A stretch of 64,000 nt of DNA, taken from the IMG/VR virus record IMGVR_UViG_3300023174_000053, positions 107,028 to 171,027 of that record. One strand, 5' to 3'. The notes beneath the pieces are model-generated. The model worked only from the letters and a program-made list of their open reading frames with translations, made no database searches and was not told the origin of the DNA. Made by a program: the position numbers and the translations under genes. The DNA is from a virus. Positions 1 through 64,000 of this stretch are shown here, piece by piece. Numbering within the stretch: the stretch's first letter is position 1; each line of letters opens with the position of its first letter.

Positions 1-1
1 A

Positions 2-748
2 TGAAAGAACTGTTTGCTTGTTTCTATCTACAAGACCAGATGTAACATATACAATCGCATCCTTTGCGATTTTTACATTATTTACATCTGATACTCTATA
101 CGTAGCATTTTGTGATGACCCAACATTTGGATCATACATATAATATTCTTCTACTTCTTGGTTGCTAAAATCAACTTGATTTTTTCCATTTACAATATTT
201 CTATATTGAGAACCAAAAGCATCTTTATTGTCTTTTTTGAGTTTTCTTATATACTTAATTTTTAAAGCATCAATATATCTTACTTCCTTGATTCCATCTG
301 ATGGTTTGCTGAAATCAATTACTTTATGGTAATAAATTCTTCCATCAACATACCAATTCCTAAAAATCTCGTGGCACTTCTTATCGAAGTCCATAACTTC
401 TTTCAGATACTTAAACTCTTCTCTGATAATCTCTTTTAGTTTATCAGAAGCAGGAAGATTTGAAAGGTCTATCTCTACTGGAGAATCATTTAAGTCTGAT
501 ACAATTGCTTCATTTATAACATCCTCAATCGCACTATCGCATTCTGGGTGTAAAGACATCTCACGATATCTTCTGATTAAATCTGCTTCACTCTTATAAA
601 CACCCTCAATGTCTACATATTGGCCATAAAAACCACTTGAAATATAAAAATCTGATTTGTCTTCATCATTTTTTGGAATGGGGGAAACAATCTTTTTGGA
701 CTGCTTCTCCCTATTATCTTCAAATTTAAAACCAAACAGTTTTGCCAT
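2..748 (-). CDS. gp20: T4-like portal vertex protein, 5' part (truncated by window edge)
   Basis: Manual translation from ATG at 748: MAKLFGFKF...YGQYVDIEGVYKSEADLIRRYREMSLHPECDSAIEDVINEAIV...FRNWYVDGRIIYHKVID; directly downstream of gp19 as in T4. Confidence 0.95.
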   Translation of the reverse strand, partial: MAKLFGFKFEDNREKQSKKIVSPIPKNDEDKSDFYISSGFYGQYVDIEGVYKSEADLIRRYREMSLHPECDSAIEDVINEAIVSDLNDSPVEIDLSNLPASDKLKEIIREEFKYLKEVMDFDKKCHEIFRNWYVDGRIYYHKVIDFSKPSDGIKEVRYIDALKIKYIRKLKKDNKDAFGSQYRNIVNGKNQVDFSNQEVEEYYMYDPNVGSSQNATYRVSDVNNVKIAKDAIVYVTSGLVDRNKQTVLS

Positions 749-795
749 AGTAACGTTATTGTCCTTATTCTACTATTTAGTTCCCCAACAAAACA

Positions 796-1446
796 TTAAA
801 ATTCTTCTTGATCACCTGAACCAAGAATAGTTTTATTATTTCCATCAAGAGCATCCCACCATTGAACTTGAAGGTCTACTGTAAATTCTTCAATAGTATC
901 TGCTTGATCATAAGAAAGATCAATCGCACTAATGGAAGTTGGGAATGTTCCATAAAATTCATAAGCTTTGAGGACTTTTATATCCTTTCCTGATGTAAGA
1001 TCACCACTAATTTCTGCTTTACCAAGTTGATAAACTTTCATATTTCTTTGGTAATTAACAGGATTCAACTCTCCCGAATTGTCTTCGTGCTTATTCATAT
1101 AATTCATCCACTTTTCAAAAGCATTTCTAATTTTGAAGTCAGTATCATTAATTACTGTAATTGTCCAAGGATCAAATGTTCTATCACCAGCAATCTTGAG
1201 ATTTCTTCCTCTAAAAGGAATATCAATTACGTTAATTGTTGAAGCAGGTAATTGTGCTGATTTAATTAAAAATCTAGTTACATCCTCAAGAACATTTCCA
1301 CCAAATCCCAAATTAAGATTGGTGGGAAAGGTAATTTCACATTCAAAGAGGTTAGGTCTTGCTCCACCTCCAGAAATTCTATTCTTGAAGTCGTTTAGAG
1401 TTCTAGATCCAGGTGATACTGGACCACCAGTAAATTGATTAGCCAT
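796..1446 (-). CDS. gp19: tail tube protein
   Basis: GGGARPNLFE, IPFRGRNLKIAGDRTFDPWTITVIND, FPTSISAIDLSYD..IEEFTV motifs; follows gp18. Confidence 0.96.
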   Translation of the reverse strand: MANQFTGGPVSPGSRTLNDFKNRISGGGARPNLFECEITFPTNLNLGFGGNVLEDVTRFLIKSAQLPASTINVIDIPFRGRNLKIAGDRTFDPWTITVINDTDFKIRNAFEKWMNYMNKHEDNSGELNPVNYQRNMKVYQLGKAEISGDLTSGKDIKVLKAYEFYGTFPTSISAIDLSYDQADTIEEFTVDLQVQWWDALDGNNKTILGSGDQEEF

Positions 1447-1464
1447 TGTTTTTTACCTCGTTAA

Positions 1465-3840
1465 TTAAACAGTACCGATAATTTCTTCAAAACTAACTCC
1501 TGTGCGAGTAGCAACAAAAGTCAATCCGATAAAGTTGATTGTTCTTGCGGGTTTGATGTAGATATCAGCTTTGAACTGATTTCCATCAATAACATCAGGT
1601 GTGTTGTTTGACTCATCGCAGACAACAACGAAATCAGTAATACCTCGTTTTGACTTCACATCACGGAGATAAGGTTCAACGATATTGATAAAGTTTGCTC
1701 TGGTGATTGTATCATTAAACTCAAAGAGTTGTGCTCTTGCTGCACTTTCAATTGATGATTCAAGTGTGAGGAATAAACGACGAACGTTAATTCTATCAAA
1801 AGCTGAGACATATGAAAGAGCAGTCCTATCACCAAATAGAATAATACCAGCACCAGGAGAGAAGATGATTGGATTAATTCTATTAGGATAAAGAATATCT
1901 CTTTGTGCTTGTGAAGGATTGTAAGCAAGTTTAACTGCGTTATTGAGTGCTCCTCTGCTCGCACCAGCAGGTGAGAACCAAGGATACTGATTGATTGATG
2001 TTCTAGCCATCAATCCAGCAACGTCAGCATTACAAGCAACATATCTGAACTGATTGTTAAATCTATCATAAATGTACTTATAACCAGTATCAAATACTGC
2101 ATAAGATGATGAATTTAATGGGCCAAAGAAATTAAAAATATTATTAGTTTGAGTATCAGAGTTTGCTATATTAACAACACCGTCTTTATGTGGTGAAATG
2201 GTAGCAACACAGTCCTTACGAACATCTGCGATTGCGATTAATTCATTTGCCTTTGCTTGTGATTCTTGAATTGTAGTACCACCAGAAGGACCACCAATCA
2301 AAAAGTCAATTTTGTATTCTGCTGGATTTGTGAAGTTTCTGTAAGCACTAATTACATCTGATAAACCAACTGAATAACCACCAACACTACTAACTCCAGA
2401 ATAATCTTTACCACCAGTTAAATTGTAGATAGATGCTCCAATACAATTGAATGTATTGCTTTGTGCTGCTAGACCCCACGTAGTATTAGATGCTGATGCG
2501 ACACCCGATACTGTTGAGAACTTTGTTTTATTTCCAGTTGGAGCAAGTCCAGGGAAAATATATTGTGAATTATTAGCAATAATATCTTTATAGTAATTTG
2601 CTTCTGCTGGAGAAATCTTCGCATCAAATGCTTTGGATAGATTTGTATATTTTTCTAAAATATTTCCAGCAGTACCAGTTACTGCTCCAGTATCATCAAC
2701 AACAACGACGTGAAGTTCATCATTTCTTCCACTTCTTTCGGAAGCATATTGAGATGTTCTTGGTCTTGGTGCGATATTTTTCCAATAAACAGTAGCATTC
2801 GTTAATCCTAATGTTTGTTCATTATACCAATCAGATGCTGTTGCCGTGCGACCACTAGATGCAATACCAAGAACCGCAAGTTCTACTGTTCCTGATGCTG
2901 CTGCTGCTGTACTTATACCAATTGAATTTGCAGTAGATCCAAGTCCAACATAAGTTGTATCTACTGGAATAAAAGAGTTACCTCCAGATACTTCAACAAT
3001 AAACTGACCCGTAGCAATACCAGTGGGAACAGTACTGACATTTATTGATGTCGAACCACTAGAAATTGTACCTGTAAATCTTGCAGTTGAGGTTTCTATT
3101 TTAACAAAAGCACCACTATTGTCTATAATTCTAATAGTTTGATCGTTAGTAAAAGCACTTACACTTCCTTCCGAATAAGAAGTTTCAGTAAATATACTTG
3201 AACCAGAACCAGTTTTTGCAGTAATTTTTACATCAATTGAACCAGCATTAACTTTGGTAATAATACCTTTAAGAGTTCCTGATTCTGTTGTTGTTGTTCC
3301 AATACCAGCAACTGATTGAGAGAAAGCAGCAGTAACAGCATATCCAACTGCATTAGTCAATCCAGCAGTTCCAATTGCAATTCTTTGGTCTGCTGCGGCA
3401 TCAATAACACAAACCTTCAAGTTATTTGCCCAAGAACCTGGGTTTCTAGCAGCCCAAGCCCAATCAGTAGCAGTGGTATAACTATTATTATAATTTTCAG
3501 TTGATTTAATTTTAACTGTAGTTCCTGCGGTAGAACCAATCCCAGTAGAATTTGCGTTGTTTAATGCTGTTCCATCACATCTTACAACTCTCAAAATACC
3601 ACCGTAAGAAAGATATGAAGAAGCACCTAACCAATATTCATATTGTGCGTCTGAAGAAATTGGTTTTCCAAATGTATTGAGTAAATCATTCTCTGTTTCA
3701 ATTAAAATAGGAACATTGACTGGACCCTTTTGGAAAGGACCAGCAATAGCTCCAACTTGATTGTTTGCTGCGGTAATTCCACCAACAGTCAAATCAACTT
3801 CTCTTATTCTGACTCCTGGTGATACTAAATTTAACGCCAT
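1465..3840 (-). CDS. gp18: contractile tail sheath protein
   Basis: SPGVRIREVDLT N-terminus; PWFSPAG..RG, SAFDRINVRRLF, FEFND, IKPARTINFI C-terminus. Confidence 0.97.
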   Translation of the reverse strand: MALNLVSPGVRIREVDLTVGGITAANNQVGAIAGPFQKGPVNVPILIETENDLLNTFGKPISSDAQYEYWLGASSYLSYGGILRVVRCDGTALNNANSTGIGSTAGTTVKIKSTENYNNSYTTATDWAWAARNPGSWANNLKVCVIDAAADQRIAIGTAGLTNAVGYAVTAAFSQSVAGIGTTTTESGTLKGIITKVNAGSIDVKITAKTGSGSSIFTETSYSEGSVSAFTNDQTIRIIDNSGAFVKIETSTARFTGTISSGSTSINVSTVPTGIATGQFIVEVSGGNSFIPVDTTYVGLGSTANSIGISTAAAASGTVELAVLGIASSGRTATASDWYNEQTLGLTNATVYWKNIAPRPRTSQYASERSGRNDELHVVVVDDTGAVTGTAGNILEKYTNLSKAFDAKISPAEANYYKDIIANNSQYIFPGLAPTGNKTKFSTVSGVASASNTTWGLAAQSNTFNCIGASIYNLTGGKDYSGVSSVGGYSVGLSDVISAYRNFTNPAEYKIDFLIGGPSGGTTIQESQAKANELIAIADVRKDCVATISPHKDGVVNIANSDTQTNNIFNFFGPLNSSSYAVFDTGYKYIYDRFNNQFRYVACNADVAGLMARTSINQYPWFSPAGASRGALNNAVKLAYNPSQAQRDILYPNRINPIIFSPGAGIILFGDRTALSYVSAFDRINVRRLFLTLESSIESAARAQLFEFNDTITRANFINIVEPYLRDVKSKRGITDFVVVCDESNNTPDVIDGNQFKADIYIKPARTINFIGLTFVATRTGVSFEEIIGTV

Positions 3841-3878
3841 CTGTTTCCCCTCGTGAAGAAGTTCATTTTGCCTAAAAG

Positions 3879-3886
3879 TATTTATA
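3879..3886 (-). promoter_or_regulatory. T4-type late promoter TATAAATA upstream of gp18
   Basis: Perfect TATAAATA about 40 nt upstream of the gp18 ATG. Related (C/A)TAAATA cores occur before gp20 (~775), the 7284 ORF (7300), gp15 (8796), the 11592 ORF (~11623), gp8 (20853) and the 30365 ORF (30390). Confidence 0.85.
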
Positions 3887-3925
3887 AATTGTTATTCTTC
3901 AAATGGGGAAACAATACGTGAACAA

Positions 3926-4159
3926 TTACCAGTCTGGGTATTGAGAATCTATAGATTTTTGTGATTGTTTTTTTCTACTATTGATAATTCTATTCACAGT
4001 ACATTCTTTACATTCATATGAATAAGCAGAGGGGAATCCTCTTCTATTTTTTCTAGTCAAATAAAAATCATTTAGTAAATCTTTTTTTATTTTACAAGTT
4101 CTACATTTTCTTTCTTTGAAGAGTAAATTATCCAATTCAAGTTCTTCTTCAAACTTCAT
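3926..4159 (-). CDS. small Cys4 zinc-finger-like protein (CRTC...ECKEC)
   Basis: ORF track 3926..4174; ATG at 4159 overlaps the gp17 stop (TAATG), suggesting translational coupling; two CxxC pairs. Confidence 0.7.
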   Translation of the reverse strand: MKFEEELELDNLLFKERKCRTCKIKKDLLNDFYLTRKNRRGFPSAYSYECKECTVNRIINSRKKQSQKSIDSQYPDW

Positions 4160-5808
4160 TATTGATATTCCCACATAAAAGATCTATCCCCATACTCATC
4201 CAAATGCCACCTATCACCGTCATTATCAACAAATGATGTATCATCACTCAATCCATCAGACATAAAACCAAATGGAGCCATATCTTGTTCGATTTGATCT
4301 TTTTGGTCTTCGTATATTCTTTTACGAACATCATTATCAGTCATCTCCTTGAAATAATCCTGAACGACTAACCAAGCAAAAATCACAAGACACATCGCAA
4401 GGTCATCATTACATCCTTCTTCTGCTTCAAATGATTGACTTTTTTGAATAAAAGTTGTTAGTTCACTAATAATATCATAATCTTTAATGACTAACTTATC
4501 ATCTTCAATAATTGTTTTTAGGTTAGAGCATCCAACTTTTTTAACTGTTTTGGACATTTTAATTCCAAGTTGAGTTTTCTTACCAGAAAAACCCTGACCA
4601 ACCATTTGACCTGCTCTTCCTCTCATTGAACACATCAAAATATTATCATATTCCAAATCATAATGAAGAATACTTGAAACTTGCTCTCCGATATCATTTA
4701 CTTCGGCAAGAACAAATGCTTTGTTGTATGCTTTTGCTATATCGTGAATGATATTTGGAAAAAGCATAGGTTTAATTTCATTGTTTCGATATTTTGCGAC
4801 TACCTTGTATGGGAATTGACTAATATCAAATACAATAAAAGCAGAGTAATCATTACTCATTCCACGAGATACGTCCACAGTCATTAGATATGTGTGTTTT
4901 TCGATTGGATCTTCATAGACATCCATTCCTTTGCTTCTATTAAGTGGATCATCATAAACCATCATTCTAAGTTTTGATGGAGTAATCAAAGTATCAACAG
5001 ACCCCAAGAATTCACACTCAAACTCTTGTGTAAACTGTCGTTCAGAAGTATTCGCAATAGTTTGTCGTTTCCACTCTGCGTCCCTTCCAGGCACCGCAGA
5101 CCAATGAACTTCTAGTGGAATATAACCATTCTTTCCTCTTTCCGCATCGTGCCAGAGTTTATAAAACATATTCATCCCATTTGGAGTTGAGATGATAATA
5201 ACTTTTGTACTCGTTCCTGAAGAAATGGTAGGATATACAGAAGAGAAAAACTGTTCTGCGATGTGATTTGGAATGAACGCAAATTCATCCAAGAAAATAA
5301 TATTGAAAGAGTTTCCTCGAACAGCAGATGATGATGTGGATGCTGCTACAATTTTGGATCCATTTTCAAGTTCCAAAGAACCTTTATTCCAAGAACCAAC
5401 ACCTTGCTGTAACCACTTTGGTAAATTTTCATAAGACAGTTGTAATCTACCTAAAAGTTCTCTTGCTGTTTCTGCTTTGTTTGCTAGAATTGCAATTCTT
5501 ATATTATCATTGAATAAAGCATAATGAAGAAGATAAGAAACAACAGTAGTAGATTTTCCTGTCTGTCTTGGAAGTTTTGCGATATTAAATCTATTTTGAT
5601 GAAAGTTTGTAATTAGTTCTTCTTGGAAATCATACATATCAAACGGAACCAATCCGTGATCCAAAGAAACAATTTTCACATAATTTTTTGCAAAATGAAT
5701 TGGGTCACTTTTGCATTTTAAGTATTCTTGAATTTGGTCTGTAGTAAATTCAATTTGGACGTTTTCCGCTTTTAAGTTTGGATTGCCCTTATAATGTTTA
5801 TCAATCAT
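4159..5808 (-). CDS. gp17: terminase large subunit
   Basis: YKGNPNLK N-terminus, Walker A PRQTGKST, Walker B IIFLDEFAF, ISTPNG, nuclease VDVSRG and GCNDDLAM. Confidence 0.98.
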   Translation of the reverse strand: MIDKHYKGNPNLKAENVQIEFTTDQIQEYLKCKSDPIHFAKNYVKIVSLDHGLVPFDMYDFQEELITNFHQNRFNIAKLPRQTGKSTTVVSYLLHYALFNDNIRIAILANKAETARELLGRLQLSYENLPKWLQQGVGSWNKGSLELENGSKIVAASTSSSAVRGNSFNIIFLDEFAFIPNHIAEQFFSSVYPTISSGTSTKVIIISTPNGMNMFYKLWHDAERGKNGYIPLEVHWSAVPGRDAEWKRQTIANTSERQFTQEFECEFLGSVDTLITPSKLRMMVYDDPLNRSKGMDVYEDPIEKHTYLMTVDVSRGMSNDYSAFIVFDISQFPYKVVAKYRNNEIKPMLFPNIIHDIAKAYNKAFVLAEVNDIGEQVSSILHYDLEYDNILMCSMRGRAGQMVGQGFSGKKTQLGIKMSKTVKKVGCSNLKTIIEDDKLVIKDYDIISELTTFIQKSQSFEAEEGCNDDLAMCLVIFAWLVVQDYFKEMTDNDVRKRIYEDQKDQIEQDMAPFGFMSDGLSDDTSFVDNDGDRWHLDEYGDRSFMWEYQ

Positions 5809-5987
5809 AAATTAATAGCCATACTTGCGACTGTTTCTTGTTGTTTGAAATAAAGTTTTACATAAGATTTTGATATATTCTTCAAAAGTTCTACATCATC
5901 GCAAGAATCAATTTCCCTAGAAATTTTTTCATATTCAAAAATCTTAGAAAGATTATCTAATTTAATATCATTTGGATCCATTTTCAT
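5805..5987 (-). CDS. small hypothetical protein
   Basis: 60-aa ORF overlapping both neighbours in the operon. Confidence 0.7.
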   Translation of the reverse strand: MKMDPNDIKLDNLSKIFEYEKISREIDSCDDVELLKNISKSYVKLYFKQQETVASMAINL

Positions 5988-7284
5988 TTCCTGTGAATAG
6001 TAAAGGTTTTGTTGGGTCTTTTACGGATGGATTGTATGATAAAACAATCGCACCAGGATATATTTTTCTTACTTCAAAAGTGACCTGATCTTTTGGAGGT
6101 CTAGCAAATTGCGGGAAAAACATTTGAGCTGAAATATATTTTCCTCTCCAATTTAACAGAATACTATAAGTAGATCCACGAGACTGTATCCGTGTATATA
6201 TTTCTTGAATATTTTTTAAATTTTTCATCTTTTTATAATTATATTTTTCTTTCATATGGGATGAAAAAATATTATGAATTATTTCCTTTGTATGATCGTG
6301 TGGTTCTACGGCAAAAGAATATGCTCTCCAAAATTCAGGTCCATGTTTACATACGTGCATATGTTCCATTTTTTTACATTTTGGGCAATACCTTTCTTCT
6401 CCTCCATAAATGGGAGTGTCCCATTCATACGCAAGAGCATCAGTACTTTCCGATTTCGTTCCCCAACTATCGGCACCGACTTTGCGACATTTGACAAGTG
6501 CTCCAGAAGCATATGCAGAAGGCCAAACTTTATATCTTGATTTTACTTTTTTATAGCAAGCGTCTTTTTCACCAGCAGATTCATTTGTGGCAACCATTTT
6601 TGCCTTACCTTTTCTATCTGGATTTGGGTCTTCTCTTCTTTTTCTTCTTGCTGCTGTGTCTTCTTCCTCATCTGACATATTTGCAGCCATTTTTGATGAA
6701 CCACATTTTGGTTTAGTAGTTTGTCCTGGTTGACGGGCACAAGGAGCACCAGCAAACTTTCCACCAATTTGAGTCCATCCTTTTACTTTTTTTCCTGTTT
6801 TTGGATTTGTTCCACTTGATTTCGCAAACCAATCATGGAGAGATTCATCTCCAGATGCAGTTTCTTCACTAACACCTTTCATTCTTTCTGGTTTAATTAA
6901 ATCAATAATTTCTAAAAATGTATTTCCGTTTGCATCTTCAATCGTAACTGTTTCCTTTACATCTTTGAACTTTTTGTGTTCTTTTTTCGCACTTGCTTCC
7001 ATTTTTTTGAGACGAGTATAATAATCTGGTATTTCATCGAGATGCTGAAGAGAAATATAAGTTGCTAATGTTTTATTTTTTGTATGTTCGTGCTCAATAG
7101 GAATTCCCATCTTAAGTTGTTTTTCAATAAAAGACACTTCTAAACGGTGCTTTGTCGCAATTGCTTCAACCGTTTTGTGTGGTTTTACTTTAGGGCACTT
7201 TGCTTTTCCGTGAGTGGGACAATCCATTCCTTTTGGACTTCCATTACAACTTGCCTCTAAAATAAATTCCTGAAAAGTTTTCAT
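5968..7284 (-). CDS. modular protein with a T4 internal-protein-like N-terminus (candidate head-packaged protein)
   Basis: Starts MKTFQEFILE; contains EHEHT..HLDEIPDYYTRL and KDACYKKVKSRYKVWPSAYASGALVKCRK modules; late-promoter core at 7300. Confidence 0.7.
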   Translation of the reverse strand: MKTFQEFILEASCNGSPKGMDCPTHGKAKCPKVKPHKTVEAIATKHRLEVSFIEKQLKMGIPIEHEHTKNKTLATYISLQHLDEIPDYYTRLKKMEASAKKEHKKFKDVKETVTIEDANGNTFLEIIDLIKPERMKGVSEETASGDESLHDWFAKSSGTNPKTGKKVKGWTQIGGKFAGAPCARQPGQTTKPKCGSSKMAANMSDEEEDTAARRKRREDPNPDRKGKAKMVATNESAGEKDACYKKVKSRYKVWPSAYASGALVKCRKVGADSWGTKSESTDALAYEWDTPIYGGEERYCPKCKKMEHMHVCKHGPEFWRAYSFAVEPHDHTKEIIHNIFSSHMKEKYNYKKMKNLKNIQEIYTRIQSRGSTYSILLNWRGKYISAQMFFPQFARPPKDQVTFEVRKIYPGAIVLSYNPSVKDPTKPLLFTGNENGSK

Positions 7285-7298
7285 TAGAAATTTTTTAA

Positions 7299-7721
7299 TT
7301 ATTTAGAGTCCATTAGACCTTTCTTCAATAATTTTTGAAGGTCTGCTGTGGAACCAATAAAAACAGAATTATTAACGGTAGAAGGACCTCTATTGTCTTC
7401 TTCTTTCAGTTTCTTCATCTTGTGTTGTAGATCAATCAACTTATCAGTCACATCACCAACATTTTTAATTAACTGACCTGCTACTTCATATGCTCTTGGA
7501 CTATCACTTTGTTGTGCTAAATCCATAATACTATCAATTGCTTCTTGTCCTTTTTCAATTAGTGAATATAGATTTCCTCTTGTATATTCATAATCCTTAT
7601 CACTCTCTTCCCCAGAAGTCGGTCTTGCTATTGCTTCTTTTGATTTTTTTACAATCTCTTTTGATACAGAAGTTGCTTCTATCTCTAATGCTTCATCTAT
7701 ATTTTCGAATTTACTTTTCAT
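7299..7721 (-). CDS. gp16: terminase small subunit
   Basis: DYEYTRGNLYSLIEKGQEA, PRAYEVAGQLIK, FIGSTADLQKLL motifs; position between gp15 and gp17. Confidence 0.93.
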   Translation of the reverse strand: MKSKFENIDEALEIEATSVSKEIVKKSKEAIARPTSGEESDKDYEYTRGNLYSLIEKGQEAIDSIMDLAQQSDSPRAYEVAGQLIKNVGDVTDKLIDLQHKMKKLKEEDNRGPSTVNNSVFIGSTADLQKLLKKGLMDSK

Positions 7722-8776
7722 AATGATACATCAATCCCCTTTGTTGTACTGTAAACTTTACCATCACCAAAATCAAAACGAGATTCACTAAATCCAAAAT
7801 CATCGTCCATTTCAACTAATTCATTATCTGCTGTTGTAATTACATCAATTGAATCACCTTCATTGTGAGATTCAATTGATGTACCGTCTTGTCCTCTTAA
7901 TACAGTTAAAATATTTCCAGAAATATTTTTGATATACATTTCCTCATTACTAATCATAATATAAGAATTATTAACCAAGGATACAGCACTTGAAACATTA
8001 AATGCAGTTACTTTATCATCAATATTTTCAGCAAGTGTTGTGGTGTTGTCGTTATTGTAATCCTTAATTGCTCTTGGAGTAGCAGTATATCTCAATTGTC
8101 TTGATGCATTCTTTGTATCTGTATTTGTATAATAATCAACTTGGACTTTTTTGATTATTCCATCTGTACTGTCTGGAATTGGACCAAACAGATATGTTTT
8201 TGCTGTAAAGTTTAAAGTATATACCAAAGCTCTTCTTTCTTTGTAATCACTTTCATAATTATCTTCCATACTAATTCCTTCCAAAATTACAGGAACATCC
8301 TTTTTTTCACCTATTGATGAAATCAAATTGATTGTTAATGAAAAACTTGGTTGAAATGCTGGAAGAATTTGTTCTACAATTTGAAGCATATCATCATTCA
8401 ACTTAGTCATAATACTAAGTTGAAAACCAATATTATAAGGAACAGGCATAAAAACTTTAACTTGTTCTGTTCTATCGGTAGTTTTTATTGCCTTGAATGT
8501 TTGCATAGCAGAAACTTTTCTGCTGCTATCATATTTCAAACTCGTCATCTCAAAAGACATTCGAGGAAGAGTCATCGCAACTCTTTTTCTCAAATCTGGT
8601 TTTTGTTCTACTCTTGCTAAAAACTTTTGAATTGGACCATAAGCAATAGGAACTTTTATAAAACTATAATCAGTACCATCCTGCTCCTCGTGCTTAATGT
8701 ACACTTCATTAAAAAGTGTACCAAAAGCAATGATGGTTTTTCTGATTATTTCATTGTAACTATAAGTTCCTAACAT
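7718..8776 (-). CDS. gp15: tail sheath stabiliser / tail terminator
   Basis: YNEIIRKTIIAFGTLFN, VPIAYGP.QKFLAR, LPRMSFE, PVPYNI, QIVEQILP motifs. Confidence 0.94.
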   Translation of the reverse strand: MLGTYSYNEIIRKTIIAFGTLFNEVYIKHEEQDGTDYSFIKVPIAYGPIQKFLARVEQKPDLRKRVAMTLPRMSFEMTSLKYDSSRKVSAMQTFKAIKTTDRTEQVKVFMPVPYNIGFQLSIMTKLNDDMLQIVEQILPAFQPSFSLTINLISSIGEKKDVPVILEGISMEDNYESDYKERRALVYTLNFTAKTYLFGPIPDSTDGIIKKVQVDYYTNTDTKNASRQLRYTATPRAIKDYNNDNTTTLAENIDDKVTAFNVSSAVSLVNNSYIMISNEEMYIKNISGNILTVLRGQDGTSIESHNEGDSIDVITTADNELVEMDDDFGFSESRFDFGDGKVYSTTKGIDVSL

Positions 8777-8798
8777 AACAATAGAGTTTATTAATTAT

Positions 8799-10178
8799 TT
8801 AGTAATTACCAAACGGGTTCTTCTGCGAAAAGTCAACAATACCATCTGCTTCATCTTCAATTTCAATATTTTCAGAATAGGGGTCATATTCATCAAATGT
8901 ATTGATTGAATATACTTTATGTGTTGCTGCTGCACCAACTATCAGTTCACCATTAGCAAAGTTTCCACCAACTATTGAAACTTTAAGTACTCTAGTATCC
9001 GCATCCCAATCTTTTACATATCCAGTAGTTCCAGTCGAAACACCTCTAACTGATTCATTAAACTCAAAATTACCAGTAGATATTCCAATAGGACTTGTAA
9101 GTGTAATTGTTGGGTTAACAGTATATCCAGCACCAGCATTAGTGTAACGAATTGCTGTTACAATTCCAGTAACTGTTAAGACTGCTTCTGCTGCTGCGTT
9201 TACTCCTCCAGCAGGAGCAGTAGATATAGAAACAATAGGAGCAGATGAATATTGACTTCCGCCAGAAGTAATATTTACAATTCCCAAAGTTCTAGAAGCA
9301 AGAACAGCAGTAGCAATTCCACCAGAACCAGATTGACCTACAATTGTAACTGATGGTATTTGTGTATAACCAGCACCAGGATTAACCACAAGAATTCTAC
9401 TAATCGAATCTCCAGTTCTTCCTGTTTTGCTAGTCATAATAGCAACTGCAGTAGCATCTGTTCCTCCTACTGGTGCTTTTGTGATTTGAATAGTTGGTGT
9501 AGACAGATATCCAGTTCCATCATTAATCAAATCAATATATTGGACTGATTTGTTTAATGTAGAAGCAATAGAAACCGTAGCAGTTGCTCTGATTGCAGTA
9601 TCTTTAACCATATTAATGGTTTGGATATAACCAAAATCTTGAACTGACCTATCAACTTCATCGATTCCAGTATCAATAAGTTCATCTTCGTATCTGAAGA
9701 TTTCACATCTCAGTTCATAAACATAAAGATTGTTTAACTGATAAAATGGAACTTTTCCTTCAACATATTTGATTTCAAAAAGACCATTATCAATTGGAAG
9801 ATAAATTAAATCTCCCTCTTGTGGTCTTGTGGCAACTTTAATATCTGGATCATCCAATATAAATGGAGATATAAAATCTTCGTATCTTTCCTTTGAAATG
9901 ATAAGAGTTAGTTCATCACTTGTTTTCACACCAAATTTTGATAAAATATCTCCTTGTCCCCCAAATCCATTAAAATTTGAAATATATGCTTCAATTCTAA
10001 AACTATCATCAAATTTTGATACTAAAACTTCTTTAATAATAGTTTTTTCATTAATTAACTGTCTGGGCATATAAACAACATCTTGCCCATACATTTTTAG
10101 TTGTTCATTAATTAAATCCTGAACAAGTCTTTGTTCACTGGAAGAACCTCCCAGAAAATAGGGATTTAGTGGTGCCAT
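8799..10178 (-). CDS. gp14: neck protein with inserted G-x-G-Y repeat region
   Basis: NPYF, EQRLVQDLINEQLKMYG, RPQEGDLIY, DFSQKNPFG. Confidence 0.92.
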   Translation of the reverse strand: MAPLNPYFLGGSSSEQRLVQDLINEQLKMYGQDVVYMPRQLINEKTIIKEVLVSKFDDSFRIEAYISNFNGFGGQGDILSKFGVKTSDELTLIISKERYEDFISPFILDDPDIKVATRPQEGDLIYLPIDNGLFEIKYVEGKVPFYQLNNLYVYELRCEIFRYEDELIDTGIDEVDRSVQDFGYIQTINMVKDTAIRATATVSIASTLNKSVQYIDLINDGTGYLSTPTIQITKAPVGGTDATAVAIMTSKTGRTGDSISRILVVNPGAGYTQIPSVTIVGQSGSGGIATAVLASRTLGIVNITSGGSQYSSAPIVSISTAPAGGVNAAAEAVLTVTGIVTAIRYTNAGAGYTVNPTITLTSPIGISTGNFEFNESVRGVSTGTTGYVKDWDADTRVLKVSIVGGNFANGELIVGAAATHKVYSINTFDEYDPYSENIEIEDEADGIVDFSQKNPFGNY

Positions 10179-10993
10179 TATCCTATCATATCCATTGGAG
10201 GTAATTCGTATTCTGTCTTGAGTTCTCTTTCAAGTTCTTCAATTTCTCTAATCGCATCATTTAATATTCTTTCACCATTCATCGTAATTCCACCAGGAAG
10301 TTGAACTCCATTAAACTTAATTAAATTCTGTCCCCATTGTCTTTTGATAATTGCTGTTAAATATCTTTTCAACCACCAATCGTTATATACAGCAGAAAAA
10401 TCTGATGGGTCTACAATTCGAATACAATCAACAATAATATAACTATTTTCATTTACCATTGCCCAGTCTATATCCAAATATAGTCTGTGTTGCTTTTTGT
10501 TAAATCTCAATTGAACATCTGGAGTTATTAATCTACTAATATCTTCCAAATGTGTTTTTACCATTGCATAATTCAATAAATCAAGAGCACCATAATAATA
10601 CAAATCATTCAAAAATATTTGATATTTGATATTAAATAAACCAGATGATATAGTATTTGCATCTGATTTGAATACGTTATTTACTCCAATAATTGTATCT
10701 GGAAGTTGAATAAAATTAGTTGTTTCTTGATAAGATACCGTTGTAATTCCAACAGAAGAATTACCAGTTGAACTTGTAATACCTGTTCTTACTATAGTTT
10801 TTTCATCTGGAAGAAGTTTGTGCTTTAAATATACTCTTGCTGCACCATCATAATGCCTTTCATTAAAAAATTGAATAGCATCATCCACCAAATCGTCAAT
10901 TTGATCGTCATCGACATTGACTTCTAAAACAGGATATCCAAGTTTTCGCAAACAATAATCAATTAATCCCTGACGACTTGATGGTTGAGACAT
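10178..10993 (-). CDS. gp13: neck protein
   Basis: LIDYCLRKLGYPVLEVNVDDDQIDD; WLKRY..A.IKRQWGQNLIKF.GVQLPGG. Confidence 0.95.
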   Translation of the reverse strand: MSQPSSRQGLIDYCLRKLGYPVLEVNVDDDQIDDLVDDAIQFFNERHYDGAARVYLKHKLLPDEKTIVRTGITSSTGNSSVGITTVSYQETTNFIQLPDTIIGVNNVFKSDANTISSGLFNIKYQIFLNDLYYYGALDLLNYAMVKTHLEDISRLITPDVQLRFNKKQHRLYLDIDWAMVNENSYIIVDCIRIVDPSDFSAVYNDWWLKRYLTAIIKRQWGQNLIKFNGVQLPGGITMNGERILNDAIREIEELERELKTEYELPPMDMIG

Positions 10994-11020
10994 TATTTAA
11001 TTGAAAACTCTAATTATTTA

Positions 11021-11248
11021 TCAGTATGTACCGCCATCAATAAATGGATATGGGTTCCATTCTTCTGTTGCTGAATTGTAAACAAGCACTGAATTATTTG
11101 GAATTCCAGCAGAAGCATTAATGTCATCTAAATCAGAAAGTTTCATTTTTAAATTTGCAACAGCAGAAACTACCCTGTTTGCGTTATCAGCACCAAGTCT
11201 TACTTTTATTAAATTGTCTGAATTAGTTCTTACTCTAATGTCTGACAT
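11021..11248 (-). CDS. small virion-associated hypothetical protein
   Basis: LSDLDDI..VLVYNS..W..IDGGTY, a fibre-type terminal motif; lies in the late operon. Confidence 0.7.
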   Translation of the reverse strand: MSDIRVRTNSDNLIKVRLGADNANRVVSAVANLKMKLSDLDDINASAGIPNNSVLVYNSATEEWNPYPFIDGGTY

Positions 11249-11253
11249 TGTTT

Positions 11254-11592
11254 TTATGCAGTGGTAATTCCAGCAGTAACTAAGGCACTTCCTTCAACAA
11301 CTCTTGTCTTTGCTGTTCCACTATTCAATAATATATCATAACAATATCTTCCTGGTCTTAAAGATGATGTGATAGTTGAACCTAAAGAAATTTTAACTCT
11401 TCCGTCAGGTCTATTGGGAAAAGAAACTGTAAAAGCAGCAGAAGTGTTTAATGATGCTGGTGATTTTTTTAATTTTGCATATCCAGTATATCCAGTCAAA
11501 TTCAGTGGAGTGTTTGCTGTTGATTCGAGAAAAAATGTCTGATTAAAATCAGCACCTCCTGGAATTGTTATATTAGCTACATATATTGCCAT
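11254..11592 (-). CDS. putative baseplate/virion structural protein
   Basis: GADF..F....LTGY..A.L.K...GRY.YD.L....TRVVEG pattern typical of T4-like cyanophage structural ORFs. Confidence 0.7.
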   Translation of the reverse strand: MAIYVANITIPGGADFNQTFFLESTANTPLNLTGYTGYAKLKKSPASLNTSAAFTVSFPNRPDGRVKISLGSTITSSLRPGRYCYDILLNSGTAKTRVVEGSALVTAGITTA

Positions 11593-11625
11593 TATGATAA
11601 CTAGATAAAATCTTTCCTAATATAT

Positions 11626-11826
11626 TTAGGATTTGTTTTCTAATAGTTTTGCGAGTAATAATTTTATCTCAGTCAATTCAGTTTTTAAATTTTCAATCTC
11701 ACCTTTTTCATTCAATGTAGAGTTTTTAGCTCTCAAATATTCTTGATATTCATAATCATTACAATTTACGATTGCATTTGATTTTTCATCACGATATAAT
11801 CCTTTATGCCCTTCTACTGGTATCAT
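11626..11826 (-). CDS. small coiled-coil hypothetical protein
   Basis: VEGHKGLYRD..S.AIVN plus C-terminal heptads; overlaps the stop of the upstream giant ORF. Confidence 0.75.
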   Translation of the reverse strand: MIPVEGHKGLYRDEKSNAIVNCNDYEYQEYLRAKNSTLNEKGEIENLKTELTEIKLLLAKLLENKS

Positions 11827-14800
11827 ATTGATGCAATTGCTCTTAGGTCTCTAATAAGTGGAACATATGATTGATTTGTTCCAGTCATAATAATTTTAAT
11901 TTGGAATCCATTGAATGGAGTTATATTTTTACCAGTAAATTCATAATTACCAAAATCATTTAAAGTATTTGATGCTTGGACAAATCTATCAGACCTTCCA
12001 TTATTTTTTGAAGAACTGATTACATTTCCATTCTCATCAAGATTATCATACCCTGGGAAAAATTCATATAACTGTTGTGAATCTGGGGTATCATTTCTAA
12101 GCAATCTATACATAACTCTAATATCATTTGATGAGTGTCTATACGCATCAAAGAGAACTTTTAAACTATCTGCTGATTTTTGTAGTTTTACAAGTTTTGA
12201 AACATAAATTGCTGCGTTTGGATCACCACTTAATTGATTAACTCTTGGTTCTAAAACAAAATCAGAAACAGGATTATTAATTCTATTCATTGTTGTGATA
12301 ATATTTACTCTATGTAAATCAATCATTGGGGATACTTTTCTATCACCTGTTGATAGTAGAAGTTCCATAGTAAATGATCTATTTCCTGGTAAAGTAGTTA
12401 AATTTGAAAGTTCATTTACTTTGGAATAAATTGCAGAGGTTTCACTTAGTTGATTGGTAGAATTTAAAGATATATCCTCAAATCCTCTATTTGCAAATGA
12501 GATTTCATTTCCATTCACACTTGTTCCAGTTGTTGTTCTAATTTTTGCTCCAATTGATGTTGTTTCTGGTAATAATGTTTGTATGTTTGGTCTAATACTA
12601 TTAAATGTAATATTTTGTGTTGCTTTTGGTCCATTAAAAGATCCAACAGTTGGTGTTGATGAATATGTACCACCAGACTTAGTTTGTTTGAAGAACAGTT
12701 CTGTCCCAGAACTTCTAACAAGACCTGATTTTGATTGATCTATCTTTATGTGGTAAGAATCAAGTTCAATTGGATATTTTACCAAATCAACATCTGTAAA
12801 TTTATGAGTTTTATTAATTCTTCTAAGTGAAACTCCATTAAACTCATATTTAAATACAGACGCATTTGCTAAATGTATTGTTGGAACTGTATTATCAATT
12901 CCTCTTGTGATACCAGTTAACGTATTTCCATTAGTTCCTGTGTATGCAATAATTTCATTATCAATAATAACATATCCAATATTACTATTTGAACCAGGAA
13001 CAGCAAGATTTTCAAAGGTTGCTAAAGTACCAATAGAATTTAGTGTAATATCACTAGTAGAAGTAGAAGAATAGTCAGCAGTTAGTTTTACAGGAGCAAT
13101 ATCAGATTCAATGCCACTTAACGTAACTTGATTAATTGGAGAATACATTCCGTGATTTTGATGATTGACTTTGAAGTGCAATCCATCAGTAATATTATTG
13201 GTACTAGTTACTGTTGCTCCTGATATTTCTGTTCCATTATTGGTGATTGTATAACCAGATGTTGTATTTACTTTTCCTTGAATATTATCAACAATAATAG
13301 AATTAACTGCTGAAATAATTCCAACATTATTTGGAATAGTTAAAATAAGATTTTTTCCAAGATTACTTGTATCTGTAGAACTTACAGTTAATGTGTCTCC
13401 AGCAGCATATCCAGTTCCACCATCAGTGATAGTCGCAGCAACTGCTACACCAGAGGAAACTGAAAGATTTACCTTTGCATTTTTCCCAAATCCTGTTAAT
13501 GTTATTAAATTTATATTTGAATATGTCGTTAGAGCACTTGTAAATCCAGAACCAACATTTGTTAATGTTAATGTTGAACCAATTCCAACTGCACCAACCT
13601 TAGATACAAGATTTGAAATAAAATTAGTATTAGAGGTTTGACTAATTGTATTTCCAACGGATAATAAATTCTGATTTGCAACAGATAAACTATTTCCCAA
13701 ACCAATTAATGCTGAGTTTGAATAAGCATTTAGTGGATTTTTTCTCAATGTTACAATTTGATTGTTACCAATATTCAAATCTGGATTATAGAATCTAAAT
13801 GATGCTGGTGAAGTTACAAAGTCTGCTCTATATAAGGTAAACTTCAAATCTTCTAAATCAGATGCAGTCCAAGTTGATCCATTTTGTGATTTAAATAATG
13901 CTCCAAGAGTTGGTTGTTTAGAAACAATAATTTTTTGAGAATCTGGTTTATTTACAGTTGATATATCTGTTTCTCCCATTCTTGAAATCCATACATTATA
14001 TGAATCGGAAGAAGAGAGCAATACAATTGAATAACCAGAACCAACTTTTTCCAAATAAACTGGAGATGGAAAAGTAAATGTAGTTGCGACAGTACCATCT
14101 TCTGATGTTTTAACATCTTTTGGATGTAAGTCCACCTGAGAAAATGGTAAAATTGTTTGCGTTGGAAGACCAGTTTGCATCGTTCTAATTTGAAATCTTA
14201 CTGGAATTCCCTTAGTATCTTTTGTTTTAAAGAAAATGTCACATTTTGTAATATAAACTCCATTAGTATCAGCAACTTCAAATGATTGTGCTAATGGATC
14301 TACCCATCTAGTTGATTCTGATGTTGTTGTTGTGGAAGTATTGGATGAAACTAAATTAGTTTCAGATGAAGTAAATGTTCGTGCATCTGTTTGAGGAATT
14401 CTCTCAACATTTGCGTTTCTGATCCTAAGTGTAGAATTTTCAACATTATCCAAAGTTCCAGCAGAAGTGAAATTGACTTCTGCTGTAGTTTCGTCTGAAG
14501 TAACGACTGTAGTATTTGTTGAACTTGATGTTAAAACAAAAGTTTTTGTTCCAGTTCTAAACGATGGAGTTGATGGAATTGTTGGATCAGGAATAAACAA
14601 TGAACCAATATAAACTCCAGATTCATCTGCAACCAATCTCATATCAGAGATGATTGCAATTGCTCCACTTGTTTGCCCAACTAATTGCATACTTTTTGTA
14701 ATACTACCATAAAAACCAGATGAGACTTGCATTTCTAAACTTGCCGTATCAACATTTAATATTGTAGTTGTTGATGAGTACGAACTAGATAAAGAATTTT

Positions 14801-17800
14801 CTGGTAAATATGGATTTATTGAAAATGTTTCTGTTGGTGAATTATATGGACCATATTTATGATTTTGTGTTGCAAGTCTAAATCTAATACTTTTTGATCC
14901 TAAAGATCCAACTACTGTTTCTCCAGCAGTAAAAGTTCCACTAGACATTGAAACTTCAATTAATTTTGGTATAACATATGAAGTCATATCAACATTATCA
15001 AAAAATGCATAAACTCTTGAGGATGGTTTCAATGCCTTAGAAATAATTTCAATATTTCTAGATCTCATTGTTGTTATAATTTCTCTAGAAACAATTTTAT
15101 CTCCAAGATTTTTTGAATCAAATCTTTCTTTAACACCAAATTGAATTCCTTGCCTGGATTGTTTTGTTGCTGTAGTGACTGTTTGATTTTTAAATTCTAT
15201 AAAATCACTTACAGTTGTTGTTGTATCAGTTACCTGTCTTCTGCCTCCACCTGGATCAAAAGTTGTTGTGGAACTTGTACTTCCAGTTTGTAATCTACCC
15301 AAAGATGGACCATTAAAGGTGTTGGTTCCAGTCCAAGTAGTTTCCCAAGCATTCCAATCAATTGGAGAAAGACCAGTATTGCTATCTACACCAAGTTGTT
15401 GTATTGTTGTATTATAATTACCTTCAATGTCATCAATTCTTTCGGATCTTCTTGTTTCATTCCAAGTATCACTTGATGGATTTAATTGAATTGAACCAAT
15501 CCAGTTAATTACATTAAATGGATTTACATTTTCACTTCTTGTAGCAAATTGATTTTTTACATATTCAACCTCAGAATAATTTAAACAAACAACATCTCCA
15601 ATTCTTTTTATATTTGGTGAACCCAAATCACTAACAAAACGCAAATCAGCATCTGGATTTGATGTTTGTCCAATTCCAATAACTGCTTCAGATCCTAAAA
15701 GTAAATCTATAGAAGTTGTATAATGGGTTGGTTTCAATATCCCATTAGCAGTATCGATACTTGCTTTATAGTCCCTATTTGTTATTTCTCCACCATTATA
15801 GGATCTAAAATTATCAACAAAGAAACCACATTTAAATCTATCTAATTTTGTTGTGGTGTCTCTTATTGTTAAATTTTGAGTATCTGTTTCCAGTAAAGAT
15901 AGTGACGTATAATATTCAACATTTGAAAGTCTATCTTCCAATCTGGAGATATCTTTCATTGTATATCGTTTGTGTTGCACTAAAGATGTTGATGCATCTT
16001 CTGAATTATTTAAATAAGCAGGTAAACGAATTGTTGCTATTTCTAAACAAGAATCTAAACCATTTGGAAGTTTTGGTTGGAGTGATGGAACCCCCTTGTT
16101 TACAATAAATGAACCTTCTTTTGTTAAGAATAATTTATCAATTCTTGGTAAATAATAATCATAAGATAAATTTATTGCTTTATTTTGTGCAAAGATATTT
16201 TGTGTAGAATTTTGTCCAGTAAATAATCTTGATTCATACTCAAATGGTGATTTTGTACCAGAATATGGAGAAACTCTTGGTCTTAAATCAATAACATCAC
16301 TCAGAGATATTCCGTCAACTGATGATATATCATCTCCATATCTATCTTTATCATAAGAATTTACTCCAACAAAATCACCAGCATCAGATGAATCAATTGT
16401 ATAATTATTGTAAATAATTGTAATCTGTTTTGTTGGTGCAGCAACCTGTGGTTTTCTGATAAGTCTTGAAAAATCAAGGTATTCTGATCTTTGCCCTTCA
16501 TCTAAAATAAAGTTAGTTCTAATATTTTTATCACCAACTTGAATTGAGTCAACAGTTCCAGAAATTTGAGATTCTTCAAACGTAACTTTTTCACCAACAG
16601 AAAAAATATTTTCATTTAGATAAACAAATTTCACTTCATTTGTTCCATCATTTGATACTAAACTTGCAACTGCTCCAGTATCTTTACCAACTATTCTCTC
16701 TCCTTTAATTGAATTTAAAATATTTGAATTCAATCCAATTATTGTGATTGCTGGCAATATTGGAGTCGTTGAAGAAGATGACTCAAAAACCCCAATAACT
16801 GATTCTACGTCTGGAACATTTAATGAAATCTCATCATCTTCAACTCTTAAACCATAAACAGTACTAGTAGTTAATCCATTTATAGACGTAGAAATACCAG
16901 AAGAAGTTTTGTTGATTGTTAGACTAGAGCATCTATTATATGACTTTTTACGAGTTTTTGTGTTTATTTTTTTAAGAGTAGCAGTCAATATTGCTGCACC
17001 ATTGCCAGTAATATTTTGAATTGATATAGTTCTTCCACTTGGAACTAATTTTTGATTGTCTAATGCTACTACAGTTCCATCATTATAGGCCAAATTATAA
17101 TCTTCTTCATCAAACGGTTCAAATGTTAATGAAGTGTCTGTTTCTAATGTATTACTATATGCGTTGTTTGCTATAGTAATATTATAAGATTTTTTGAATA
17201 CTACATCAGAACCAGTTAAATCTAAATTTGAAACTTTTGAGTTATTTAAACGTGCGTATAAAAATGCATTTTTTGTATTTAAAACATTTAAAGATACTAC
17301 TTTGAAGTCATTTACAGTAATTGTTGAACTTGGAAGAGCACCAGAACAAACACCAGAAACAGAAGTCGTTGCTACAATAGTTAAAGACTTTGAAGATCCA
17401 CTAACAACAGAAACTTTGTTATAAGTAGGTACACTTTCTCCTTGCTTTGTATATGATACAATATCACCTACATTAATTCCAACGTAAAAGTTTTGATTGG
17501 AAGTTGTTACTGTGGAAATTCCACTACCACCAGATGTGATGGTAAATTGAGTTCCTGGTTCCGCAACAGATAATGTTTTTGATAAAATTGGATCAGCAGT
17601 AAAAGTTCCTACACCAGATACAGATTCATTTGCAACTATTTGATGAACATCGGATAAGGAATAATCTTTTGCAGATGCAATTGTGCGAGAAACATCTAAA
17701 CCGTTAATTTTGATCTGCTCGTTTGTTATAAATGAACCAGAAACTTGATATAAGGTTAAAGTAGTAGATGCCGATGCATTACTAATCAAATAACCTTTAG

Positions 17801-19268
17801 CACCACTATTTTTTCCTTCAATGTATGCTGGAGCAGTTTGTGTTAAAGCAGTATTGATCGTTAATACTGTATATGTTTGAATATCATAGAGAGAACTTTC
17901 AAATTGAGTTGAAGCATTTGAATATGCTGCATTTTTTAATTTTAAATCATAAAGTCTAGCAACTCCAATCTTTGTTCCAGAAGAAACCCCAACAGTTGAT
18001 GTTCTATCACTATAAAGACTCACTTGTGTTGTTAAACCAACACCAATAGAACTACGAACATTATTTAATAATATTTGTCTTCCAACATTAAATGGAATTG
18101 ATGCATTCTCTGCTCGTTCTGTTGTTCTTGGTTTTTCTATATCTACAATAGTATTACTAATCGTTTCAATCTCATATCCACGAACATAAGCTTTTCCTGG
18201 ACTTATTGAAATACAAGCAAGATCTTTTGATGGAGTATTTCCTTGTTTAGTTTTTTGATTGGAATAATAAACTCCATTATTTCCAATTCTATCATTTAAT
18301 GATTCTTTTACTTGAATATCAAAAGGTCTTACATAATAATCACCAGATTCATCATAAGTTCTTCTTGCTAACTCATCTTTAATTAAATTATAATCAGTCT
18401 TATCTACAAATTTAGTCAATCCACCATTTTCTACTCGCAGCAATTCTACAAAATCCTGATCATTGAAGTCATCAATTTCTTTTTTGATTAAAGTTGTAGA
18501 GATTTTTAATCTATCAGCACCTGGAGCAGCATAATTTGAAAATCCTTGAGCATTATCAAATAAATCATTATAATTATTTGTTGCTACAGCAATTTCCTCA
18601 TCGATCAAAAGACCAACACGATATGTTGGAGTGTTTGCGTATTGGTCTAAAATTGCTACTTGTTTTGGAACAGTAATGAAAAATCCACGAACAAAATACA
18701 CACCTTCTTCAATTTTTGCTGCTGATCCTTTACCAACAGAACCAGAAATAATTGAAGTTGCAAAAGATGTGTTTGTTCTAATTGAAGATAATGTATAATC
18801 AACATTTTCTAATGAAATTAAATTTTCACCATCAACAAAAGTTTTACTTGTGAAATTTGTATCACTAGAACTCTTATATTTTACATATAATGTATAGTTA
18901 TTTTTTTCTGATTGTGTATTTGTAATATAATTTTCTACTACCGCAGTAACCCCACTTGTTTCCCCTTTTATACTTTTACCTACAAACTTATCAATATATG
19001 CTGATACGGGAATTCCCAAATGTGTATCATCAATTTGTACATAACTATATTCCGAATCATATCCAATTTGACCTGGAATGACCATAGAACCTTCTTTGAA
19101 GAAGTGTTTCCCAAACTTTTCAACTTGATTTTGTAAAATTGATTGAAGAGTTGTTAATTCCCTTGCTTGAATTGGAGTTCCTGGTTTAAATAAAACTCTT
19201 TGATAACTTTTTTTGTCATCAAAGTCATCAAAGTATGGAGATACGTTTAGGTTAGTATTCTGTGGCAT
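11823..19268 (-). CDS. large virion structural protein (VrlC/DUF4815-like)
   Basis: LNVSPYFDDF, VLFKPG.PIQARELTTLQSILQNQ, APGADRLKI, LARRTYDESGDY, DPLAQSF, LFKSQNG; follows gp8. Confidence 0.88.
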   Translation of the reverse strand: MPQNTNLNVSPYFDDFDDKKSYQRVLFKPGTPIQARELTTLQSILQNQVEKFGKHFFKEGSMVIPGQIGYDSEYSYVQIDDTHLGIPVSAYIDKFVGKSIKGETSGVTAVVENYITNTQSEKNNYTLYVKYKSSSDTNFTSKTFVDGENLISLENVDYTLSSIRTNTSFATSIISGSVGKGSAAKIEEGVYFVRGFFITVPKQVAILDQYANTPTYRVGLLIDEEIAVATNNYNDLFDNAQGFSNYAAPGADRLKISTTLIKKEIDDFNDQDFVELLRVENGGLTKFVDKTDYNLIKDELARRTYDESGDYYVRPFDIQVKESLNDRIGNNGVYYSNQKTKQGNTPSKDLACISISPGKAYVRGYEIETISNTIVDIEKPRTTERAENASIPFNVGRQILLNNVRSSIGVGLTTQVSLYSDRTSTVGVSSGTKIGVARLYDLKLKNAAYSNASTQFESSLYDIQTYTVLTINTALTQTAPAYIEGKNSGAKGYLISNASASTTLTLYQVSGSFITNEQIKINGLDVSRTIASAKDYSLSDVHQIVANESVSGVGTFTADPILSKTLSVAEPGTQFTITSGGSGISTVTTSNQNFYVGINVGDIVSYTKQGESVPTYNKVSVVSGSSKSLTIVATTSVSGVCSGALPSSTITVNDFKVVSLNVLNTKNAFLYARLNNSKVSNLDLTGSDVVFKKSYNITIANNAYSNTLETDTSLTFEPFDEEDYNLAYNDGTVVALDNQKLVPSGRTISIQNITGNGAAILTATLKKINTKTRKKSYNRCSSLTINKTSSGISTSINGLTTSTVYGLRVEDDEISLNVPDVESVIGVFESSSSTTPILPAITIIGLNSNILNSIKGERIVGKDTGAVASLVSNDGTNEVKFVYLNENIFSVGEKVTFEESQISGTVDSIQVGDKNIRTNFILDEGQRSEYLDFSRLIRKPQVAAPTKQITIIYNNYTIDSSDAGDFVGVNSYDKDRYGDDISSVDGISLSDVIDLRPRVSPYSGTKSPFEYESRLFTGQNSTQNIFAQNKAINLSYDYYLPRIDKLFLTKEGSFIVNKGVPSLQPKLPNGLDSCLEIATIRLPAYLNNSEDASTSLVQHKRYTMKDISRLEDRLSNVEYYTSLSLLETDTQNLTIRDTTTKLDRFKCGFFVDNFRSYNGGEITNRDYKASIDTANGILKPTHYTTSIDLLLGSEAVIGIGQTSNPDADLRFVSDLGSPNIKRIGDVVCLNYSEVEYVKNQFATRSENVNPFNVINWIGSIQLNPSSDTWNETRRSERIDDIEGNYNTTIQQLGVDSNTGLSPIDWNAWETTWTGTNTFNGPSLGRLQTGSTSSTTTFDPGGGRRQVTDTTTTVSDFIEFKNQTVTTATKQSRQGIQFGVKERFDSKNLGDKIVSREIITTMRSRNIEIISKALKPSSRVYAFFDNVDMTSYVIPKLIEVSMSSGTFTAGETVVGSLGSKSIRFRLATQNHKYGPYNSPTETFSINPYLPENSLSSSYSSTTTILNVDTASLEMQVSSGFYGSITKSMQLVGQTSGAIAIISDMRLVADESGVYIGSLFIPDPTIPSTPSFRTGTKTFVLTSSSTNTTVVTSDETTAEVNFTSAGTLDNVENSTLRIRNANVERIPQTDARTFTSSETNLVSSNTSTTTTSESTRWVDPLAQSFEVADTNGVYITKCDIFFKTKDTKGIPVRFQIRTMQTGLPTQTILPFSQVDLHPKDVKTSEDGTVATTFTFPSPVYLEKVGSGYSIVLLSSSDSYNVWISRMGETDISTVNKPDSQKIIVSKQPTLGALFKSQNGSTWTASDLEDLKFTLYRADFVTSPASFRFYNPDLNIGNNQIVTLRKNPLNAYSNSALIGLGNSLSVANQNLLSVGNTISQTSNTNFISNLVSKVGAVGIGSTLTLTNVGSGFTSALTTYSNINLITLTGFGKNAKVNLSVSSGVAVAATITDGGTGYAAGDTLTVSSTDTSNLGKNLILTIPNNVGIISAVNSIIVDNIQGKVNTTSGYTITNNGTEISGATVTSTNNITDGLHFKVNHQNHGMYSPINQVTLSGIESDIAPVKLTADYSSTSTSDITLNSIGTLATFENLAVPGSNSNIGYVIIDNEIIAYTGTNGNTLTGITRGIDNTVPTIHLANASVFKYEFNGVSLRRINKTHKFTDVDLVKYPIELDSYHIKIDQSKSGLVRSSGTELFFKQTKSGGTYSSTPTVGSFNGPKATQNITFNSIRPNIQTLLPETTSIGAKIRTTTGTSVNGNEISFANRGFEDISLNSTNQLSETSAIYSKVNELSNLTTLPGNRSFTMELLLSTGDRKVSPMIDLHRVNIITTMNRINNPVSDFVLEPRVNQLSGDPNAAIYVSKLVKLQKSADSLKVLFDAYRHSSNDIRVMYRLLRNDTPDSQQLYEFFPGYDNLDENGNVISSSKNNGRSDRFVQASNTLNDFGNYEFTGKNITPFNGFQIKIIMTGTNQSYVPLIRDLRAIASI

Positions 19269-19274
19269 TTTTCT

Positions 19275-20831
19275 TTAGAACTCCAAAACGATTTTAATAT
19301 CTTCTTTTTGACTTGCTGACCTTGGTATTGGTGGTCTGTTGTCAATATAAATGATTTCACCAGACTTTTTGTTGTATTCTGCAGATGCAATACCAGCAAC
19401 AAAGTTGCTTCCCAGTTGATATGTCCTACTATTTATTACAGTACTAATACCAGTAAATGAAGTATCAATACTCAGTGGTGTTCCAGAAGCAGCACCATTT
19501 ATTACTAAAGATGAACCAGTAGAACTAAAGTTATTAATTTTATATCCAACACCAACTGTTGCTAGTCCAACTGGTTGATAATATTTCAAAACACCTGTTA
19601 CATTGTTCCAAGAAGCAACAAATCCAATTGCAGTAGTTCCAGCACTAATTGTTTGAGTTATTTTTGAATCAACTGCATAAGTTGTTAATGTAGTAGCAGC
19701 ACCAGTTAATTTTAATGCTTTCAAAGCACTTACTTCTGCTGTGGCCAATGGTTCAACATCACTTGTTGTTTTTGTTGGATTTTTGATAATTCCAATTCTA
19801 GCAAAATCATTTCCAATAATAGTATCAGGGTTTGTCTCATCAGTATTATAACGAGAATAAACTAAAACTCTATAAGCACCTAGTTCTCTGTAGATATCAT
19901 ACCCATGACCTCCCTTTGGTGGAATAATTACATCAAATTTGGCAATAGTTCCAGTATTTGATAGTGTGTCTGAAATTCCTGGTGCTCCTGGTTCAAATTG
20001 AATAATTCCTTTGGTATATCCAGTTCCACCATCAGTCACATAAGCATCCGAAACTTTTCCAAAAGAATCAACAACAACAGTTGCTTTTCCTCCAGTTCCA
20101 TCACCAAGAATTGGAATATTTGCAAATGTTTTTGAGATTGGGGCATACCCAGAACCTCTATTGGTTATGGTTAAAATTTGAACCTTTCCGTTGATGGCAT
20201 TATTTTTAGTTGAAATACTTTCACCGACTGTTCCCCAATCTTCTGGAACTGGAATGAATTCAATAGAATCAAATTTTACAATTTCGGATGGTTTGATGGT
20301 GTAAAGATATTTCCAAATATAACCATCACCACTCGTTCCTGCAGGTCTTGGTTCTAAATCTACAAAATCTGGTTGATCTACTGATGGTTTTCCTTTTGTA
20401 TTTTCTGGATCTGTTCCATTTTGTAAACAAATATAAACTCTCAAATCTTCATTAATTACATAATAGTTTGCATCATACAATGATGGGGAGTTTGTAATTG
20501 GGGATAAATTGTAAATTGTATAATCATGTCTATACATTTCATAAGTAGTACCACTTCCCCAAGTGTTTTTTCTTACCATTCTTCTTACGTCACTTCCAGT
20601 GACTTTTTTCATAGAAATGATAGTTTCTTTTATTTCATCTTCTTCTTTAAATCCATCCAATGGAGGTAATCCTTCACCCCAAGACGATGATCCATTTGCT
20701 TGAGAATTTAAAGCATTTGGTTGCCCTATAAAAGTATAATAAGTATTGAATGTATTTCCAACACCAACAAGACTTTTTGTAAAAGTCTCAGCATTCATTA
20801 TTCTAAATTGATCTGATATAATTGCAGACAT
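19275..20831 (-). CDS. gp8: baseplate wedge subunit
   Basis: MSAIISDQFRI.NA, W.SG..Y..Y, YVIN....VYICLQNG, DGYIWKYLYTI, SGEIIYIDNR...R...QKEDIKIVLEF. Confidence 0.92.
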   Translation of the reverse strand: MSAIISDQFRIMNAETFTKSLVGVGNTFNTYYTFIGQPNALNSQANGSSSWGEGLPPLDGFKEEDEIKETIISMKKVTGSDVRRMVRKNTWGSGTTYEMYRHDYTIYNLSPITNSPSLYDANYYVINEDLRVYICLQNGTDPENTKGKPSVDQPDFVDLEPRPAGTSGDGYIWKYLYTIKPSEIVKFDSIEFIPVPEDWGTVGESISTKNNAINGKVQILTITNRGSGYAPISKTFANIPILGDGTGGKATVVVDSFGKVSDAYVTDGGTGYTKGIIQFEPGAPGISDTLSNTGTIAKFDVIIPPKGGHGYDIYRELGAYRVLVYSRYNTDETNPDTIIGNDFARIGIIKNPTKTTSDVEPLATAEVSALKALKLTGAATTLTTYAVDSKITQTISAGTTAIGFVASWNNVTGVLKYYQPVGLATVGVGYKINNFSSTGSSLVINGAASGTPLSIDTSFTGISTVINSRTYQLGSNFVAGIASAEYNKKSGEIIYIDNRPPIPRSASQKEDIKIVLEF

Positions 20832-20861
20832 TTTAATCGTATACTTTTTTTCTATTTATTA

Positions 20862-23800
20862 CTAAATCAAACCACGAGTTCTATAAACTTCTGCTGCTGT
20901 AGATAGTCCAGTCAATCCATTATTTGTATTTACAACAAAGTCTTTTGGATTTTCTCTTGCTCTATTTTGATAATCATATATTTTACTCCAAGTATATCTT
21001 CCATAAAATGTATTAATGCCAACATTTATTGCTTTATTGACACCGTTGGGAACAGGTACAAAATCACATCTTACAGTTACTATTCCAGATGATGGATTTG
21101 AAGCATTTTCCACTCTGTAAAGACCATCAATAAATGAAGTTGATGTTCCAACTCTAATTCCAGTAGTAGTTGTTATTCCTGTTAAAGCATAACCAGAAGT
21201 TACATTACTGTCATAAATTACAAAATAATCACCTTGTTCCAACTGACTATATGTTACACCAAACTTATCAAGTGATGAATATCCAATACCAAGATTGGTA
21301 TTGTCATAAGTTTCTGATTTTAATTTAAATTCCAAAGATGATAAACCAATTCCTATAGTATTAATACCAATAATAGTTCCAAAATCACCTTTTGCTTTTA
21401 TTGAATAAACTTTTTCTCTGTTTGGTTTTGGACTTTCAAAAATAACAGGAGGAATATTTGTTTGTGAGTAACCAAATCCACCATTTGTGATTGTTACTGA
21501 AGATACAATACCGTTTGAAGTTGAAGACGTTGCTGTTGCTCTATTATAAACTGGTTCCGAGTACATAATTGTTGCGGCAGAACCAACTACAACATATCTT
21601 CCTTCAGAACTTAATGATGGAACAAAAATCAAATCTTTAATTGTATTTGATTGATTTGTTGATCTTTGTTCCCAAGTTGATAGATCTAATGAATAATATA
21701 ACTTTCCATCAGTATCCAATACAACATAAACACCATCATAGTAGTTTATATTTGTTAAATTATTTGTAATATTTACATTAGTTTGTAAATCCCAAGTTAT
21801 TCCATTTTGAGATGTTATAATTACACCACTATTTCCCACTGCAACAAATTTAGATCCATCCCATATAACTTTATTTAAATTTTGTGTTGTTAAATTTGAT
21901 ATATTCCATTTATTTACATCAGGAGTGTTATTTACATCAGGAGTGGAATAATAAATTCTTCCACCATCTCCAACTACAACAAAAGTACTATTATTATTTG
22001 AGACTGAATTTAGATTTTTTGTGTTTGTTTTATTTTTTTCAAAAAATTCTGTTGTTCCAATTCCAACTGCAATAAAAATTGGGGACTTATTGACGATTGA
22101 AGTTTTACCAACAGCAACAAAAGTTTCTTTAGATGAGGAATAAGAGATGTCTTTAAATTCTCCATCGTATGTACTAACGTTGTCTTCTGGTAATTGGTTA
22201 TCATTTCCCTCACTAATTCTATTAGTTAATTTACATTCTACCCAAGTAGATAATCCAGTCCCAATCCCTGTTGCTCTTATAATTTTTCCAGTTTGTCCTA
22301 CAGCAACATAAGTATTTGTTCCCGCAAATGTAACAGAATTAAATGCTATTGAATTTCCATATCCAACATTACTATTAGACCAAGAAATTCCATCTACACT
22401 CTTAACTAAAAGACTGCTTGTTCCAACACCAACAAAAATATTTCCATAAGTGATTGATTTTATTTCATAATTTGTAGTTATTCCAGTAGTTCCTTTCCAA
22501 TCATAAATTGGATCCTTTCTTGTTATAAATGCCGAAGAAATTGTAACCGATGGATTTGCAACTTGATATCCAGAACCAGAATCTATAATTGTAATACTTG
22601 AAACAGTCGATGCCACAGAAACACTAGCAGTTCCAGTTGCAAACCCAACTGTTTTATTATCAAGAACAATAATATCTCTTAGATCTTCTGCTAATCCTCT
22701 ACCAACATCTTCCATGAATAATGGAAAAGCATTATTTACGTATATTGTAGTATCATTTTTTTCAACTGATTTGATAATTCTTGTTGTTGGTGTATTTCTT
22801 GATTTTAAATCTGGTCTTCCTTTTGAATACAAAACACCATTAATAATTCTATCTCTTGTTTGTTTTGTCCATCTAAGAGGTCTTGCTTTTTTCGAATCAG
22901 TATTAATTCCAAGACTATCATAAGGAAATGTATCAAATATATCTTCAGAAACAATTTTCTTCACCACACGTTCAAACTGTTCTCTATCATATGGATCTGA
23001 TATATTTTCTCCAATTTGAATCGAGTCACCTTCTTTAATTGTTCTTGGTGGATCTATTATTTCTACATCCAAATCTGACCCTCTATAATATAAAATTAAA
23101 CATTTTGAATTTGCTTTTGGTGCTTCACTAAAAATTATTTGAGACCCAATTATATTATAAGATTCTCCTGGTTTTTGTAAAATATCGTTTATAAAAATAA
23201 AAAAGTTATTACTTTTATTTAAATCCGAACCTGGAATTGTTCTCACCGAAAACGTATCTGTTACACCAAGAGTTGTAACAGTTAATAAGAATTTGCGTTT
23301 TTTCCCAGTAAAAAATGGGGCAAGACTGTTAATTCTAACAAATTGTCCTGGATAAAAACCACCAAATTTATCTGTAAATGTTTCCAACACCGTCATTCTA
23401 AATTCACTAAATCCCACCCCGACTAATGGATTTGTAGTAATACCAACAACTTTTAATACTTCACCAACTTTGTAACCATATCCAGGATCATCCAAATTGA
23501 GTCCAGTAATACTAGAACCATTACTTACAATCATAGAGATCTTTGCTCCTTCTCCAACACCACTAGAACCACCAGTATAAGCAACACCAAGATTGCTATA
23601 ATTTGGGGGAATTGGTATGTTGATTATTGGTTTTGCAGCAGTTGTATAACCAGTTCCTGCATTTACTATAGTCAGTGAGGTTACTGTTCCTCCAGAACCA
23701 ATTGAAGCAGTGATCGTAGCACCACTACCAATTGTAGAAGCAATACTAATTACTGGAGCAATCCTATAACCACTTCCAGCACCAGTTAAGTAAATATTTG

Positions 23801-25889
23801 ATATTGTGCCAGCAACAGAAACAGAAACCGTTGCAGAGGCACCTACAAGGGGTTGATAACCATATCCAGTCGTAATGGCAACTCTAACAATTTTTCCAAC
23901 ATTTGGAACTCCACCTATAAACTTAATAGTATTATTTCCTTCAGTATCAATAATAAAATCACTATCAGATATTTGTGAAATATTATTCAATAAAATAAAT
24001 GGGTTATTGTTTATACTTGAACTGCTATTAGTATTAGAATATAATGCGGATACATTTTCACCATTTGATTTTAACACAACATTCAATCTTGTAATATTGA
24101 ATGTTGTTGTGGCAATTCCAGTATTTACATTATGATTTGGAGCAATAGTAATTGACCCAACACCTATAGATTGAATAACTGTATTTCTTACAATATATTC
24201 ATTTTCTGTATATTCTAAATTTAGAACATCTCCTAAACTTAAAGAAGATGTAATAATTCCACTAATTATATTTTTACTTGAAAAATTTAGAGTTCCTGTT
24301 TTAATTCCTACTGTTTCTGCCTTTCCGGTAAAATCTTTAGAAATGTCATCAATAATTAAATTTTTATCTGATGGTTTTCCTGGATCAAATCTTCTTGAGA
24401 ACAATCTTCCTTGAAATGACGAATTTACCTGCAAACTTTCTTGACCTATTTTTCCATATGGTGGATCGGTAAAATAAATTGTATCTTTAACTATATTAAA
24501 ATCACCTCTCATTACAGTAACTGCTGCTCCAACAGTATGACCTGCTGCTGTTGTTCCATAATATCCACGATCTACAATCACACTATTAGTTGAACCAATA
24601 CCAACCGATCTGACTTTCATTAATTCAGAATCAATCATCAAAACATCCAAAGATGTTAATGAAGAAATACCAGATCTCAAATAGATTGTATTTCCAATCC
24701 CAATTGATGTTGCTGCGTATGATACATTACCTCTTCTGTATAGTGGTGATTGGATTATATTATCAATCGTGATTAAAGCACTTGAATTTGGTTCTGGGTA
24801 GGTGAATGAATGAGTTCCAATTCCATAAGTTTTAATATCTAAATCAGAAGATGAAGATAGGCCAGATACTTTGAATTGATTATCATTTAATTTATCAATA
24901 TATAAAATTTTTGGTAAAATATCAGTTCCCAAAAGTGTTGGTGAAAGATATAAATTATCTGCTGGTGTAGAACCACCAATATATGTTCCAGCAATACTAA
25001 TAATGTCTGTAGGAGTTGAAGATGTGCTTGTAGTTCCAACACCAACCACTCCTATCGAATAACTTCTTCCACCATTTGCAACTTGAACTGAACTAATTTT
25101 TCCTGTAGAATCTCTTGATACATTAAATGTTGCTCCAGAACCAACACCAACTGTTGTAGTGCCAGCAACACCAGTATATGTTGCATTTGCTGCTGCTACT
25201 ATTGCTGTACTTGAAACTTTAGATACTTTAAATGATAATGTATTGGTTGGATTTGTTCCTCCAAAATTAGTTCCAGCAATTGAAACCGTATTTCCTATTC
25301 CATATCCTCTTCCACCATCTTTAAGAATGATAGATGTTGAAATTGGATTTCCAGTTGCTAAACCATCATAAGTAATCCAAACTTCAAATGTTGCTCCAGT
25401 TCCAATTCCAGACGTAGTAGATTGAAGTGGATTTCCAAATCCATAAATGCGACTTAAAGCATTTGGTATTGAAGTAGACACACCAGTGATTGTAGTAGTG
25501 ATTGCTACATTATATCCATTTTCAAATATTGCACTTCCTATACCACCACTCACACCCATTATAATCCCACCACCATATTCTTTAGTCACAAATTGTGATT
25601 CAACTAAAGATGTTGTGCCAATACCAATTTTTGTTCCTGTTTCTGTTACTACTGGATAATATCCAGATCCACCATTAATTATTTTTACACTTTTAATGGA
25701 ACCACCAGAAATTATAGGATAAAAAACTCCTTCTATTACTGGTGTTGCAGTATTTTGTATGGTAATTTTTGGTGGATTTGTTGAAGCATATCCAGAACCA
25801 CCATTAAAAACAAGAATTTTTGAGACAGTATAAAACTCTGTCTCAAACTCTGGTTGAAGAATTGCACCTGACCCCGGAACTGTTCGCAT
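20862..25889 (-). CDS. large baseplate structural protein (resembles the C-terminal part of cyanophage gp7) with a beta-propeller-like repeat insert
   Basis: NGG.GY repeats, IFINDILQKPG.SY, IIFSEAP, YYRGS, GRYTWSKI; VAVG..G.I..S.DG..W repeats; immediately upstream of gp8. Confidence 0.7.
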   Translation of the reverse strand: MRTVPGSGAILQPEFETEFYTVSKILVFNGGSGYASTNPPKITIQNTATPVIEGVFYPIISGGSIKSVKIINGGSGYYPVVTETGTKIGIGTTSLVESQFVTKEYGGGIIMGVSGGIGSAIFENGYNVAITTTITGVSTSIPNALSRIYGFGNPLQSTTSGIGTGATFEVWITYDGLATGNPISTSIILKDGGRGYGIGNTVSIAGTNFGGTNPTNTLSFKVSKVSSTAIVAAANATYTGVAGTTTVGVGSGATFNVSRDSTGKISSVQVANGGRSYSIGVVGVGTTSTSSTPTDIISIAGTYIGGSTPADNLYLSPTLLGTDILPKILYIDKLNDNQFKVSGLSSSSDLDIKTYGIGTHSFTYPEPNSSALITIDNIIQSPLYRRGNVSYAATSIGIGNTIYLRSGISSLTSLDVLMIDSELMKVRSVGIGSTNSVIVDRGYYGTTAAGHTVGAAVTVMRGDFNIVKDTIYFTDPPYGKIGQESLQVNSSFQGRLFSRRFDPGKPSDKNLIIDDISKDFTGKAETVGIKTGTLNFSSKNIISGIITSSLSLGDVLNLEYTENEYIVRNTVIQSIGVGSITIAPNHNVNTGIATTTFNITRLNVVLKSNGENVSALYSNTNSSSSINNNPFILLNNISQISDSDFIIDTEGNNTIKFIGGVPNVGKIVRVAITTGYGYQPLVGASATVSVSVAGTISNIYLTGAGSGYRIAPVISIASTIGSGATITASIGSGGTVTSLTIVNAGTGYTTAAKPIINIPIPPNYSNLGVAYTGGSSGVGEGAKISMIVSNGSSITGLNLDDPGYGYKVGEVLKVVGITTNPLVGVGFSEFRMTVLETFTDKFGGFYPGQFVRINSLAPFFTGKKRKFLLTVTTLGVTDTFSVRTIPGSDLNKSNNFFIFINDILQKPGESYNIIGSQIIFSEAPKANSKCLILYYRGSDLDVEIIDPPRTIKEGDSIQIGENISDPYDREQFERVVKKIVSEDIFDTFPYDSLGINTDSKKARPLRWTKQTRDRIINGVLYSKGRPDLKSRNTPTTRIIKSVEKNDTTIYVNNAFPLFMEDVGRGLAEDLRDIIVLDNKTVGFATGTASVSVASTVSSITIIDSGSGYQVANPSVTISSAFITRKDPIYDWKGTTGITTNYEIKSITYGNIFVGVGTSSLLVKSVDGISWSNSNVGYGNSIAFNSVTFAGTNTYVAVGQTGKIIRATGIGTGLSTWVECKLTNRISEGNDNQLPEDNVSTYDGEFKDISYSSSKETFVAVGKTSIVNKSPIFIAVGIGTTEFFEKNKTNTKNLNSVSNNNSTFVVVGDGGRIYYSTPDVNNTPDVNKWNISNLTTQNLNKVIWDGSKFVAVGNSGVIITSQNGITWDLQTNVNITNNLTNINYYDGVYVVLDTDGKLYYSLDLSTWEQRSTNQSNTIKDLIFVPSLSSEGRYVVVGSAATIMYSEPVYNRATATSSTSNGIVSSVTITNGGFGYSQTNIPPVIFESPKPNREKVYSIKAKGDFGTIIGINTIGIGLSSLEFKLKSETYDNTNLGIGYSSLDKFGVTYSQLEQGDYFVIYDSNVTSGYALTGITTTTGIRVGTSTSFIDGLYRVENASNPSSGIVTVRCDFVPVPNGVNKAINVGINTFYGRYTWSKIYDYQNRARENPKDFVVNTNNGLTGLSTAAEVYRTRGLI

Positions 25890-25946
25890 TATTACGAAAA
25901 TTACTCTTTTATTCTTATATTTATTGGGTATTAAAAAGTCAATGAC

Positions 25947-28448
25947 TTATGGAACTAAAACTGTACTTAAAAGACCTGCATTACTTACTATTAGTCTATA
26001 TTTTGTTCCATTTTGGGAGGTTAATATTATGCCTTGTGATGTGTCAATACCAACTCTTATGTCTCCACCAACAACGTGAAGTTTTGATGTTGGATTTGTA
26101 GTTCCAATACCAATATTTCCATTTTTTCTAACATCTAAACTATATTTTGAACCCAAAGTATACATTTCACCAGTTTTATTCCCAGTGAAAGCACTAAAAT
26201 TATTATTAATAAAAGTAACTTCAGTTATAGTTGAACCAACTCCAAGAGGATATGATCCTACTAGACTAGGAACAGTTGAATTTGAAGGATAAGATTGGTC
26301 TTCATATCCATAAGATTGCCCAGTTCCAGTATAATTTGTTGTCAATCCAACAATATTATTAATATATTTCGAATATGATGAATCAAAGTTTTTATCTACA
26401 ATCGTGTTGCTATTGAGCATAAGTACTCGACCAGCAATCCCAGAATTTCCTGGTGAGGTTATTCCATTATCATAAATTAAATTATCACTTACAATACAAT
26501 ATTTTCCACCTTGGTCAATTCCAGCACCAGAGTTTCCATATATTACGTTATTTGTAATCTTGGAATTAAAGGCCCAGTTTTCAATTCCACCACATTTATA
26601 ATCATTTACATCTGTTCCAGATCCACCAGTAATAATATTTTTATCAATATGAATATTATAAACATTCTTATAACCGAGAGTTGTATAATAAGGATCTACG
26701 TCAATTGTAATACCTGCACCAAATCCAAATCCTTTAATATAATTATTTGTGATTATAGAGGAATGACAAGCAAAAATTGTAGCAGAATTTATAAATGTAT
26801 TTGAATCTACAATAATATTATATGATAGACGTAAAGGTGTATAATAAGTAGAATATGTTACAGTTAGTCCCTGATTTTGGGTGTTTGCTGTAGATGTTCT
26901 GTAAAAATAATTATCTTTTACTATTCCATTCACTACTGAATTTAAGAATAAACCCTGTTTATCAAATTTAATAAATGAACAATTTTTTACATTTATACTA
27001 TCAGTAAATGTAAAATTCAATAGTGCGTCAGTTGAATCATTAGTATAATTATTTCCATCAAAAGTTATATGTTCAATAGTGATATTATTTTTACCAGTAG
27101 CTGATAGTAAAGATATACCCGCAGTTAAACCAACATTTTGTCTTAGATACGTTGCACTTACTCCAGCACCAACAACTCTAACATTAGAAGGAATAGTAAC
27201 TCCTGTTGTGCCACTCAATATATAAGTTCCAGGAGGAATATATAAAGTTCCACCAGAAGTCAAAGAGTTTAAAGCATTTTGAATCGAAGTAGTATCATTT
27301 GTCGTGCCATCACCTTTTGCTCCAAAATTCTTTGCACTTATCCACATTCCAGAAAATCCACCAGTAGCAGTTATAATACCAGTAGTATTAATGCTAGCAG
27401 TTGTAGAGAACCCAAGAGCAGTTGTAGCAGTAGATGCTATACCAACAAGACCTCCTACAAATCTAGTAGCAGTTATAATACCAGTAGTATTAATACTAGC
27501 AGTTGTGGAGAACCCAAGAGCAGTTGTAGCAGTAGATGCTATACCAACAAGACCTCCTACAAATCTAGTAGCAGTTATAATACCAGAAGTGTTTATACTA
27601 GCAGTTGTAGAGAACCCAAGAGCAGTAGTTGCTGTTGTAGCAGTTCCAGTAATTGTTCCTGATACTTTCAAACTACCAACAACTTCAAGAGTTGCAGTTG
27701 GATTTGTGATTCCTATACCAAGATTACCAGAAACATAAGCACCACCAATAACATCAAGTTTATTATTTGGAAGTGTGCTTCCAATACCAACTCTTCTATC
27801 GGCGATTGATTGTAATACTAAAGGAGTTCCAGCAGCCGAAGTATTGAGAACAAGTGGTTTTGCAAAAGAATTTATAATTTGACTATTTAATGAAGAATCA
27901 TAACCAATAACTAATCCTCTTATAATACCAGTCCCTTCTACTGCATTAGTAATCTGTATGAAACTATCATGAACTTGTAATTTATAATCACTTGATGGTG
28001 TATTTGTGTTGATGCCGACATAACCATTTTGATTAATTACAAAAGGAGTTGCATCTGGATTTGTTTCGTCTTCAACCACCAAGGCATTACCAGAACCAGT
28101 TTGAGTAATTCTTAATGCATCAGTCGAACTATTAACTGATATTGTTGAAACCCCAGCATTAATCTGACCATTAAATGTAGTTGCTGTTACAACACCAGTA
28201 AAGTTTCCATCACCAACCACTGATAGTTTTGCTGTTGGATTTGTGCTTCCAATACCAAGATTACCAGAAACATAAGCACCACCAGTTACTTGGAGTGGTT
28301 GTGATGTAGTACCTGTAACTGATGTTGAACCAATTAAACAATTCCCATAAAGGTGATTAATCATCACCTTACCATCAGTTGAAACACCAACTAAAGGTAT
28401 TCCATCATTATCATTAATGTTAAAAAATGTTCCTGTGTTGTTTGCCAT
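25947..28448 (-). CDS. tail fibre/spike with pectate-lyase-like beta-helix (putative depolymerase)
   Basis: SAKNFGAKGDGTTNDTTSIQNAL..GGTLYIPPGTY entry motif, then Asn/Ile-rich beta-helix rungs; GIGTTNP fibre repeats; C-terminal ILTSQNGTKYRL.V. Confidence 0.85.
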   Translation of the reverse strand: MANNTGTFFNINDNDGIPLVGVSTDGKVMINHLYGNCLIGSTSVTGTTSQPLQVTGGAYVSGNLGIGSTNPTAKLSVVGDGNFTGVVTATTFNGQINAGVSTISVNSSTDALRITQTGSGNALVVEDETNPDATPFVINQNGYVGINTNTPSSDYKLQVHDSFIQITNAVEGTGIIRGLVIGYDSSLNSQIINSFAKPLVLNTSAAGTPLVLQSIADRRVGIGSTLPNNKLDVIGGAYVSGNLGIGITNPTATLEVVGSLKVSGTITGTATTATTALGFSTTASINTSGIITATRFVGGLVGIASTATTALGFSTTASINTTGIITATRFVGGLVGIASTATTALGFSTTASINTTGIITATGGFSGMWISAKNFGAKGDGTTNDTTSIQNALNSLTSGGTLYIPPGTYILSGTTGVTIPSNVRVVGAGVSATYLRQNVGLTAGISLLSATGKNNITIEHITFDGNNYTNDSTDALLNFTFTDSINVKNCSFIKFDKQGLFLNSVVNGIVKDNYFYRTSTANTQNQGLTVTYSTYYTPLRLSYNIIVDSNTFINSATIFACHSSIITNNYIKGFGFGAGITIDVDPYYTTLGYKNVYNIHIDKNIITGGSGTDVNDYKCGGIENWAFNSKITNNVIYGNSGAGIDQGGKYCIVSDNLIYDNGITSPGNSGIAGRVLMLNSNTIVDKNFDSSYSKYINNIVGLTTNYTGTGQSYGYEDQSYPSNSTVPSLVGSYPLGVGSTITEVTFINNNFSAFTGNKTGEMYTLGSKYSLDVRKNGNIGIGTTNPTSKLHVVGGDIRVGIDTSQGIILTSQNGTKYRLIVSNAGLLSTVLVP
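27363..27640. repeat. 102-nt coding tandem repeat (~2.7 copies; 34-aa unit TATTALGFSTTASINT.GIITATRFVGGLVGIAS)
   Basis: agtagcagttataataccag recurs at 27363, 27465 and 27567. Confidence 0.9.
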
Positions 28449-28463
28449 TTTTCTTTAATACCT

Positions 28464-30365
28464 TTATTGATTTATATTGTTTCCAACCTGATTTGTTGGG
28501 AATAATCTAGAAAACTTAGAACTTGGAGACCATATAATCCTCACAACACCTTGTCCTCCATTTCCACCACTATTTGTTCCTGAGGTAGTACCATCACCTC
28601 CTCCACCTCCACCACCATACAAACCACCAGCAGCACCATTAATAGTTGATGCCGTTACTCCATTTGATCCACCAGATCCAGCATTTCCACCCCCATTAGA
28701 CGTAGAAACACCAGAAGAACCTTGTCCTAATATACCAGTTCCTCCACCACCATTAGCACCAAAAGTAGAAGAATTAATATCACCTCTAGAACCACCGCCT
28801 GCTCCACCGCCAGACCCAGCAGCACCATTATCATCACCATCACCACCACCAGAACCACCATTACCTACATATCCAGCAGTACCTCCACCTCCAGCACCAT
28901 AAGTTAATGTTGATTTTCCTCCCACACCTCCTGTTGCTCCTCCAATGTTGATAGTTCCAGTACCACCAAGACCAATTGGATCACCGATAGTCCAGGTTGA
29001 ACCGCCCTTTCCTCCAAATGCTGTGGCAATTCCTACAATTTGACTATCTCCACCATTACCTCCATTACCAACACCACCAGCACCACCAGCACCAACAATA
29101 ACACTAAAAACTTGACCTGCAGATACTGGGAAATCATTAATATATCTTAATCCTCCTCCACCTCCACCTTGTCCTCCACCAGAACCTCCGCCACCACCAC
29201 CTGCTCCACCACCACCAATCAATACAGCAGAAATCTTTGTTACACCAGTAGGAACAGTAAAGGTATTACTTCCAGCAGTAGTAAATGTACTAGATAAACC
29301 AGTCATATTCAATATCTGTGTTCCAATCACCGTTGAACCATTTACAGATAGTGAAGATGCTGGGTTTGTGGTTCCAATGCCTATTGAATTGGAAAAATAA
29401 GAATTACCAACAAAAGTAGAAACACCAGAAACATAAACATTAGTAGCAGTAATAAAACCTACTGTTGCAACTCCAACATAAGCATTAGTAGCAGTAATAA
29501 AACCTACTGTTGCAACTCCAACATAAGCATTAGTAGCAGTTAAGAATCCTACTGTTGCAATTCCAATATAAGCACTAGTAGCAGTTAAGAATCCTACTGT
29601 CGTAATGCCAGGACCGACTTGAAGTTGTGTAATAGAACCAATACCACCAATAACATTTGTAGAAGTTCTAGCAGTTGCAACAATACTAGAAACCTCACCA
29701 GTAATTGTTCCAGTAACTTTTAGATTTCCTTGAACATGAAGAGATTCTGTTGGATTTGTAGTTCCAATACCAACTGAACCACCAACATAAACACCACTAC
29801 TAATACCAGTAATCTGAAGAACTTGACCTGTTGTTCCTGTAGAAGTTCCACCACCTATCAGAACTGGTCCGTTTGTAAATGTAGAAATTCCAGTAACTTG
29901 AAGTTGTGTAATGGAACCAATACCACCAATAACACTTGTAGAAGTTCCAGCATTAGTAGCGTAAGTTGCTATACCTGCTGTTACAGCATAACCAGCAGAA
30001 GAAGCATTGCCACTAAAACTTAATGCGGTAACTACTCCCGTAAATCTACCATCACCAATAACATGAAGGTTTGATGATGGATTTGTGGTTCCAATACCAA
30101 CAGAACCTGTGATAAAAGTATCTCCAGATACTTGAAGTTTTGAGGTTCCTGTTTGTATTCCAGAACCAACTAATATTGGTCCATTAGTAAATGTAGAAAG
30201 TCCAGCAACTGTGATGGATAAAAGACTATTTGTTATATTTGTTCCGTCCCCAAGAGCAGTATAAATTTCACTAAAGTTGCTATTAATCTTTACAGCACCT
30301 TGAGCTAAGGTATCTCCAGTAGTATCATTTGCTGAGGTTCCAGTAAATATTCCTAGTTTCGCCAT
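28464..30365 (-). CDS. fibre protein with gp9/gp10-like N-terminal anchor and glycine-rich C-terminal domain
   Basis: GTSANDTTGDTL..G..KINSNFSEIY N-terminus; GIGTTNP repeats; TFTVPTGVT.I...LIGGGGAGG Gly-rich domain. Confidence 0.8.
   Translation of the reverse strand: MAKLGIFTGTSANDTTGDTLAQGAVKINSNFSEIYTALGDGTNITNSLLSITVAGLSTFTNGPILVGSGIQTGTSKLQVSGDTFITGSVGIGTTNPSSNLHVIGDGRFTGVVTALSFSGNASSAGYAVTAGIATYATNAGTSTSVIGGIGSITQLQVTGISTFTNGPVLIGGGTSTGTTGQVLQITGISSGVYVGGSVGIGTTNPTESLHVQGNLKVTGTITGEVSSIVATARTSTNVIGGIGSITQLQVGPGITTVGFLTATSAYIGIATVGFLTATNAYVGVATVGFITATNAYVGVATVGFITATNVYVSGVSTFVGNSYFSNSIGIGTTNPASSLSVNGSTVIGTQILNMTGLSSTFTTAGSNTFTVPTGVTKISAVLIGGGGAGGGGGGSGGGQGGGGGGLRYINDFPVSAGQVFSVIVGAGGAGGVGNGGNGGDSQIVGIATAFGGKGGSTWTIGDPIGLGGTGTINIGGATGGVGGKSTLTYGAGGGGTAGYVGNGGSGGGDGDDNGAAGSGGGAGGGSRGDINSSTFGANGGGGTGILGQGSSGVSTSNGGGNAGSGGSNGVTASTINGAAGGLYGGGGGGGDGTTSGTNSGGNGGQGVVRIIWSPSSKFSRLFPTNQVGNNINQ
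29437..29600. repeat. 45-nt coding tandem repeat (~4 copies; ATNAYVGVATVGFIT)
   Basis: Repeated ..tagtagcagt..a..cctactgt units, visible in DNA and protein. Confidence 0.85.
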
Positions 30366-30392
30366 TATTTAATAGACTGCCTTTTTGTTTAT

Positions 30393-33300
30393 TTATGTGT
30401 TTGAATCAAATGTAATTCCACCAACAGTCATATCAAATGAAACCCAGATAGTATCATCAAATCTTTTGTTTATACTATAAGCAAAAGCATTGTCTACATA
30501 TGTGGTTGCTGTTCCTGCTGGACCAGAATCTGAAATTACAGAAGAATACAATATTTTTTGTCCTGTTTGGAAATTGTGATTTGTAAGATTAATGACATCA
30601 TTATTAATATCAACAATACTACTAGCAGAACTAACAAATGTACGATGAAATAATGGTGTTTGTTTGCTAGTTAATTTAAAAGATTTACTTCCAATCACAG
30701 TATTCCCAGGAAGTCTTCTTCTAATTTTTACCTCAGAAGTTTGAATGCCGATATTTAATCTGTGTGGAAGATTTAATCTTATACTTCCAATACCAATTGC
30801 ATCAATAACAGTACTGTCTGGGATAAGTAAAGTAGAAAATCCCACATAATCACCAACCCTCAAATTATCAGTATTAAGATTTATATAATATGGATAGAAA
30901 CTATTAAATGTAGCAGTTTTTATTCCAATTGAAATATATTCATTCGAACCATCAAACTGACTACTTATATCGTCCATTATCAAAACCTTATTTGTTTTAC
31001 TTAAAGTATAAGGTTTGAGTGCTAACCCAAAAATAGGTCCAGTTATACCAATACCAGCAACATTTGCTTCTTCTGCTCCAATATTTACTCTTTCAATTGA
31101 ACCATCTTCAAATAAACTGTCAGATTCTTCGGTAACTAATGATAAATTGTTTCTACTATAAAATGATGATATATCATCAAGATTTATAAGTAAATCTAAA
31201 GTAGAATTTGCAATTCCAACTTTTAAATCATTTTTTATTACACTTCCAATTCCAACATAAGTTAAAAACTTAGGAGAAACACTTATAATATCCAAATCAG
31301 AAAATTCTTTAAATCCTGCTGGATGAATTACAGAACGAACTGATTCTTTCCAGACATCATAAGATACTTCACTCTTAATTGAATATGAAAACTTTTGATA
31401 ATAAGAATTGTCTGAAATCCTTTGTTGATAATTATTTAAAAATCCAACTTCATTTCCAGCATCATTAACTTTATCTCTTGTTGCTCCAAGTGTTGATTTT
31501 AAGTTGAACTTATTAACAAATTCGACAGTACCATTCAATAATGATTTTTCACCTTTTAGTTTATTTCCAATTTCCAATTCACCTTTTGCATCAATCAATC
31601 GCAATTGATTGATATCATTATCCCAACCATTTTCCATAACAGTTGCGGAAAATACTATATTTCCATTTGATGTTGTAATTCCAATAACTTTTTCCCCAGA
31701 AATATAACTTAAATCATCAATAAGAATCATCTCAAACTCAGGCATATCCTTTTTATTGATTACAACTCCATAACCATTACTATTGGTATAATTGCCTTCA
31801 CGATTTGGTTGATTCAAACTTAATGTATCTTTCACTCCAGTCATGCTGAATGTTACTGTGAAGTTTTCTGAACTTATTCCAGTTACAGTAAAGAACTTAT
31901 ATCCATAATCTTTTGAGTTGAAATTGTCTATTTTTTTCTTATTATTATCTTCTGTTTTTATTTGCCTACATTTTTCTATAAAGATTTCATCTCCAATAGC
32001 AAATGGGAATATAGTTTCTGTTTTTCCATATCCAGTTGTGATTAGTGGATATAATTGAGTATCATTTAATAATTCCAATCTTATCTCAGAACCATCATCT
32101 TCTGCTACAATATCGTCAATCTCGTATCCATTAGAATTGTTTATAGGTACAATTCTTAATGGTGTGATTAAATCATTAGTGTTTTCAACAACTTTTACCC
32201 CAACAATACTTCCACTTTGTAATTCGGCAGATAACTTTATCTTATCATTTCCAATAACTTTGAGTGATGGGGCAGTATTGTATCCCTTTCCTCCAGTTGT
32301 TATACCAATATAATCAATTCTTGCAATATCTTTAATTTGAACTATTGCTGGAGAACTTAAAAATGGAGTTAATGTAGTATCAGTTGGGTAGTTAAAACCA
32401 TCTTTAACTCTTTCTAACTGACTAACTTTTCCTATTGTTGATGATGATGACCTAAGAATAGAATTTTTACCAGAAATAGTTTCAATTGAAGAAATTTTTG
32501 GTAATTTTGTATATCTTTTTCCGCCAAAATTAACTTTTATTTTTGATATTGGTCCAGAAGTATTGGTAGAATTTGTATCATAAAAAACACTTGATGATGT
32601 GTGTGAGGTATTCTCTGGTTTTGTATTTAAATTAAACTTGAATGTTGTACTTCCAATTCCTATAATTGGATATTCATTATTAAATGTGCTAGGAATAATT
32701 TTAATTCTGTTATTTGCTACAACTTCTTTATCGGAAGAAATTTGGAATAATTCAGAAGAAGAATTTGTTGATGGTATTAAATTATAATATAGTTCATTTT
32801 GATTAATGATCAATTCTTTTGGAATATTAGTTGTTCTAGTGTTTAATTTTCTATTATTATTGTCAATATATTTGAAACTTTCAATTTCTTTAGAAAAATT
32901 TGGATCTCTGTATAATCTTAAATCCATACCAGAAGCATCAGTCAAATCAAAAGTTAATATATCTCCTTCCGTAATACTGATTGGTGGATTAATGAGAGCA
33001 ATACTATGAATAGAAACACCAACATTTGTAAAACTAATACAAGTTCCAACTGCTGTATCATAAAGATAATTTGATAACTTTATCTTATCTGGATTCTGTT
33101 TTAGAACATAATAAGTATTGTTATTGGTCAATCCACCAATAACAGTATTTGTATTGGTATAATAAACAACTTTATCACCAGTTTTTAATTTATTACCAGT
33201 TATAGTAATCTCATTTGTTTGTGTATTTACACCAACCGAAGAAGCATCAAAATCAATTTTATCTGTTGTGATTTTTCTAAGTGTAGTATCGTATCTTAAT

Positions 33301-36300
33301 TTTATTGTGTTTGAAAAACTTGGGAGCACATTAAATTTTATTTTATCGTCTGTTTGTAATCCATGTGTTTGTGCTGTAGAAACAGTTACAGAATAATTTT
33401 CAAAAGTTCCAGTAATTTTGGAATATTGTGTTGTTAATGAATGTGCTAATCCAATATTTGTTATTGGTGAAAAGAAATATAATGAGTTATTTGATGTGCC
33501 AATTCCTGTGGTTGTTGTAAATCCTAAAGTTGATAAACCAACATAATCATTTCCCAAATTGACTGCATATACTGTTTGATTTTGATTTATTCTAAATGTA
33601 GAACCTGTACCAGTATTTGATACTACAATCCCGGTCCCCCCCAATCCAACATTATAGGTTAATAATTGTCCTGTGTAATATTTGTGATTTGGTATATAAA
33701 TTGAACGAGATGGAACAAATTTATCATATACTGATCTTTGGATGAAATACGTAGTAGTAAAAATTCCACCACCAAGAGTATTATTTGATGAAATTTGGAT
33801 ACTTCCAATTCCAATATTTACAATAGTTGTTCCAACAGAAACATAAGTTCCTGAAACATAATCACCATTTTTTAGTGCAATAGTATTAATTCCAATATAA
33901 CTGGTTCCAGTACTAATTGTACCAAAATCAGTTTTAACTCCAACCAATTTATAGTAATTTGTTCCACTTGTTCCTATTCCTATTGTATTGCTGGGATTGA
34001 AATAAATGGTTTTATTCTCTATGATAGCATCATCATATTGTGAAGCATTAAATGTAAATGTATTTGGAAGTAATATAACAGAAACAATGCCTGCAGTATG
34101 AATTCCAGCATAATTTTGATATCGATTTACAAATAATTTTGATTCTGAAGATGAAATATCAATAACTCTTAAAGTTTCTGTATTGATTCCAATTAAGTTA
34201 TCAACTTCAAATCCAGAAACATCATTTACAGAAATATAAGTTGTTACACCAGTAGTTGATTGGTTTGGAATATCATTTATTAAACTAACACTTTTTTGAT
34301 TTACTAATACTTTTTTAAATCCTTGAATGTAATTATAAGGACTAGAAGAAATGGAAGTAACTAAAATTTCATCATTTGTAATTAAATTGTGAGGTGTTCC
34401 TGTAATTCCTTTTACTCTTGTTCCCTTTGTAATAAAAGTAACACCAGAAAAAGTAGATACACCAATTTGAATATTGGAAACTTCTTTTCCTTCGACTCTT
34501 GAAATTGCAGCAGATATTCCAGTTCCACCAGAAGTAGAATCATCAAAAATAATATTATCACCTGGTTTATAATCTTGGCCTGGATCATAAATTGATACGG
34601 AATTTATACTAGAGGACTGTATTTGTTTTACTATAAATTCTTGTTTATATTTTGATTCTATTTTATTAATTAAATCATAAGATGCATATGAAGAATTTAA
34701 ATAATATGGACCAGTATTTCTTACTATATCTAAATTATTAAAATTCAATTCCTGATTGAATGATGGTTCGAAATTTTCTTCTATCGGCAAATCTTTAAAT
34801 TCTGAACCGATCAGATATGGGTATTGTGGTTTTTTTACTCCATTGGAATCATCAAGAGTAAGAAAATATCCATAATTGATATTTGGAAAATCACTATTGG
34901 TTATAAACATTCCATTATATTCATCCAAATGACCTCCAGATGTTGCTTTATCATAAACAAAATCTTGAATAAAAAATCCAGATGAATAATTAGGTCTTAT
35001 ATTCGAATTAATCAATCCATCTATTTCTGGTTTACTAGTTTGCTTATAACTTGATTTTATTTGTGCAATTGTTCCATTTATTTTGCCATAAGGGCCAAAA
35101 ATAGGATTTCCATCATATGCCCATCCTAAAATACGATATGGATTTATTGCTCCTTCTGGTGGTTGTTCTGTTCCATCTTCTTTATTGATGAAATTCTTTA
35201 AATTTTTTCTTAATTTTTTAGAAGGGTAATAATTTATAAATTCCAATCCAAATTCATCAACATCACTTGGTATAATAATACCTTCATCTTCAGAATTGAT
35301 AATTGACTTATTTTTTTCAATTTGATTTATTTGCCATTCAAAAACGTTACCTTCAAATCTAGCACCAGAACCCCTTTTCTTTATAATTAGTTCTGTATTT
35401 GTTTCATCGTAGTTTATTCCAGAATTAATAACTGAGACTTGAGTTATTTTTCCATTTACTATAGTCGGAAATAGTTCAGCGTATTTTCCGTTTTTACTAG
35501 TAATAATAATATCAATATCATTTGCATATCCTTTTCCTGCATTTAATATTTGAACATCAACAATTAAACCATCCGAAATAACTGGTTTTAATATTGCTTC
35601 TGATATTTGTTTGCTTACAGAAACAAGTGGTTTTCTGTGAAAGTTAATAATATCTGGTGTTCCATATTTACTTCCACTATTTTCTATAAAAATATTATCA
35701 AAAGAACCAAGAACAATCGGATCTAATGATGGTTCTATAATTGTAGTAGTAATTCCACTAATTGCCTCAACATTAATTTGAATTGGTGGATATGAAAATT
35801 TGTGTGTTCCGACACCAATAGAAGCAAAACTTATATATTTTTTATTAATATAATTTTCTCTAGAAATATTTGTAGAAAGTCCAGCAATTGATAGTTTAAA
35901 TTTATTTTCATCAACTACTGTTACATGGTAATTGGTTTGAGTTGATAAACCAGATATTACAGCATCTGATGTTGTATATAATATTAAATCTTCATTTTTA
36001 AAGTTATGATTTTTTGCAAAAATATAATCATCAAATGTATTAATTCCAACTGTTTGATTATCTGCTGATAATAATGATGGAACTGCTACAAATCTATTTG
36101 AATATCCAGAACCACCATTCTTTACATATATTTTTGTTATTGTATTTTTTGAATTTAATGTTTTTAAACTATGAATTCCAGAATATCCAATACCACTAAT
36201 TGAAATAGTATTAATTCCAGATATAGCATCTATTTTTGTATTATATAATTTAATTTGTGTTGTGCTTGTTACTCCAACAAAATATGAAGAACTGTCAATA

Positions 36301-38822
36301 AGAGGAGATATGGAAGTATTTGAGTTTTTGTTATAAAAAACCTCTTCAAAATTATCAAAATTGTGATTTTGTGAAAAAATGATACTATTGCTGTATATAC
36401 TAGTTGCTTTAAAATTTGAAGTAATTCTTGTTTTTACTAAATTTGATTCTAATACAGCACCAGAACCATTACCACCAGTTAAAGTGATTTTTGGTTTTGA
36501 TTGATAACCAATTCCTGGTGATAATAATTTTACTTCATTTAAACTTCCTGTTATACAACCATTTACTATGGCACCAGATCCAGAGTTATCTTCAACGGTT
36601 ATTCCAGAAAAATTAATTACATCATATCCTTGTCCTGACGCATTAACATTTACAGAGTCTAGTTTTCCGTAATAAATATTATCTTGGAAAGTAGTGGTTG
36701 AAAATATTTCAACTCCATCTGCCAAAATACCTATTTTTTTATTGATTGTTTTTCTTTTTTCTGGGTCATCAAAAAATTGTTCTTTTTTAGTTAAATTGAA
36801 TTTTTTAAATAATTTCTGATGTTCTAACGTTTTATTTTGATAATTTAATTTTACAAAAGAATCTTCGATTCCTACATTTGAAAATTTAATATAATTTTTG
36901 GTATATAAATCAGTATTACTATAAGAAAGTTTAATATTATCTTTATCAAAATTTGTCAAAAAGTAAGTAGAACTTTTAATCCCAGAATTGGATGAAGAAG
37001 AATAATAAATTTTTTCCCCAGTATAAAAATTATGATTAGGGCAATTTAATACACTTGTAATCCCTACATCAGTAATCCAATTTGAATTTGTGGTTTTAGT
37101 GACGTTTGTTCTTCTGTCTGTTGAATAAATTGTATCATTCGGCAATCCAGAAGAAGTAACATAAAAATTATCAAAATCATAATCAACATAAGTATTCTGT
37201 ACTCCTGTTGGTAGAATGGAAATTGATGAAAAATAGTTATTATTGCTATTTGCTTTTCTGGTTATTTTTTTAATTTCAGTTTTTGATGTTGTATTTAATG
37301 TTTCATTAATATCAACATAATATCCATTAGTATCATCAAAACCATAATCTTTTACTGTTGCGGATAAAACATTATCATTTTCATCATCTGGATTCAATAA
37401 ATTAAATTTATCCCCAATAATAAAAGTCAATCTATCATAAAAATATATTCTATTACCAGAAGTGGATTTTATTTTATGAGTTGTTGGTATATTATAGTTC
37501 CAAAAATTAAATTCCTTTCTATCATTCAGATCAGTTCCAAATTCAGAAAGTTGTATTTTATCTCCAACTCTTAGACTAGATGTTTGAGAATAATCAATAG
37601 TATCAATAATATTAATTAATCTAAATTCAACTTTAGTTCCATCATCTAGATACGAATATAAAAAGTTTTCCTCTACCAATTCTTCACCAAAATTTAAATC
37701 CGCAATAACACCAGAAACTCCAAGAAATTCAGTTGAAGTTTTGTCTGTATAAGTTAAAGTTATTGGATTTGCTAATTTTGATGTTTTTATAAACAAAGAA
37801 CCACTTTTCTTAAATCCAACTGTGGAATCTACTATAATAGAAGTAGAATTTTCAGTAACAGTTTCGGAAATATTTGTTTTTTTTGTAGGTTCAAAATTAA
37901 ATATAAAAGAAGTAAAATCTAAAGAAATTTCATACAAATCTCTATCATCTACTGGTCTATATTCTACATTATAAATTGAAGCACTAGCAGTTTTTCCATT
38001 TCCTAAAATTTCAAATATAGTTTTTCCTTTTAATTGTTTTCTTAAATCAGAGTCATTAACTCTGAGTGTTTCATCTCTAACTATCTGTTCTACTAGAATA
38101 TTTTTAGTCACCAAATAATTATTATCTGATGGTCTTAAAATATAATCCTGTGGTTTAATGACTTGAATATCTTTACCAAAAAGAATGCTGAATAGAATTT
38201 TATAAGATGTATCAGTTCCTTTTGTAATATAAAAATCTTTTGCTCTAGATAAAATATTTTTTAAATTCAATCCTTTTACAAATTGCCTATCTTCAAATCC
38301 AGGTAAAAATTGAGTTTTAAACTTTTTAAATATTTCATTAAAGAATAATAAATTTAAATTCGTTACTGTTTTTGCTTTAATGTGAGGTGCTGAATTTGTT
38401 TTTGAAAATACAAAAGATTCATTATTTGAATGTTGGTCTATCCCACTAAATCCACGAACACATCCAGTAAAACTATTTGTAGTAATACCAGTATATGTGA
38501 TAATTTCATCATCAATTTTTAATAGACCGTATTTTTGCGGAAATCCAATTGTATGGTTAACTGCAATCACATCATCAAAAGATGTTACATCTTCTGCTAA
38601 GGTACAAATTCCAACTTTGCTGTAAAATGTTTCGTTATTGAAATTATCAATACTCTTATATTGTTGCAAATTGACTGCTAAATCTACAACACCAGTTTGA
38701 TGCTCTTGAGAAATATAATACTGCTCTAAAAATTCTCTAAAAAGTGGTGAATCGTCATTTAAAAATTCTGGAATTTGTGATTCAACAATAGATTGAATTT
38801 TTACTCTTTTAATTTCCGACAT
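30393..38822 (-). CDS. gp7: baseplate wedge initiator, gp7-like (N-terminal part)
   Basis: Follows gp6; VKIQSIVESQIPEFL..FLEQYY, FY..KGT..SYKILF..LFG, ILGWAYDGNPIFGPYG, DNSYYQKFSYSIKS, HPAGFKEFSD. Confidence 0.8.
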   Translation of the reverse strand: MSEIKRVKIQSIVESQIPEFLNDDSPLFREFLEQYYISQEHQTGVVDLAVNLQQYKSIDNFNNETFYSKVGICTLAEDVTSFDDVIAVNHTIGFPQKYGLLKIDDEIITYTGITTNSFTGCVRGFSGIDQHSNNESFVFSKTNSAPHIKAKTVTNLNLLFFNEIFKKFKTQFLPGFEDRQFVKGLNLKNILSRAKDFYITKGTDTSYKILFSILFGKDIQVIKPQDYILRPSDNNYLVTKNILVEQIVRDETLRVNDSDLRKQLKGKTIFEILGNGKTASASIYNVEYRPVDDRDLYEISLDFTSFIFNFEPTKKTNISETVTENSTSIIVDSTVGFKKSGSLFIKTSKLANPITLTYTDKTSTEFLGVSGVIADLNFGEELVEENFLYSYLDDGTKVEFRLINIIDTIDYSQTSSLRVGDKIQLSEFGTDLNDRKEFNFWNYNIPTTHKIKSTSGNRIYFYDRLTFIIGDKFNLLNPDDENDNVLSATVKDYGFDDTNGYYVDINETLNTTSKTEIKKITRKANSNNNYFSSISILPTGVQNTYVDYDFDNFYVTSSGLPNDTIYSTDRRTNVTKTTNSNWITDVGITSVLNCPNHNFYTGEKIYYSSSSNSGIKSSTYFLTNFDKDNIKLSYSNTDLYTKNYIKFSNVGIEDSFVKLNYQNKTLEHQKLFKKFNLTKKEQFFDDPEKRKTINKKIGILADGVEIFSTTTFQDNIYYGKLDSVNVNASGQGYDVINFSGITVEDNSGSGAIVNGCITGSLNEVKLLSPGIGYQSKPKITLTGGNGSGAVLESNLVKTRITSNFKATSIYSNSIIFSQNHNFDNFEEVFYNKNSNTSISPLIDSSSYFVGVTSTTQIKLYNTKIDAISGINTISISGIGYSGIHSLKTLNSKNTITKIYVKNGGSGYSNRFVAVPSLLSADNQTVGINTFDDYIFAKNHNFKNEDLILYTTSDAVISGLSTQTNYHVTVVDENKFKLSIAGLSTNISRENYINKKYISFASIGVGTHKFSYPPIQINVEAISGITTTIIEPSLDPIVLGSFDNIFIENSGSKYGTPDIINFHRKPLVSVSKQISEAILKPVISDGLIVDVQILNAGKGYANDIDIIITSKNGKYAELFPTIVNGKITQVSVINSGINYDETNTELIIKKRGSGARFEGNVFEWQINQIEKNKSIINSEDEGIIIPSDVDEFGLEFINYYPSKKLRKNLKNFINKEDGTEQPPEGAINPYRILGWAYDGNPIFGPYGKINGTIAQIKSSYKQTSKPEIDGLINSNIRPNYSSGFFIQDFVYDKATSGGHLDEYNGMFITNSDFPNINYGYFLTLDDSNGVKKPQYPYLIGSEFKDLPIEENFEPSFNQELNFNNLDIVRNTGPYYLNSSYASYDLINKIESKYKQEFIVKQIQSSSINSVSIYDPGQDYKPGDNIIFDDSTSGGTGISAAISRVEGKEVSNIQIGVSTFSGVTFITKGTRVKGITGTPHNLITNDEILVTSISSSPYNYIQGFKKVLVNQKSVSLINDIPNQSTTGVTTYISVNDVSGFEVDNLIGINTETLRVIDISSSESKLFVNRYQNYAGIHTAGIVSVILLPNTFTFNASQYDDAIIENKTIYFNPSNTIGIGTSGTNYYKLVGVKTDFGTISTGTSYIGINTIALKNGDYVSGTYVSVGTTIVNIGIGSIQISSNNTLGGGIFTTTYFIQRSVYDKFVPSRSIYIPNHKYYTGQLLTYNVGLGGTGIVVSNTGTGSTFRINQNQTVYAVNLGNDYVGLSTLGFTTTTGIGTSNNSLYFFSPITNIGLAHSLTTQYSKITGTFENYSVTVSTAQTHGLQTDDKIKFNVLPSFSNTIKLRYDTTLRKITTDKIDFDASSVGVNTQTNEITITGNKLKTGDKVVYYTNTNTVIGGLTNNNTYYVLKQNPDKIKLSNYLYDTAVGTCISFTNVGVSIHSIALINPPISITEGDILTFDLTDASGMDLRLYRDPNFSKEIESFKYIDNNNRKLNTRTTNIPKELIINQNELYYNLIPSTNSSSELFQISSDKEVVANNRIKIIPSTFNNEYPIIGIGSTTFKFNLNTKPENTSHTSSSVFYDTNSTNTSGPISKIKVNFGGKRYTKLPKISSIETISGKNSILRSSSSTIGKVSQLERVKDGFNYPTDTTLTPFLSSPAIVQIKDIARIDYIGITTGGKGYNTAPSLKVIGNDKIKLSAELQSGSIVGVKVVENTNDLITPLRIVPINNSNGYEIDDIVAEDDGSEIRLELLNDTQLYPLITTGYGKTETIFPFAIGDEIFIEKCRQIKTEDNNKKKIDNFNSKDYGYKFFTVTGISSENFTVTFSMTGVKDTLSLNQPNREGNYTNSNGYGVVINKKDMPEFEMILIDDLSYISGEKVIGITTSNGNIVFSATVMENGWDNDINQLRLIDAKGELEIGNKLKGEKSLLNGTVEFVNKFNLKSTLGATRDKVNDAGNEVGFLNNYQQRISDNSYYQKFSYSIKSEVSYDVWKESVRSVIHPAGFKEFSDLDIISVSPKFLTYVGIGSVIKNDLKVGIANSTLDLLINLDDISSFYSRNNLSLVTEESDSLFEDGSIERVNIGAEEANVAGIGITGPIFGLALKPYTLSKTNKVLIMDDISSQFDGSNEYISIGIKTATFNSFYPYYINLNTDNLRVGDYVGFSTLLIPDSTVIDAIGIGSIRLNLPHRLNIGIQTSEVKIRRRLPGNTVIGSKSFKLTSKQTPLFHRTFVSSASSIVDINNDVINLTNHNFQTGQKILYSSVISDSGPAGTATTYVDNAFAYSINKRFDDTIWVSFDMTVGGITFDSNT

Positions 38823-38823
38823 C

Positions 38824-40704
38824 TTATCTTGTATAATTTCCGTTTACGTAACTTGATGTGACCGCATATTGTGTTGCTGAAGTATTTTCACCAGATGTAA
38901 TTACATCCTCCAGAACACTTACATTAAGTTTAGTTGTATCTAGTTCCAAGTATATATCCTTTAACGCAAGGACATCATTTGACTCTGGTATCGCTTGAAT
39001 TTCAATCCCAGCAGTACTAGTAGATGATGTGAATATTATTGTAGTTAATTTAATTTCACCTCTCATATAATTTACGGTTCCAGCATTATTGTTTACAACT
39101 ACAGGGGAACCATCAACTAATTTAAAGAAAAATATAATTCCAGTTTCATTAGTTTTTGGAACATCACTCATATACAAAGTTCCACTAGTATCTTTTACTG
39201 TAAACCCAGTTGATTTGATATTATATCCTCTGCCATCAGAATTTAATTTCTTAATATGAAATTGATTTCCAAAACATATTTCATACGTTGCTAATTTATT
39301 ATATTCTGGTTGTAAATCTCTTCTAATTTTAATTTTAGTAATATTGGAAGTAATGGATGTACTTGTATTGTCAATCAACGAAGAAACTTTACTATATTTA
39401 AATCTACCACCAAAACTATTCAACTCGGTTGATTTGCTATATGATTCTAAATTTTTTATAACTCTTAGTTGTAGATTGTTTGAATCTATTGTAGTACTTT
39501 TATCATAATAAACTGTTGTATCTATTTCAACATACATATACTTCAAATCAATAATTTCTGGTTTAATCCCAGCAATTGAATATTGTTTTAAATCTTTTTT
39601 AATACTATCTTTTGTAATTTGAGAAAGGAACTTACCTTTTCTTGGTTTGATTGAAATATAAACTTTACCATACTCTGGAGGATCTAACTCATCCCCACCA
39701 TATGCCGTCACAGTATCCACATTTGGAAACAGATATGGGATTAGTCCTTTATAATCATTTGCGGTTACTGCACGGTATTGTGAAGCATATACTCTAGGTC
39801 CAAGATACTTAACTGAATCAATTGATTCAATATCATCACCGTTTTCGGATGATTGAATGGTAGTTAATAAGGAAATATTGTTTGTGATTGATGTGCTATT
39901 ATTATCAGTTAAAATACCAGAAAAAGTAAAGTTTGCTGCTCCATTTGCTTCTTTTCCATTTGTAATAATATAACTAATAAAAATAGTACTTCCACTAATT
40001 GGTTTTCTTCCTATAATATCATCACCAAATAAAATTTCATATTTCTCATCATCTATTTCTTGTATTAGAAAAATCCTTGAATTTTTATTTACTTGAAAAA
40101 TATTTTTATATGATTGATATTTTTCTGCAATAACACCAGTAACTTTTACACGAATTGTAGACGAATCTACACCAGTATTTGGAATTGTAAATCTTTGATT
40201 TGTTTGTGATTTATCTACTGTATATGACTTTGTTAAATATGAACCTTCATAGACATCAATACTTGTGAAATTTGCAAATCCATTATTATCAACGACTACT
40301 GTGATGTCTTCTGGAATTGAAAATATATAATTACCATTCTCAACAGCACCCAAAGCAACGATTCCTGCTTTTAGAGTAACTGTTTTTGAATTTAACCCTG
40401 TAGTATTGACAGTAAAACTAACCTTTGCCTTTGACGCACTTTTGGATCTGGGGACGTATCCTATGTTACGTGCAAGAGAGACTACATTTTCTCGAAGAGT
40501 TGCACTATCAATAAAGGATTCATTTACTGCCATGTTAGTATTGAAGGCAGTAATATAAGAGTTGTATGCTAATACATCAATTAAACTTGAAAAATTAGAC
40601 CCTTCAAAATCAAAATCCGTGAAATTACTATTCGATCTCAAATAATCCTTTATCTGAGTGCGTAAATCATTAAAATCTAGATTGGTAAAATTATTGAAGG
40701 GCAT
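38824..40704 (-). CDS. gp6: baseplate wedge subunit
   Basis: LDF..L...IKDYLR...FTDFDFEGSN.S.LIDVLAYN, ESFIDSA.LRENVVSLA, Q.RAVTA.DY, PPEYGKVYISIKP. Confidence 0.95.
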   Translation of the reverse strand: MPFNNFTNLDFNDLRTQIKDYLRSNSNFTDFDFEGSNFSSLIDVLAYNSYITAFNTNMAVNESFIDSATLRENVVSLARNIGYVPRSKSASKAKVSFTVNTTGLNSKTVTLKAGIVALGAVENGNYIFSIPEDITVVVDNNGFANFTSIDVYEGSYLTKSYTVDKSQTNQRFTIPNTGVDSSTIRVKVTGVIAEKYQSYKNIFQVNKNSRIFLIQEIDDEKYEILFGDDIIGRKPISGSTIFISYIITNGKEANGAANFTFSGILTDNNSTSITNNISLLTTIQSSENGDDIESIDSVKYLGPRVYASQYRAVTANDYKGLIPYLFPNVDTVTAYGGDELDPPEYGKVYISIKPRKGKFLSQITKDSIKKDLKQYSIAGIKPEIIDLKYMYVEIDTTVYYDKSTTIDSNNLQLRVIKNLESYSKSTELNSFGGRFKYSKVSSLIDNTSTSITSNITKIKIRRDLQPEYNKLATYEICFGNQFHIKKLNSDGRGYNIKSTGFTVKDTSGTLYMSDVPKTNETGIIFFFKLVDGSPVVVNNNAGTVNYMRGEIKLTTIIFTSSTSTAGIEIQAIPESNDVLALKDIYLELDTTKLNVSVLEDVITSGENTSATQYAVTSSYVNGNYTR

Positions 40705-41102
40705 TATATTCTAGTTGGTTGTAAAAGAAACTCTATATTTTGAAGAGGAAATGGAAGTCCAACAATATCGTAAGAAATTTTTACATTCAATTCATTTGAA
40801 TCTTCAATCGATTCAACCATTACTTCTTTAACTACAATTCTTGGTTCAAAGTTACTTAATACTGTTTTAATTTCTTCATCAAGTATTGTCGAAACTTCTG
40901 GTCCATTAAGTTCAAATAAAGAATTATCAACAGAGGTTCCCAATAAATTATTGAAGAACCTCTCACCAATACGAGTTCTGATTAAGTTAATAACAGATTT
41001 TTTAATCGCATCCTCATTTTTTAATACAAGAACATCGTTCGTCACTGGATGTCTAGAAAAAGACAAACTAATGTCCTTAAAACTTCTAGAAATACTAAGC
41101 AT
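40704..41102 (-). CDS. gp25: baseplate wedge subunit
   Basis: FKDISLSF..HPVT.D, AIKKSV.NL..T..GERFF, FEPR; upstream of gp6. Confidence 0.95.
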   Translation of the reverse strand: MLSISRSFKDISLSFSRHPVTNDVLVLKNEDAIKKSVINLIRTRIGERFFNNLLGTSVDNSLFELNGPEVSTILDEEIKTVLSNFEPRIVVKEVMVESIEDSNELNVKISYDIVGLPFPLQNIEFLLQPTRI

Positions 41103-41140
41103 TTAAACAATGAGCATGATTAATATATCTATAATACTTT

Positions 41141-41380
41141 TTAGATTATTTTTCCGTATGTTGGTTCAGTTCCATAGTCCCAATCATCATAATCTTCATC
41201 ATTTCTAATTTTTTCATGCAATTCAGTTTGTTTCTTTAGATCGTGCTTTGGTGCATAATCGTGCATAATCTCCTGAATAACTCTTTTTGGTTTTTCTTTA
41301 TCAGTATCTGTAATGGGTTTTGTAGTTCCCCACATTTCTCTCATATAGTTTTTGTCTTGATTAATTTGATAAAATGCCAT
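41141..41380 (-). CDS. conserved hypothetical protein
   Basis: 79-aa ORF with AGGAG RBS; YMREMWGT and DDWDYGTEP motifs. Confidence 0.75.
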   Translation of the reverse strand: MAFYQINQDKNYMREMWGTTKPITDTDKEKPKRVIQEIMHDYAPKHDLKKQTELHEKIRNDEDYDDWDYGTEPTYGKII

Positions 41381-41442
41381 TTTAGCTCCTGTTTTTTGAT
41401 AAAAACAGAACTTTTAAGGAGGTTTCTATCTCCTTTAACTAT

Positions 41443-41784
41443 TTAACGACCTAACTGACGAAGTTTATAATTTTCCGAATTAAGATACTTCAACAGTTCT
41501 AATGCTACTAATTTTGGATTTCCTTCACCACAAGTATAAACATCTATCGCAATACAACCTTTCTCAGGCCATGTATGACAAGAAACGTGACTTTCTGAGA
41601 GTGCAATCACAATTGTAAGACCTTGAGGATGAAAACAGTGCTGAAAAATATTTAAAATTGTCATTCCAGCACGTTGAATGCCACGTTCCATGACTCCCTG
41701 AAGGGCAATACCATCGTTTAGAAGGTTGTGTTCTACGTTATAAACCTCCAAAAGAAGGTGATTGCCCATCGAAAACTGTTTCAA
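41443..41784 (-). CDS. speD: S-adenosylmethionine decarboxylase proenzyme (pyruvoyl-dependent)
   Basis: MG.HLL, HCF.PQG.T, LSESH.S.HTWPE self-cleavage motif, DVYTCG. Confidence 0.9.
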   Translation of the reverse strand: MKQFSMGNHLLLEVYNVEHNLLNDGIALQGVMERGIQRAGMTILNIFQHCFHPQGLTIVIALSESHVSCHTWPEKGCIAIDVYTCGEGNPKLVALELLKYLNSENYKLRQLGR

Positions 41785-41805
41785 TTCAATATCTTTAGTA
41801 AAAAG

Positions 41806-42444
41806 TTATTTATTTTGATTTAAATTTGTAATTTCGTACATGTAATGATCAGATGTTTCGATTTTTCTTTTATTTTCAACCGAATACACTGTTAAATCAA
41901 TTTCATATCCTGGATTTTTGTCGATTCTATTGAATGTCCAGGCATTATCGTACCAAATAATACGATTATTTGGATATGCATAGTAATTTCCAGTTTCCAC
42001 CTTGAATAAATGAGCACATTTATGTTCAGGAGTCTCTGAAAAATTAAGATCAGTGACTCCTTTATTTTCCCATGACCAATCAAGAGTAAACATATAACTT
42101 CCAATCACCTTTCTTCCATCAGGACGAATTAATTCTGCTTGTAATCCAGCAAGACGAGCACGTTTTTGAACATCAACATATGGTGAAAAGCAGTCCCAGT
42201 ACATAATATCCTCTAGAGGTTCTATTTCTGCATCTGATTTCCAACAAAAGGCATGAAGAGGTCTACGAGTCCAATTCACACCATTTTCAAGGAATGCCTC
42301 AAATAAAGGAACTCTTTTTTCAATACTGGCAACGCAATGTACATCACATTTAGTTACTTCACCGTGACCCTGCTTATGATTAAAAAGAAATTCATTACGA
42401 ATATAACAAGACCAATCTGGAAGACTGTGATTTAGATAAGCCAT
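41806..42444 (-). CDS. conserved phage hypothetical protein
   Basis: 212-aa ORF; YIR.EFL, WDCFS, G.YMFTLDW, EHKCAH, G.Y.AYPNNR motifs. Confidence 0.8.
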   Translation of the reverse strand: MAYLNHSLPDWSCYIRNEFLFNHKQGHGEVTKCDVHCVASIEKRVPLFEAFLENGVNWTRRPLHAFCWKSDAEIEPLEDIMYWDCFSPYVDVQKRARLAGLQAELIRPDGRKVIGSYMFTLDWSWENKGVTDLNFSETPEHKCAHLFKVETGNYYAYPNNRIIWYDNAWTFNRIDKNPGYEIDLTVYSVENKRKIETSDHYMYEITNLNQNK

Positions 42445-42447
42445 TAT

Positions 42448-42585
42448 TTACCGTCCTTGCCCTCTATATTTTTTACGTGACGAATTACGACTCGTAGCAC
42501 TATATTTAGTGTTTCTTCCCTCACCTTGACGAGTATTTTTTGGAACACTTGCAATCTGCATATCCTTCCGACTCTTTTGTGCCAT
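42448..42585 (-). CDS. small highly basic protein (45 aa), not in ORF track
   Basis: Manual translation MAQKSRKDMQIASVPKNTRQGEGRNTKYSATSRNSSRKKYRGQGR; GGAG RBS upstream. Confidence 0.75.
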   Translation of the reverse strand: MAQKSRKDMQIASVPKNTRQGEGRNTKYSATSRNSSRKKYRGQGR

Positions 42586-42648
42586 TTTTTAATTCTCCAT
42601 CTAACGGTTTTTATAAGGGGTTTTTATAAGATCTCTCAGGCCATTAAA

Positions 42649-42688
42649 AATGCTCCTATAAGACTTATCAAAACCTCATAGGAGCATT
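42649..42688 (-). terminator. long hairpin with U-tract, overlapping a sigma70-like promoter (TTGACC-N18-TAGAAT, 42686-42715)
   Basis: AATGCTCCTAT ... ATAGGAGCATT 11-bp inverted repeat, followed by TTT on the minus strand. Confidence 0.6.
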
Positions 42689-42736
42689 CTATCATAACGT
42701 CTTAAAGAAGGTCAAGAGAGACCCTCTAAACACTCA

Positions 42737-43489
42737 TCAGATGATTCGTGTCTTCTCGTGTCCAACACGAATCAAAGGATCACACCAAATCTCATATCCT
42801 TGCTCTTTAGCATCCAAACAGAATGAAACATCCTCTCCACACATATCTTGAACCTCTCCAGATTCAAAGACTTGCATCTTCGGTGCAAACCATGGATACT
42901 CAAGACTTTCAAATACTCCTTTCTTAATCAATACCCATCCAAATCCAGTATAGTCAACTGTAAATGGTTTGCGACGCTTACTAATAGAGTCCAAAGTCTC
43001 ATGATTCATTACACCACCAGACTTACGGAAATCATCTTCCTCTAACCAATGTGCAACAGATGTGGTGTGACCATCCTCAGTGCAATACCATCCAGCAGCA
43101 ATATCCTTATCCATTGCAACAAGACGATAGAACTTCTCAGTATCAAATACAATATCACTATCAATCCAGAGTTGATAATCATACTGTAACTTGCCATCCC
43201 AAGGAATCTGCTTGGGTCCTCTGAGTACATTTGCTCCAAGACATTTGCATCGAGCAAAGTTTACCATACTCGAATAATCTTGTGAAATCTGAATACTCGC
43301 ACCACTCTGTACTAAATCAAAACAAAGTTGTACAAAGTTCTTCAAATAAATGTAAGATACTCCTCGTCCTGGAAGACAAAATACAATTGACTTCCCTCGA
43401 ATCATCTCCTTTGCTGCTTCCAAATTAAATTCACCACTACCTGACGAACTCTTCGGTGCTACTGTTTTTACCGTAAATCCTTTAGCCAT
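42737..43489 (-). CDS. glycosyltransferase family 2-like protein
   Basis: QLWIDSDIVF (DxD), YTGFGWVLI, GEDVSFC, VGHEK; GT-A-like pattern. Confidence 0.75.
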   Translation of the reverse strand: MAKGFTVKTVAPKSSSGSGEFNLEAAKEMIRGKSIVFCLPGRGVSYIYLKNFVQLCFDLVQSGASIQISQDYSSMVNFARCKCLGANVLRGPKQIPWDGKLQYDYQLWIDSDIVFDTEKFYRLVAMDKDIAAGWYCTEDGHTTSVAHWLEEDDFRKSGGVMNHETLDSISKRRKPFTVDYTGFGWVLIKKGVFESLEYPWFAPKMQVFESGEVQDMCGEDVSFCLDAKEQGYEIWCDPLIRVGHEKTRII

Positions 43490-43532
43490 AAAAAATAATT
43501 TTTTCGATACTACATTATTTTACCACAGCAAA

Positions 43533-43703
43533 TCATTTATTGCAAATGGTTTCATCCTTATTTAGTTCTACCTGAATATCCTTATCATTTCCCCCAGATG
43601 TCCACACAAGTCCTCTGATTGTTCTCAGATTCTCCTGTAAATCACTCTGCGGCACTTGACTTAATATCTCATTTCCATTGACTGAAATATTATAAGTATT
43701 CAT
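43533..43703 (-). CDS. small hypothetical protein
   Basis: ATG at 43703 with GGAAGAGG upstream (ORF track start 43733). Confidence 0.55.
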   Translation of the reverse strand: MNTYNISVNGNEILSQVPQSDLQENLRTIRGLVWTSGGNDKDIQVELNKDETICNK

Positions 43704-43842
43704 CCTCTTCCACCTTTCGAAGCAAATCTTCAATCTCCTCTCTCAAACTATTATTGATAACTAAAATCTTATCAGTATCTAACCGATGTTGAATTGTATC
43801 AATCAATAAATCTCTCTCATAATCATCAAAATCTATTCTCAT
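43690..43842 (-). CDS. small hypothetical protein (50 aa), not in ORF track
   Basis: Manual translation MRIDFDDYERDLLIDTIQHRLDTDKILVINNSLREEIEDLLRKVEEDEYL. Confidence 0.55.
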   Translation of the reverse strand: MRIDFDDYERDLLIDTIQHRLDTDKILVINNSLREEIEDLLRKVEEDEYL

Positions 43843-44061
43843 TGTTCTCTCAGGGCATTTTTTATTATATATCCTTTTAAATCTTTATACAAAAAAATAT
43901 TTGGGGCAGAATTTTTTTATTTGAAAGACAATTTCGAGCTCGTTTTCGGTCCGTTGTAGGTTAGGGTAGTGTTGCGTTTTTATATACGGGGGGCAACGGT
44001 TTATAATAAGAATACAACAACACAAAATATAACTGTCAAACAGTGCTGTTGTATAAGAATA

Positions 44062-44558
44062 AACGAACAAGTATAATAGTTTATAATCAGTACTGTTTGA
44101 TTCTTAACTCATAATAATGGGGGGTGGGTATAAACAGCACTAAGTTAGATCGTGTATAAACGAAGGAAAACTGTATAAGAATAAAACAATACTGTGTGAT
44201 TGTTATAACGAACTGTAGATCCTGGTTGGGTAAACGAAGATATTTGTAAAATATAAGATAGGGAGACTACAAGTTAGTACACAGAACTGTGTACAACGAA
44301 TAGTATAGCACTGTTTGATTCTTATGTCAAATAAAGTGGGGGTGGGCACAAATCACAAAACTGTTATATTGTTGTGATATAACTGTTATATTGTTGTGCT
44401 ATAAGACGAGCATATACTTATAGTGTGTGTATAACGAAGTGATATAACGAACTGTTATGTATAACGAACTGTTATGTATAACGAAGTCTTATGACGAAGT
44501 GCTATGAATAACGAACAGTTTTCCACAAGTTATAACGAACCCTGTGGAGTATAACGAA
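44062..44558 (+). repeat. 12 co-oriented (T)AACGAA direct repeats (iteron-like)
   Basis: AACGAA at 44062, 44159, 44207, 44233, 44295, 44433, 44446, 44463, 44480, 44510, 44534, 44553. Confidence 0.85.
44302..44330 (-). promoter_or_regulatory. consensus sigma70 promoter TTGACA-N17-TATACT (extended TGn)
   Basis: tgtcaa at 44325-44330 and agtata at 44302-44307. Confidence 0.75.
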
Positions 44559-44729
44559 TAGTTTTCCACAAGTTTTCCACAGGTTTTGAATAGTTTTCCA
44601 CAGGGCAAATCTTATAAACCCTTACAAACACTAAGAATACTCATAAACCTGTGGAAAACTATTATGTGGAAAACTAACGACTTGCCCTATAGAAAACTGT
44701 TGCCTCCTGTGGAAAACTATTTTTCCACA
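44519..44729. promoter_or_regulatory. cluster of 8 perfect DnaA-box-type sequences TTTTCCACA (candidate origin or DnaA-binding locus)
   Basis: + strand: 44519, 44562, 44573, 44594, 44721; - strand (TGTGGAAAA): 44650, 44665, 44708. Confidence 0.75.
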
Positions 44730-44935
44730 AGTATAATAACTATAAACATCAGCAGTTCTTATACTATTCCCTCCCCCCCTACCCTATAAGTCTACCGCGG
44801 AATCACTGAGTCTTACGAGACACTGTGCCAGTTCTCAAAGTGTCCTGCGTCTCATAAGTCTTACGAGTAACTAGCAAAAAACTCCCAAGACTCATAAGAT
44901 GTATGAGTCTCATGGGTTTCATTGTCAATATGCCC

Positions 44936-44995
44936 TGTGCCAGTCCTATAAGTGTCTGTGAGGCACTTGACATTTTTTTGTTCTTATGGTATAAT
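44936..44995 (+). promoter_or_regulatory. perfect sigma70 promoter TTGACA-N17-TATAAT with upstream TGTGCCA-N10 element, on the non-coding strand
   Basis: TTGACA 44967-44972, TGGTATAAT ending 44995, TGTGCCA at 44936. Confidence 0.8.
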
Positions 44996-45209
44996 GCTCG
45001 CTTAGACAACAAGACCCAGAGGCATTTATAAGAGTATAAAGAGGGTATAAGCATCTTTATAATAACCTTTATATAGCACAGTACAAAACACGTAACTATG
45101 TTTTTTAATACATTTAATTTAATTATGATATGTAACGTAATTGTGTTGTAATTGATAATCTATGCTTATGAGCATGAGGAATAGTGTGTGAGAGAGTAGA
45201 GAGATAGAC

Positions 45210-45413
45210 TCAGTATCGCACATTAGATGAAGCAGCAATCAGTTCATTTTGAATATCTAGAACTTCGTATTCATCATCACATGCATCTAAATCTACTGGT
45301 GCAAACTCATTCAGGTTGATTGTATTATCAGTATAGATGGGAGCATAGAATAGTTCATTCTCCTCACCTAACGTATAAACACAACCGTGATCTTCTTTGT
45401 GTAGGATAAGCAT
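45210..45413 (-). CDS. hypothetical acidic protein
   Basis: ORF track 45210..45449; the internal ATG (MLILHKEDHG) is the more plausible start. Confidence 0.6.
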   Translation of the reverse strand: MLILHKEDHGCVYTLGEENELFYAPIYTDNTINLNEFAPVDLDACDDEYEVLDIQNELIAASSNVRY

Positions 45414-45673
45414 GTTAGTTCTTTTGTGAAGTGATGATAGCATGAGCAATTAAAATCAACTCATTTCCATTTTGTGCTTTGGATAAGAGATTGAACTTTT
45501 CTTTCTTTTTCATTTCAGTTTTTTTGAGTGAGTTTAATAGCATCAGTGATAGAAGTAGTCAGATACACACAAGTACCATCTTTATCAACAAGAGCATAAA
45601 CAAGTTGTTGAGTTTTGATGTCGTAGGTGAAACGAGTTGTCATTTGCTTTGTGTTTTGTTTGACTGTCCCCTT

Positions 45674-45702
45674 ATCATAGCACGTTTTGGGGTGGTTGTC
45701 AA
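45674..45702 (-). promoter_or_regulatory. early sigma70 promoter TTGACA-N17-TATGAT
   Basis: tgtcaa 45697-45702, atcata 45674-45679, TGC extension. Confidence 0.8.
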
Positions 45703-45757
45703 GGGGTCTACGGTTCTTCTACCTATCAGCATCCCTGATGGGTATGCTAACCGTTGG

Positions 45758-45967
45758 TTATGTAATGAATTGATGAAAGTCAGGCACCCAGAGGATTTCT
45801 ACTGGTTCTTCGTGATCTTCATGCGTAAAGATTTCTCCCCATTCATAAAAGATTGCTCGGGCATTGTTTCTATGTTTCTTACCTTTCTTGTTAAGAAGTT
45901 TATGAAACCTTTGTTCAATGTGATCAAATGTAATATCCATCTGGTCGTTGAGTTGTTCGTCAGTCAT
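45758..45967 (-). CDS. hypothetical protein
   Basis: 69-aa ORF coupled (TAATG) to the upstream ORF. Confidence 0.65.
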   Translation of the reverse strand: MTDEQLNDQMDITFDHIEQRFHKLLNKKGKKHRNNARAIFYEWGEIFTHEDHEEPVEILWVPDFHQFIT

Positions 45968-46140
45968 TAGATAGAAGCAAATGCAGATTGATCTTGTTTT
46001 TGTGATTTGATCTGTTTATTATAAGCAGACTTGTTCTTTTGATTGAACTGTGAAGGCAATTTTGTTTTACCTTGAACCTCGTTGATAAGAGCAAAACATT
46101 TGATGAGAAATGCTTTTTCTAGTTTTTGTGAGGTTGTCAT
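45967..46140 (-). CDS. 57-aa basic protein, paralog of 48700..48873 (not in ORF track)
   Basis: MTTSQKLEKAFLIKCFALINEVQGKTKLPSQF... Confidence 0.7.
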   Translation of the reverse strand: MTTSQKLEKAFLIKCFALINEVQGKTKLPSQFNQKNKSAYNKQIKSQKQDQSAFASI

Positions 46141-46175
46141 CTGTTTTGTTGTTTGTTTGTTGGTTGTATGTAAGA

Positions 46176-46382
46176 CTAGGAAAGAATGATACGATAATCA
46201 ATAGACTTAATGCACCAACCAGTGGCACAAGTAATTTCTTCTACTAAATCATCTTCATTATCAGCATCCCAGATTTGACCGATTGTGTCATCAATGATTT
46301 GTTCTTGTTTGGAAGGTTGAAGTTCATACTCACCATCATCGGTGGTGAAATCAAACTCAATTTCAGTAACTTGAAACTTCAT
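46176..46382 (-). CDS. acidic hypothetical protein
   Basis: First ORF after the promoter element at 46406-46464; EDDLVEEITCATGWCI. Confidence 0.7.
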   Translation of the reverse strand: MKFQVTEIEFDFTTDDGEYELQPSKQEQIIDDTIGQIWDADNEDDLVEEITCATGWCIKSIDYRIILS

Positions 46383-46497
46383 CGTTTTGTCTTGATTACT
46401 CCGTAATCATAGCACGGATTGAGGGGGTTTGGGGATATAGTGTGCCACCCCTACAAGTGGCACACCGTATCATTGGACTTATGTGAGACAGGTTATA

Positions 46498-47172
46498 CTA
46501 TACACCACACAGAGCACGTTGAGTAGAACCTGATGCTTGACGATTCAAAGAAACACCAGCACCAACATTTGACCCAATAGCAGCACCTTCTCCACTTCCA
46601 CCATTCATTTTACGAGCACGTCCAAATCGCATCGTAGAAAGTTTATCACTCACTGCTTGCTTGTCTTCGTGAACTCGGTTTTCTTCTTTCTTCATTTCAA
46701 ACAAACGCAGTGCTACTTTATCAGCAAATGCTTTGCGGAAATTAAGTTTGAAACTACGAGAAACACTCTTACCAGTTAGGTTAGAAAGAATCTTCTCTGC
46801 TTGATGTGCAACTTCTGCTTCTTTCTCCATCACCTGAACCAGGTAATCATAATAGAGACGCACTTGAATTTGTTGTGCATCACTACCAATGATTTGAAGT
46901 GATTTTTCATCACCATTCTTCATATATGCTTTTGCATCATAAAATGTTGCAATCGCATTGAGAAGAGTGGTAAGTGCATAGTTCGCACGTTTGAAAGTAG
47001 CAAAAGATTCATCAAATACTTGAGTTTCAGTTGCTTCAGTAATCGTAACACCATACTGCTTGCAAAGTTTATCAATCATCTTTGCAGCAGCATCTGCTTC
47101 ACCATCAAAAGAAGTTCCTTCCTGAAGTTTCAGGATAGACTGAATCTTGGAGATGACTTGTGAACGGTCCAT
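46498..47172 (-). CDS. DUF2786-like protein
   Basis: KIQSILKL....F.GEADAAA....KL...Y.V N-terminal signature; true start likely MDRSQ at 47172, downstream of the promoter at 47226. Confidence 0.7.
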   Translation of the reverse strand: MDRSQVISKIQSILKLQEGTSFDGEADAAAKMIDKLCKQYGVTITEATETQVFDESFATFKRANYALTTLLNAIATFYDAKAYMKNGDEKSLQIIGSDAQQIQVRLYYDYLVQVMEKEAEVAHQAEKILSNLTGKSVSRSFKLNFRKAFADKVALRLFEMKKEENRVHEDKQAVSDKLSTMRFGRARKMNGGSGEGAAIGSNVGAGVSLNRQASGSTQRALCGV

Positions 47173-47289
47173 GTTAAAAGAATAAAGATTGAGACTCGGG
47201 TGGGACTTGCTCCCTCCACTCCTTAAGAATACCACATTTTCAGGTCTGTGCCGGTTTACTGTGCCAGAAGGATTAGTGGCACAAAGGAA

Positions 47290-47318
47290 CCTTTAATAAG
47301 GATTTGTCTTATTAAAGG
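47290..47318. terminator. 11-bp hairpin between two palindromic elements
   Basis: CCTTTAATAAG-GATTTGT-CTTATTAAAGG. Confidence 0.5.
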
Positions 47319-47349
47319 ATATGTTCCAGTGCTACAACTGGCACACCGA

Positions 47350-47532
47350 CTATAATTTGATTGCCGATTCCATATTAACTTCACGGTCTTCCATTCTGGC
47401 ATAATCAAAACCTTCATTTACAACCAAATTCTTACGGTAAGCATCAGCAGAAGATTTACAATCAAATAGTTGCAGAGTATCAAACTGTTCTCCTTCAAAA
47501 TCAACACCACCAATCACAGCATAAACTTTCAT
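47350..47532 (-). CDS. hypothetical protein
   Basis: 60-aa ORF in the early operon. Confidence 0.65.
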   Translation of the reverse strand: MKVYAVIGGVDFEGEQFDTLQLFDCKSSADAYRKNLVVNEGFDYARMEDREVNMESAIKL

Positions 47533-47538
47533 AATAAT

Positions 47539-47802
47539 TCAGACAGAAAATGGTTGAACAAAATGGTCTTCCACAAATTGAGGAAGTGTATTGAAATCTA
47601 CAATCTCAAAGGGGATTGAATCATTATTCAAATAAGTTTGAACTTCAAGATTCATCTCAACCCGATTGAGCATCATCTTGGATAATGTCTTTCCTTGAAT
47701 TGTAATAGTTTTGAGAAACCACTCTTTGGATACATTACCAGTCAAGGTTTTGGTGGGATAAAAATCAACCACCGAAGTATTGTCTTGCGATTGGAGTTTC
47801 AT
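47539..47802 (-). CDS. hypothetical protein
   Basis: 87-aa ORF in the early operon. Confidence 0.65.
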   Translation of the reverse strand: MKLQSQDNTSVVDFYPTKTLTGNVSKEWFLKTITIQGKTLSKMMLNRVEMNLEVQTYLNNDSIPFEIVDFNTLPQFVEDHFVQPFSV

Positions 47803-47808
47803 AATGAT

Positions 47809-48228
47809 TCAGAATTGAGTGTCAAACACATAACCATTGCTGTTGAAAACAACATCCAAATTATTGAATGATGCTTCCCAATCAATCTCCAGAAAACCAG
47901 GAAGATCAACAACATAGCAATCACTTACATAACTCTCCGCATAATCTGCTTTGGAATCATATTGACCCCGATAAGAGTCTTGAAAGTTATCACCAACCAA
48001 AGAATAAAGACCAAACTCTTCAATGAAAGCATCTACTGCACCGTAAGAATACTCTTCACCAATTTCAACATAGTTTTGATAATAACTGCGGAAAGATTCT
48101 TCCGAAGTTTCAGCAATGAACTCTACAATATCTTCTAGACAATAAGAATCAGCAATCAGTTCTTCAATTTTATCCACAGTCTCCTGCGAATAAACTTCTT
48201 TGTAATTCATAGTGAAAGGAACAGACAT
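47809..48228 (-). CDS. ArdA-like anti-restriction (DNA-mimic) protein
   Basis: Very acidic; FQDSYRGQYDS.ADYAE......DLP..L.IDWE....L......GYVF resembles the ArdA C-terminal region. Confidence 0.6.
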   Translation of the reverse strand: MSVPFTMNYKEVYSQETVDKIEELIADSYCLEDIVEFIAETSEESFRSYYQNYVEIGEEYSYGAVDAFIEEFGLYSLVGDNFQDSYRGQYDSKADYAESYVSDCYVVDLPGFLEIDWEASFNNLDVVFNSNGYVFDTQF

Positions 48229-48470
48229 CGGTTTTCTTTTGATTACTCCGTAATCATAGCACGGATTGAGGTGGTTTGGGAGTGTTATGTGCCAGTGCTA
48301 CATCTGGCACATTGACCATGCGAGACACATAAGACTGGCACTAGATTCTACACCTTGCCAATCTTCTTCATTAGTTTCATAAATTGATTCCCAATGAATA
48401 GCACAATCCAAATCTTCCAAGAGTTGATTGATTGTGTTTTCTTCAATTTGAATTTCATCAAGAAAAGGAT

Positions 48471-48671
48471 TCATTTGAAAAGTCCAGCAACAATAGCAGC
48501 AATGAGAAGAACACCAATAACAGTCAAACCAATTAGCAAACTAATCCAAATGGGAGACAATACCCACAACCAAGGCCAAGAAATAACGTGAGTGAGTTTT
48601 AGACCAATAAACAATACAGTCAGAGCACCAGTGAAACTAATGCCGGAGGAAGAAGAGGAAGAAGAAGACAT
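48471..48671 (-). CDS. small membrane protein
   Basis: GISF.GALTVLFIGLKLT.VI.W.W.WVLSPIW, two hydrophobic segments. Confidence 0.75.
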   Translation of the reverse strand: MSSSSSSSSGISFTGALTVLFIGLKLTHVISWPWLWVLSPIWISLLIGLTVIGVLLIAAIVAGLFK

Positions 48672-48699
48672 AATAGAAGAAGAAATGAGTTAGTTGAGT

Positions 48700-48873
48700 T
48701 CAAACACGGGAAAAAGCATCTTTCTTTTGCTTGGGATTGTGATTTTGCTTCACCCAAGAAGAACGTTGCTTAGAATGAAACTGCGAAGGAAGTTTGTGCT
48801 TACCTTGAACTTCATTCACCAAAGAAAAAACATTCAAAAGAAATGCTTTTTCCAACTTTTGTGCGGTCGTCAT
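48700..48873 (-). CDS. 57-aa basic protein, paralog of 45967..46140 (not in ORF track)
   Basis: MTTAQKLEKAFLLNVFSLVNEVQGKHKLPSQF...; first ORF after the promoter at 48903. Confidence 0.7.
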   Translation of the reverse strand: MTTAQKLEKAFLLNVFSLVNEVQGKHKLPSQFHSKQRSSWVKQNHNPKQKKDAFSRV

Positions 48874-48976
48874 CAAGTCCGTTCCTTTGCTTGTGTCCTC
48901 TTATTATAGCAGGTTTTGGGGTCTGTGCTCGTTTAGTGTGCCAGTGCTACAAGTGGCACATAGGGTCAATCACTAA

Positions 48977-49243
48977 TCACCAATCGTATGATTTAATATA
49001 AGGTACTACATTAGCATCAGGGTCAAACAATACATAAGCAACATCATTATATTGTTCCTTAACCAATTTCAGCAATTCTACTAAACAAGGCATACTTTCT
49101 TTGATATAATAATCATATATGTCTGGGTCAGTATTTACCAGAGCACAAGTATCACTAGCAATATAAGCAACCTTATCAATCTTTGCTCCTTCTAAAGGAT
49201 GAAGGTGTGCCGTGGATAGTGTGAGGATTTGTGAGAGTTCCAT
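48977..49243 (-). CDS. hypothetical protein
   Basis: L.LSTAHL N-terminus and FDPDA......YDW C-terminus. Confidence 0.7.
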   Translation of the reverse strand: MELSQILTLSTAHLHPLEGAKIDKVAYIASDTCALVNTDPDIYDYYIKESMPCLVELLKLVKEQYNDVAYVLFDPDANVVPYIKSYDW

Positions 49244-49418
49244 TTGAATTAAGAAGGACGTGTGTAAAATTGTTGTTTGTATTCAATCATATAATCTAAC
49301 ATCTCACCAAGATTCTTGCGAACTTGCTCATCACAAGGTCCAGAGTAAGCATAAGCATCATAGAGTTTGGAATACAATTGATTCCACTCTACTTGATTCA
49401 TATTACAATTAGTAAGTT

Positions 49419-49634
49419 TCATTCCCAGTTCCACTCCAATGGATTATCATAAAAAGGCAACCATTGACTATAAGTTCTCGTGATGTCTGCTCTAACTCTG
49501 GTGCGAATATAAACATATTCCCAATCACCTTCAACATCATTCCACAACCAAAGATTTCCATCCTCATCAACATCACCTTGCCCAGGCAAACCATCACTAA
49601 AAAGAACGGGAATTGGTAAAGTCGTAGTGTCCAT
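49419..49634 (-). CDS. hypothetical protein
   Basis: ORF track 49419..49688; likely start MDTTT, downstream of the promoter at 49659. Confidence 0.55.
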   Translation of the reverse strand: MDTTTLPIPVLFSDGLPGQGDVDEDGNLWLWNDVEGDWEYVYIRTRVRADITRTYSQWLPFYDNPLEWNWE

Positions 49635-49721
49635 TGGTTTGGTTGCTTGTGTCCTTTTATTATAGCAGGTTTTGGGGTCGGTGCTCATTTACTGTGCCAC
49701 CTCTACAAGTGGCACACAGGG

Positions 49722-49925
49722 TCAATCAGCAAGCACCAAGTTTGCTACTCTATCTTCCCCCGGTCGTTCTAGCAATTTAGAATGAATGAGTTCAAATTGT
49801 TGAATCATATTCTGATAATAAGCAGCACCTTGATGGTCTCCATCATCATATACTCCTTCTTCTACAAGTTGAAGAGCAGAGATAATATCAAACAACTCAC
49901 CAGATGTGAAAGAGATTTGTGTCAT
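49722..49925 (-). CDS. hypothetical protein
   Basis: 67-aa ORF coupled to the upstream ORF. Confidence 0.65.
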   Translation of the reverse strand: MTQISFTSGELFDIISALQLVEEGVYDDGDHQGAAYYQNMIQQFELIHSKLLERPGEDRVANLVLAD

Positions 49926-50179
49926 TTTGTGTAATCCTTGATGTAATCTTCAATACAGTCAAATGCCCTATTCAAAATGTAATCAGTTTCATCCAAATCA
50001 TTGAGGACTTTGTTGGTGATTTCCTCACTACAATAGACCCGCTCACCATAGAATCTGGTATCATCCATCTCAAATACATCCTCTTTGGTGAAGATGAACG
50101 CAGCACAAGATGCGTCTGCTCCTTGTTGTTCAATCAGTTTTTCTACTGATTCTTTCAGTTGTTGTAGTGTGCGGTTCAT
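49922..50179 (-). CDS. hypothetical protein
   Basis: 85-aa ORF in the early operon. Confidence 0.7.
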   Translation of the reverse strand: MNRTLQQLKESVEKLIEQQGADASCAAFIFTKEDVFEMDDTRFYGERVYCSEEITNKVLNDLDETDYILNRAFDCIEDYIKDYTK

Positions 50180-50181
50180 GA

Positions 50182-50361
50182 TCAGAAACGAATGATAGGG
50201 TGGTCAATGTCGAGGACATCACATTCTTCAGTTGCAAACACAAACTCTACACTTGCTTGATAATACTCATCGTTGATGCCACAATCATAAACAGCAACAT
50301 CCTGATTGAGTTGTTCTTCGGTGAGTTGTTGAAGTTCAGCAAGAAGTTCTTTGTAAGTCAT
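50182..50361 (-). CDS. hypothetical protein (59 aa), not in ORF track
   Basis: MTYKELLAELQQLTEEQLNQDVAVYD...LDIDHPIIRF; ATGA overlap with the upstream stop. Confidence 0.65.
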   Translation of the reverse strand: MTYKELLAELQQLTEEQLNQDVAVYDCGINDEYYQASVEFVFATEECDVLDIDHPIIRF

Positions 50362-50543
50362 ACAATATCAAAAATGGTGAAGAGTTCTCGTTGTGTTTGA
50401 GTGAATAGAGTATCAGGTTCAGGATAGTCATAGATTTCTTCCTGAAACTCTTTGTAGTGATACAACATATCACGCAAAGCAGCTAGTTGTTTGTCAGTCA
50501 GTGCTTCTTCAATCATTAGAACTTTCTCCAATAAATCAGGCAT
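50358..50543 (-). CDS. hypothetical protein sharing a domain with 52581..52895
   Basis: TDKQL....ML..Y...Q...YD.P....LFT.TQRELF motif. Confidence 0.6.
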   Translation of the reverse strand: MPDLLEKVLMIEEALTDKQLAALRDMLYHYKEFQEEIYDYPEPDTLFTQTQRELFTIFDIV

Positions 50544-50733
50544 TGTAAATGGCATTGCGGCAGGTGGCAGAGAACTTATCAGCAACGTTTGTATAATCTT
50601 CTATACGTTGCCTCCAATAACTTTTATGATCCACAGACTCTTCTTCATAACGTTTCATCAGTGCAACAGCACTATAAAGTGCTGAAATCATTTCAGTTTC
50701 CTCATTGAAAGTAAAACCAGGAACGACTGCCAT
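50536..50733 (-). CDS. hypothetical protein
   Basis: ORF track 50536..50817; likely start MAVVPG, downstream of the promoter at 50758. Confidence 0.6.
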   Translation of the reverse strand: MAVVPGFTFNEETEMISALYSAVALMKRYEEESVDHKSYWRQRIEDYTNVADKFSATCRNAIYNA

Positions 50734-51023
50734 TGCTTTTCTCTTGATTACTCCGTAATCATAGCACCCCAGAGGGGTCTGTGCTCTTTTAGTGTGCCAG
50801 TGCCACAAGTGGCACATCTCAACACGAGACTCACGTTAGATTGTGTATAAACTTCTTTAGCAAGTGTTTGCCCTTATCTACATCAAAACGATTGTCAAAT
50901 GTAACCATCAATTCCAAAATAAGGTCAGCATAAACTTTTGGAACTCGTATGTGTGTTGTTTCACCTGATTGTGGGAACTTCTTTGTGAAAGGCATAGATT
51001 ATATGTGGGACAGATACAATTAT

Positions 51024-52259
51024 CTATACGCACAACTCTCCTTTTACAAATACAGTATCAATCACACTCTGGAGTTGCTTTGCAATCTTATCTCCATAGT
51101 TATTATTGACGGGAATGGTAATAGTTCCAAAAGGTTTGCGATAAAATGCAAACTCTCCTGCTTTCATCTTACCTTCTTGAATTGCTTTACGGTCATCCTT
51201 ATGAACTCGAATAACCCTACCAATAGTCTGGCACATTTCAATCATAGGAAGATTGCGAAGCATAATGCAATGAGTCAGACCGTGAATACTAATACCCTCA
51301 CTCATAATTGAGTAATGAAACACAATGAGCTTCTTGTCTGGGTCAGCACCAAACTCACTCATTTTCTCAAAGAATACTTCACGAGACACTTTCTGCTTGT
51401 CAATGTAAGCACCGTGCTTGGAAGTGATATGCATAATTGTGTAACCCATATCATTGAGTTGTTGAAGCAAATCACTTTCAGTAAACATAGACCAAATTAC
51501 TTTGGTGCTGGGTGCAGCAACAAGAACTTTAGGTGCATCACAATCAGAAATCTCTGACAGAATACCTACAATGTTCTCTGCATCTACAAATGCAGCATTT
51601 TCTTTAGTGCGAATAGTTTGTGCTTCATAAGGCACAACTTTAGGAGGAATGATACTACCAGCATCAATGAGTTCTTGTGCTGGAATACTGATGATGTTGT
51701 TGCCATAAACATCAGTATTATTCATAGACTCCATACTGTTATTGAACTTCGGAGTTGCAGTGAAGAAATAAGCATTATTTGCAACTGATGAAGTGTGAGC
51801 AATACCCACAAAGTTAGAAGGTTTCACACAATGATGTGCTTCATCAAAATACACAACATCAATCTCAATATCTGATTCATTCACACGACCAATGGAATTG
51901 TATGTGGTGAAGATAAAGTTGTGCTTACCACTTCCGATTGCAGTGTCATTGTATTCTGCAATAACTTCTGAACGTGTAGAGGATTGATGATGTGTTTCTC
52001 CACTGTGGCAGTGCATATAAGCAACATTGAGTCCTTGTAAATATGCTTCAAACTCCGAACAAAGTTGATTTGCAAGCAGAATACGAGGAGCAACAACAAC
52101 AAACGTCATCGGTTCTGTTGCATTCAGAATCCTTTGACGGGCATCTTCCATCATCACAACAGTTTTCCCACCACCAGTAGGAATATAACAGGTGCCTTTG
52201 ATGACTTTCTGCACAGCATCAAGAGCACGTTGTTGATAGTTGAGAAGGGTAAGCATCAT
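51024..52259 (-). CDS. superfamily 2 DEAH helicase (type III restriction ResIII-like)
   Basis: YQQRAL Q-motif, PTGGGKT, FDEAHH, FTATP, EGI, QTIGRVIR. Confidence 0.9.
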   Translation of the reverse strand: MMLTLLNYQQRALDAVQKVIKGTCYIPTGGGKTVVMMEDARQRILNATEPMTFVVVAPRILLANQLCSEFEAYLQGLNVAYMHCHSGETHHQSSTRSEVIAEYNDTAIGSGKHNFIFTTYNSIGRVNESDIEIDVVYFDEAHHCVKPSNFVGIAHTSSVANNAYFFTATPKFNNSMESMNNTDVYGNNIISIPAQELIDAGSIIPPKVVPYEAQTIRTKENAAFVDAENIVGILSEISDCDAPKVLVAAPSTKVIWSMFTESDLLQQLNDMGYTIMHITSKHGAYIDKQKVSREVFFEKMSEFGADPDKKLIVFHYSIMSEGISIHGLTHCIMLRNLPMIEMCQTIGRVIRVHKDDRKAIQEGKMKAGEFAFYRKPFGTITIPVNNNYGDKIAKQLQSVIDTVFVKGELCV

Positions 52260-52350
52260 AATCAATTCAATACAAGTATTGTAGCACGTTTTAGGTGCCT
52301 GCGGTCAATTATAGGGACAGTGCTACGAGTGTCCCTTGGTGTAAAGTATA

Positions 52351-52435
52351 AGCTGGAGACAGGATTTGAACCTGCGATGACTTTTCAGTGCCGCATTACA
52401 AGTGCGGTGCGTTCGACCTCTACGCTAACTCCAGC
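52351..52435 (-). tRNA. tRNA-Thr(UGU) with a long variable arm; no encoded CCA
   Basis: GCTGGAG/CTCCAGC acceptor stem, GCGT/ACGC D-stem, CCGCA-CTTGTAA-TGCGG anticodon arm, GCAGG-TTCAAAT-CCTGT T-arm, 15-nt variable region. Confidence 0.85.
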
Positions 52436-52580
52436 ATAAAACTATGTGTTACATATATTTATTACATAAACTCCATCAAGTAATAATCAACAGTTACTTC
52501 AAAAGATGCAGCAAGTTCCTCAACAGTAGCATCCTCACAATCAGGATGCTCACAAAACAAATCAAGAACGTCATCATTCA

Positions 52581-52895
52581 TCAATTTAAGTCCAAAAGTT
52601 CAAACAACTCACGTTGAGTTTTTGTAAACAAAGTAACAGATGGAGGATTATCATAAAGGTCCAGTTGATATGCTCTATAACTTTCTACCATCTCTTTTAT
52701 ACAATCAAGTTGCTTATCTGTAAACTCAAGTTTCTCTACATCATAATAAGCATAAGAAACAGTAGAAGGAACACCAGCAAGTTGTAGATTACGATTGATG
52801 CGATTTACTTCATCTTGTGCTTGGTCTTCATCTTCATATTCATAAAGTTCTGTGACAGAACCATTGTGAGATTGATAAACAGTGAAGTGTGTCAT
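52581..52895 (-). CDS. hypothetical protein; C-terminal half paralogous to the 50358 ORF
   Basis: FTDKQL..IKEM...Y..YQ...YD.PP...LFTKTQRELF. Confidence 0.7.
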   Translation of the reverse strand: MTHFTVYQSHNGSVTELYEYEDEDQAQDEVNRINRNLQLAGVPSTVSYAYYDVEKLEFTDKQLDCIKEMVESYRAYQLDLYDNPPSVTLFTKTQRELFELLDLN

Positions 52896-53131
52896 TGATA
52901 TTGAGGAAGAATGGAGAAAGAATTACAGAACTTTTGAACCCAATGTAGAGTATCAAAATACCCACGAGGATTAGACATCACCATACTTGTATCCTTGCGA
53001 GGATTGTAAGCAACAGCAACATACCTATAAACATCAGGTGCTTCTTCAATCTCTTGAATCCACATTTGATTCACATCACCAGTATGCCAATCCCAACGAG
53101 AAGTAGTATAATGAAAAACGTCAAGAATCAT
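52892..53131 (-). CDS. hypothetical protein
   Basis: 79-aa ORF after a structured leader. Confidence 0.7.
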   Translation of the reverse strand: MILDVFHYTTSRWDWHTGDVNQMWIQEIEEAPDVYRYVAVAYNPRKDTSMVMSNPRGYFDTLHWVQKFCNSFSILPQYQ

Positions 53132-53306
53132 TTGTTTGTTGAATTGAAGTTTGAAGTGATGAGGTTTACTAACAGCATACTTGCCAAGATGTCAGTTGAC
53201 GTTAGCAGGGTGGTCTTACTGCCCCCCTCACCACCTTCTTAATATACCACATTTTGAGGTCTGTGCCCGTTTAGTGTGCCAGTTCCACAACTGGCACATC
53301 AGTCAA

Positions 53307-54245
53307 TCATTCATCCCCAAATAAAAGTGAGGTTGTTTCAACTTTAGTTGTATTTTGTATTCTTTCTTGAGACTTTTTGAAGTATTCTTCATCTATTTCA
53401 CAACCAACAAAATTTCTATCATGTTTTACACAAGAGACGGCAGTAGAACCAGAACCAGAAAAACAATCTAATACTTTATCTCCAGGATTGGATGAAGATA
53501 AGATAATTCTATCCATTAAATCTATAGGTTTTTGAGTACTATGAAACTTGGGTTCTTTTTTATCGTAAAAATTGATGTCGTCCCAGACATCAGTTAATCC
53601 AGAAATAATATTAAACTTATAAACAACATCTTCATATGAAGGAAGATTTCCAAGAGTTGATAACTTTTTCCAATCTTCTTTTGTTGGATAAGTTCTATGT
53701 TCTCTTGGTTTTTTGGGAGATGCAATGCAAGAAAATGTACCTCCACCAGTTGTTGCTTTGCCCAATAATTCATTCATGTCGTTTCCGTTCATGTTATTTT
53801 TTTTCTTGATATCTAGCAACAAATCACGAATATGATCTTTTGCATCATAATGAAAAAAGAAAATAGATTCTGTTGCTGTAGGAAACATTTTAAGATTTGC
53901 ACTTGTTCTTCCTGCAACAGATCTCATACCTTTATTAACAACAATTTGTTGCCTAAAAGTAAATCCTGCATTTTCGATAAGAGGAAGAAGATAAGTGAGT
54001 TGTTGAGGAAATCCAAATATCCACAAACTTCCAGACCATTTAGATACTCTCCCCAATTCACTAATCCATTCTTCACACCATTTATAGTATTCATCAATTG
54101 TGAACCACTGATTATCCCATTTATCATTTACAACTCTATAATAAGGAGGATCTATAGCAATTAAATCAATTGTTCTATTATCAATTTCTTTAAGAAAAGA
54201 AATACAGTCCTTATTTTGATAATTCATTATTTTAATTGAACTCAC
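53307..54245 (-). CDS. N6-adenine/N4-cytosine DNA methyltransferase (beta class)
   Basis: IDLIAIDPPY catalytic motif N-terminal; HSTQKP and VLDCFSGSGST AdoMet-binding motif C-terminal. Confidence 0.93.
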   Translation of the reverse strand: MSSIKIMNYQNKDCISFLKEIDNRTIDLIAIDPPYYRVVNDKWDNQWFTIDEYYKWCEEWISELGRVSKWSGSLWIFGFPQQLTYLLPLIENAGFTFRQQIVVNKGMRSVAGRTSANLKMFPTATESIFFFHYDAKDHIRDLLLDIKKKNNMNGNDMNELLGKATTGGGTFSCIASPKKPREHRTYPTKEDWKKLSTLGNLPSYEDVVYKFNIISGLTDVWDDINFYDKKEPKFHSTQKPIDLMDRIILSSSNPGDKVLDCFSGSGSTAVSCVKHDRNFVGCEIDEEYFKKSQERIQNTTKVETTSLLFGDE

Positions 54246-54254
54246 AATAGTCTA

Positions 54255-55067
54255 TCAAAAATTAGTGTTTCTGTCAAGGTTCCCTCGTTCTTTTCCATGA
54301 GTTGATTTTTTAACACCAATCACATTAACTGCGTCTTCAACTAGCACAAAATTACCAGGAAGTTTATTTAATTTGTTTTTTTCATTTTTATTAAACAGAG
54401 TAATTGGCATTTTACTAATTCCATCTTGATTCTCTGGACAATAAAAATCATAGTCAACTTCTACGTCATTTTCTGTTACGTTAATTACACAATCAACAAG
54501 AGGAATAGGAGCGCACATATAAAAATCACGACCAAAAGGCATAAAGTTTTTGTGTGGTTTTTTGCCTTTTTGAAGTTGACATTCAAGAATGTCATTGAAC
54601 ATTTTATTAGTGGAAAGAATACGAAAAACTTGAATACGATACTTAGGATTATTATAATCTTTATTAAGAGGTTCTACGGAAGAGAAAATATAACAAGGTA
54701 TTTGATCATGATACTTAAAATGTGCTTTAGAATCAATTCCCCACCGACTATCATTAGGATCTTTCCTATTGGTTGATCCACATTTATAACACTCTTGGGA
54801 ATAATAATTATTTTTTGACTTACAATCAGGACATTTATAAGTTTGTGCAAGAAAGCAATTTTTTCCCTCTGCTCCACTTGCACTATCAAATGCACATCCT
54901 CCGTTAGAAGGAATACCTTTAGTATTTTCTACGACAAATAACACTCTTTCTCCAAACTTTCCAGTATCAAAAGTAAATCCTTGGTTGTAATCAAGACACC
55001 ATTTAATTTCACTTTGAATGTTATTAAAAGTGTGCTTGAGGAGTTGAGTAAAAGTGTGTTGAGACAA
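54255..55067 (-). CDS. putative type II restriction endonuclease with Zn-ribbon
   Basis: Directly upstream of and co-oriented with the MTase; FD.....EGK (PD-(D/E)xK-like) and CPDC..CYKC; likely TTG start at 55067 below the promoter at 55095. Confidence 0.55.
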   Translation of the reverse strand: MSQHTFTQLLKHTFNNIQSEIKWCLDYNQGFTFDTGKFGERVLFVVENTKGIPSNGGCAFDSASGAEGKNCFLAQTYKCPDCKSKNNYYSQECYKCGSTNRKDPNDSRWGIDSKAHFKYHDQIPCYIFSSVEPLNKDYNNPKYRIQVFRILSTNKMFNDILECQLQKGKKPHKNFMPFGRDFYMCAPIPLVDCVINVTENDVEVDYDFYCPENQDGISKMPITLFNKNEKNKLNKLPGNFVLVEDAVNVIGVKKSTHGKERGNLDRNTNF

Positions 55068-55138
55068 TGTTTTTTTTTTTGTTTGTATCCCTGTATTATA
55101 GGGCATTAAGGGGGTCCGTGCCCGTTTAGTGTGCCAGT

Positions 55139-55351
55139 TCAAAAATTGGACTTCCTGAAACAAATCCTATCCATAATGCATAATGAGAGTTCAAACTTCA
55201 AATCCTCATCTACATCACCAAGATAAGATTGAACGGCATCAGGAATCAATTCCTGCATAAAATCCACATAACGTGAATCTTCTTCAATATATTTGATTAC
55301 ATCAAGAACAAGTGATGATGCAATCTCTTGAGTTGATTTATTGGAGAGCAT
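55139..55351 (-). CDS. hypothetical acidic protein
   Basis: ORF track 55139..55369; ATG MLSNK follows the promoter at 55374. Confidence 0.65.
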   Translation of the reverse strand: MLSNKSTQEIASSLVLDVIKYIEEDSRYVDFMQELIPDAVQSYLGDVDEDLKFELSLCIMDRICFRKSNF

Positions 55352-55418
55352 GAGATTTTTCAGGAACAAATGTAATGTAGAATGATTTGAGGGGATTTGA
55401 GGATTTTATGTGTCAGTA

Positions 55419-55609
55419 TCACTTACCACTCTCTTTTGCCAATGTTATTTCACCATATTGACTTGGATAAACTAATAGACATACATCTTTTGATTTGTGG
55501 TCCATTCTACAAACACAAACTGTAATGTACTTTTCACAGATGAAATCAACTACACCGTGCATTCCACGATAATAAACTTCAATTCCTTTTGCGAATGTTA
55601 TATTTGACA
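55419..55609 (-). CDS. hypothetical protein
   Basis: F..G..V.Y....G.V.FICE.YIT, SH3-like pattern; start uncertain. Confidence 0.55.
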
Positions 55610-55716
55610 TTTGGTAGGTAAAAAGCAATTCTCTTGTAATAATTTATCAGCATTATGAGATACTGTAAATCCTATTACAAGAGATGCCAAAGTAAAGCAG
55701 CAAATGATGAGACTAT

Positions 55717-56118
55717 TCATCGTGCGTAAAGATACGACCCTGCCCAATCGGCACGTTTGTACATTTCCTCACGAGATGTATCATCTAGGAGATTATACCG
55801 AATACCTTTGGCAGGTGCTTTCCAGGATGCTGCTTTATAAACATCACCAGTCACTTTATCTACAAAGAGATGAACGTGATTTTGATTATAATCTTTCATT
55901 ATAATCTTATGATACTTGCGAAGAGTATTGATATAAAACTCTGGCACATCTTCACCTTCACATAGTTTGTCAATTTGCTCTTTGTGATACTCTACACTCT
56001 CACCTTTTTCAATGTATTGCCGATGTAATTCAATGCGATACGATTGATAATTGGTGCGAAGAACCTCACAAAGAGTTTGAGTGTATTGAATAACTTTGTC
56101 AGCAGTCACAGTAGTCAT
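55717..56118 (-). CDS. conserved phage hypothetical protein
   Basis: RKYHKI, VH.FVDK.TGDVYK.ASWKAPAKG.RYNL, ADWAGSYLY motifs. Confidence 0.8.
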   Translation of the reverse strand: MTTVTADKVIQYTQTLCEVLRTNYQSYRIELHRQYIEKGESVEYHKEQIDKLCEGEDVPEFYINTLRKYHKIIMKDYNQNHVHLFVDKVTGDVYKAASWKAPAKGIRYNLLDDTSREEMYKRADWAGSYLYAR

Positions 56119-56240
56119 TTGAAGTTCAGTTTGAGTTTGAGTGATTGAAGTGCCTGTTTTCTTGCTTTGAGTTGCCCCTTACAAGTCCCTTTGGTTTTCT
56201 TGTTTTTGTTTGAGTTATGTTGCCAATTTGGGGTAGTCAT
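56115..56240 (-). CDS. small basic protein
   Basis: MTTPNWQHNSNK..K...KARKQALQSLK; GGAG RBS; downstream of the promoter at 56266. Confidence 0.6.
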   Translation of the reverse strand: MTTPNWQHNSNKNKKTKGTCKGQLKARKQALQSLKLKLNFK

Positions 56241-56325
56241 CTCCGTTTTGTTTGGTTGTGAGACTATTATAGGGCATCTGTTGGGAGTTTGGGGGGTGTA
56301 GTGTGCCACTAGAAGAAGTGGCACA

Positions 56326-56802
56326 TCAGTTATAAGAATACTTCTTCCATTCGTCAACATCTGCTCTATCCAAAGAAAACAACATTTTGTTAAATGGTTT
56401 CTTTGGAGTAGTTTCAAGAATTAAATTGGTTTCTTCTAATAGTTTATCACCTTTCCTTGTATTACAAGGCATACAAGCAACTACTAGGTTTTCCCAACTA
56501 TTATCACCACCTTTAGAAGTTGGAAAGATGTGGTCTATTGTGAGATTTCTTGTAGAACCACAATACTGACATTTGTGACCATCACGTTTATAAATCATTG
56601 CTCGTGATGGTTTATTTTGCATTAGTTTTTTGTATGGTATCTTAATGTAATTGACCAAACGGATAACTCTTTTGCCAAGTGCTTGTGCTTTGTTCTTAAT
56701 AAGCAACACAACTGCTCTCCTCCAATTTGTGAAATTTAGAGGTTCATAAGAAGCATTAAGAACAAGTATTGTTTGATTTGGTTCAAGTTTTGAGTAGTCC
56801 AT
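56326..56802 (-). CDS. HNH endonuclease
   Basis: LVLNASYEPL, RD...CQYCG, TIDHIFP.SKGG..SWENLV.AC..CN..KG. Confidence 0.92.
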   Translation of the reverse strand: MDYSKLEPNQTILVLNASYEPLNFTNWRRAVVLLIKNKAQALGKRVIRLVNYIKIPYKKLMQNKPSRAMIYKRDGHKCQYCGSTRNLTIDHIFPTSKGGDNSWENLVVACMPCNTRKGDKLLEETNLILETTPKKPFNKMLFSLDRADVDEWKKYSYN

Positions 56803-56823
56803 CGACCTTTGAATAAGTTTAAA

Positions 56824-56849
56824 AGTATGAGAGTTTTATCTCTCATACT
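56824..56849 (-). terminator. intrinsic terminator
   Basis: AGTATGAGAG-6nt-CTCTCATACT followed by TTT on the minus strand, 2 nt after the stop at 56852. Confidence 0.7.
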
Positions 56850-56851
56850 AT

Positions 56852-57622
56852 CTAGATGTCAAATAGCAAATCAGGATTAAATCCTGTTGCTTGACCTGGA
56901 TAACCCGAAGGGTTACAAATTACACGACAATCTCCAATCATATAATTGAAAGCATTGTGTGTATGACCATGGCACCAATATTTGATTTGAGGATGACTTA
57001 AAATCAAATCATCCAAATCACTGACATGAGCACCATTTGCATTCTTCTTGTATTGTTGTGGAACCGATTGATAACTTGGTCCCATATGACTAATCACAAA
57101 TACATTCTCATTCAATTCTTGAAGTTGATTGAGAAGATACTCTTTACTTCTCTTATGAAAAGCAAGTGTATCATTTGGTTTGAGTTTCCTATAGTTAGGA
57201 CCAACCCGAATGGTTTTGTAATCATTCATTAGACTTTGAGCATCCATCATTTCTAATGGATTTTCATTTCGGAAATCAGTCCAAAGAGTGAAACCAATGA
57301 AGTTCCAATCTTCAATACTTACAGTATCATTCTCAAGCAAATGAAAGTTATCTGGAAGATGTTCTTGAATAGTTTTGTGTGTTCCTTCGTAGTTGTATCC
57401 ATAGTATTCGTGATTACCAAATACATAAAGAACCTTTTGATAGTTCACACTACAATCATCAAGAAACCTTTTATACACATCGGCAATATAACCATTCTTC
57501 TTTAAGTGCCGAGCACAAAGAATGTCCCCAGCAAGAACAAGAACATCACCACTACCAACAGGATATACCTGACAAGCAACACAATGCTCTAAATGTAAAT
57601 CGCTGAGGACTTTCAGTTTCAT
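56852..57622 (-). CDS. calcineurin-like metallophosphoesterase
   Basis: SDLH, AGD, GNHE, SH, HGHTH motifs. Confidence 0.92.
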   Translation of the reverse strand: MKLKVLSDLHLEHCVACQVYPVGSGDVLVLAGDILCARHLKKNGYIADVYKRFLDDCSVNYQKVLYVFGNHEYYGYNYEGTHKTIQEHLPDNFHLLENDTVSIEDWNFIGFTLWTDFRNENPLEMMDAQSLMNDYKTIRVGPNYRKLKPNDTLAFHKRSKEYLLNQLQELNENVFVISHMGPSYQSVPQQYKKNANGAHVSDLDDLILSHPQIKYWCHGHTHNAFNYMIGDCRVICNPSGYPGQATGFNPDLLFDI

Positions 57623-57638
57623 TTTTAATTAAAATAAA

Positions 57639-57665
57639 GGGACCAAGTATATGAAACTTGGTCTC
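57639..57665 (-). terminator. intrinsic terminator
   Basis: GAGACCAAGT-7nt-ACTTGGTCCC followed by TTTATTTT. Confidence 0.65.
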
Positions 57666-57674
57666 AAATACTCA

Positions 57675-57917
57675 TCAAACAGTGGTTACAACATTCTCTG
57701 GGTCAAGTTTATCCAGAACATACTGAATTGGTTTCAGTTGATCTTGAATATCACTTTCCAGTTCACGGAAAGTACCAACCAGTGCTTCAAGAAAGTCAGA
57801 ACCAGTCATACCTTCGTAATCACAATCATCAAGAATACTATCACGAAAGCATTCTACGAGGGTTTCTTGTAGAGATTCAACCATTTCACGAGACTTAGAG
57901 ATGCTACGACGTGCCAT
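57675..57917 (-). CDS. hypothetical acidic protein
   Basis: 80-aa ORF. Confidence 0.7.
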   Translation of the reverse strand: MARRSISKSREMVESLQETLVECFRDSILDDCDYEGMTGSDFLEALVGTFRELESDIQDQLKPIQYVLDKLDPENVVTTV

Positions 57918-57946
57918 AATAAAATTAGTTAGTTAAAGAATTAGAA

Positions 57947-58162
57947 TCAAACAGTGACTACAACACCATCAGCACCAGTCAGGGTCACATCCCCATCATC
58001 AACTGCTTGGGTATAGTTCTCAAGCACAGTGGAATCATAATTATCAAGTGCCTCAACGAGTTCAGCACCAGTTTCTGCGTTAGTGATATTTACAATCAGT
58101 TGAGCACCAGCAGGGTTAGTATCAACGAGTTCAGCAGCAAGAGCAATCAGTTTGGCAGACAT
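57947..58162 (-). CDS. hypothetical acidic protein
   Basis: ORF track 57947..58234; likely start MSAKLIALAAE. Confidence 0.6.
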   Translation of the reverse strand: MSAKLIALAAELVDTNPAGAQLIVNITNAETGAELVEALDNYDSTVLENYTQAVDDGDVTLTGADGVVVTV

Positions 58163-58477
58163 TATAAAGAAAAGCAAGGTTAATAAGTGGGTAACTTTGT
58201 TGGTCAGATGTTTCCAACCCATAGGCAAACCCATTCCCAGAAATCAAAAACTCAAAGAGTATTCAATTTCAATTTCATCTTCGTCAGGAATACCGAGTTG
58301 AAGACCTACAAAGTCTTCATATTCAATACCAAGAAACTTTTGAGCAAAGTCCTCGTAATCATCGTGAAGAACACAGGTGTCAATCATCATAACCTCCTTG
58401 ACTTGATGAATACATCATAGCACGGTCAGGACCGTTTGGGAAGTGTTATGTGCCAGAAGGATTACTGGCACATCGTA

Positions 58478-58654
58478 TCAACAATCATACAGTTTGTATT
58501 GGTCAAATTCTTCTTGAAAGAAAAAGTTATCAACTTCAGTATTGAGTGAAGAAAGACCCAACATAAAGTTGTAATGGTCCATAAAAGATCTACAAGTCAT
58601 ATTAAGAATTTGATAATCATTTTGATAAACATTAGCAGAATCAAGAGTCAGCAT
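58478..58654 (-). CDS. hypothetical protein
   Basis: Likely start MLTLD, downstream of the promoter at 58679. Confidence 0.5.
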   Translation of the reverse strand: MLTLDSANVYQNDYQILNMTCRSFMDHYNFMLGLSSLNTEVDNFFFQEEFDQYKLYDC

Positions 58655-58732
58655 CGGTTTTTGATTGATTACGAAGTAATTATAGCACCCTTTGGGGGTC
58701 TGTGCTGATTGACTGTGCCAGAAGCACAAGTG

Positions 58733-58966
58733 TCACACGGCATCAGCATCCTCAAGCAATTCTGGGCAGTAATCTGTAACTTCTGTGAGAAGTTCTTCGT
58801 CAGTATAATCAGTAAGATTTTCTACCATAGTATCATAAACAAAACGTTCCATAGTTTTGTAATCCATACCCTCAATCATTTGCTGGACGTAATCTTCAAC
58901 AAGTTGGTCACGGTCAATGTTTTTCATTTTTTCAAATTCAAGGATTTCAGTATAAAGGTCAGACAT
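58733..58966 (-). CDS. hypothetical acidic protein
   Basis: 77-aa ORF, coupled. Confidence 0.7.
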   Translation of the reverse strand: MSDLYTEILEFEKMKNIDRDQLVEDYVQQMIEGMDYKTMERFVYDTMVENLTDYTDEELLTEVTDYCPELLEDADAV

Positions 58967-59184
58967 TAAACATCAATTTCAGCAAGTTTCTTTTGTTTCC
59001 GCAAGTCGGTAATCGTCATTTGAAGATCAGCAATATCCTCATACAATACTTCTGCTTCATCAGAAAGATTGTAATAATGATAATCAGACCTTGCTTTCTT
59101 CATTTGCTTGAGAAGTTTCTCATACTTCTTCTTTGATTCTTTGAGATCCTTTTCGTAATCTTGAATAGACTTTGAGTAATTCAT
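58966..59184 (-). CDS. coiled-coil hypothetical protein
   Basis: 72-aa ORF with heptad pattern. Confidence 0.7.
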   Translation of the reverse strand: MNYSKSIQDYEKDLKESKKKYEKLLKQMKKARSDYHYYNLSDEAEVLYEDIADLQMTITDLRKQKKLAEIDV

Positions 59185-59306
59185 TTGCGTAGAGGAGAAT
59201 TACGAAAACGACGGAAAGAAGTAAAGACGATGAGAGCAGTTGATGCTATACCGATAAGACCTAAAAATGTAATCCAGTCTCCGGTGAAGTCTAGTGTTTG
59301 AGGCAT
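59181..59306 (-). CDS. small single-pass membrane protein
   Basis: MPQTLDFTGDWITFLGLIGIASTALIVFTSFRRF; follows the promoter at 59329. Confidence 0.6.
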   Translation of the reverse strand: MPQTLDFTGDWITFLGLIGIASTALIVFTSFRRFRNSPLRK

Positions 59307-59393
59307 TTGCTTGTTTGTGAACTCTGTTAGTATAGCACCTTTTGGGTGCGGAATCAAGGGCAAAGGGACGGTTGCTGAACTGTCCCAAGGCAA

Positions 59394-59648
59394 TCACTGG
59401 TCGGTTGAATTGTAAAAGAGAAAATCAACAACACGATTAGTGTTTGTCGTAATACTATTTACAATACTTTCACCATTATCTTCCCAATACAACTGAAATG
59501 CGGTGTAGGCATAAGATACAACACCAACCACAACCGCACAAATTGTAGCAAGAATGAAGATAAAATCTTCACCAAGTTTTACATAATCAAGTTTCCTCAG
59601 GGAATTGTAAAAACCATCAACAGGAGGAAATCCAAAAGTTTGTTCCAT
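59394..59648 (-). CDS. membrane protein
   Basis: Likely start MEQTF; one hydrophobic helix. Confidence 0.65.
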   Translation of the reverse strand: MEQTFGFPPVDGFYNSLRKLDYVKLGEDFIFILATICAVVVGVVSYAYTAFQLYWEDNGESIVNSITTNTNRVVDFLFYNSTDQ

Positions 59649-59749
59649 TTTAGTTAGAAATAAAAAAGAGTGGTCTGCTTTGACCACTCCTTTAATATAC
59701 CACGTTTTGGGGTCTGTGCCGGTTTAGTGTGCCAGTTCAGGAAGTGGTC

Positions 59750-60259
59750 TCACTTCTTTGGATGCTTTTTGAGAAACTCCTGTGCTTGGTCTGCTTTTTT
59801 TTGTTTTTGAAAAGGAAGTTCTCCACTTTTATACTTTCGTAGGTGTTCATCACGAACTTCTTGACTTTCTTTTTCTCTTTTCTCATAATCATCTTGATTT
59901 TTAGCACCACCCATTCCTTCCACAATACTTTCCCTCCAATCTTCACTCATATTGACCATAATGATTTCTGCTTGTTCTTGTGTTTCAGCATAACCTTCAT
60001 CAAGTAAGTGAGAAAGAATGATGTCGTAGAGGTCATAACTATCAGAAACCACTTTACTATCTCTTGTTCCTGTTATTTGACTTACTCTTGAAATAAGTTT
60101 TCCTGCTTCGGGACTTCCAGGTTTTGATTTTAAAAATTTTGATTTCAATTCTTTTGCTTTTGCGTCCATCTTTCCAACAGGAAGAGGTGTCTTTGCTTCA
60201 TCAAGTCCATAAACATCCATATATGCTTCTTGAAGATTGTGAAGGTCTTGTGAGTTCAT
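59750..60259 (-). CDS. late-promoter-driven protein carrying the 'DLYDIILSHLLDEGYA..AE.IMVNMSEDW' module
   Basis: ATAAATA at 60281; N-terminal ..L.NLQEAY..VY. Confidence 0.75.
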   Translation of the reverse strand: MNSQDLHNLQEAYMDVYGLDEAKTPLPVGKMDAKAKELKSKFLKSKPGSPEAGKLISRVSQITGTRDSKVVSDSYDLYDIILSHLLDEGYAETQEQAEIIMVNMSEDWRESIVEGMGGAKNQDDYEKREKESQEVRDEHLRKYKSGELPFQKQKKADQAQEFLKKHPKK

Positions 60260-60286
60260 CTTTACAAATACTTTTTTATGTATTTA

Positions 60287-60553
60287 TCAAGAATGAAGTT
60301 GTAAATGCTCCTGCCAAGCAGCAGAAAGTCTTTCATTCGCAGTCATAAGAGGTTCCCCACCAGAATTATCATAAAGATAATAAGGTGTTGGGTCATAATT
60401 CACGATGTCTTCAATCATAGAAATGACTTCTTCAAGGGTATTCACATCAGATTGATTGAGGGTCATATCCATCATATGAAGTGAGTTTTCAAACTTCACA
60501 ATCTCCTTCAACTCTTTGTAAATCCGTTCCAGTTTTTGTGTAGAAAGTTCCAT
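60287..60553 (-). CDS. hypothetical protein
   Basis: GEP.MTANER...AW..H motif. Confidence 0.7.
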   Translation of the reverse strand: MELSTQKLERIYKELKEIVKFENSLHMMDMTLNQSDVNTLEEVISMIEDIVNYDPTPYYLYDNSGGEPLMTANERLSAAWQEHLQLHS

Positions 60554-60816
60554 TACCATTCACCTCGTTGAACAAGAATTTTTTTGATTTCAATGTAAAT
60601 AAACTGTTTCAGTTTCTCATCATTTGTATTTTCAAAAGCAGCATACAATCGTTTCAAGTAATCTTCTTGCTTTACGACATTAACGACTTTTGCGTTAGTT
60701 ACACCAATATCACGCATAGAAGAACCTGCTTTTGCTTTTGGTCTTCCAAAGTTTCCTGTTACATTACCTTGTGTGCGAAGTTTAGGTTTGATTTTGGAAA
60801 GGTTTGAAGTAATCAT
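60553..60816 (-). CDS. basic hypothetical protein
   Basis: SKIKPKLRTQG.V.GNFG..K.KAGS. Confidence 0.75.
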   Translation of the reverse strand: MITSNLSKIKPKLRTQGNVTGNFGRPKAKAGSSMRDIGVTNAKVVNVVKQEDYLKRLYAAFENTNDEKLKQFIYIEIKKILVQRGEW

Positions 60817-61094
60817 CGGATGTTTTTGAGTATCAGTTCAATTTCTACTAGTTTTTTGTATTCTTTTACATATTGTTCATCATCACCACCATTGGAAGTA
60901 ATAAATTCATAGTATTTCACTAATCCATTTACAAGTCTTTTGATGAGTTGTAGTGTGAAATCCACAGAACCAACTTTCTCATCCAGAGAACAAATAAAAT
61001 CTTTTAGTTGTTCTTTATCTAAAGAAAAGAAAATATCATTTTCTAATTCGTCAATTGGTTTTGTGATGGTTGCGTGAATATCAATGCTAGACAT
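60813..61094 (-). CDS. hypothetical protein
   Basis: GAGG RBS; follows the promoter at 61117. Confidence 0.7.
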   Translation of the reverse strand: MSSIDIHATITKPIDELENDIFFSLDKEQLKDFICSLDEKVGSVDFTLQLIKRLVNGLVKYYEFITSNGGDDEQYVKEYKKLVEIELILKNIR

Positions 61095-61185
61095 TTTCCT
61101 CTGCTTGTGTCCTCTTATTATAGCAGGTCCTACGACCTGTGCTCATTTAGTGTGCCAGTGCTACAAGTGGCACAGCACTATCCAA

Positions 61186-61563
61186 TCACTCGTCGTCTAA
61201 CTCCACATCTTTTACAAGGTCTTTTAGTCTATCAAAGAAATCTTCATCAAGTGGAACTGTCTCCACCTTACCAGTTCTTACATCTTCTGCCATTTCCATA
61301 AGATACTCAAGGAACTCTTTGGGATAAACCTCATCTTCTCCAAGAGTTGCCCAGAACCATTCAATACATTCTTCTTCTGGGTTTTCTGCTGTTCTTGGTA
61401 GTGCATAATTCTCATAGTTGTTACCCATCAAGTCTGCCCAGATGCGGAAAGTATCACCAATACTCTGCCATCCAGTCATCCAGCAGTGTAGAATCCAATA
61501 CTCAAACCAGTTGAGTGTGGTTTTCTTTTTATCAGTTGCTAGTAGTGGTTTTGAGAATGTCAT
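61186..61563 (-). CDS. Trp-rich hypothetical protein
   Basis: 125-aa ORF; GGAG RBS; ATGA overlap. Confidence 0.75.
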   Translation of the reverse strand: MTFSKPLLATDKKKTTLNWFEYWILHCWMTGWQSIGDTFRIWADLMGNNYENYALPRTAENPEEECIEWFWATLGEDEVYPKEFLEYLMEMAEDVRTGKVETVPLDEDFFDRLKDLVKDVELDDE

Positions 61564-61874
61564 TTGATTTCTCCATTTTGTGACGGTAATGTAGGTGCCA
61601 CTGGAACTGTAGGAACAGTAGGTGAAACTACTGGTGTAGGAAGCACGGGAGCAGGAGGAGTAGCAGGTTCAGTGGAAACAATAGGAGAAGGAACAGAAGG
61701 TTCTGTCACCACTGCTGACTTCTCATTCAGTTTTTGTTGAAGTTGTTCAATTTGTTGTTGTTGTGATTGATCTTCGTGTTTTTTATTTTCAATATTATAA
61801 TACACAGTTGCGACTGTCACAGAAATGGTAAGGAGGGCAGATACTGTGCCGATAGTAGAACTAAATTTGTTCAT
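61560..61874 (-). CDS. membrane-anchored protein with coiled coil and Pro-rich tail
   Basis: N-terminal hydrophobic helix, Q-rich coil, PxP repeats. Confidence 0.7.
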   Translation of the reverse strand: MNKFSSTIGTVSALLTISVTVATVYYNIENKKHEDQSQQQQIEQLQQKLNEKSAVVTEPSVPSPIVSTEPATPPAPVLPTPVVSPTVPTVPVAPTLPSQNGEIK

Positions 61875-61942
61875 CAGTTCATCAAGTAACTTACATATTA
61901 TAGGGTATTTTTAGGGATATTGGTGTTCATCTTGTGCCAGTT

Positions 61943-62281
61943 CTACAACTGTTCTTCAATTACATCTGCGATTTGTTCAAAGGTATATGCATTATCATTA
62001 AGATTCGCAAAAGTTCTTGCATTAATATCAAGTAGATTATGATTTGGAATACCAGACCATTCTACCACAGAAAGAGGAAGATCTGCCACCCCATCTTGAA
62101 AAACATAAACATTGTCATCATATCTTGAAGGTTCCCATTCTAAGTTGTTCTCTTTGATATAAAGATCACAAAGAACTCCTAGACAACAGAACCCATATTC
62201 GTCGTGAAGATGACGTTGAGTTTGCTTATATTCACCAGACCGAAGGGCACTAACCCATTTTTGTTTGATTTGAGGATTCAT
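61943..62281 (-). CDS. conserved phage protein, tandem paralog 2
   Basis: W..ALRSGEYKQ....L.....FCCLGVLCD ...LND....F..IA..IE. Confidence 0.8.
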   Translation of the reverse strand: MNPQIKQKWVSALRSGEYKQTQRHLHDEYGFCCLGVLCDLYIKENNLEWEPSRYDDNVYVFQDGVADLPLSVVEWSGIPNHNLLDINARTFANLNDNAYTFEQIADVIEEQL

Positions 62282-62289
62282 AAGGATTT

Positions 62290-62631
62290 CTACAACTGTT
62301 CTTCAATCAGATTTGCGATTTCAATAAAGGTGCTTCCAGCATCATTAAGTCCCGTAAGAGTTGATTTTCCGACATTAACATGTGGATTATAATCTTCCAG
62401 ATCTGCCCATTCTACCACAGAGAGAGGAAGAGATGCCACCATATCTTGGAACATATAAACATTACCATTATGCCTTGAAGATTCCCATTCTAACTGATTT
62501 TCTTTCCCATAAAGGTCACAAAGAACTCCTAGGCAACAGAAACCATCTTCGTCGCGAAGACGACGTTGAGTTTGCTTATATTCACCAGACCGAAGGGCAT
62601 AAACCCATTTTTGTTTGATTTGAGGATTCAT
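62290..62631 (-). CDS. conserved phage protein, tandem paralog 1
   Basis: Same motifs; identical first 10 aa and C-terminal IEEQL. Confidence 0.8.
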   Translation of the reverse strand: MNPQIKQKWVYALRSGEYKQTQRRLRDEDGFCCLGVLCDLYGKENQLEWESSRHNGNVYMFQDMVASLPLSVVEWADLEDYNPHVNVGKSTLTGLNDAGSTFIEIANLIEEQL

Positions 62632-62704
62632 AAAAGTTTCAGGTGGTTATGAAGTCATTATAGTGTATTTTTAGAGATATTGGTGTTCCTCTTGTGCCAG
62701 TTCG

Positions 62705-62890
62705 TCAAGTGTTTTTCAATAAACAATTTTTCCAAGGGAATTTATCAAATTTACAACCTAATAATTTGGCAATTTCCATCGCAGTTTCTACTGTCGTGGT
62801 ATCTGTTTCAAGTTCTTCTAATGAAGCAAATTGGAGAAAAAATGAATACGCATCATCAGAAAAATCTTTTGATGGAATATAATCCATCAT
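62705..62890 (-). CDS. hypothetical protein
   Basis: ORF coupled (TGATG) to 62890..63060. Confidence 0.55.
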   Translation of the reverse strand: MMDYIPSKDFSDDAYSFFLQFASLEELETDTTTVETAMEIAKLLGCKFDKFPWKNCLLKNT

Positions 62891-63060
62891 CAAGTGTCTA
62901 CAAGAGTCTCCACATAAACATCACTCACAGAAACACTACCTTTACACAAATAAAAGGAACGCAATTGTTTCGCAGTCATATCACTATTGACCAGAAACTG
63001 AATGCTTACCGTCGCACCATCCACAAGACTTGAAAGAACCACAGCAAATTTGTTATGCAT
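62890..63060 (-). CDS. 56-aa hypothetical protein directly downstream of the Gly/Tyr array (not in ORF track)
   Basis: MHNKFAVVLSSLVDGATVSIQFLVNSDMTAKQLRSFYLCKGSVSVSDVYVETLVDT; uses the AGGAGG RBS of the last array unit. Confidence 0.6.
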   Translation of the reverse strand: MHNKFAVVLSSLVDGATVSIQFLVNSDMTAKQLRSFYLCKGSVSVSDVYVETLVDT

Positions 63061-63065
63061 TTTTA

Positions 63066-63326
63066 TCACCTCCTACGAGTTCTTGTGGATATTGTAGCAC
63101 AACCATATCCACCTCCATAACCATAACCATATCCACCTCCATAAGCATCACCATATCCATAACCATAACCATCACCAGACCCATCCCCATCACCATCTCC
63201 ATATTCATCACCATCACCAAATCCATTACCATATCCATCACCAAATCCATTACCATATCCATCACCAAATCCATATGTATAACCATATACATTACCACAA
63301 CCAACGGGATAAAGGAATTCAGTCAT
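63066..63326 (-). CDS. Gly/Tyr-rich microprotein, array unit 4
   Basis: MTEFLYPVG-(GY core)-CATISTRTRRR; AGGAGG RBS. Confidence 0.75.
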   Translation of the reverse strand: MTEFLYPVGCGNVYGYTYGFGDGYGNGFGDGYGNGFGDGDEYGDGDGDGSGDGYGYGYGDAYGGGYGYGYGGGYGCATISTRTRRR

Positions 63327-63328
63327 TT

Positions 63329-63676
63329 CTAGTGCCTCCTACGAGTTGTTGTTGATGTTGATATTGTGGCATCACCATACCCATAACCATATTCATCACC
63401 ATTGCCATATCCATAACCATATCCATCACCATTGCCATATCCATTACGATAACCATATCCATCACCATACCCATAACCATATCCATTACCATACCCATCA
63501 CCACAACCATATCCATAACCATAACCACAACCATAACCATATCCACCACCATACCCATTACCATAACCATAACCATAACCATATCCATCACCATACCCAT
63601 TACCATTACCATAACCATATCCATCACAATATCCATTACCATACCCATTACCAATGGGATAAAAGTATTCAGTCAT
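63329..63676 (-). CDS. Gly/Tyr-rich microprotein, array unit 3
   Basis: MTEYFYPIG-(GY core)-DATISTSTTTRRRH; AGGAGG RBS before the ATG at 63676. Confidence 0.75.
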   Translation of the reverse strand: MTEYFYPIGNGYGNGYCDGYGYGNGNGYGDGYGYGYGYGNGYGGGYGYGCGYGYGYGCGDGYGNGYGYGYGDGYGYRNGYGNGDGYGYGYGNGDEYGYGYGDATISTSTTTRRRH

Positions 63677-63678
63677 TT

Positions 63679-63921
63679 TTACCACCTCCTACGAGTTCTT
63701 GTGGATATTGTGGCATAACCACGTCCATATCCATTACCATATCCATCACCATATCCAACACCGTATCCACCATATCCAGAACCAGATTGATAACCAGATT
63801 TATAATAACTAACAAGTCCATAACCATCACAATCACCATATCCATAACTATTTAAATCACCGTCACCATTGCCATATCCATTACCATAACCATCACCAAC
63901 GGGATAAAAGTATTCAGTCAT
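63679..63921 (-). CDS. Gly/Tyr-rich microprotein, array unit 2
   Basis: MTEYFYPVG-(GY core)-YATISTRTRRRW; AGGAGG RBS. Confidence 0.75.
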   Translation of the reverse strand: MTEYFYPVGDGYGNGYGNGDGDLNSYGYGDCDGYGLVSYYKSGYQSGSGYGGYGVGYGDGYGNGYGRGYATISTRTRRRW

Positions 63922-63923
63922 TT

Positions 63924-63998
63924 CTAGTGCCTCCTACGAGTTCTTGTGGATATTGTAGCACAACCATATCCATCACCATAACCATAACCATAACCATC
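63924..63998 (-). CDS. Gly/Tyr-rich microprotein, array unit 1 (3' end only, truncated by window)
   Basis: Manual translation ...DGYGYGYGYGDGYGCATISTRTRRRH*. Confidence 0.7.
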   Translation of the reverse strand, partial: DGYGYGYGDGYGCATISTRTRRRH

Positions 63999-64000
63999 AC

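Follow-up and report, generated by a model that had tools for sequence, protein, structure and literature searches.

The region that we examined, a window of 64,000 nucleotides (positions 107,028 to 171,027 of IMG/VR record IMGVR_UViG_3300023174_000053), is the last 64 kb of a 171-kb contig from an uncultured T4-like cyanomyovirus, and it ends in a tandem array of at least four small genes on the minus strand that encode glycine- and tyrosine-rich (Gly-Tyr) proteins. The first of these, unit 0 (64000-63924), is cut by the contig end and is represented by its C-terminal 25 codons plus stop (ending in GCATISTRTRRRH, or more fully DGYGYGYGDGYGCATISTRTRRRH, before the stop codon). It is followed by unit 1 (63921-63679; 80 amino acids; MTEYFYPVG...ATISTRTRRRW), which has the least regular core, unit 2 (63676-63329; 115 amino acids; MTEYFYPIG...DATISTSTTTRRRH) and unit 3 (63326-63066; 86 amino acids; MTEFLYPVGC...CATISTRTRRR), which is the last of the array and corresponds by position to the last unit of a related locus, L001. 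Each stop codon is separated from the next ATG by 2 nt, and the AGGAGG Shine-Dalgarno sequence formed by the last two arginine codons of each unit (63930-63935, 63685-63690, 63335-63340 and 63069-63074) always lies 8 nt before the next ATG. The last of these serves an unrelated 56-amino-acid gene (63060-62890, minus strand; MHNKFAVV...), which is translationally coupled to unit 3 but which we rejected as a member of the gene cassette described below because about 19 syntenic contigs carry it without the array. The four junctions align with 47 invariant columns out of 84 positions, and the tail of unit 2 carries an in-frame 6-nt insertion that gives ISTSTTT in place of ISTRT. The motif occurs nowhere else in the 171-kb genome. 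A 169-amino-acid histidine-rich open reading frame on the plus strand (63346-63855) and the VMDM-type frames are open only because of the repeat composition. The array reported in the earlier note is therefore real in every described detail, although the note did not state that it lies on the minus strand; because the end of the window is the end of the contig, its count of at least four units is correct as a lower bound.

To find related arrays, we first used the units themselves as queries. A tblastn search of a unit against 50,697 phage records gave no match because of the low-complexity filter, and a search with the unit alignment matched 596 pattern stretches, none of which was confirmed by tblastn. 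Searches of the units against Pfam, PHROGs, NCBIfam and PADLOC gave only low-complexity noise far below cut-off, such as TrAA12 and a serine-rich protein, and a protein search with the unit profile returned mostly unrelated Gly-Tyr-rich proteins (DUF7666 and TIGR02996 tails), with only two clear relatives (P0080 and P0066). We therefore used degenerate DNA patterns. The same architecture occurs in more than 20 independent contigs, showing that it is more than chance. Of 49 units parsed in about 20 contigs, 48 keep an open Gly-Tyr frame from the ATG to the tail; one unit in L001 is frameshifted. Tail codons vary synonymously while the residues stay fixed (Ile ATA/ATT/ATC; Thr ACT/ACC/ACG; Arg7 CGT/CGA/CGC/AGG/AGA; Arg8 AGG/CGG/AGA; Arg9 AGG/AGA/CGA), and the leader behaves in the same way. 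This pattern shows selection on the protein and not only on the ribosome-binding site; absence of leader and tail conservation in other phages, or of synonymous variation, had been set beforehand as grounds for rejecting the family.

Each unit comprises a short N-terminal motif (M-T-E-Y/F-F/L-Y-P-V/I-G), a hypervariable, acidic (Gly-X)n core and a basic tail (T-I-S-T-R-T-R-R-R). The core is 48% Gly, 21% Tyr, 10% Asp, 7% Ser and 6% Asn, and X is Tyr in 41%, Asp in 20%, Asn in 13%, Ser in 12% and Phe in 7% of cases. The cores have a pI of about 4.1-4.9 and a net charge of -2 to -10, with basic residues almost confined to the tail. In loci L022-L025, L028, L052 and L055, all 23 units have odd lengths, which means whole Gly-X steps, and many units keep a perfect alternate-Gly register over 41-81 residues. 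An AlphaFold2 model of a Gly-Tyr unit had a pLDDT of 33 and no secondary structure, and the unit is predicted to be fully disordered, although such predictions are unreliable for repeats of this kind.

We next asked what lies upstream of the array, where this contig ends. In all 6 contigs found through the leader motif, the array is directly preceded by a gene of 105-116 amino acids whose model has an Sm/LSm-like barrel (the barrel gene). Conversely, one to seven Gly-Tyr genes follow the barrel gene in 19 of 21 IMG/VR loci, and Gly-Tyr genes also follow it in 3 of 3 divergent metagenome contigs, in 17 of 17 assessable bacterial-genome loci, in L052, L055 and L056, and in the cultured Rheinheimera phage Barba (gp018/gp017). 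Because the barrel gene is not on this contig, its presence in this phage, just beyond a break that short-read assembly made inside the array, is inferred from relatives. In the cyanophage clade, a conserved hairpin plus T-tract, with compensatory stem changes in 6-7 loci, separates the barrel gene from the array, and a promoter-like site lies upstream of the barrel gene in most of them, so the array should be transcribed by read-through. Copy number differs between relatives, from 1 to 7 units. L052 has 3 units, whereas L055 has an identical barrel gene but units 1 and 2 recombined into one, although this could be an assembly collapse rather than a real variant. Array size and unit length appear to change by unequal recombination and by 6-nt slippage.

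The AlphaFold2 model of the barrel protein had a pLDDT of 78 (about 90 over residues 31-116) and showed a bent five-stranded antiparallel beta-barrel. The top hits of two fold searches were almost entirely Sm/LSm proteins: the best Foldseek hit was 3BY7 (E 8e-3), and VIA-align gave Z 7.9 to Lsm (rmsd 2.0 over 63 residues) and Z 7.1 to 3BY7. As a Z below 8 can reflect a common arrangement, this shows the fold and not homology. The barrel protein had no Pfam, NCBIfam or PDB sequence match, and neither Sm1/Sm2 sequence motifs nor a match to any LSM or Hfq family was found. In BFVD, the model matched the Barba protein at 2.7e-6 and DUF6948 proteins at 1.3e-3 to 2e-3, and the nearest Atlas clusters carry DUF6948 (PF22253) in 13-91% of their members. 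However, 0 of 35 family members scanned reached the 27-bit gathering threshold of the DUF6948 profile, two divergent members scored about 15 bits, and the profile found nothing in 5 cassette-bearing records at E up to 10; the barrel protein thus looks like a distant sister family of DUF6948 rather than a proven member. A tblastn search with the cyanophage-type barrel protein found no cultured phage, and one with a more central family member found only the Barba group (E 6e-3). The leader (YFYPVG) resembles the N-terminal arm of the barrel protein (TYAPVG) in the cyanophage clade, but this does not persist in distant clades and we do not rely on it.

These results place the array as amplified copies of the second gene of a conserved two-gene phage cassette. 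The pair in Barba, annotated only as hypothetical, has the same gene order and a (Gly-X)n gene rich in Tyr, Asp and Asn. Here, by contrast, gene 2 is amplified to at least four units (up to 6-7 in relatives) chained through a Shine-Dalgarno sequence within the RRR codons, and the cyanophage clade has a sharply conserved nonapeptide leader, a TISTRTRRR tail that Barba gp017 lacks, and the terminator-like hairpin between the genes. We found no paper on the cassette in the literature that we could search. Small Sm-like folds of unknown or RNA-related function are encoded by other T4-like phages or cyanophages, as exemplified by 3BY7, but identity to the barrel protein is only 13-16%, no sequence-level relation was found, and none of these proteins is reported with a Gly-Tyr partner. 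Sm-type barrels are also associated with glycine-rich, aromatic- or Arg-containing disordered segments in the Arg-Gly tails of eukaryotic SmD1, SmD3, SmB and LSm4 and in Acinetobacter Hfq, which has GGFGGQ repeats; in the phage cassette the low-complexity part is one or several separate genes, is acidic and tyrosine-rich, and its partner has no sequence homology to Sm/LSm/Hfq. Like the prion-like domains of FUS and hnRNP proteins with [G/S]Y[G/S] motifs, the Gly-Tyr proteins carry these motifs and combine Gly spacers, many Tyr residues and an Arg cluster with predicted disorder, but, unlike those domains, which have few charges, they are strongly acidic, and they differ in their strict dipeptide periodicity, 10% Asp with a strong net negative charge, length of only 31-126 amino acids and bacterial-virus context, with no homology.

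The interpretation offered in the earlier note is partly supported. Its proposals of a diversified and amplified protein family, translationally chained units and a Tyr/Arg low-complexity composition hold, and the leader and tail are conserved in other phages, whereas a peptidase or modifying enzyme beyond the window, which it expected, is not supported, as the upstream neighbour in every relative has no enzyme signature. Its description of the DNA as repeat-spacer-like is only a visual analogy, and its condensate, amyloid and decoy ideas remain conjecture. The data establish the coupled genes, their composition, their place as gene 2 of the cassette and the modelled fold of the partner; how the cassette works, including oligomerization, RNA binding and self-assembly, is inference. 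Tentatively, we propose that the barrel protein oligomerizes like other Sm-fold proteins, which form rings, and acts as a hub on which, or on RNA, the conserved ends of the Gly-Tyr proteins dock. Tyr and Arg numbers govern phase separation of FUS-type proteins, and in this view multivalent Tyr-Arg and Tyr-Tyr contacts would build a gel-, condensate- or fibril-like assembly in the infected cell, early in infection, with amplification raising dose and valency. Several features weigh against this model. The barrel protein is mildly acidic (pI mostly 5-6.5), which is unusual for an RNA-binding Sm or Hfq protein and gives no support for RNA binding, and the negative charge of the cores would oppose self-association unless neutralized. 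The basic tail is not universal, and the hairpin between the two genes argues against a simple 1:1 complex. A bolder version, a minimal, phage-encoded scaffold-and-client system in which a ring of the Sm-like protein nucleates a condensate or gel built from Tyr/Arg-sticker Gly-X proteins, whose material state and size are tuned over evolutionary time by hexamer slippage and gene amplification, and which many unrelated phages use early in infection to compartmentalize RNA or to exclude host factors, is not excluded but seems unlikely.

Other explanations appear less likely. The acidic, tyrosine-studded chains might be an anti-defence or host-takeover decoy that mimics nucleic acid or a substrate and soaks up a host sensor, nuclease, RNA-binding protein or Tyr/Arg-directed enzyme, with the barrel protein as chaperone or adaptor. 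The location among small early or accessory genes, the absence from most syntenic relatives, the rapid diversification and copy-number change typical of arms-race genes, the strong acidity and the occurrence in phages and prophages of many phyla fit this idea. However, DNA mimics such as Ocr and ArdA are folded rather than Gly-X repeats, no target is known, and there was no match to PADLOC or any named anti-defence family, which is weak evidence because that library holds defence systems. The artefact reading, that the region is a misassembly or an untranslated hexanucleotide repeat, could draw on the contig ending in the repeat, on the breaks at the same place in most contigs carrying the partner gene, and on all frames being open, but it is contradicted by the same gene structure in dozens of independent assemblies, a cultured phage and bacterial genomes, and by the conserved start, stop and Shine-Dalgarno sequences and synonymous codon pattern.

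It is also unlikely that the units are RiPP precursors with Y-G-D, Y-G-N and F-G-D triplets cross-linked into three-residue cyclophanes (triceptide type) or otherwise modified by a host or distant phage enzyme, the leader and tail serving as recognition sequences. Such triplets are abundant (YGD 119, YGN 98, FGD 39 and FGN 7 across 46 units) and fit the motifs modified by YxdB and OscB (PMC11002830), and a looser relative, P0001, scored 23.4 bits on TIGR04260 (GrrA/OscA1), below the 31-bit cut-off. However, the window units did not match this profile at E up to 10, the phage's own genome has no radical SAM gene (PF04055), and no CxxxCxxC open reading frame of 200 amino acids or more occurs in 45 cassette loci totalling 327 kb. 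A related phage, G001, does carry an rSAM/SPASM enzyme, but we rejected it as the maturase because it is 46 kb away, sits next to its own Cys-rich 68-amino-acid peptide and is absent from this genome. The leader is only 9 amino acids, the constant partner is a barrel protein rather than an enzyme, and the spread across phages of many phyla makes a single host enzyme unlikely. The strict (Gly-X)n register and the Tyr content would suit a silk-like material, in which beta-sheet fibrils with one all-Gly face, as in fibroin GAGAGY blocks, perhaps cross-linked through Tyr, serve as an intracellular or post-lysis fibre, or a peptide like the Gly/Tyr-rich antimicrobial peptides of animals. The high negative charge, the absence of a signal peptide, the lack of predicted secondary structure and the location away from the virion gene block make this doubtful. 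Finally, a tandem array of variable small proteins with a constant N terminus of about 10 amino acids in a T4-like phage resembles the loci of T4 internal proteins, which are packaged with the aid of a capsid-targeting sequence, and the constant nonapeptide might act in the same way in packaged internal or ejected proteins, but the leader MTEYFYPVG has no (L/I)-x-E site of the kind cut by the T4 prohead protease, an acidic core is ill-suited to packing beside DNA, and the cassette also occurs in small, non-T4-like phages and prophages, such as a 38-kb record with terminal repeats and a RecT-type module, so packaging seems improbable.

The partner gene has 3,731 clusters at 90% identity and 328 at 50% identity, and loci lie on contigs labelled as Chloroflexota, Planctomycetota, Proteobacteria, Verrucomicrobiota and Actinomycetota, among others. 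Neither gene of the pair has a usable family annotation, and a full-text literature search returned no paper that mentions DUF6948. The pair is under-seen because short-read assemblies break in the repeat: most contigs carrying the partner gene are about 1 kb and end within about 130 nt downstream of it. Phage Barba and its host, Rheinheimera sp. BAL341, make the function directly testable. If the two proteins act together as proposed, the cassette would be a compact, genetically tunable example of low-complexity protein assembly in bacterial viruses, and an independent parallel to the eukaryotic link between Sm proteins and Gly-rich low-complexity tails; if it is instead a decoy, it would be a new class of anti-defence protein.

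We first read the region directly to establish whether the repeat-like stretch encodes proteins. The genes described in the earlier note are present, on the minus strand. A unit cut by the window end lies at 64000-63924 and ends ...CATISTRTRRRH*, and complete units lie at 63921-63679 (80 aa), 63676-63329 (115 aa) and 63326-63066 (86 aa). Each complete unit begins MTE[YF][FL]YP[VI]G and ends ATIST(R/STT)TRRR plus zero or one residue. Stop and next ATG are 2 nt apart, and the last two Arg codons form AGGAGG exactly 8 nt before the next ATG. The same junction couples the last unit to an unrelated 56-aa gene (63060-62890). The four junctions align with 47 invariant columns out of 84 positions, and their one length difference is an in-frame 6-nt insertion. 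The window is the last 64 kb of a single 171,027-bp contig with 33.7% GC, so the 'at least four' of the earlier note is all that this contig can say. The other end of the contig, at positions 1-200 and outside the window, also lies in a tandem repeat, of about 96 nt period, inside a large structural-type ORF, and both contig ends are therefore repeat-induced assembly breaks. The Gly-Tyr motif occurs nowhere else in the genome. PHROG matches to large terminase, baseplate wedge, tail sheath stabiliser and head closure proteins identify the genome as that of a T4-like myovirus.

Just downstream of the array, two tandem paralogous genes of 112 and 113 aa (MNPQIKQKWV...SGEYKQTQ...CCLGVLCDLY) lie at 61943-62281 and 62290-62631 on the minus strand, and neither matches a Pfam family. 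Each is preceded by a recurrent motif, CACTTGAc-N3-AACTGGCACAAG, which occurs at 62702 and 61942 of the window (minus strand) and also about 90 nt upstream of the barrel gene discussed below in five related loci (L027, L030, L033, L052 and L035). The motif lies about 36-40 nt upstream of a TATAAT box in front of small early-type genes, and it may be an upstream element of early promoters in this phage lineage. On the opposite strand it shows up as repeated 'LVPVRQV' pseudo-ORFs.

Next, we searched for the family elsewhere. Protein-based searches failed on the low-complexity sequence, but degenerate DNA patterns for the junction and the leader found the same architecture in six IMG/VR contigs. 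These arrays hold 2 to 6 units of 31-105 aa, the two-unit array (contig L022) being cut by its contig end. Each unit consists of M[TA][ED]YFYPVG, then (Gly-X)n, then [TS]I[ST]TRTRRR plus one variable residue, and gaps between units are 1-2 nt. Across 40 units the tail residues are fixed while the codons vary: Ile uses ATA, ATT or ATC, Thr uses ACT, ACC or ACG, and the three Arg positions use CGT/CGA/CGC/AGG/AGA, AGG/CGG/AGA and AGG/AGA/CGA. The leader behaves the same way. This is selection on the protein, not only on the ribosome-binding site, so the grounds that the earlier note had set out for rejecting its own reading do not hold. Of 49 parsed units, only one is frameshifted, the first unit of the related array on contig L001 (L001:8000-8311). 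It is frameshifted once inside its core, the rest still reads as Gly-Tyr and ends in the ...ATISTSTTTRRRH tail in the other frame, and the shifted frame stops at the TGA overlapping the next ATG. This unit is either a recent pseudogene or a sequencing error.

To find out what lies beyond the window, we examined the sequence preceding the array in these relatives. In all six contigs the array is directly preceded by a 105-116 aa gene, which is not on the contig studied here. Searching with that protein gave 21 IMG/VR loci, of which 19 have one to seven Gly-Tyr genes right after it. The two exceptions are an identical pair (L039 and L040), in which about 700 bp of ORF-poor DNA (L039:5243-5950) follows instead; this could be a degraded array or an RNA element. 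More divergent members show the same arrangement: three metagenome contigs that end within about 130 nt, already inside a Gly-Tyr ORF; a 176-kb contig, L052, and its relatives; and all 17 assessable loci in bacterial genomes and MAGs of several phyla. In the wider family the ends relax, the N-terminus becoming M-x-[RK]-P-[IV]-G and the tail becoming G-T-[VI]-[ST]... followed by basic residues. Among deposited phage genomes only the cultured Rheinheimera phage Barba group matches. There gp018 (104 aa) is followed 3 nt later by gp017 (69 aa), a Gly-Tyr/Asn/Asp repeat protein without a basic tail. The partner family is large, with 328 clusters at 50% identity and 3,731 at 90%, and most members sit on contigs of about 1 kb, which fits assemblies breaking in the repeat. 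About 19 contigs syntenic for the downstream 56-aa gene lack the array. In cyanomyoviruses the cassette is therefore an accessory insertion.

No Pfam, NCBIfam, PHROG, PADLOC or PDB sequence match to the partner protein is significant. An AlphaFold2 model built from 15 homologues has a mean pLDDT of 78, and about 90 over residues 31-116. In a structure search with this model, archaeal and spliceosomal Sm/LSm chains follow the best hit at E about 1e-2, and an independent all-against-all alignment gives Lsm proteins at Z 7.9-6 for nearly all of the first 35 rows. Among viral models the closest are uncultured-phage proteins (7.7e-9), the Barba protein (2.7e-6), an Eggerthella phage protein and then DUF6948 proteins at about 1e-3. 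Atlas neighbours are partly DUF6948. However, the DUF6948 HMM itself does not reach threshold on any member tested, the best being two hits of about 15 bits against a 27-bit cut-off. We therefore call it a protein with an Sm-like barrel model and a probable distant sister of DUF6948, rather than a member. It is mildly acidic, which gives no support for RNA binding. One metagenomic homologue of 153 aa (P0144) carries a short Gly-rich (Gly-X)n segment (...SPVGNGNGSGSGSGYGYGYGYGS...) fused N-terminal to the barrel domain, which could be a natural fusion in reversed order or a gene-calling artefact.

The core composition of the Gly-Tyr proteins is G 48%, Y 21%, D 10%, S 7%, N 6% and F 3%, and in G-X-G triplets X is Y 41%, D 20%, N 13%, S 12% and F 7%. 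The pI is mostly 4.1-4.9, with basic residues almost confined to the tail. AlphaFold2 gives pLDDT 33 and no secondary structure. Many units keep a perfect alternate-Gly register, and all 23 units of seven arrays have odd lengths, so length changes come in 6-nt steps. Copy number also appears to vary. L052 has three units (101, 85 and 75 aa), whereas L055, which has an identical partner gene, has units 1 and 2 fused at a shared stretch into one 75-aa unit. This is either unequal recombination in the population or an assembly collapse.

In the cyanophage clade, a promoter-like site lies upstream of the partner gene in most loci, with a -10 box, TATAAT or TATACT, about 30 nt before the ATG. Between the partner gene and the first unit there is always a GC-rich hairpin followed by a T-tract, and the stem sequences differ between loci but stay paired. 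No room is left for a promoter before the first unit's Shine-Dalgarno sequence. These features, all of them inferred from sequence, suggest that the array should be transcribed by read-through and translated as a chain.

Together, these data establish a conserved two-gene cassette, with selection on the ends of a hypervariable, acidic, Tyr-rich protein that is predicted to be disordered, and amplification of the gene for that protein here. That the two products act together is an inference from sequence and predicted structure, as are expression, oligomerisation and binding. We favour a hub-and-client assembly, in which the barrel protein would form an oligomeric hub and the Gly-Tyr chains would be multivalent clients whose Tyr residues and Arg cluster would give the contacts known to drive assembly of FUS-type proteins. 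We are confident of the identity of the cassette but regard the mechanism as doubtful, and our confidence in the explanation as a whole, which reflects both, falls slightly short of even.

Among the alternatives, a decoy or anti-defence role is the least unlikely, although we consider it improbable. Silk-like fibres and RiPP precursors are each less likely still, followed by packaged internal proteins, and an artefact is very unlikely. The interpretation offered in the earlier note, which saw a diversified, amplified peptide family that might be condensate-forming, a decoy or the substrate of a modifying enzyme encoded beyond the window, is partly supported. The RiPP idea has one point in its favour, as the Y-G-D/N triplets fit the triceptide motifs, but it fails on the other defining features. 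There is no TIGR04260 match, no radical SAM gene in the genome and no CxxxCxxC ORF of 200 aa or more in 327 kb of cassette flanks, and the only rSAM/SPASM enzyme seen, in the related phage G001, has its own Cys-rich peptide and lies 46 kb away. On the related phage contig IMGVR_UViG_3300032236_001180 (L051), a 465-aa radical SAM/SPASM enzyme (L051:1285-2682) follows a Cys-rich 68-aa ORF (L051:286-492) and a 263-aa ORF. Its SPASM domain scores above cut-off, and its nearest families are RiPP maturases such as CcpM and PapB, all far below cut-off. This is a candidate phage-borne Cys-rich RiPP cluster, and it is absent from the window's genome.

A search of the accessible literature found no paper that mentions DUF6948, and a search for work linking phage glycine-tyrosine low-complexity proteins with Sm-like proteins returned nothing relevant. 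The T4 LSm-like paper (PMC12152347) reports no such partner. What is new in this case is the T4-like cyanophage clade of the cassette, the amplification of its second gene into a Shine-Dalgarno-chained array, the sharply conserved leader and tail with codon-level evidence of selection, the conserved hairpin between the two genes, and apparent copy-number variation in a population.
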